From: Octopus vulgaris
Lineage: Eukaryota
NCBI GenBank assembly: GCA_951406725.2
Contig: OX597821.1
Span: 75,516,001 to 75,580,000 of the forward strand
DNA length: 64,000 bases
Direction: 5' to 3'
Shown here piece after piece: positions 1 through 64,000 of this stretch (position 1 is its first letter; every line of letters begins with the position of its first letter). The position numbers and the translations under genes are program-made. The notes below the pieces were generated by a model. That model saw nothing but the letters and a program-made list of their open reading frames with translations, had not been told where the DNA came from and searched no databases.

Positions 1-13132: not shown

Positions 13133-13346
13133 GTATTTACTAATAACAAGTCCCTTATGATGTCAAGACAGGAAATATTTGCATTGATAAGATATAAAAT
13201 ACCTGTATTGACTAGGTAGAGAGTGTTTATACTTGTTAGAAACAAATTGTCTGTATTCGCTACGAATAAAGCATTTGCGTTGACAAGATACAAATATTTG
13301 TTTTGACCAAGTAGAAAGCACTTTATTGAAAAAATACAAAATGCCT
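13133..13346. repeat. Cryptic, highly diverged 24-bp tandem repeat (~9 units)
   Basis: Units such as gcattgataagatataaaatacct / gtattgactaggtagagagtgttt / gcgttgacaagatacaaatatttg; 8-aa periodicity in ORF 13060..13293. Confidence 0.6.
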
Positions 13347-13731
13347 GAAGGAAATAGCAAAGGAAGTAAAAACAAAAAAGCTGATGATCATCCTTTTCAC
13401 AAAGTTAAAAGTGTATTAATTGAAGTAAAATGGTTTTCATGAGAAGATTGATACGTAATGATCTCTGATTACCAGGAACTGTTCACTGTTCGTTATTGGC
13501 GTACCTTCTATGTTGAGATATTGTAAAATATTTAGTTGGGAAAATGTAGTTAAGATCGATAATTCTGTTACTAGAAATTGTGTTCTGAAGCAGAGGTACG
13601 AGAAGTTATATCTCGGAATATATCGATTCCAGTAATTCTTTGGTACATATCTTATCGAAACCAGAAAAATGACAGACAACGTCCTTATTATTAGGATATA
13701 AATAGACTGAACTGAATAACTTTATGTACCA

Positions 13732-14129
13732 TCTCTCTATATATAAAACTGAAGTTGTCTGTGTATGGCAGGTTTGGTAGCCTTCAATTAAAACTATCTC
13801 TTCCGAGACCCTGCGGCGCAAGTTGACCAAAATTGAGAGTATGATAGAAGAAGGCTTTTTCTTTCTTCCGTAGAAGAAAAAGTTTCAATTCGGACCATGT
13901 TAATACCAAAAATTATTTACTTCAAAAAGGTGCTTTTTTTTCAATGAGAAGCCCTATTTTTTACGATTTTTGACTGCTGTGTCGCCATTTTTCGGTGTAT
14001 TTCAACCAGAAAAATGTTCACTTAAAGAGAATAACAAGCTACATAATACAACATTTTTAATTTTCATAAATTCCAATTCTAAAGGGTCGAAAAGAAAACA
14101 AGCCCGAGCAACGCCAGCTATACTGGTAG
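13732..14129 (+). mobile_element. Non-autonomous Helitron, subfamily 2
   Basis: TC start, CCCGAGCAACGCC..ATACTGGTAG end; homologous to 54826-55218. Confidence 0.8.
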
Positions 14130-15698
14130 TTCTATTCTAAAGTCAATAATTACAATAATAGATATAGTAACCAAATAAATTAATTATAAATGGTTCCACT
14201 TGAAAAATCTTTAAAAAAATTTGATATTTCGGAATCATGTGCAAGAGGTGAAAAATCAAAGTTGCGAGATGTGTGCATTTTCCCAGAGAGACAAGTGATG
14301 TATAGCTGAAATATCAAATACCGTGAATCAAAAAAGCAAATGAGTGGTGAGTTTAGTTTCATTCTACACGAGTGTCTCCTTGGAATCACGTGGGTTTATA
14401 TAACTAATTCCAATTATCGGACCCCATACGGTTATGAGATTAAGAAATAATCCGTTTGAACGATAAACAGCTTTTCTATATCAGGATGGTATGGAAAGTA
14501 AATAAAAAACAAGAACATCCATATATTGCAGTCTGTATATTTAATGCCTGCGTATCTAATGCTTACCAAGGCTTGCTTTCTAGGAAACCTTGTAGGTATG
14601 CTGAGAGTTTTCGGCTAAACATTAAGGGAACAAATGTCTGTGATTTTTTCATTAGATTACCATCATTAATTAATGACTACTAATTAATTTGCTATTCAAA
14701 AACAAAAAGGAGTAATAAAAATAATTTCTTGCAAAATTATTGCATTTACGGCCTTAAGGCAGATCTTGGGCTTGTAGTTTTAGGGTTTCCTTAGACATGA
14801 GGCTTCAGATTTTTTCTCTCTCTGTGAGGTAAGTGTCTTCTACAGTCCGGTACTGTCTTATTAAACAACTCTGGAAACATGTGCCATGTATCATATTTTT
14901 TAATAGTTTGAGATTTCGTCATGTCTTGTGGTTCTCAGGTAGCATTGTGTATAATTTGCTTATTTCTCGTGTTATTACGGCTACACAGCTTTGCTCAGAT
15001 ATTGTATCAATTATTGCGAAAAGTCGTCAAAACATATTTTCAAATTTCGCGATGTTTCCTTTACTGAAGATACATCTCACAAAAAATTCTTCTACTTCGC
15101 TTGCTGTTGATGCTGCAATGATTATTATTTCAATGAACACTGGGCGGGGAGTGGTTTTCGATGTAATCGACTTAACCCCCCCCCCCCGAAATTGCTGGCC
15201 TTGTGCCATAATTTGAAGCCAATATTTATTGTTCATCTAGTTAATGATAAAATCGTTTTCACTTGGAGACAAACTGTTTGTTTTGTTCAAAGAATGATCG
15301 TTGCTTTCAAATCTCAGACATTTTGTCATTTGGTGAGGATCTCTTGTTCCAGGAATTCTTTTGATGTCGCAATTTTTTGTTGTATCGTATTTCTGTAGTG
15401 TTTATCTATTCTTCTTTGTATCCTGTCACGTCGTTTCTTTACAGTAGTAGTAGTAGTGGTGGTGGTGGTGGTGGTAGTAGTAGCAGTAGTAGTAATGGTG
15501 GTGGTGGTTGTAGTAATTGTGGTGGTGGTGGTAGTAGTAACAGTAGTTGTAGTAGTAGTAATGATAATTATGATGATGATGATGATGATAGTATTAGTGT
15601 CAGTAGCTGTAGCAGTGAAGAAAGTAGTAGTAATTATTCTTTTTTCCTTTTCATCGTTGTTGCTGTTGTTGTTGTTGTTGTTGTTGTTATTATTACTA

Positions 15699-15734
<36 letters not shown>

Positions 15735-17498
15735 CTACCTTTGTTCTTGTTATCTGTGGGTGTATTTCTATTGCTACAATAGTGGCCCCTGCTTCTATGA
15801 ACTGGTTGTGCTTATGCCATCTTTACTCAAATATCTGCAGACCACTAGTCTCTCCCACACTCAACACACTTGCTGAGTCCAATGCTCGAGTTCACACAAT
15901 AATCGCTAAGATTAGTTCTTCCTCGGCAAATCGCCGATCCTCTGGAAGCATATCTGAAGTCTTCATCGGCGGTTGTTGACTTTCAAAGGCTACAGAGAAA
16001 TATTATTGAGCTGAGATTCAACATTGCACGGCAGGGCTGCGAATGCTACAGGCGTTTCCTGCTTCCCCAGAACTAGCAAAGGAAAAGATCATACAAATAG
16101 ATTTTTGAGCAGTCTTCACATCTCCTCTATACTACAATCAAACTAGAAAAGTCTGCTTTAGGAATGAATGTGACTTGAAGAATCTTTATCTATGTATATG
16201 CAGTTAGGGGGAGGGGACTAAAAATTAGTGAAAGAGAACATAAATCAACGATGTTCGAAGAAGCAGAAAAATGAAAATTAACAAGCTTATTTTGCAGAAA
16301 AAGTACTGACACCCCCAAGAAAATTGAAAAGTACAGAAAGAAGAGAAAGAAAAAGAAGAAAACAATGGTATTTCCCTCGGCAGTAACACAAATGTAAATA
16401 ATCCCCACGACATTTTTAATAACAGAAAAATATTTTGCCAAGTGACAATAAAACTAGAATTTTGATTGTCAGCAACAAAAATGAAAATCTACTAACGCTA
16501 CAAGCAACATTAAATATAGGCCAATTTTTCTGGAAGAGCGGAGCCTTGATAAAACTATTGAAACAAAACAAGTATCTTTTCCTGAAGCTATCACACAAAC
16601 ACGAGAAAAGAAGAAAATTACGTATTTCTATATTTCCGAACTTAAAAAATTTCCTTGTTTCATCAAGAGAATATCAAGAAAGAGTCCTGTTTGATGTGCG
16701 GATAGGGATCATTTCAATCAAGCGGGGTCATATTCAACGATATGCCTTGCACTTAAAAGTGAGAATAAGTGTGTGTGTGTGGCACCATTAACTATTAGTT
16801 GTCATATTTGCAGGAAAATATGAGTAAGTGGCTAGCGCTGACGGGACATTTAATGATATGTGATTGGAAGGAATATCCTTTGGTATTCAATAAGATGATG
16901 ACCGGCCCTTCCACAAACTGACAAAACGATTCCTATGTGGCATCATGTAGTGGTCCTTAGAGAAGATCGTTAAGGCTGGTAGTGAGAAGCTAAAAGGTTA
17001 GCTGCTACATGTAAGAGTAAACGTTTAACAGCTTTCTGTCCAAGAGAGATGGAGAAACTGGGATGTGAGAAACGACAACATGAATTTGTAACCAGAGTCT
17101 TACTTAAATTATTATTGCCGTTGTTAAGGCGGAATGGTGGAAACTTTAGAACGTTAAATCCGGCGAAGATTCAAATTGCCTTTCATCCCTCGAGAAAATA
17201 AGCTAACTGTGAAGTAAGACCCGGCTTCAATGGTAGCGATTTGCTCCACGCTTACGGGTCACTTAAAGCTCATCACCACTTATGGATTTACCGAAATGTA
17301 GAACAGCGAAGACAAAAAAAAAAGGTTTGCAGCATTTCTTCTGCTTCTTTACAGACCGAATCCAAATAAAGCAGACATTACATTTGACTTTCACCATTTC
17401 TAGTTCGATAACATAAAGTACAAATCTAGAATTAGATCAATGGTATCCATGCCCTTCAAATTGTTGTCCTGGTACCTATGTCACATTCCATTACAACA

Positions 17499-17558
<60 letters not shown>

Positions 17559-17643
17559 TTCTATTGTCAAGGAAGCTAGCAAATCCGTAAGGGAACTTGG
17601 CATTAATCCTGAAATAGTTGAAGAACCATATGATTATTATTAC

Positions 17644-17679
<36 letters not shown>

Positions 17680-17680
<1 letters not shown>

Positions 17681-18235
17681 GAGTGAGAGAGCAGTGCATG
17701 CCATCCAAGTGACACTGGGGTAAAATATACGAAGCCCAGTATACCCATCATGACTACCCGTCTGATAAGGGTACACCAGGCACATGCATCACAACCATAT
17801 GTGCGCGACATGGTGATCTCATAACAAGATTAAACAGCGCATGACCTTGCGGACGGGGCCCAGTTAGAATTTTCTTCTGGTTGGGTAACCCATCCCACTC
17901 AAAAGGTCCCTGATTAAGGGTTGTTTAAGGATATTGAATGAAACACCTATGTTTCCAGAGATGAATCATTAAAACCCCAGAGAATCCCTCTCAACACATG
18001 GCTATAATGCTCCCCAACTACTTCTGCTCGTGATCAGAGATGCACATATCGTCAGCCACTAAGGGACATGCTCAACTGATTATGGTCAAACAACTGACAA
18101 GCAAATCTGTGGTATTGAGCAGAATATTTGCTATAGCCCATCTTTTATACCAAGACAAAACAATGTATATGATAACACTTCCAGTCAGTTAAGATCAGAA
18201 GCCATGAGAGCCACTGCCTGGTACTGCATCAGGGC

Positions 18236-18238
<3 letters not shown>
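17680..18238 (-). mobile_element. ~560-bp non-coding element inserted in a (TAA)n tract (probable non-autonomous R4/Dong-type)
   Basis: (TTA)n on both flanks; further copies at ~11565-12073 and ~12087-12605. Confidence 0.7.
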
Positions 18239-18272
<34 letters not shown>

Positions 18273-18274
18273 AA

Positions 18275-18458
18275 GGCGGCAAGGTGGCAGAATCGTGAGC
18301 ACGCCGGGCAAAATTCTTAGCGGCATTTCGTCCGTCTTTACGTTCTGCGTTCAAATTCCACCTTTCGGGATCGATAAACTAAGTACCAGTTAAACACTGG
18401 GGTCGATGTAATCGTCTAGTCTCCTTCCCGCAAAATAACAGGTAGCCTTTAGTAGAAA
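18275..18458 (+). mobile_element. SINE family B (tRNA-like head), internally deleted
   Basis: GGCGGC.AG.TGGCAGAA...GTTCAAATTCC...CCTTTCGGG.TCGATAAA.TAAGTACCAG. Confidence 0.75.
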
Positions 18459-18462
18459 TGGT

Positions 18463-18500
<38 letters not shown>

Positions 18501-18501
18501 T

Positions 18502-18533
<32 letters not shown>

Positions 18534-18769
18534 TTAATACTACTACTACTACTACTACTACTCCTGTCCTAAGCGGCGATGGTTCCATCAGCAGCATCAC
18601 TAATAAAGAGATACTGTTTGGATGGCCGTTGACTCTTCAGAGTTCACCAGTCCTTAGACAGTTCTTGTTTTTCTTCCTGAACGGTGATGAAATAGCAAGA
18701 AAAATGTTGTTCTTTTTGTTGTTGTTATTATTATCATTATCATTGTCATTATCGTCGTCGTCGTTGTCG

Positions 18770-18800
<31 letters not shown>

Positions 18801-19990
18801 CACCACCATCTTTATCTTGGAAAATAAACTATTTACTCTATAAGTGTCATTATTTATTGTAACCCAATCTCTTTATAAGTGCTCATGGGCGAACTGTTTT
18901 TGTACAATGGTGGCTCTGAATAGATGTCCGATAATTCTTATATCTCTGCATTTAGCGGATATTTAAGATTACGTCTTAGAATTGTCTCGGTGAATACAAT
19001 ACATCTAACGTTATTATGTGAGCAGTAGATTAGCTCTGAATGAACAATAGTGTGATACCATAATACGATAAGTCATGATATATAGCCAGTCACATTTATC
19101 TGTGAAGACAATAGTACATGAATAGAGTGACCGATGAATATAAAAGAGCAGCCTTAAACGTCGAACACTACTAAACTCTCTGACGTGATCAATTTTTCTT
19201 TAGACGTGTTCATTGGTTGTGAATGAATGATAAATCGATTAATTCATAAATTTTGTGACACTTAAAAAATACTAAAGGAAATGTTGATTGGCGTCTGTCT
19301 ATCACTGATCTAATAGAAATCGATGACAGAAATCAGAAGTGTAAAACAAATACATAAAAAAATATAACATTAAGAATAGCTCATGTGCGCGCGCATACAT
19401 ATATACACACGCAAACGAACAGACACGCACGCACACACATACGCACATACACTCATACCGCTCAGAGTGCAATTATTTGTGAGACCAACATGGTTCATCA
19501 AAATCCACACAAATAAGGATTGAATTTTAATTTTACGAAACACTTTAAACATTCAAGTGATTCATATCACCCAAACAAATTATTCCAAATAAGGAAATCT
19601 TACAATGTTAGTGCAAGTGTAAAACTTCGTTTGGAATCTGTAGATTCTTCTAATTACCAAAGGAGAGTTAATGGGAAAGTAATTTAGATGAAAACAGTTG
19701 CTTAAAATAATATTTCCATTGATTTCTTTCGCAAGTGTCTCCAAGCTTATACAAGTCTATACGTATACACATTTAAACATTTATCTATGTATGTATGTAC
19801 GTATGCATGTGTGTGTATGCGTGTGTGTTTGTTAAATAAGCATGTGTATATGAATGTAAGTCCTGCATTAGACTCCTCACTCATATTATTATCGAACCAA
19901 GGGTTTAACGACGGTCTTTCCATAGCACTTACATAGCATTACCTGCCACCTTGGGTCTTCTGGATACCCATACCTCTCATATATATATAT

Positions 19991-20025
<35 letters not shown>

Positions 20026-20064
20026 AAGGGGGAGGGAGTGTATGTTTGTGTATGTATATATATG

Positions 20065-20109
<45 letters not shown>

Positions 20110-20115
20110 ATATAT

Positions 20116-20293
20116 AATTGAAAAAACATTGGAGTCAACAAGAAGGAGTACGGTTGGACATTTATTTTCAATCTCTACAATTATTCCTACGCAACGTAGT
20201 TCTCCAGGCGTGCAGGTGCTTGATTAGGAGTAAATGTAAGGACTGAAAATATATGTCCAACCGTACTCCTTGCTGACTCGAAATTTTTTCAGT
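20116..20293. repeat. Imperfect fold-back (~70-bp arms, ~36-bp loop)
   Basis: AAGGAGTACGGTTGGACAT.TATTTTCA versus TGAAAATATATGTCCAACCGTACTCCTT. Confidence 0.85.
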
Positions 20294-20431
20294 TGTTTAT
20301 TCACACATGAGGGAAGCTCAGGTGCAAACCCAGCGGATAGCACAGGGTGAAATCTGTAGATGGGTCAGCTTTATACTATACACTACTAAGTTCTTAACAG
20401 AATATAACATAACTATATATAAATATATATA

Positions 20432-20734
20432 TCACGGGACCGATCATACCATCAGATGTTGTTACACATCGCTAGTCACAATGCGTTCGCATTGTTTTAG
20501 CCTTCAAATGACGCCACCCCGCTGGCTAAGCGAGCAGGCCAACACCCCGCTGGCTAAGCGAGCAGGAGAAAGAATGGTGAAAGAGTACAGCAGGGATCAC
20601 CACCCCTTGCTGGAGCCTTGTGGAGCTTTTAGGTATTTTCGCTCAATAAACACTCACAACGCCCGGTCTGGGAATCGAAACCGCGATCCTGCGACCGCGA
20701 GTCCGCTGCCCTAACCACTAGGCCATTGCGCCTC

Positions 20735-20735
<1 letters not shown>
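20432..20735 (-). mobile_element. SINE family C (tRNA-derived head), tail variant 1
   Basis: Minus strand: GGAGGCGCAATGGCCTAGTGG (A box) ... GGTTTCGATTCCC (B box); head shared with 31668. Confidence 0.85.
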
Positions 20736-20771
<36 letters not shown>

Positions 20772-21083
20772 ACACACACACACATACGTAGAAGCAGATG
20801 CGTGGCGTTCAATCATATAATAATAGAAATATAATATACATGCATATATACATACGTATATGTACATACTTACATATATAAGTTTATATATGCATATGTG
20901 GGCATAGGACGTCACGAAATTTGTACAGCAAAAATATACGAAGCACAAGTACATGGAATATGAACTATTCTTTCAACCAACGAAAGACAAAAATGGGAAA
21001 GAAAACAAACATATGCATATATATATTTCGTTTTGGGATTTGGTTTGCAAGATTCTGTATATGAGTTCGTGTGTTGAAGCATA

Positions 21084-21315
21084 TTCTGTTGTGTCTAAGG
21101 AGAGTCATTTTCTTTTTGTGCCTTATAATGTAACACACTGACCGGTAAACTTTTCACTTTTTTCTTCTTTTTTTTTTCGTTATCCTATTGAAAAGGATGC
21201 AAGACGCAACGAAAATTTTAGGAAAACAAAAATAAGAAAAAAGTGGAAATTTTACCGGTGAGTGTGTTACATTATAAGGCACAAAAAGAAAATGACTCTC
21301 CCCAGACACAACAGT
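21084..21315 (+). repeat. ~100-bp inverted arms enclosing a degenerate HHR core (21183-21223)
   Basis: GGAGAGTCATTTTCTTTTTGTGCCTTATAATGTAACACACT and its reverse complement; centre tccta-TTGAAAA-g-gatgc aagac gcaac-GAAA-AT-TT-tagga. Confidence 0.8.
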
Positions 21316-21323
21316 ATATATAA

Positions 21324-21354
<31 letters not shown>

Positions 21355-21887
21355 AAATTCTTTATTAAGAAATTATCCTTAATTGTTAAATTTATTCCGA
21401 AATACTTTTCTTATCCGACATGCCGTTCGAAAAAGCCCGCCATTTACCGAATATATGATTTATAAACATTCCATGTGCTTCGCCGGAGTGAATAGATATC
21501 TGTTCGTCTTCGCTAGGTAAGGTTGGTTGTTTATTTATGATGTGTTTAGAATCAGTTCTGCTGATGATCATAGACGTAATTTTTTATACGTTAAATCTGA
21601 AATCACAGGTGATACAGAACTAAATTCATTTTTTAAATGTCTTGCTTTGAAGAACTGCATTAGGTACGATTAGTGTAATTTTGGTAGTAATGACTTTGTC
21701 CCTCTTAGTGTGAGGCATTTATGTGTAATAATGCCCTCTATACAATATAAATATAATTAATATGTTCAAAGAGAAAAAAAATTATTTTCGAATTCTTTTC
21801 TCTTATGAGGTTCTTCACGCTAACTACCTGATAATTTCTTGCTAAAATTCCTTATTAAGAAGTTATCCTTAATTGTTAAATAAATAA

Positions 21888-21946
<59 letters not shown>

Positions 21947-21952
<6 letters not shown>

Positions 21953-22025
21953 GGTGGCGTTAAATCAGGTGATCTTGGTGGCAAAAGTCCCTCCGGAATA
22001 ATCCGTTCACCGAAAACTTTTTGAA
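21947..22025 (-). pseudogene. IS630-Tc1-mariner transposase fragment
   Basis: KVFGERIIPEGLLPPRSPDLTPPDF matches the (W)PPRSPDLTPxDF motif near the third catalytic residue. Confidence 0.75.
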
Positions 22026-22277
22026 CACCCTGTACTTTCCCAAATACACACCATACGTAAATTCTGCGTTGCATAGAATAAACCTGTCATTTATTTAATT
22101 AATTTATTTACGTTCAAATGCATGTCTTTTAGCCGTTTGTCGCAGTTCTAAAATGCATTTGATGCCTTTTAAATAATTCATAGATTATTTTCGATAGTTT
22201 TCAGTCAGGACGGAATGAATCAATATTTTCTTTGTAACACGTGTTTGCATAAGTATAATCACAGACATCCCACTCCT

Positions 22278-22311
<34 letters not shown>

Positions 22312-25300
22312 GACACACACACACTCTTTATTTTCCTTTTCTCTCTCCTTCCTCCCCTCACTTTCTCTCCCCTCACTTTCTCTCCCCTCACTTTCTCTCC
22401 CCTCACTTTCTCTCTTTCCGCTCTGGGGAAGGGCTGTATTTGGCCACTTATCCGTCTTCCTCTTCTGTCTCTATCTCTGGTTTGCTTGACATGAATTTGG
22501 AACATTGACATATATTTTACATTCAGGATGTAGACATTATCATTTTGTAGAATGTTGCACATTTTACCTAAACTAAGAAACAATCAGCACTAAACATTCG
22601 TACATTTTATGCCATTTATTGGTGCTACCCTGTCTTCATGACTAAAATTCCTTAAATTTCGCTCTCTTAATCATTAGATATGTCATCCTTAAATCAGATG
22701 TGATTTTTCTCTTCGTTTTCCAAATATATCGTGCACTTCAAACAACATCATATGATGTCTCATCTTCCTAAAAAGGTCGGGTACGTTTGGAAAACCTTTG
22801 GATCCTATCCTTAGCATGTCAAGTTAGGATTTCGACGCTTTATGTATCTTGGTTAAGTTTAGTTGGAAAATTAACCTATATAACTGTGCTGAATGCTATT
22901 GATTTACCGATAATAAATTCAGATTGAAGAAGGATGTAGCCAAATTCATTTTCTCGAAATATACTGTAATTAATACTAGAAACACCTACTTTATGAATGA
23001 ATTATGTTCATTATAATTTATTGAATAATTCAATTCATTAAAAACCGCATTAACAATTATAATTTCGATATATTAAATAAATAATGCATCTCTGTGAAGA
23101 ATTCGGTATTTTGTTAGGAGACATAGGTTTTTGGAAACATAATATCGTTAGAAAGAAACATTGTACTTATCAATGAAACCGTGAAAACACGAATTATTAC
23201 AATCATTATGTTTTAGTAAAAAGCTCAACTTCAACCGTGAGTCAAGCTAGATAAAAAAAAAATAAGGCTAATCATATATCGATTAATTAATGTAATTAGG
23301 TAATGTTAAAAAACGTCTGTTTATCACATTAAATTTACTGATTAATACATTGATTGTCATGTTCTAAGAGAGCTTCTCTTTAAAATTTCTACAGTAAATT
23401 CATATTTCAGATAACTGAATTTAATGAAAAATATGTCAGTATTGTAGTTTTACGAGTGATCCATAATTTTATGAAACAGTATAAATATGACAATTGTATA
23501 TTTGTCAAACAATTTCAATTAGACAATCATATTAGTAAAGAACGAATTACCTGGAAGCAGCGATAAAGTGATAAGGATGACGATAATAAAAATAATATCT
23601 CAGCAAATCAAGGTTGAAATATTTTGATAATATTTAAATTTATCGGTGCATGCCTGAAGCTTTAAATTTGTCCTCACATCACTTAGAAAATTTGGTTTGT
23701 TCTTTATGATTATTTTGAAAACTTGGTAAAAACTTTGATGAATGTTAGCGCAATTTACATAATATGAAGAAATAATTAAGTTGCATAATGAAGCTAATAA
23801 ACGATCTTCTCAGTTTTCTCAATAATTGAATCCATTTTAACGCTCACGGGATTATTTGTTGCACCATTTTAACAAAAATATTTTACATTTCCTACTCAGA
23901 AAACGTACCTAAATTTACAGCGAAATAATTCATACCACTGATGGATCCAAACTAAATAAATACAATGGATTCATTATCCATCATTCAGAATTCGTTATTT
24001 TTTAGTCTAGTAAGTGTGAATTAAAGCGTGCGTTTTGTTTAAAAAGCTTGTTCTTTCATTCCTTCTTTATTTGTACAACACCACACGATGCGTGATTGCA
24101 CAATTTAAATAAAAACACTGAGTAATTGCCTTGCGAGGTCTTTCATTAACATGCACGCACACACACACACTCAAATACTACAAAGACACACAAATATGCA
24201 CGCATATACACATATATACACATATGATATTAGTGGCTAACTAACTTTCAAGCAATTCCGGGTAAATATATTCAAATGAATATATACCCAGGAGTTGTGC
24301 GTGTTTCTGCTGGCTATCTGTATATTACAAACAATGCAAACTTTTTTTAACCCGAACACTAATAACAGATATTTAAATTGAATTAAATTATATAGATCCG
24401 TAACTGTGACTGCCTAAGACATAAAGTGTATAAATTACGCTCAAGTGTCTGCAATTTCAAATCATTTCTCTTTTCAGTGTACAAAAACATGTACAAAATG
24501 CATGAATAAGTTCTTATTTGACTTGATTTTTTTTTTTTTACTATAAGTTATGAAAATGCCTCGAATACGACAAAATATATTTTCTTGTCTATAATTCTCT
24601 CAAAGATCTCAATTTAATTATGTTTAGCAATAAAATCAACTCCCGAAAAATATCTTTAAATTAGTACACACATACACACACACACATACAGAGAACATGC
24701 ACTAGTAACAAGTAGCTGGGTGTATATTAAAGCATAAAGAGAACATCTATGAAGGCGAATAAAAGACATTTGTAATTCGAGGTAAACTAATTAAAAGGTT
24801 CATTAGAAACAAAATCAAACAAGGTATCCATTTAAGAAAACTCAAGTAATGGCTAACTGAAGATATCTAGATAAACTTTGCGAACAATACCACATATGGA
24901 TCGAAATCCTGAAGTCAGGGAACCCAAAATCTCAGTTACAAACTATGCACAAGGCACCGTGTTCACCAACTTCACTTGACTGGAGAAGAAAACAGGGCTT
25001 TTAATGAAGATGTTAACAGGCATAAGTGACATTCTTGAAGGTTGATTCGGACTGTGCTTGTCACGTGGACGTTGACAGATAATAGGGAGATAAGAGAGAG
25101 ATCACAAGGTTAACTAAATCGAAGAAACGAGAAACGGATCGGTCTTCCATCGAATTTTATTTTGTCCTCTATAATAATTTGAGTTGCGATGGCTCCTTGC
25201 CCATTTGACAGGAAAAAGTTATACTTTTCTCTCTGATGTAACATTTTGCGTACTGAACTTTAAAATCTAACTGCTTTCACCGGAACTTCTATATATAACG

Positions 25301-25331
25301 TTCTGTTGTTTTAGAATTACTGACTTCGTCA

Positions 25332-25727
25332 GGCGGCGAGCTAGCAGAAACGGTAGCACGCCGGGCGAAATGTTTATCGGCATTTTGTCTACCGCTACGT
25401 TCTCAGTTCAAATTCCGCCGAGGTTGACTTTGCCTTTCATCCTTTCGGGGTCGATAAATTAAGTACCAGTTACGCACTGTGTCGATATAATCGACTTAAT
25501 CCGTTTGTCCGTCCTTGTTTGTCCTCTCTGTGTTTAGCCCCTTGTGGGTAGTAAAGAAATAGGTATTTCGCCCGTCTTTACGTTCTGAGATCAAATTCCG
25601 CCGAAGTCAACTTTGCCTTTAATCCTTTCGGGGTCGATAAATTAAGTGCCAGTTGCGCACTGGGTTCGATCTAATCGACTGGCCCCTTCGCCAAAAAGTT
25701 CGGGCCTTGTGCCTAGAGTAGAAAAGT
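25332..25727 (+). mobile_element. SINE family B, internally duplicated
   Basis: GGCGGCGAGCTAGCAGAAAC head; GTTCAAATTCCGCCGAGG..GACTTTGCCTTT.ATCCTTTCGGGGTCGATAAATTAAGT occurs twice. Confidence 0.85.
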
Positions 25728-26572
25728 ATAACTGGTTTCGTTTTCTGAGTTTTTAATTCTAGTGCTTTACATTGCACTATATTACACCTAGTCACAAAGA
25801 CCCCTTTGTCATAAAGTGTGATACGTCTGCTCTGTTTTAAGATGTGCTTGTGTTTTTATAGCGAGGATGCATTTAGATATTGTAGTATACAAACCAATGC
25901 CGTTTGTGTATTTTTAGTGAGAACTGTGAATACTTTATTAGCATGAGTGAATTTCCAGTTGTATTGTTCATCAAATAAATTAAGAGGATATTTAGAACTC
26001 GCAAAAGTTTGTTTTACACAATTCTTCTTTAGTAAAAGAAAATCTCGTCCAAGAAGAGATCTGACCGCAGATATTTTCAATGTGTAAGTAATTGCTTGCC
26101 CTTTGCGTGTATATTGGTGGGTTAAATTCATTGTTCCTTATTCCTACATTTATATCTGTGAATGAAGTTATTTTATGGTCCACACTTTTCCTAGGGCTCT
26201 GTTGAAATGTAACTGAAACTACAAAACGAAAATCAATACACAGACATACAACACACGCAAAATATATCTTGAAATTCATCAGGGATTAACTATTGCGAAA
26301 CATTTTGGAAACATCGCTTACGATTTTTACCAGATAAAACAGTAACTCCATATTCCTATGCGTCCTATTGGAGAACTCTTTCTAAAATTGTACTTTTAGT
26401 CTACAAACATTTAGTCTACAAACATTAATGGATTTAGCATCGCTGTCGTTCTCAGCTATATGTAAAGGAGGACTAAGGGGAAAATATGCTATTTGCTTCA
26501 TATAAAGATAAACCTGAACACAGTCCTGTTTTTACTATAACATGTTTCAAGGCAAATATATTTCCCCTAATT

Positions 26573-26606
<34 letters not shown>

Positions 26607-27235
26607 GTACTCACACACACACACACATCGCGCGCGAATGCACACACACACACATACGCACATATATATCAATGTTGTGTTAGTGTGTGTGTACGTGTAC
26701 GTTTGTCTATATTACGATGAAAGTGCTATCATTCCCCCATTAAGATAGTCTCCAGAAAACTCTTTATTATAGAAAACATTCTGAAGAATGCATTTCAATC
26801 TACAAGTGAAACATTTTGTGAAGGTTCCGTACCTCTTGAAATAAAACGATTAGAATTTGCCATGAAATGTATGGAGGACTTGACTGGCAAACACTTGAGC
26901 GTAGATTATAACTCAAAATACGTAAAGGCTAATGTATATACACATATGTGGGTGAGGGTGACGGTGTGTGTATGTTTGTGTGTGGGTTTGTGCGCATGCC
27001 TGTGGGTCTACCTGTATTTATATATATAGACACAATCCGAAGATGTCTTAGTTGGCCGAAACTTCGAAATCACTCGCAATGCTACTCTTCTTAAAGAATA
27101 ATAAGCTTGTATTCTACCAAGTGTATTGAGTTGTTCTTAAATTTAACGTGAAATTGTTTTCATGACATAAACACACACACACTCACACAAACACACACAC
27201 ACACATTCACACACACAGTCACACACATACATAAA

Positions 27236-41224: not shown

Positions 41225-42060
41225 CTACTGGAAAGCACAAGGCCTCAAATTTTGGGGGAAGGTGATTAAGTCGATTACTCAACTGGTACTTATTTAAACG
41301 ATCTTGAAAGGATGAAATGCAAACTCAACTTCGGCGGAATTTGAACTCTGAACGTAGCGGCAGACGAAATTCTGCTAAACATTTCGCCCAGCTTGCTAAG
41401 GATTCTGCCAGCAAGTCGCCTTTTTGAAGGACAAAATTGTTTGTATTATTCTTTTCTACTCGAGGCATAACGCAAGAAATTTTGGGGGAGGTAGGGTCAG
41501 TCGATTAAATCGGCCCCAGGACGCAACTGGTACTTAATTTATCGACCACGAGAGGATGAAAGGCAAAGCTGACCTCGGTGGAATTTGAACTCTGAACGTA
41601 GCGGCAAACGAAATACCTATTTCTTTACTACCCACAAGGAGCTAAACACAAAGAGGACAAACAAGGACAGACACATGGATTAAGTCGATTATATCGACTC
41701 CAGTGCGTAACTGGTATTTAATTTATCGACCCCGAAAGGATGAAAGTCGACCTCGGCGGAATTTGAACTCAGAATGTAACGGCAGACGAAATACCACAAA
41801 GCATTTCGCCCGGCGTGCTAATGATTCTCATTTCTTTACTGCCCACAAGGGGTTAAACATAGAGGGGACAAACAAGGAGTGACAAACGGATTAAGTCGAT
41901 TATATCAACCCCAGTGCGTAACTGGTACTTATTTAATCGACCCCGAATGGATGAAAGGCAAAGTCGACCTCGGCGGAATTTGAACTCAGAACGTAGCGGC
42001 AGACGAAATGCGGCAACGCATTTCGCCCGGCGTGCTAACGTTTCTGCCAGCTCGCCGCCT
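41225..42060 (-). mobile_element. Cluster of SINE family B units (partial tandem multimer)
   Basis: ACTGGTACTTA.TT.ATCGACCCCGAA.GGATGAAAGGCAAAGTCGACCTCGGCGGAATTTGAACTC repeated four times. Confidence 0.88.
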
Positions 42061-43662
42061 TTCTAACGACCAAATTATTTTGTATTATTATTTAAGGATG
42101 TAGGAGGCTAAGTCATTTGAATACTCCCTAAACTAATATTCAATCACAATCTGAGTAATGTTGAGGAAACTTATTTCGTCAGCAGAATTAAGCCTCACGA
42201 AACAGTTTCGATTCTTGATTGAGTGTATATCTCTTTCTTTCATGCCGTTCAAGTTATTGGGAACTGTATATGCGTGTGTACTTACCGTTTTCTCTAGTTG
42301 GAAAGTATGAGCGACCGACCTTCTTGCTGGAAATAGCAGCTACATCTACTTCAAGTCGTCCCCTTTTGTCTAGAACACCTTTCACGATAGGTATATTCAA
42401 CCAGAGTTAAAGAATAACACAACATAAATTACTAATATATACTTCGCTTATTGTCTTCGTAACTAACTCAATATTTGCAGTGCGACTTAAAATAACATAA
42501 TTCTTAGAATATTATGTTTCAGTGTAGTTTACAGCACTTTAAGAAATCGCTGACTGTTTATGCAATGGCATGAAGTTATTGATTTTTCTCATTATTCTCT
42601 TGATACTTTTCAAATCAGTGGAATAGTTTACAGTTGTGAAGGAAGAGCTAGAATACTCTATGAATGTTTTGGGTTTCTGGGAAAAATACATTAAGAGAAG
42701 TCTGTCACCAGCGAATCGGTGGAGCTAACATGGATTTAATATTGCCTCAGCATGTAGAATATTTCCTTTAAACAATATTAACAAACCAAAAGTAGTATCG
42801 ATCATAATGGCTTCTAACACAGCCACGTGACCATACATGGTGGGGGAGGGGTAAGTTCCCTAGAATAAATCGACGACAGGAATTGGTGGTACTTCGTTTA
42901 TTCTATCACCTAAACAGCTCAGTAAATCAACATTTACACCACTTCTAAAAGCAAACACTTCGATGAATAACGAGCTATCTATCCTGTTAGTTCTGCCACC
43001 TTCTCTGAATGTATGAAATGGAAAGTGTGTAATAGACAGAGATGAACGAAGGGAGGAAAAGAATTGATGAAAGATACACAATTTTTTTCAGCAAGAATTT
43101 GACGCATGTTCGCTCATTCTGCTGGGTATAGCAGTCAAAGTCTCTATCAAATCACATTCCAGTCGCTTCTCATGATATACATTCGAAGGGAGTGCTACAT
43201 AAATAGTACACTTAGCATTATAGAAGATTTGTTTAATCATGATTTATCTGAAAGTACAAATTAACAAGAAGATTTAATTCGGGCCAATGAAAGATCGCCT
43301 CGGCATGAGTGCTCAGTTTGTTAGATAGTTTGGATATAAATTTTCCTCAAATCACACCCTACCCCTTAAATTTAATAAGTACAAACTGACACCTATAGCC
43401 TTACACACACAGACACACACACAGACACACACACATAGATATCAATCTATATACTCTCATAAATGCATAAGTACATACGTTCGTATATACATACATGTAT
43501 ACATATATAAATATGTATGTGTATATATACAATTGATCGACAAATGTCAGGAATGACCATGAGAACAATCGCTGCTCCCACATACGTCATCTTTGTCATG
43601 GAATTTCATGAATCGAAAATCCTCTGAAACGTTTGAAGAAGAATTCAACCGTGAGTTTAACT

Positions 43663-43704
43663 CTTCTTCTTCTTCTTCTTCTTCTTCATCTTCTTCTTCT
43701 TCTT

Positions 43705-43797
<93 letters not shown>
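43663..43797. repeat. (CTT)n(TTA)n tract at the 3' tail of the minus-strand LINE
   Basis: Direct reading. Confidence 0.95.
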
Positions 43798-43798
<1 letters not shown>

Positions 43799-45640
43799 CT
43801 TCGTAACACAGTGTAGGTAAAAATGCACAGGAGTCTTTAGTCATCTGTCAAGTCACAACAAGGACGTCAGACATATGATACTTTCCTTAAGATGAGCGCT
43901 TACCCAATAAGGCTGCTTTTTGTAAGACATCAATCTTGCATGGGATTTCCAGTTACCTTAAGAAGTCTTGAAGTTTCACTGGGATTGAGCCCAAAGCTCC
44001 AGTCACCACTGACATCACATTTACATTACCTTCTCGCATTCTATACAGTCCTGCCATTTCCACTTTCAGTTCGGAGGACTTGGTGATATTTTTCAACCAC
44101 TTTACTCACAACATTCATGTCATTTGGTATGGCTACATCAATGATCTGACAGTATTTATTTCTCTTATTCAGTATGACAATATCCGACCGTTGATGTTCG
44201 ATTACACGATCCGTTTGAAAACCATAGTCCAAGTGGATCACATTTTCCACATTCTGCTTTTTGAGGTGTCAGAAGTTTTATAGATATTATACTTCACTGC
44301 GAGAGCTAGGTCTTGTGCAGCAACGACCAGGCTTTCGGTGGTAAGCTTCAAATCACCTCGCTCAAGCTCTGCCCACGATACTGTATTATCCTTAGCGTCT
44401 TGTGTATTCCTTTCAAACTGTCCTTCCATCTTCATTTCAAGAAGGTCTTCTTTTCTCTTATCCTCAGCTCTTTGGTTAAACTCTTCCTTGCCCATCATTT
44501 CATTTGCTTTTACACCCATATCTTTCGCGGAATATTGCAACAGGTCTTCAGCACTATTTATCAAATACTCAGCAAACGTTCTCCTTTCACTCCTTATACA
44601 ATGGTCTACACTAATTAGTCCTCTTTCTTTCCACATACAGACCATTTACTTTGCTTTAGGTGTAGCGCCCCATGCAGCGTCATCAACTTTCTTGTCCTTC
44701 TCTCCAGTGGTGATATTTCCTCCCTAGTCCATTTGAGGATGGACGCACTATATCTGACCACCGCAATTGCTCAGATATTCATTACGGTAACCAAATTTTG
44801 GATATTCATGATGAATATCAACACCTTCTTCACCCTTTTTTGATACCCCTTACTGACCTTGTCTTTCATTTCTCTGTGTAGAATGTCATCCAGCTCCAAA
44901 ATCCCTAAATATCTTTACCTACTACTGTCGAGTTCACCCATGGTCTTTCTTTATGGTGACCGCAATCCTCTGCAGGCTGCTTTCTTCCTTCTTTTCCTAT
45001 TAAGTACTGAGCATTTGGTGATCCCAGAGTCCATACTTATGTCCCTACCACACTTCTCGACTGATTTAGTTAAGGAATCTATCTGTTTTTTTAGATTTCC
45101 CAAACAATTTCAAATCATCCATAAACAGAAGATGGTTCAATGATGGACTTTTTTCTTCCCACATCGGTAACTCAACTTTCCTTGAGTTTCATTGTTATGG
45201 GTATTAGTGCAATTACAAATAGTAAAGGAGAAAACGAGTCACATTTGAAGATGCTCCTTTTAATATTAACTTCGCCAAGGAATATATTACTTGAGTACAA
45301 TTTGGTTTTCCACTTTCATGCTATGCATCAGAAAATTTGTGATATTGTTAGCAACACCAAACATCTGCAGGAATTCAACAATCCAAGAACGAGTCATCAT
45401 ATCATATACCTTCTTAAACTCAGTCCAAGCCATAGACATGTTTGTACGATGCTTTTTACAATGCCCCAAAACTGTTTTATCAATGACCAGGTGATCCTTG
45501 GTACCCTGAGAACTCTTCCTACATCTTTTTTGTTCCCTTGGTAGTATTTCTTCCTGTGTCAGGAAAGTATGTGTTTCTGCCGCACATATTCCAGTAAGTA
45601 TCTTCCAGATTATGTTTAGGCACTCATGGAGTGAGGAATA
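43798..45640 (-). mobile_element. Decayed R4/Dong-clade LINE (RT + RLE fragments)
   Basis: EQKRCRKSSQGTKDHLVID, MAWTEFKKVYD..SWI, LNHLLFMDDLKLF (~45102-45140), YKYLGILE, GDLKLTTESLVVAAQDLAL, QTDRVIEHQRSDIV..CQIIDVAIPND; ends in (TAA)n. Confidence 0.9.
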
Positions 45641-45666
45641 GAAAAGTTCCTTCTGAAGAAATTTTG

Positions 45667-46035
45667 AGCAAGAGCACTCAAAGAGCGCAAACCTCCGCCA
45701 AGGCAACACCAACGTCCTCTCAACGTTTAGCCGGAGATGATCTTTAAAATGAGAATATCTGAAATAAACTTGACTGCTCTCACAAACGAGAATACAAAAG
45801 AATGAACCCCACCGCCCTCAAAAATTAAGTAAAAACAAACAGAAAAAATAATTCAGAATCCTTGTCCGGTACCCAATCACTCCCAAGATCTAACCAGTTT
45901 GTATCAGTCACGAGCCCAATCATCCCTGAAAGTTTCATCCGAATGCATCCAGCGGTTCTTGAGATATCTTGTCCACGGACAAACAAACAAACGCGACTGA
46001 AAACAATACCTCCGCCTGAGAGAAGGCGGAGGTAA
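45667..46035 (-). mobile_element. Helentron-associated / DINE-1-like non-autonomous element
   Basis: Terminal hairpin TACCTCCGCC..GGCGGAGGTA, subterminal ACCTCCGCC repeat, (GTTT)n microsatellite, short GAGCACTCA/GAGCGC stem at the other end. Confidence 0.7.
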
Positions 46036-46894
46036 AAAGTATACAAAAGTACAATAACTAGCATAAACCATTAAAGATAATGAGACAGGGGTAACGGCAT
46101 AAAGAAAAAAAGCCATTTGCGTCCATTTGTAAATGAATATTTCAGGGATATGAGCATACACACATAGGGTTAGCTCACAAAATATAAGTAACGTAAAGGA
46201 CCCAATGACTTATGAAAAGAGATTTTCACATGACAAAAACAAATTTAAATATAAAAGGAATACAATAAAAATCCCAGAGATTGATAGTTACCTTATAAAA
46301 TCCTTAAAAACAACTATTCTTATGCTTAAGTAACATAAAAAAAAATTACACACGCGACATATACAAACATAACAGTATCGTAACAAATATCGCAGTAGAA
46401 TAAATAGGGAAGAATTATAAGAATCTAAGGAAAATATTTCAGAATTTTGATGAAACGGCGTTGACAAAATCAATGGAAACGAATCAAGGGAAACAACTCC
46501 TCAAGCTATGAATTAGCAAAAGTCCTCCGGGAACAATTGTCAAGTGGAAGCAGGCTTTCCAATGAATTCTTTTCGCAGAAGCAAAGCTCAAACATCAATA
46601 TGCTGAAATAAACTAATTTACTCACAAGCCGTTGCGGTATCGAAAGAAACCAGTGTAACCTTAATTAAGTTGGTCCCTGCACAGAACCAACAAAAGAAAG
46701 AAAATACAGAATAAAAAAATCGTTAAAAGGAGAAAATACTTATCGTTAAACAACGAAGTAGACGAGAAAATGGTTAGGATTACAATAAAGGAATAAAACA
46801 AACATCAAAAGTAAAATATGAAGAAAAAATACTTGGAAATGATAAATGCAAAGGTGTCTTCCATGCGCACAAAGTATTTTGAAATTTCTATTCT

Positions 46895-47010
46895 CCGGGT
46901 TCAGTCCCACTGCGTGGCACCTTAGGCAAGTGCATTCTACTATAGCCTCGGGCCGACCAAAGCCTTGTGAGTGGATTTGGTAGACGGAAACTGAAAGAAG
47001 CCTGTTATAT

Positions 47011-47073
<63 letters not shown>

Positions 47074-47306
47074 GTGTGTGTGTGTGTATCTTTGTGTGTC
47101 TGTGTTTGTACCTCCCCCAACATCGCTTGACAACCGATGCTGGTGTGTTTACGTCCCCGTAACTTAGCGATTCAGCAAAAGAGGACGATAGAATAAGTGC
47201 TAGGCTTACAAAGAATAAGTCCTGGGGGTCCATTTGCTCGACTAAATGCGGTGCTCCAGCATGGCCGCAGTCAAATGACTGAAACAAGTAAAAGAGTAAA
47301 AGAGTA
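46895..47306 (+). mobile_element. SINE family A, 5'-truncated
   Basis: Matches 38428-38835 from the B box onward. Confidence 0.9.
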
Positions 47307-47535
47307 ATATGAACAACAAAAGACAAGAAAATGCAACAAGAGAACTGAATCGTTCTGAGAAGATATCTGGAATAAAAATTACAACTGCGTAATGAAGTAT
47401 AATGAGTAGGAAAGGAAATCTGTAAACATGATCGAGAATAACGGATAAAGAATTTATTATTAATATACGTTAGCAGGCTTGTGGAATTTATACAGTTTCA
47501 AATGAATAAACGTGTATAATATATGGTAAGGGCAA

Positions 47536-48036
47536 GGCGGCGAGCTGGCAGAAACGTTAGCTGAGGAGTCGATGTAATTGACTTAGTCCTTTGCCCCAAA
47601 TTTGAGGCCTTATGCTTCCAGCAGAAAAGATTATCATAAACGTACATAAAGCGGCAAACTGGAAGAAACGTTAGCACGCCGTCGAAATGCTTAGCGCTAT
47701 TTCGTCTGTCGTTACGTTCTGAGTTCAAATTCCGCCGCGGTCGACTTTGCCTTTCATCCTTTCGGGGTCGATTAAATAAGTACCAGTTACGCACTGGGGT
47801 CGATATAATCGACTTAATCCATTTGTCTGCCCTTGTTTGTCCCCTCTGTGTTTAACCCCTTGTGGGTAGTAAAGAAATAGGTATTTCGTCCGTCTTTACG
47901 TTCTGAGTTCGAATTCCACCGAGGCCGACTTTGCCATTCATCATTTCGGGGTTGATAAATTAATTACCAGTTGCGTACTGGGGTCGACATCCCACATCCC
48001 CCAAAATTTCAGGCCTTGTGCCTAGAGTAGAAAAGA
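47536..48036 (+). mobile_element. SINE family B units
   Basis: Same head and duplicated body as 25332. Confidence 0.85.
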
Positions 48037-48899
48037 ATATATAGTAAGGGCCACAACAACATCCACGAAAAAAAAAAGAGGAAAATTATCAACCCTCAAA
48101 GGAGCAGTAACAGTAACTGCAGCAATATCAATAACAACAACAGCAGGAAATGCAACAGCAACTAAAACAACAAAAATACACAACCATCCAGGGCCACAAC
48201 ACCAGAAACGGTAGCAACTATTGCAGCAACAGAAAATCCCCGATCAACAACAAATAAAAAACAGAAAACAATACAACGAACCTCCCTAAGATACCCCCCT
48301 TCCAGACTCAAAGCCTAGAGACATGTGATGTAGAGATGGTAACGTTAAGAATAATAAACGGCAAACAGAAAAACTGCAAAAAGAAAGAGAAAAAGAAACG
48401 AAAATACTCCAAAGAAAAAAGGGGAGGAGACAAAGAAATGTGGGAGGTGCCTTCGAGTAAAATGGCGCCAACACCACCCCCAGCAGCAACTACGCTAGCA
48501 CTATCAATGCCCTCATCCCAGTCACCACCAAAACCGCTTTCACGACATCATCATAAATACAATCATAATGAAATGAACTCCATGTGTCAGTGCAGAAACC
48601 CTTACATGAACAAGAATAAATCTTCAGCTGGACAGTTATAAAAGCAAACAATACAAAACTAATGGACCACAAACACCTAATACTAGTATAACTATTTCAC
48701 ATTAACTAATGGCATTCCACCACATAGAAAAGTTACCCAAATCTCCAAAACAATTATGCAACACTTTAAAAAGTACCCCCAAGGAGTGGGAGGCTTTCGT
48801 GCAAATGTAAGCAAAAGATTATCTAAAGAACTGCATAAGGGACAAAATATCTGTTTCCTCATAGGAATAAAGTGATTTTTTTTCTCACCCCTCTTGTAA

Positions 48900-50900
48900 A
48901 ACATGGCTGTAATCAAAACAGACAGTCTGAATGCGTGTGATACGTTGGCTGTTAGCGAGACCAGAGTTTCCGATCCACAAACCTTGATACCCATTATCGG
49001 TGCATATGGAAATATTTTTGACAACATCGACCGGTAATAGGAGGCGGAATCAGAAAATAAGTTGCTGGTCCTGCTTGTGAACTGTAGCAAAGTGGATGAA
49101 TTCAGACTTATAGCTGTTCACTCACAAACATGAGTAGGACAACCGGATTCGTTCCGGCACCTGGAGATTTCCCTCAATGAAATTAGACGACTAGACGCCA
49201 TCATCGATGCTCACGTGGATTGTGCAGGGGCTAGCTGAAAAAAAGGGGAGCCCAAAAGCTGCGGAAACCTGCTCGGTTCTTTCCAAATGTCTATCAGTTT
49301 CGGACTGGAATTCCAGAATACACCAATGTAGACAAGGGACAAACTGCACCGTGTCATCTAAGTCGCATCTAGATACAACTTTCTGTAAGCCAGTAGAAAA
49401 GAATATACTACATTGTCAAATTATTAAAATTTTCAGCTGCATGGATGACACGTTTACGATTTGTGCGGTCGACCAAAATAGGTTTTTCAGGCATTTACAC
49501 GTTATTCGCTGCACATCGCACTTACAGAAACTGGATTAGAAAATTATTTTAAGTGGGCGTTCTACAACAAATGGTGGTTTGCGCTGAAACAGGTGAATAG
49601 AGTAGAATCAATTACGTTTAGTTAGGTGGTAGCAATAGAAAAGTAGGGAAACGTAGAAACTTTCAACAAGTGCGTAGGAAAGTCACCACAGCGATGCGAT
49701 TCTGTCGATACTGGTCCTCGACCAATTAATTATTGAATGTGAAGCACGGAAGTGCATTATTAGAGCTAAGGTCAGTCCTCTTAGACAATTTTTGTCACTC
49801 TGAACCACGTTTCAACAAAATTGCTGGAAGGCAGAATTTCATTGTCAACTCTTAAATTTTCAGGTGTGAAGTAAAACAGTTGAGGTTTTGGGCCAAAGAG
49901 GTCAGAGTCTGTTTTCAACCCTTTCAGTTTGGCCAACCACACTACACAACCTCTTTCGCTAAGGCTACAAGACAACTAAACACAGCTTGTCCTTTCTGGC
50001 CAAAGGAAGATTACAGGATGATCTTCACTAAGGACTCAACCGATAACCGGATCCATCCTACACGCGACAGCATGTTTCGACTTCAGTCTACGCAAGTCAG
50101 GAATCCTCGGAGAACAGATAAGTGTATGTAGAAGATATCGAGTAGGCTAAGTCGACAGAATCTGCTGTTATCTTAGCCTGCCCGATTGTATAATGTATCT
50201 CGCACCGGCAAAGCCCTTTCTTCGTATAGGTTTCTGGAGATTTCTGGAAATTATCCCTGAGATCTCTCTCAAGAATCCTCATCAATACACTAAAGAATTG
50301 CCCCTTCTTCGTATAGGTTTCTGGAGAGATTTCTCCAGAATACACTAAAGAATTGCCTTTCACGCCCAGTTTTCCCGAGAACATCATTGCGCTTGCACCC
50401 CTTCCCCGCCCACTAAAACACTATTGAACACCAAAATTAGAACTTCGGCCAAAGGCATTGCGTAACTAGTTGTAAGTTGTGAACGCCTGATACAATTAGG
50501 TGTCTGGCGCCCTGTCTCAATATAGGATTGGTCGAGGACTGCAGCTAAGTCACAGAAACGGGCTACGGGAAAATGAGTCTGAGAAACAGTGACCGCACCT
50601 GCTCACCGTCAAGTAAACGCCGGGGATTTCGCAGCCACAGTGCATGCTTGCGCATCATCAGCCACAACATGCCCAGTACTGCATTCAGCGGGTGTTAACA
50701 AATGGAGTTCTGGAACAATGGGACGCGTCCTTTCCACAAGAAGTGGAAGGGCAGTCACTTCAACTTATCCAGACAAGAATTAGGATAAGGTACGGCGGTC
50801 AGTCTGGATTACATGACAGAAGTGGTCCAAGCGTTCGCCGAGTCTGCTCAACGTTTCCGCGATAGCTTTCTCTCGGCCAATTTCTAACTGAGACTGACTT
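48900..50900 (+). mobile_element. Heavily decayed L1/Tx1-like LINE (tentative)
   Basis: AVIKTDSLNACDTLAVSETRV resembles the APE endonuclease N-terminus (xxN...xxET); GC-richer block with no intact frame. Confidence 0.35.
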
Positions 50901-52197
50901 ATTCCGCTCATGACTTTATCCTAGTTCTACTCTTCTTGGAGGTCAGGACCAAAAACGGATTTCAAGCAATTTTAATCATTCCCTCCACCCAGCGTCTCTT
51001 GACGACGTCAGTCAGTATGGACTTGATTCTCCAAATACCAAGCTGCAAGTCTACTTACTTTCCTAGTTTGATTTTTGCTTTTGTCACCGCCTCCTATTTC
51101 CTTGCAGCAGTGCCGATCACCTCTACGTGTCTTGTGGCCGACAATATGATGATAGGGCAATCTGCATATACTGGCAGGGTTACCTCATGTTCTACTTCAC
51201 GCGTAACGCTCCTTCAATGCCCTAGTTCTGTAGTACTAGCTCTAGAAAATCAGTATATAGAAGAGTCGAGAATGGACATCTCAGGGACTGAATATATATT
51301 AGCGAATGATTTTAATAGGTGACCATTGACCCGAACCATTGAGCAAGTTGTAGCTGTACATTGCAGCAATCCAACCGCAGAAGACGGGAAATAAACCATC
51401 TGTTGTGAGGACAGTCACAAAGTAATGTCAATCGACCCTATCGGAAGCTTTTAATTGAATCTGAATTAGTCAGATCCTACTCATACCAGATTCTCTCTCC
51501 ACTCTATCTATGATGCATCGTAAAAGATAAAGGTTGATAGTGAATACCTTTGTTTAGGATTTGCGCACATTTATGCATCGTCTATCAGACCAAAACCGAC
51601 AATCACCAATCTCTGCTAAACCCTTGGTTAAAAGTTTGAAATTTGCATTTAACCGACTTATTGTCAGAAAATTATCCATGTTATCTCCCTTTGTTTGCGC
51701 CCTTTCTTAGAAGTGTCACCACACCTCGACGCATAAAACTTGGAATTCTCTCATTCTGCGGCCGTTACAACTAAGAGGTCTTAAAACAAGTTTTGTATAT
51801 AAAAAGTAAAGCTCTTAAGGCAGACGATCCTATCCAGGCAATTTGCCCCCATGCAACCAATCATTGCTTCCTCTATTGTTCGCGTCTGTTACTAGCATTT
51901 CCCTTCGTGGCTATGCCGTGAAACGATTACTACACTTCACCTTTTATGGTTGCAACGGATTGCATCTTTGAGGTATTTTTCGACGAAAAAACATCAACAT
52001 TTTGAAGGTTCTCTCTTTCAGGGTTTGCTATTATGTCGTAAATCTATCCTTTGTATGTTGATTATATTCGGAACTTATTTGTTTACGTGGGAGTGGATTG
52101 CACCAGAAATGCTTAATTTTTTTCTATTAACCGTTTGTTTGATTTGTAAATAACGGTGTTTCTTTGTTCGTCTTACTACTACTACTACTACTACTAT

Positions 52198-52228
<31 letters not shown>

Positions 52229-52244
52229 GCTGCTGCTGCTGCTT

Positions 52245-52392
52245 TTTCTACTATAGGCACAAGGCCTCAAATTTTATGGGGAGAGGGCTAATCGATTACA
52301 TCGACTCCTATACTCGGAAGATATTTATTTTATCGATCACGACTGAATGGAAAGCAAAATCGACCACAGCGGAATTTGAACTCAGAATGTAA
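52245..52392 (-). mobile_element. Old SINE family B fragment
   Basis: GGCACAAGGCCTCAAATTTT...GCGGAATTTGAACTCAGAA. Confidence 0.7.
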
Positions 52393-53802
52393 AGAGCAAC
52401 AACCGTTAAAAATGCCAGTCCTGGTCCTATTTGACTTAGCAACATGAAATATTCCACAAGATATCATAAAATGACTTGTAATTTCGATTACACGATATAT
52501 TACTTCTCCACTTCTCTCGATGACTTTTACCCGTTTGAGTTCGCCGGCTTTGAATTTCATTTCTGCGGGGATCTAGAAAATAATTGCCAATATTATACCG
52601 GGGTCACTTCAATCGACTGTACCTTATCCTACGAAAAACCATCAATGTAAAGATATTTATTAGTTCTTCTGTGAGAAGGGATAAACATATTGTGTACTCA
52701 GAACATCATGGCATCTAGAGAGTTATATCATCGTGTAATATGTTCCCTGATGATGTGTTGCGCACATTATGAATATCATAACAGCAGAGTGCAATAACGA
52801 GAGGGAATGTTACAATATAACGTGGCAGTGAAGTGACTGTGTATCATAGAGCTATTATCCTTCATCTTTATATGGACATATACAGCATTGATATATATAT
52901 ATATATGCACACATTCATGCACACATTCGGAAGAAGATAGAGAAGAGAGCGATTCTTGTAAATGAAATGGTTTAATTAAGCGTTGAATTACTGCAGTATG
53001 TACGAAATGAATATCATCAGTCCCCCCACACACACACACACACATACACACACACACACAAACACACACACACGAACGCATGCATGCAAGCCAAGCATGC
53101 ATATATGTATGTATATGCAGTTCCAGATTCTTCGATTAATAGGTTTTATAATTTCGCCATCTTACTAGTAACATTAGCGTTGAGATAAATTTGTCTCTTA
53201 TTCTAATCCTACCGTTTGATTTGTCGCAATATCCTTTGATTGACATATAAACCCAACCAAGTTGATCCGAATGTCTGTCGATAATTTTGTTTACTAACTG
53301 CAATGATTAAATAGGATAAGATATAATCAGTAAGAGAAAGCAACAATCTTTGATGTCAAATGAGCTTGTAAGTGCAGCGTGCTGTCGCCCCAAAGCAGAG
53401 AACACGTGTGATCTGGTTTACATCCCACTTTATCCAACAGTCTAGATGATTAAAACCCTGTCATAGAAATGAGAAAAGTTGTAGTGTCATAGCTTAGAGC
53501 TATCATGCTTTTGGCGTACATTGAAATCAGAGAGTCGCCTATTACACTCGCTCTAAAGATGAAAAGACTGTGTGATAACCGATAAACCAAAGTAATTAAC
53601 TCGCCAATTGAAGGGCTCACAAATGAAAATAACGCCGTTACAAAGAGAGGCCATCTTACAAGTGGCTGTAACAGGGTTATAAATTGATCTGCCATGAATC
53701 GCGCGCTGGTGGGGTTTGTTTGTCAGGGCAAAGAGAAGAAAAAAAATATACATGATCTCCCCATTCCTTCCTGGTTTACTTTTAGTGTGCGCATATATGT
53801 GT

Positions 53803-53834
<32 letters not shown>

Positions 53835-54739
53835 AAGAAAGAGAGAGAGAGAAAGAGAGAAGGAGAGAGAATGAGAAAGAAAGAAAGCGTTCGTGCTATC
53901 TTTGCATCAGCATTTGGTGTTGTTGTTATTGTTGGTGTTGTTGATTTTTTTTCTCTTGTTTCTTTTGAATGTTTATTTTATTTTTTTGCTTTTCTCTTTA
54001 TAGTTTTATGTGTATTTTCTTTAATTTTTGTTGTTGTCTTTCATTCAGCTTTTAATGTGTTCACTGCCTAACAACTGTTTATCAGTGTGAATCAGGTTTA
54101 TCTTTTGTTTAAACTTTAATAGAAGTGTGCAGCGTCTACAACAACAACAACAACAACTACAACGGCTTCGGTCACAACAATAACAACTGCAACAACAACA
54201 ACAACTACAAACAATGCCAACAACAATTAAAAGCAATAAGAAAATAACAACAACAACAACAACAACATCAAAAACAACATCAACATTTTTTTTTCCAACG
54301 ACATTGCCTGGAATAACCATACTGGCATCAATCATCGTCAAGATCACCAGCATCATTACAATCACCAGCAGTATCGCATCACCACCGCCACCATCGCCAC
54401 CGCCACCGCCACCTATACCATCACCTCCACCATCACAGACTATTACACTACCGACAACAATAACAACGATAATCACGACGACGACGACGATGAAATGTTG
54501 CAAACGATGAAATGAATATTTCACAAGGAAACAGATGACAATTTAGTTGGTTGGCCACACTAGCATATTTGTGGTGGATGTAAGCAGATGGAACTGATAG
54601 TGTCTGATAAGCGTTACTTTATGTTTAGTGAAGGTACGTTGGGCAATGATGCTGCGATCGTTAGTAAAATTGATGGTGCGATGGAGATGTTATTCTCATT
54701 ACACTAATACAGTCAGCGATAGTGAACATTTTGTATATA

Positions 54740-55610
54740 CAGGTCGTCATCGACTTACAACCTACTCGACTTACGACCCACTCGACTTACGACCGATCGA
54801 CTTTACGACAATTGTCGCGCCATAATCTCTCTCTATATAAAGCTGAAGTTGTCTATGTGTGGCAGGTTTGGTAGCCTTCAACTAACACTATCTCCTCCGA
54901 GATCCTGCGGTGCAAGTTGACCAAAATTGAGAGTATGATAGAAGAAGGCTTGCTCTTCATTCCGTAGAAGATAAAATTCAAATCGGACCATGTGAAGACC
55001 AAATATTATTTACATGAAAAAGTGCTTTTTTTTCTATGAAAATCCCTATTTTTTACAAAATTTTTGACTGCTGTGTCGCCATTTTTCGGTGTATTTCATA
55101 CAGAAAAATGTTCACTTAAAGAGAATAACAGGCTATATAATGTAAACATTTTACTTTTCAAAAATTCCAATTCTAAAGGGCCGAAACAAACTCGAGCAAC
55201 GCTGGGCGATACTGCTAGTAAATAATAAAGCAATAATAAAGAGTCCATTTGAAATCAAATGGGTTTTAGAAATTAACCCGTCTACGGATGATGTCAGCTA
55301 ACAAACGCTTCCCCTAGGTTTGGCTATCGTTCGCCGCTGTGGCTATCCCAAGTGTTGGATGACTATCCTGTCGCGGACACATCGAGGCAACCTCGCATTT
55401 GTTTATAAAACAACTGCTTGAAACTACGAAAGTTTTGACTAACGTCAGTGTAATAGTATAATACAGAATGCTGTGTGAGACTTTTATTTGAGAATGTACC
55501 TTAAGAATGTAAAAATATAAAACAAAGCTATCTAGACCTATAGGCCGACTTACGACCAAATCGATTTATGACCGGTCAGTCGGAACCAATTATGGTCGTA
55601 AGTCGACCTG
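54740..55610. mobile_element. Tigger/pogo-like (Tc1/mariner) MITE with TA target duplication, interrupted by a Helitron
   Basis: ta|CAGGTCGTCATCGACTTACAACC ... GGTCGTAAGTCGACCTG|ta; repeated CGACTTACGACC subterminal motifs. Confidence 0.75.
54826..55218 (+). mobile_element. Non-autonomous Helitron, subfamily 2
   Basis: A|TC...CTCGAGCAACGCTGGGCGATACTGCTAG|T; homologous to 13732-14129. Confidence 0.85.
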
Positions 55611-56815
55611 TATATCTGTTAGTTTAAATGTAAGATTTTCTACTGTAGAAAGTGCGAATGCTATGTATTGAAATCTAAATTACTTTTGCTCAATTTCGCT
55701 TAGTTTTTGGAAAAATTTAGAGGCAACGCAGATCCGATCGCTCCCTGAACCAACACTTCGGACATACTCCAGCTGATCTTTCACATTTTCTTTTTAATCT
55801 CACTATTTAGAAATTTACTCGCTTCCATTAAAAGAAACGTTCCCTCTGAAATATATACACAACTCGTTGATTTTGTTGTGTCTCTGAAAGCAACCAAATT
55901 TCTTCTTAAGTACATTGTATCCAACATTTTGCTCTTAACTATTAATTTTCATATTTGAGGGCGATTTTGAGCTCTATTCAATCCGTAGTCATGGATGTAG
56001 TGTCAAAATGTTTACCTCACGATCACGTGGTTTCGACTTAATCCAGTAGAGTACGATGTTGTGTTGGTGCCATTTACCATAGATTTGTCTGTGAATTTTG
56101 GTAGTGGAAAACTGTACAGAAAGGCCCTTGCATATGAATGTGTATACGTGTGTGTGTGTGTGTGTGTATGTGTCTGTGTGTGTCTGTGTGTGTCTGTGTG
56201 TGTGTGTTTGTGTGTGTGTGTGTGCGTTTGTGCATGTGTCGTGTATGTGATGGCGCGTGTTTGAAAATATGGGTGTGGCTGAATTCACGTATGTGCGCGT
56301 GTGAACATATATACATAACTGCGAGAATGCTACCTGTAAGGCGGTGCGACAAACAAAACACCTTGTGGCATTTATTCGACCGACATCAGAAATATGTTGT
56401 TCATTGTTTTCTATTAGTAACAAATGTACAGTTCACAAAAATTGATATGAAATAATAATTTAAAAATTCCTTGAGTGTTTGATAGATCGTAGTGTATGAG
56501 GGGGGAGTATATGGTGGGTGGATTTATTGTGTATCGATTATTGTTCTCTCTTGATTTCGATCATAAGTATTTACTTGTTCAATCAGCTAAACCACCTGCT
56601 CTTAATTAGCGTCTAAATCGTTGAAAATTCCTCAAATACCTTCATCCTTATCATTTTTCCTTTACATAAAACAGTGTGTGATAGACTGGATTTTTGAATT
56701 TCCGGGACAATCCGGCGAACTTCTACACTTTTCTATATTTAAGAGATGAGGAATTATGTACATTATTTACATTATTTACATTTGACGGATATTTGTCCTC
56801 ATCTTGTTTTTCGTT

Positions 56816-56861
56816 AACACAACGTTTCGGCTGATATACCCTCCAGCCTTCATCAGGTGTC
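56816..56861 (-). ncRNA. Intact minimal type-I hammerhead ribozyme
   Basis: GACAC-CTGATGA-A-GGCTG gagggtatat CAGCC-GAAA-CG-TT-GTGTT: helix I GACAC/GUGUU, 5-bp helix II, palindromic AACGUU in place of helix III. Confidence 0.8.
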
Positions 56862-56956
56862 TTGGGGAAATTTCGAACCTGAGTTCTCATTCCCAAGGTA
56901 TTTTTCGATATTATTATTATTATTATTATTAATATTATTATTATTATTATTATTAA

Positions 56957-57009
<53 letters not shown>

Positions 57010-57076
57010 TCACTGCCTGAATCGAACTCGGAATCTTGGTGTTAGTAGTCCCGCGCTCTTAACCATTATGCCCACT

Positions 57077-57149
57077 GGCATATAGCGTAGTGGTGAAGAG
57101 CGCAGGCTACTAACCCCAAGATTCCGAGTTCGATTCCAGGCAGTAACCT
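57077..57149 (+). promoter_or_regulatory. tRNA-like Pol III internal promoter head (pseudo-tRNA, CTACTAA loop)
   Basis: A box TAGCGTAGTGG, B box GAGTTCGATTCC; acceptor stem does not pair well. Confidence 0.75.
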
Positions 57150-57190
57150 GAATAATAATAATAATAATAATAATAGTAATAGTAATAATA

Positions 57191-57389
57191 CTGTACTGAG
57201 AAGAGCATTATTGCTGTGAAAACAACATCCATTCATGAATTTATGTATTCATTAATTTTTTAAATACATATTTTACCTGTGAATTTGCGTGTGTAATCTG
57301 GGGATTGCATACAATGAGCTTCTCTGCCCTAGGTGTACGGAAAACACTCGGCGAGAAACGGAAGAAAATTTGAAGAAAGAGGGAAAAAA

Positions 57390-57392
<3 letters not shown>
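57191..57392 (+). mobile_element. Probable 3' fragment of an R4/Dong-like LINE inserted into the (AAT)n linker
   Basis: Flanked by (AAT)n on both sides; starts VLRRALLL*, like ILRKTLSIQ* at the end of the 9912 LINE. Confidence 0.45.
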
Positions 57393-57451
<59 letters not shown>

Positions 57452-57502
57452 TCATCGAAAAATACCTTGGGAATGAGAACTCAGGTTCGAAATTTGCCCC
57501 AA

Positions 57503-57548
57503 GACACCTGATGAAGGCTGGAGGGTATATCAGCCGAAACGTTCTGTT
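57503..57548 (+). ncRNA. Minimal type-I hammerhead ribozyme (one helix I mismatch)
   Basis: gacac-CTGATGA-a-GGCTG gagggtatat CAGCC-GAAA-CG-TT-ctgtt. Confidence 0.75.
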
Positions 57549-58800
57549 AACGAAAAACAAGATGAGAACAAATATCCGTCAAATGTAAATAAAGTAAGTA
57601 ATGTTCTACACATTTTCTCGCATATTCGGTATCGCGCACGCGAGATGGGCGAACTTATACTAAAAGACACCCAAGATGCTACGTTTTACGCTCAACAAAA
57701 AGGAAACTCGTGATGGTAGCAGGACCGTATAGTTAAGAAGATTAGTGGATGTAATAATTGGTGCATGTGCGGGATGTTGTCTGTAATATATGGTGGCCGT
57801 AGAGGTTAAGTTATTGTAATATGTTATGAGTGTGTTGTATAAATACTGTGATATTTGGTGGGCGTTTCGTATTCTGGGACAGCAGTAGAGAAAGCAGATG
57901 TTAAAGGAGTGGGAAAAGAAGTTTCTGAACCTGAATAAACAAAGGTATTTTTGTTGATATTCAGGTGAAGGGATTGACTGCACGGCGAAACCAGCATATA
58001 TGCAGATACTGTCATTCAGTGAGGAGTTTGAATTTGTAATTTATTTTGAAGGGTAAAGATGCACTGTGAGGTGATAGATTTGTCAAGAAGTTGAATGAGA
58101 TAAGTTGTTTGCATGTATACAAGGTGCAAAATGAGCGGTCTACGGTTCAGTCGGAGTGATGGATAAGAAAGAGAATGACGTAAAATTACCCAGCCATGTT
58201 GGTATAATTGTTTTCTATCTTAGGACGTGTTGAGGATATCGTTGCAATATGCAGCTACCATAAAGATAAAAAACCCTGCCAAGAACCCAGTCGAATCGCT
58301 TACATGAAAAGAACTCCTTAAAAAGCTTCCATAGAACAAGTGTTTTCCCCAAACGAAATACTGCTCACGTGATAATTCTAATCGCCGCATACTACAGGGC
58401 TAAATTATACAATGCAATACCACGCATATAACAACAATAATGAAATAACATGCACACACAAATACACACAGGTGAAACATCTAGAACATCAGGTATTTGA
58501 TAAATCTATATGGTTTATCAAAACCTACATTTTTCAAATACATGTCACTGGCCACTCTGAGTTGTTTTTCTGAGTTTGTTTGTGAGCATCTTTCTATTAT
58601 CCAAAGGGTGTTTCTTTTTCAACTAAATATTTACACAGTTATACGGAATAATGTATAGCTTTATCTACTTCGAGTTCGACCGGTAAAAAACGCATATATA
58701 TGCCAACTGAATGGTAGCAGGGTCAATGTAAATATTTTACTCCGTGAATTTCTTGACTATATTGAATAAGTTGAACTGTCCTTTATGTCAGAAGATCATG

Positions 58801-58889
58801 AATTCATCTGACGAAAACGGTTTCTTTACAATAGTTTAATACTTCCATTATTCAATTGAAGAAGTCGTTGGAAACAGCTGTAACGGATT
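58801..58889 (+). ncRNA. Hammerhead ribozyme-like motif with long helix II
   Basis: aattcat-CTGACGA-a-AACGGTTTCTT...AAGAAGTCGTT-g-GAAA-CAGCTG-TA-acggatt; palindromic ACAGCTGT. Confidence 0.65.
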
Positions 58890-59142
58890 GACACCTATAC
58901 GTCTTTGTTACACACTTATATTTTATTCCCTTATCCTGGAATCCACGATTTGTAAATATTACAGACTGTATTTTTATTATAAAATAAAGGTCTGAAAAGC
59001 TAAGAAGGGATTTCTTCACTCAACTGGGTCTTATTATCAGCAGACACTACAAGAATATCATGTAGCCGGCACTTATGCACCAAATCTGATATTCACTGAA
59101 TATTGTTGAGTATGCGTGTTACTCAGACCTAACAAAATTTTA

Positions 59143-59179
<37 letters not shown>

Positions 59180-59183
59180 GTGT

Positions 59184-59258
<75 letters not shown>

Positions 59259-59382
59259 ATATGACAGATTTAGTTCACTGGTGAACTAAACGAATAGGTA
59301 TGCAGTGTAAGTGCTATAACTGGTCACTCGTTAGTTTCCAAGTTCACAGCTGAGGGTGGATCTACGGATCTATATGTAGGGA

Positions 59383-59520
59383 GAATTCACACACAGAAAA
59401 AGACGAAGGCAGGTGGTGTAGACAACAAACAGACGTATTAATATAACGCTGGGGAATTGAAAAAATCTTTAACGTTTCCAGTCTACGCTCTTCCACAGAA
59501 AGAAACAAAGAGAGATAATA
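59383..59520 (-). mobile_element. Dispersed repeat family B (variant HHR at 59467-59502)
   Basis: Minus strand: cttt-CTGTGGA-a-gagc gtag actg-GAAA-CG-TT-aaag. Confidence 0.7.
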
Positions 59521-59555
59521 AATATATTAAAATAAATCCATATATATATATATAC

Positions 59556-59614
<59 letters not shown>

Positions 59615-60360
59615 CACACATATACATACATACACTGACATATATACATATTTACAGCCACCCACGCGTTCAATTTAGTTATCAGCATTTAAGCATACAG
59701 TTTACACAAAGAAGAATTTTCTTAGCTACTATATTGTAACTATAAATTTAATGCTTTTAAAGTTTGGTCGAGTAGTGTTTCACTATTGGAGAGGTGCATT
59801 AACGGACCGCTTTAGAATTTCCATAGTTGTTTTCAATATCGTATAAATACATTCGGGGAAAGCATGAAAGCCACCAATTCCTAATTCATTTCATTTATCT
59901 ATGATTCGGAGCTAATTTAGAAATTATTAGTAACGTGGATTAAAAAGCTCAGTTGCTGTGTCTACGCCTGCGACTGTTCCTCAGCTAAGTCCTAACAGTT
60001 CAAGTTGCAGCTAAGACTGCATGGTTAGGCAGCATATGTTGGTAATTCATCAAGTGGAGCAGTTTAAAGTGGGGGATCAACATTTCCAATTTGTCAATAA
60101 GTGAGTGTCACTCAATTTCAACATTGAAGCGTTTGAGAGACATGAGAAATGTTTGCCTCAAGGTTTAAGAAAAGACAAAGACGACGAATACCACATGGAT
60201 TAGTTACCTGTCATATCTAATTTAACCTCAGTTGACGAGAGACTTGTTTAATTAAACTGATTCTCGCCGTTGCCTCGAAGGGATTTCGCTCAGATAATTA
60301 TGTATTGATCTCGGGATACTAATTTCAAGATTGCTTTACAGCAGTCACTGTAAATGTAGA

Positions 60361-60425
<65 letters not shown>

Positions 60426-61329
60426 ACAAACAGAGAGAGGGAGAGAGAGAGAGAGAAGCACACACATACAGAGAAACACACATACGACTTATAAGCAGAT
60501 ACACATCGCATACACAATTATACAAACAAAACAATACACGCAAACACATGCATAGACAAATAAATACATGTTGCTTTTGTGTGACAACAGAATACTCTCT
60601 CTCCCATCCGAACACATATCACCTAATTGCAATAAATCCGGCTTCTCTTTTGAATTTAGTCTTGATTTCTTTGTTCGTGATAACGCAAACCCCACCCTGC
60701 CCGCCGCTATCTGTTTTAAATTGATAGATTTTCTCGTCCTATTACATCTACGGCCATGTTATTGGTCAACAGACATTATCTTCTCCGAATCAGTGCTATC
60801 ATCTTCCAGCTAGATAACCTTAAATGCTTTAAATTCTTTTAAAAAGAACGTAAAAGAACTGGGTAGAACAGTGTGTGTGCGGAAGAAGAAAGTAGAAACG
60901 ATCAGACGGAAGCGAACATCTGGTTGGAACTTGCCTTAACTTTGTTGAACTTGAAAACATTCAAGAGAAAAGGGGAACATGGTGGTGCGTTGAGAGACAG
61001 AAACTATAAAATGGAATATAATGAGTGTACAATTTCTGATACTCAAAGGAATTTTAGGGACAGGTAATACGTCTTCAATTCTACCTTGTAACCAGTTACG
61101 ACATAGACCTACATGTTACTTGTAACAAGGGATGTGGGAAAGTCTGTGGGGTTTATAGGCGTGAGTTAAAGGGTTGAGGTATCACACGGTGAGGCAGTAA
61201 AAATATTTAAGAAAATGTTTGTTTTTTTTAAAAATTGCTTGCTCTTACTTTTGCACCTGGTATTTCTTGGGGTTCTCATGCAATTAGTTGGTAGATCTGC
61301 TTCACGTAAGGTTGTGTCATTGTGTAATG

Positions 61330-61830
61330 ACTACCTCACATCCGGAGCCATTTTGTAGTCAAGGGAGATAATCAAAGAAGGACCTCACATCCGAAGCCAT
61401 TTTGTATCTTTACAAGCCCACAATTGGTCTTTTTATTGGAATACTGTTATCCTATTTGCGCAGGTACAACATCTTGTCATTTGGCTGTCCTCGACCGGGT
61501 CCTGAAGCGAGTCCCTAATTTCCTTAGCCCCTCTCTTGCTTCAACCCTGCAACACCTGTCATATCAACGTGATTGCGCCATTCTTAATCTTTCTATTGTT
61601 ATTGTCACAGGAAGTGCTCCGGTAAACTGTCTTAATTTTCAGATCACGTTGTGCCATCTCACCTGACTCGAAACACACAGCGCTACATACTGTTGTGCCG
61701 CCACGGATAAGATAGTCTTTCTACAGTCGTAACTTTTCCCTCGAACTGTTAGACTCTAGAACTCTCTTCCATCTCATTGCTTTTCTCCTTCTTAAGACCT
61801 GAGTTTTTTCTACTCTAAAGTAAATTCACT
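61330..61830 (+). mobile_element. 3' fragment of a CR1/L2/Jockey-group LINE
   Basis: ILYLYKPTIGLLLEYCYPICAG...LDRVLKR...LQHLSYQR and PRTVRL.NSLP, typical post-RT C-terminal motifs. Confidence 0.7.
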
Positions 61831-61912
61831 CCATTCGTTTTAATTCCTTCTACTTCGTTATCCCTTTCACTACGCCTTTTTTGGTACAGTCTAACAAAAA
61901 AAACTCATTATG

Positions 61913-61950
<38 letters not shown>

Positions 61951-63059
61951 TGAGTGAGAGAAAGAGAGAATGAGCGAGCGAGAGAGAGAAACGGAGAGAG
62001 TAAGTGGCTGCATACACAGACACACACGTACATAGGCATACACGCACATATAAACATAGCTTGCTGCTCACACACAGCACTTACGCATCACACATACGCA
62101 CACACACACACATTATCACACATTCACATAAAATCCTGTCAGTATAGCAAAAAGTGTAAGGTAGACGTGGAACGAACTAAACCGGAAGAATGAGGCAATG
62201 TTATCGATGAAGTCAAGAACGACAATGAAAGGACTTGCTCAAGGAGTAATCAAGTAATCGATTAGATAATTGATCAGTTGGTCAGTTAGCTGACTTATGA
62301 AGAATGAATTGAAATAAAACCAGTGCGTGTGTTTCTTGTTAGCGGGTGTGTATGATTGTGTATAGAAGAATGTATTAAACAAAGATATTCCAACTTGGAT
62401 TTTCACGTTTTATTTACAATCGTATAATAATATAATATAATATAATATAATATAATATAATATAATGAAACGATAGAATATTAAATGTCCATTCTGATTA
62501 AGCTAGTACTTTCATGCATTAAAGTATGCAATCTTCAGGTACATGTAGTTGTGGTAACAGTTATGTTTTACAATTTACAACTGTGGTGAGATGGCTAAAC
62601 TGTGTGCTTTAAATACATTTATATAAGCTCCAGAATGTAAAATTTTGCAAACTGTATTCTGACCTATCTGTGTAATTTCATTAAATTACTTAAGTTGATT
62701 GGTGTTTCGTCTAGGCGTCACGGTTTGTTGAACATGTCAAAAGACCTGTATTTTGACCGTGGCCAAAGCTATTTTTAGAAATGATGCAATCAACATTTCC
62801 CAGGGATTTTTGCATTTCAATCATCATCATCACCATTATCATCTCCCTTATTATTGTTGTCGTTGATGTTGTTGATGGTGGTGGTGGTAGTAGGAGTAGC
62901 TGTGGTAATAGAATTTTAAACCCCTAAAATAAGATTATTTTTACTGACTTTTCTCTTGACTTAGCTAGTATTTTCCTGCTATCGTCATCATGGGCACCTT
63001 TAGTATTATTGTTGTTCGTAGTAGTGGTCGTAGCAATACCTCTAAGTATTAATATTATT

Positions 63060-63530
63060 GTTTATTTAGCTTGGGTTGGAATTTATTAATAAAGTTCTTT
63101 TCTCCGATTTTTCTCTCCATTTCACTTGGACTGTGAAGTTTGTGGAATGGAAATATAAATATTTTTCTGACTGCATGTTGCTAGATGGTTACTCAAAGGT
63201 ACCTGACGGACATCTGGGTCTCTAATTTGCTGTCGGTGCACACGCGAACGTTCTAATAGTGCATTTCCTGTCTAACCCATATATAGTTCGTCACAATTTT
63301 GGCATTTGACGCAGCTAATTAAAATTCTGCTTTTGCAGTTCATATTTGTGTTTGAGAATAATTTTCCGGTTTCTGTGTTCTTACATTGGCCGGTATGCAT
63401 GAATTGGTATATGCCACATTGGCAATCATTGCATTTAGATACAGTAAATGATTGGTCTTTCTTGCTCAAGTCAAACTTGGCTTTTGTTAATAATTTTTCA
63501 AGTTTTTAGGGTGTCTTTTACTAAAAACCA
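63060..63530 (-). mobile_element. Penelope-like element GIY-YIG endonuclease relic
   Basis: C..C.C...NMNCKSRILISCVKCQNCDELYMG*TGNALLERSRVHRQQIRDP...LSNHL. Confidence 0.8.
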
Positions 63531-63560
63531 TAGCTCGATCTGTGATTGTATATATATATA

Positions 63561-63639
63561 TATCGGACCAAGAGTTTAACTATGGTCTGTCCATAGCACT
63601 TACCTAGCGTTACCTGCCACCCTTTGTGTCTTCTAGATA

Positions 63640-63692
<53 letters not shown>

Positions 63693-63773
63693 GGTATCTA
63701 GAAGACACAAAGGGTGGCAGGTAACGCTAGGTAAGTGCTATGGACAGACCATAGTTAAACTCTTGGTCCGATA
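63561..63773. repeat. Perfect 85-bp inverted repeat with a (TA)n centre, preceded by (TA)n
   Basis: 63561-63645 is the reverse complement of 63689-63773; a diverged single copy lies at ~19870-19975. Confidence 0.95.
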
Positions 63774-63814
63774 GTGAAACGAGGGAGGAGTTTGTGGGTC
63801 ATGTATTAGCAAGC

Positions 63815-63868
<54 letters not shown>

Positions 63869-64000
63869 GTGTGCGTGTGTGCATGTGTTAGATAAAAATA
63901 GATAACAAATCCAAGGCTGTGAGGAGTTTTCAGGACATTTATAAGGAAAGATACATAAATATAGTCTTACAGGTGTTTCTGGGACATTATGGAAATCCCT

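Follow-up and report, generated by a model that had tools for sequence, protein, structure and literature searches.

The analysed window, a stretch of 64 kb of Octopus vulgaris DNA, contains two repeat units that lie back to back and that each join a tRNA-like head to a hammerhead motif. This arrangement raises the question which kind of mobile element gives rise to such units and how it is transcribed. A preliminary description of the locus proposed a separate SINE or retrozyme that RNA polymerase III (Pol III) reads and that borrows the enzyme of a Penelope-like element (PLE). We come to a different conclusion: the structure is almost certainly a pair of inverted terminal repeats (pLTRs) of a Penelope-type element, and the unusual part of this element is the tRNA-derived A/B-box region at the start of its pLTR.

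Organization of the locus

The inverted arms (56760–56978 and 57385–57604 of the 64-kb window) are 93–95% complementary and the two tRNA-like heads meet at 57070–57079, in agreement with the two back-to-back units described before. The locus is composed of the following features (strand in brackets):

56721–56728 (+): left target-site duplication TTCTACAC; the same 8-mer stands at 57604–57611
56729–56756 (−): ~30-bp PLE tail extension, on the left arm only; codes for the N-terminal ORF residues NSSSLKYR
56757–56815 (−): 3′ part of the left pLTR, with 9-bp AATGTAAAT repeats within the GATGAGGA/TCCTCATC stem; in frame
56816–56861 (−): left minimal type I hammerhead with predicted GUU cleavage; by motif, cleavage is predicted after GAAACGUU
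56862–56908 (−): left hairpin region; the in-frame ATG at 56890 is the likely ORF start of full-length copies
56909–57005 (−): left (AAT)n linker
57006–57073 (−): left tRNA-derived head; B-box 57019–57027 retained, A-box partly deleted
57070–57079 (no strand): junction palindrome GCCC-AC-(G>T)GGC; the 5′ boundary across the family is at −6
57076–57150 (+): right tRNA-derived head; A-box 57083–57093 and B-box 57128–57137 at tRNA spacing
57151–57190 (+): 5′ part of the right (AAT)n linker
57191–57391 (+): secondary insertion with the final codons and the 3′ UTR from a LINE with RLE endonuclease; T6 at 57256–57261
57392–57451 (+): (AAT)n, linker merged with the LINE tail
57452–57603 (+): 3′ part of the right pLTR; ATG 57473, hammerhead core 57508–57543, without extension
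57604–57611 (+): right target-site duplication TTCTACAC

The (AAT)n linkers, the CTTGGGAA..TTCCCCAAG hairpin (by MFE fold) and a hammerhead core in each unit (56821–56856 on the minus strand and 57508–57543 on the plus strand) are present as previously described. Other details need to be qualified. An A/B-box head had been assigned to both units; the right head indeed has both boxes, but in the left head the B-box is kept and the A-box is partly deleted. Likewise, the GATGAGGA..TCCTCATC stem bounding the tail exists in the left arm alone, the right arm ending short of it. The right arm also carries a G>C change in helix I, which adjoins the cleavage site and breaks the first pair, and a 1-nt insertion disrupts its frame from ATG 57473. 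In the left arm the frame from ATG 56890 (minus strand) is open through the hammerhead to NSSSLKYR and in long copies it continues into the ORF of a PLE; thus, the unit is not purely non-coding as had been assumed.

Furthermore, the right unit is not uninterrupted. It is split by a 200-bp LINE fragment (57191–57391), which was missed before and which is shown to have entered the right linker later than the pLTR insertion. The family of this insert comprises 1,836 candidates; the 40 that were scored are 95–97% identical, the window itself excepted. Elsewhere the same sequence terminates an ORF that has a PD..D..K endonuclease motif, and (AAT)n comes next. Judged by its family features, it is probably an R4/Dong-like LINE. 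Dong-R4 LINEs have been reported for an octopus (2026 octopus repeat annotation). The suggested divergent transcription into two matching ribozyme RNAs is unlikely at the window copy, because the T6 separates the right head from its ribozyme and part of the left A-box is lost. The window copy is a decayed insertion.

The hammerhead motif

The left hammerhead is made up of helix I (GACAC/GUGUU), the core CUGAUGA-A, helix II (GGCUG/CAGCC), GAAA and a palindromic ACGU. Minimal type I hammerheads are described as having CUGANGA with an extra base, a helix II closed by G-C, GAAA, a palindromic helix III and NUH (PMC4209133). The window motif displays all of these features and is, as proposed, a minimal type I hammerhead of PLEs with predicted self-cleavage. 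The Rfam models, which had been put forward as a check, do not detect the motif: scans in three modes, including gathering and E-value thresholds, gave no hammerhead at the window element.

Among 42 related PLE loci (a partly redundant set of 30–44% protein identity in which 250 nt or more are available downstream), 18 have the same core 140–500 nt past the matched ORF end. Across PLE families, 10 of the 11 pairs change on both sides, which none of 500 shuffles reached, and 95% of the alignment cells pair compared to 21–42% in slid controls; this result, for which both arms of the window were aligned with 10 distinct relatives (12 sequences), is partly built in, since the relatives came from a scan requiring pairing. 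All copies decay neutrally from a single source, and for this reason covariation within the family, suggested in the preliminary description, was not used. A search for a further hammerhead family with a different helix II gave 23 matches, every one a mutated member of the window's family. In the MFE fold of the monomer the hammerhead core is mispaired, and metazoan minimal hammerheads are reported to cut poorly in vitro and weakly even as dimers (PMC4209133).

The parent element

By tblastn with Neptune-type PLE queries against 81 family loci, RT fragments were detected directly upstream of the head in two loci (L004 and L172), and a search with the DNA of these fragments gave 2,896 candidates. 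In 11 of the 12 long copies that were fetched, the head follows the ORF stop and a short UTR; in the twelfth the head is deleted and the tail retained. One copy, L332, has the tRNA-like head at its start, and its reading frame passes through the hammerhead and on into the ORF. The tail runs in frame into the ORF in three near-full-length copies (L332–L334), which have a direct 5′ pLTR, and among these three 5′ ends the head is retained only in L332. Junctions of the extension with the ORF recur, as 10 of the 100 listed extension ends, judged by eye, continue with the next ORF codons. The layout of the parent element is thereby shown to be [head-(AAT)n-ATG-hammerhead-tail]-RT-GIY-YIG ORF-short UTR-[same repeat]. 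Because of the open frame of the left arm in the window, the extension junctions and the three near-full-length copies, we regard the unit as the pLTR and its tail as the N-terminus of the ORF. The pLTR of the rotifer element Pen2a likewise holds the ORF N-terminus (PMC3846280).

With the head located after the ORF in the long copies and before it in L332, the claim of a separate SINE or retrozyme that borrows a foreign enzyme no longer holds. On the other hand, the suggested mobilization by a Penelope RT/GIY-YIG enzyme is borne out by the parent PLE, which carries the same repeat and whose ORF contains an RT according to Pfam (RVT_1, E 2.4e-10). In addition, head, linker, hammerhead and tail, whose linkage elsewhere in the genome was to be verified, occur there together as the pLTR of an autonomous family. 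As in SINE2 elements, the head is tRNA-derived with A and B boxes, but SINE2 elements are non-autonomous and do not share their head with the mobilizing element, which is not the case here.

The parent protein has 611 homologues, mostly with PF00078/PF26215 and one of them named GIY-YIG; the closest named protein, from Octopus sinensis, is 77% identical. Pfam gave no GIY-YIG match to the parent ORF, in which the motif reads YKG. The C-terminal domain aligns with the named GIY-YIG protein, and the CxC, the two His, the Arg and the Glu positions are kept. According to the alignment the parent lacks the Zn-finger linker between RT and EN that is present in the other PLEs of the genome. Such a linker is described for Neptune/Nematis PLEs, whereas Penelope/Poseidon PLEs are without it (PMC8557442). 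With an RT, a C-terminal GIY-YIG domain and no Zn-finger linker, the parent can be classed from its predicted domains as an EN+ PLE of the Penelope/Poseidon type. The abundant young PLEs of the genome are of the Neptune type. Two of them (781 and 775 aa, found by a GIY-YIG search) were considered as partners and rejected: they have no tail in common with the window element and sit in (TA)n.

Abundance and age of the family

When up to two mismatches are allowed, a 26-nt pattern from the tail occurs at least 20,270 times in the genome, far more than expected by chance, and the reversed control gave none. A copy was found in 6 of 40 evenly spaced 10-kb genome samples, which corresponds to roughly 40,000 loci with a wide error. 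In a set of 115 tails, in which well-preserved copies are over-represented, the median divergence from their majority sequence is 6%. Both the ORF end and the tail are covered in contigs of four organisms; the viral contigs searched contained no relatives of the family. None of the 150 candidates scored has an intact ORF, the longest listed open frame being 465 aa, and the family therefore looks inactive now. It may well be already catalogued in octopus repeat libraries. The available text of the 2026 octopus repeat annotation describes no such structure among 190 Penelope-like families and many unclassified SINEs.

Insertion signature and junctions

Among 54 inverted pairs in which both 3′ ends could be scored (2 others were set aside), the extension is present on exactly one arm in 46, on neither arm in 8 and on both arms in none. 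A flank word of at least 8 nt is common to both sides in 29 of the 46 one-sided pairs, as compared to 6% for mismatched flanks. The window locus follows the same pattern: its target duplication measures 8 bp, and a single arm has the ~30-bp extension. For the Penelope elements of rotifers an inverted pLTR, a 31-bp tail on one side, an 8–10-bp duplication and a palindrome at the junction have been described (PMC3846280). The features that define PLE insertions, direct or inverted pLTRs, a tail of 30–40 bp at one end and a short target duplication, are thus all found in the family.

An exact 20-nt palindromic junction is present at 494 loci. Most of the 29 exact-junction loci inspected consist of one full unit and a fold-back of ~9–24 nt, followed by a truncated partner or by flank. 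Hence the twin is the known inverted-pLTR product and not a dedicated design of two units, as had been thought. We considered a link between fold-back and orientation, but among the 12 fully scorable loci the AC/GT junction is unrelated to the arm that bears the extension (6:6). Since this orientation is random relative to the extension, simple fold-back cannot account for all twins. The joining of two independently primed cDNAs at the palindrome fits the data best. A telomerase-like reiteration of the 9-bp repeat found no clear support, the repeats being 18 or 27 nt long in 57 of 65 cases.

The tRNA-derived head and its possible role as a promoter

The head has its A-box at +8 and its B-box at +53, which is the geometry of a tRNA, and it is colinear with host tRNAs (46–49 identities over ~74 nt, z 6–8), which substantiates the tRNA origin stated in the preliminary description. 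With 29 distinct tRNAs of 9 types and 6 amino acids as reference, tRNA-Thr, -Arg and -Ala tie as the closest isotype. ARAGORN called no tRNA at the window element with default settings; at a threshold of 85% it called 7 of 41 heads, six of them with the anticodon ACT. A/B boxes were found in none of the 42 related PLE 3′ regions.

Many copies end at the head. Exact 17-mers are counted 878 times at −140, 1,287 times at −22, 4,018 times at +1, 6,502 times at +32 and 10,066 times in the tail, counts which are only loosely calibrated (match rates of 1–8 out of 12 in long copies). Among 62 heads, 26 of the 36 that still extend end between +3 and −10, where the rate of copy ends is 0.07–0.12 per nt as compared to ~0.002 per nt upstream. 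The 100 listed intact 5′ ends, classified by eye and with some fold-back loci entered on both strands, comprise 30 that run into the parent UTR, 40 that fold back and 30 that join other sequence.

Copies starting at the head thus exceed those continuing upstream about three-fold or more, as would be expected of an independent tRNA SINE that has acquired a PLE tail, is mobilized in trans and forms a dedicated palindromic twin. This excess suggests that short SINE-like RNAs may have existed. An independent SINE itself is nevertheless improbable: the identical head is present on autonomous copies, short and long copies have no diagnostic difference at the two sites checked (with only 8 long copies), the breakpoints of the junctions vary and most twins are incomplete.

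No TTTT occurs in the 2,581 nt of the family's sense strand that were covered, whereas shuffles contain 4.5 on average (P 0.006); this sequence is composed of the majority sequence and two single copies, with ~27 codons outside. Two Neptune-type ORFs of the same genome with similar T content contain 9 and 8 TTTT, and 14 relatives have 54 in 11,972 nt. Runs of TT and TTT are also rare in the family, and since T-runs are depleted overall, the absence of TTTT is not significant when conditioned on this (P 0.10). One TTTT is present in 5 of 12 single copies.

The pile-up of 5′ ends, the start of L332 at the head and the lack of TTTT on the sense strand point to a promoter function of the head. Judged from these features, Pol III probably drives at least the short RNAs. 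More tentatively, and with somewhat less than even confidence, we suggest that Pol III may transcribe the whole coding element of ~2.7 kb with its TTTT-free coding strand from the captured tRNA promoter. In the same tentative reading, this promoter would also have given rise to the SINE-like pLTR copies, solo or palindromic, which number in the tens of thousands, so that the element would be its own SINE.

On the contrary, the locus could be ordinary inverted-pLTR debris of a PLE that is read by Pol II; the tRNA-like piece would be an inert passenger, for example, an old SINE insertion, and −6 would be a hotspot of self-priming at GCCC-AC-GGGC. Self-priming and palindromes at inverted pLTR junctions have already been described (PMC3846280), and fold-backs account for 40 of the 100 listed 5′ ends. 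Drosophila Penelope is reported to have an internal TATA-less promoter in its regulatory region, and the conditional T-run test speaks for the passenger as well. In fact, as inverted-pLTR 5′ palindromes are known in PLEs with Pol II-type promoter motifs (PMC3846280), the sharp 5′ boundary does not require Pol III. However, the 30 listed ends that join other sequence stop at −6 with little or no fold-back, and the T-stem and the acceptor stem have decayed whereas the A and B boxes persist with the spacing of a tRNA. Moreover, the head is the start of the full-length copy L332 and, unlike in other PLEs, the sense strand is without TTTT. We therefore consider an inert head rather unlikely.

Comparison with known systems

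The family resembles the described Penelope/Poseidon PLEs (PMC3846280, PMC8557442, PMC4209133) in the order of RT and GIY-YIG, the first ORF codons within the pLTR, the inverted 5′-truncated partner, the ~30-bp tail at one end, the 8–10-bp duplication, the junction palindrome and the minimal type I hammerhead. It differs from these elements, as far as described, by a pLTR that starts with a tRNA-derived A/B-box region and (AAT)n and by the lack of TTTT on the sense strand; the pLTR promoters described for PLEs are of the Pol II type, with TATA/Inr motifs or TATA-less. In the full-text literature accessible to our search, no description of a PLE whose pLTR contains a tRNA-derived promoter was found.

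The Sm-alpha and Sj-alpha elements of Schistosoma (PMC6765202) are similar to the unit in that they are short dispersed retroelements with a Pol III promoter followed by a hammerhead. They are reported as tandem elements with canonical active hammerheads, and the portion of the report consulted mentions no autonomous parent that shares the promoter; the unit of the window, in contrast, belongs to a coding PLE as its terminal repeat. Animal non-LTR retrozymes (PMC7229834; bioRxiv 10.64898/2026.07.22.740005) are short, hammerhead-bearing and PLE-mobilized elements derived from pLTRs. In their tandem arrays two or more ribozymes follow one another in direct orientation, and a tRNA head is not among the features given in the text consulted. 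The Sm-alpha plan of Pol III head and hammerhead (PMC6765202) and the pLTR origin of animal retrozymes (bioRxiv 10.64898/2026.07.22.740005) might suggest that the window's unit is itself a non-LTR retrozyme or an Sm-alpha-like tandem repeat amplified via circular RNAs. This is very improbable, as neither the window nor the family loci read contain head-to-tail arrays of units or tandem direct repeats each with a hammerhead, the copies span the cleavage site uncut and bear PLE-type target duplications, and the hammerhead is minimal and not canonical.

A Pol III promoter inside a terminal repeat is known from the TRIMp3 elements Cassandra, Helenus and Ajax, whose promoters derive from tRNA or 5S (PMC10886601). 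These are non-autonomous LTR elements, whereas the promoter of the window's family would be located in the repeat of an autonomous, ORF-bearing element; for the autonomous partners of TRIMp3, Kojima 2024 argues that they must use Pol II (PMC10886601).

Finally, the family could be one of the octopus SINEs OR1, OR2 and OK, which are tRNA-derived octopus repeats as well. Octopus tRNA SINEs including OR1 and OK were reportedly described by Ohshima and Okada in 1994. OR2 is classed as a CORE-SINE.

A model for transcription and integration

We favour, with fair but by no means full confidence, an explanation in which a pair of PLE pLTRs is read by Pol III from the tRNA-derived head and is generated by the joining of two cDNAs. 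Pol III would start at about −6 (GCCCAC) and, because the sense strand is without TTTT, it may read on through the element. Full-length RNA would arise from the upstream pLTR and short SINE-like RNAs from any pLTR; this would account for the surplus of copies beginning at the head. At the target the GIY-YIG domain of the element would cut both strands and the RT would prime one cDNA per end. One cDNA would end with the extension and the other would stop earlier via microhomology in the 9-bp repeats, and both would then be joined, often at the GCCC-AC-GGGC palindrome, by fold-back or pairing. Since a monomer of the minimal hammerhead is predicted to have hardly any activity, short RNAs could insert uncut, and in tandem RNAs the hammerhead would cut as a dimer. 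As the ATG lies 5′ of the cut, the ORF would be intact only on the uncut RNA or on a re-ligated circle.

Implications

The sequence features suggest that a protein-coding transposon of the Penelope type was likely read by Pol III, which as a rule serves small non-coding RNAs. It is assumed that autonomous retrotransposons depend on Pol II, and nature would provide a counter-example in a PLE that combines a tRNA promoter with an ORF free of terminators. If true, this would speak for a translation in PLEs that is independent of a cap or proceeds on circular RNA. In genome annotation, such pLTR repeats are easily mislabelled as SINEs. The tens of thousands of dated insertions allow us to count how PLE ends are primed and joined, namely by one-sided extension, target duplication and junction palindrome, and, if the model is correct, the family shows one way in which a PLE can give rise to a SINE-like family.

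Other repeated structures in the window

The window holds a second inverted pair of the terminal repeats (pLTRs) of the main Penelope-like element (PLE) family, and two further repeated structures:

Window 37552–38122: second inverted pLTR pair of the main PLE family, older than the pair at 56729–57603.
Window 11250–12950: large inverted duplication, two main-family tails on either side of an inner element of ~1 kb.
Window 54750–54814 and 55546–55577: 16-bp tandem repeat, CGACTTACGACC-like, related copies 760 bp apart.

In the older pair the extension, the ~30-bp piece past the pLTR tail, lies on the right arm, most of the right head is deleted and the hammerheads have decayed. The 16-bp repeats may mark the termini of a DNA transposon.

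The (AAT)n linker of the main family was entered more than once by an RLE-type LINE which itself ends in (AAT)n (window 57191–57391 and genomic locus L181), and thus the linker is a landing site. The inner element of the large inverted duplication has long inverted ends and is also inserted in (AAT)n, which adjoins the same element at five genomic loci (L021, L025, L064, L185, L334). The symmetry of this duplication runs past both tails into the flanking DNA.

Related families and unpaired copies

The sister PLEs of the main family (P0127, P0137 and P0001–P0016, from ENA and Logan assemblies) are 60–69% identical to it and have near-complete ORFs of 768–806 aa. The genome that holds the window (G000) harbors PLEs of another type:

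L113–L126, e.g., G000:C16:20834800–20843800 and C14:47993000–48001000: Neptune-type PLEs, very young, in a 781-aa and a 775-aa family.

Insertions of both families sit in (TA)n, and at least 138 of the 144 scored Neptune-type copies share the top score, a 267-aa match at 100% identity. In the 781-aa family a further ORF, at most 479 aa long, lies upstream, and the 775-aa family has a variant hammerhead-like core beginning with CCGAAGA.

Some unpaired main-family copies open with the GT instead of the AC form of the palindrome at the head start (L003:1385–1410, L159 and others among the listed 5′ ends). These starts suggest that the loop flipped or that such copies were transcribed from a twin's inverted arm.
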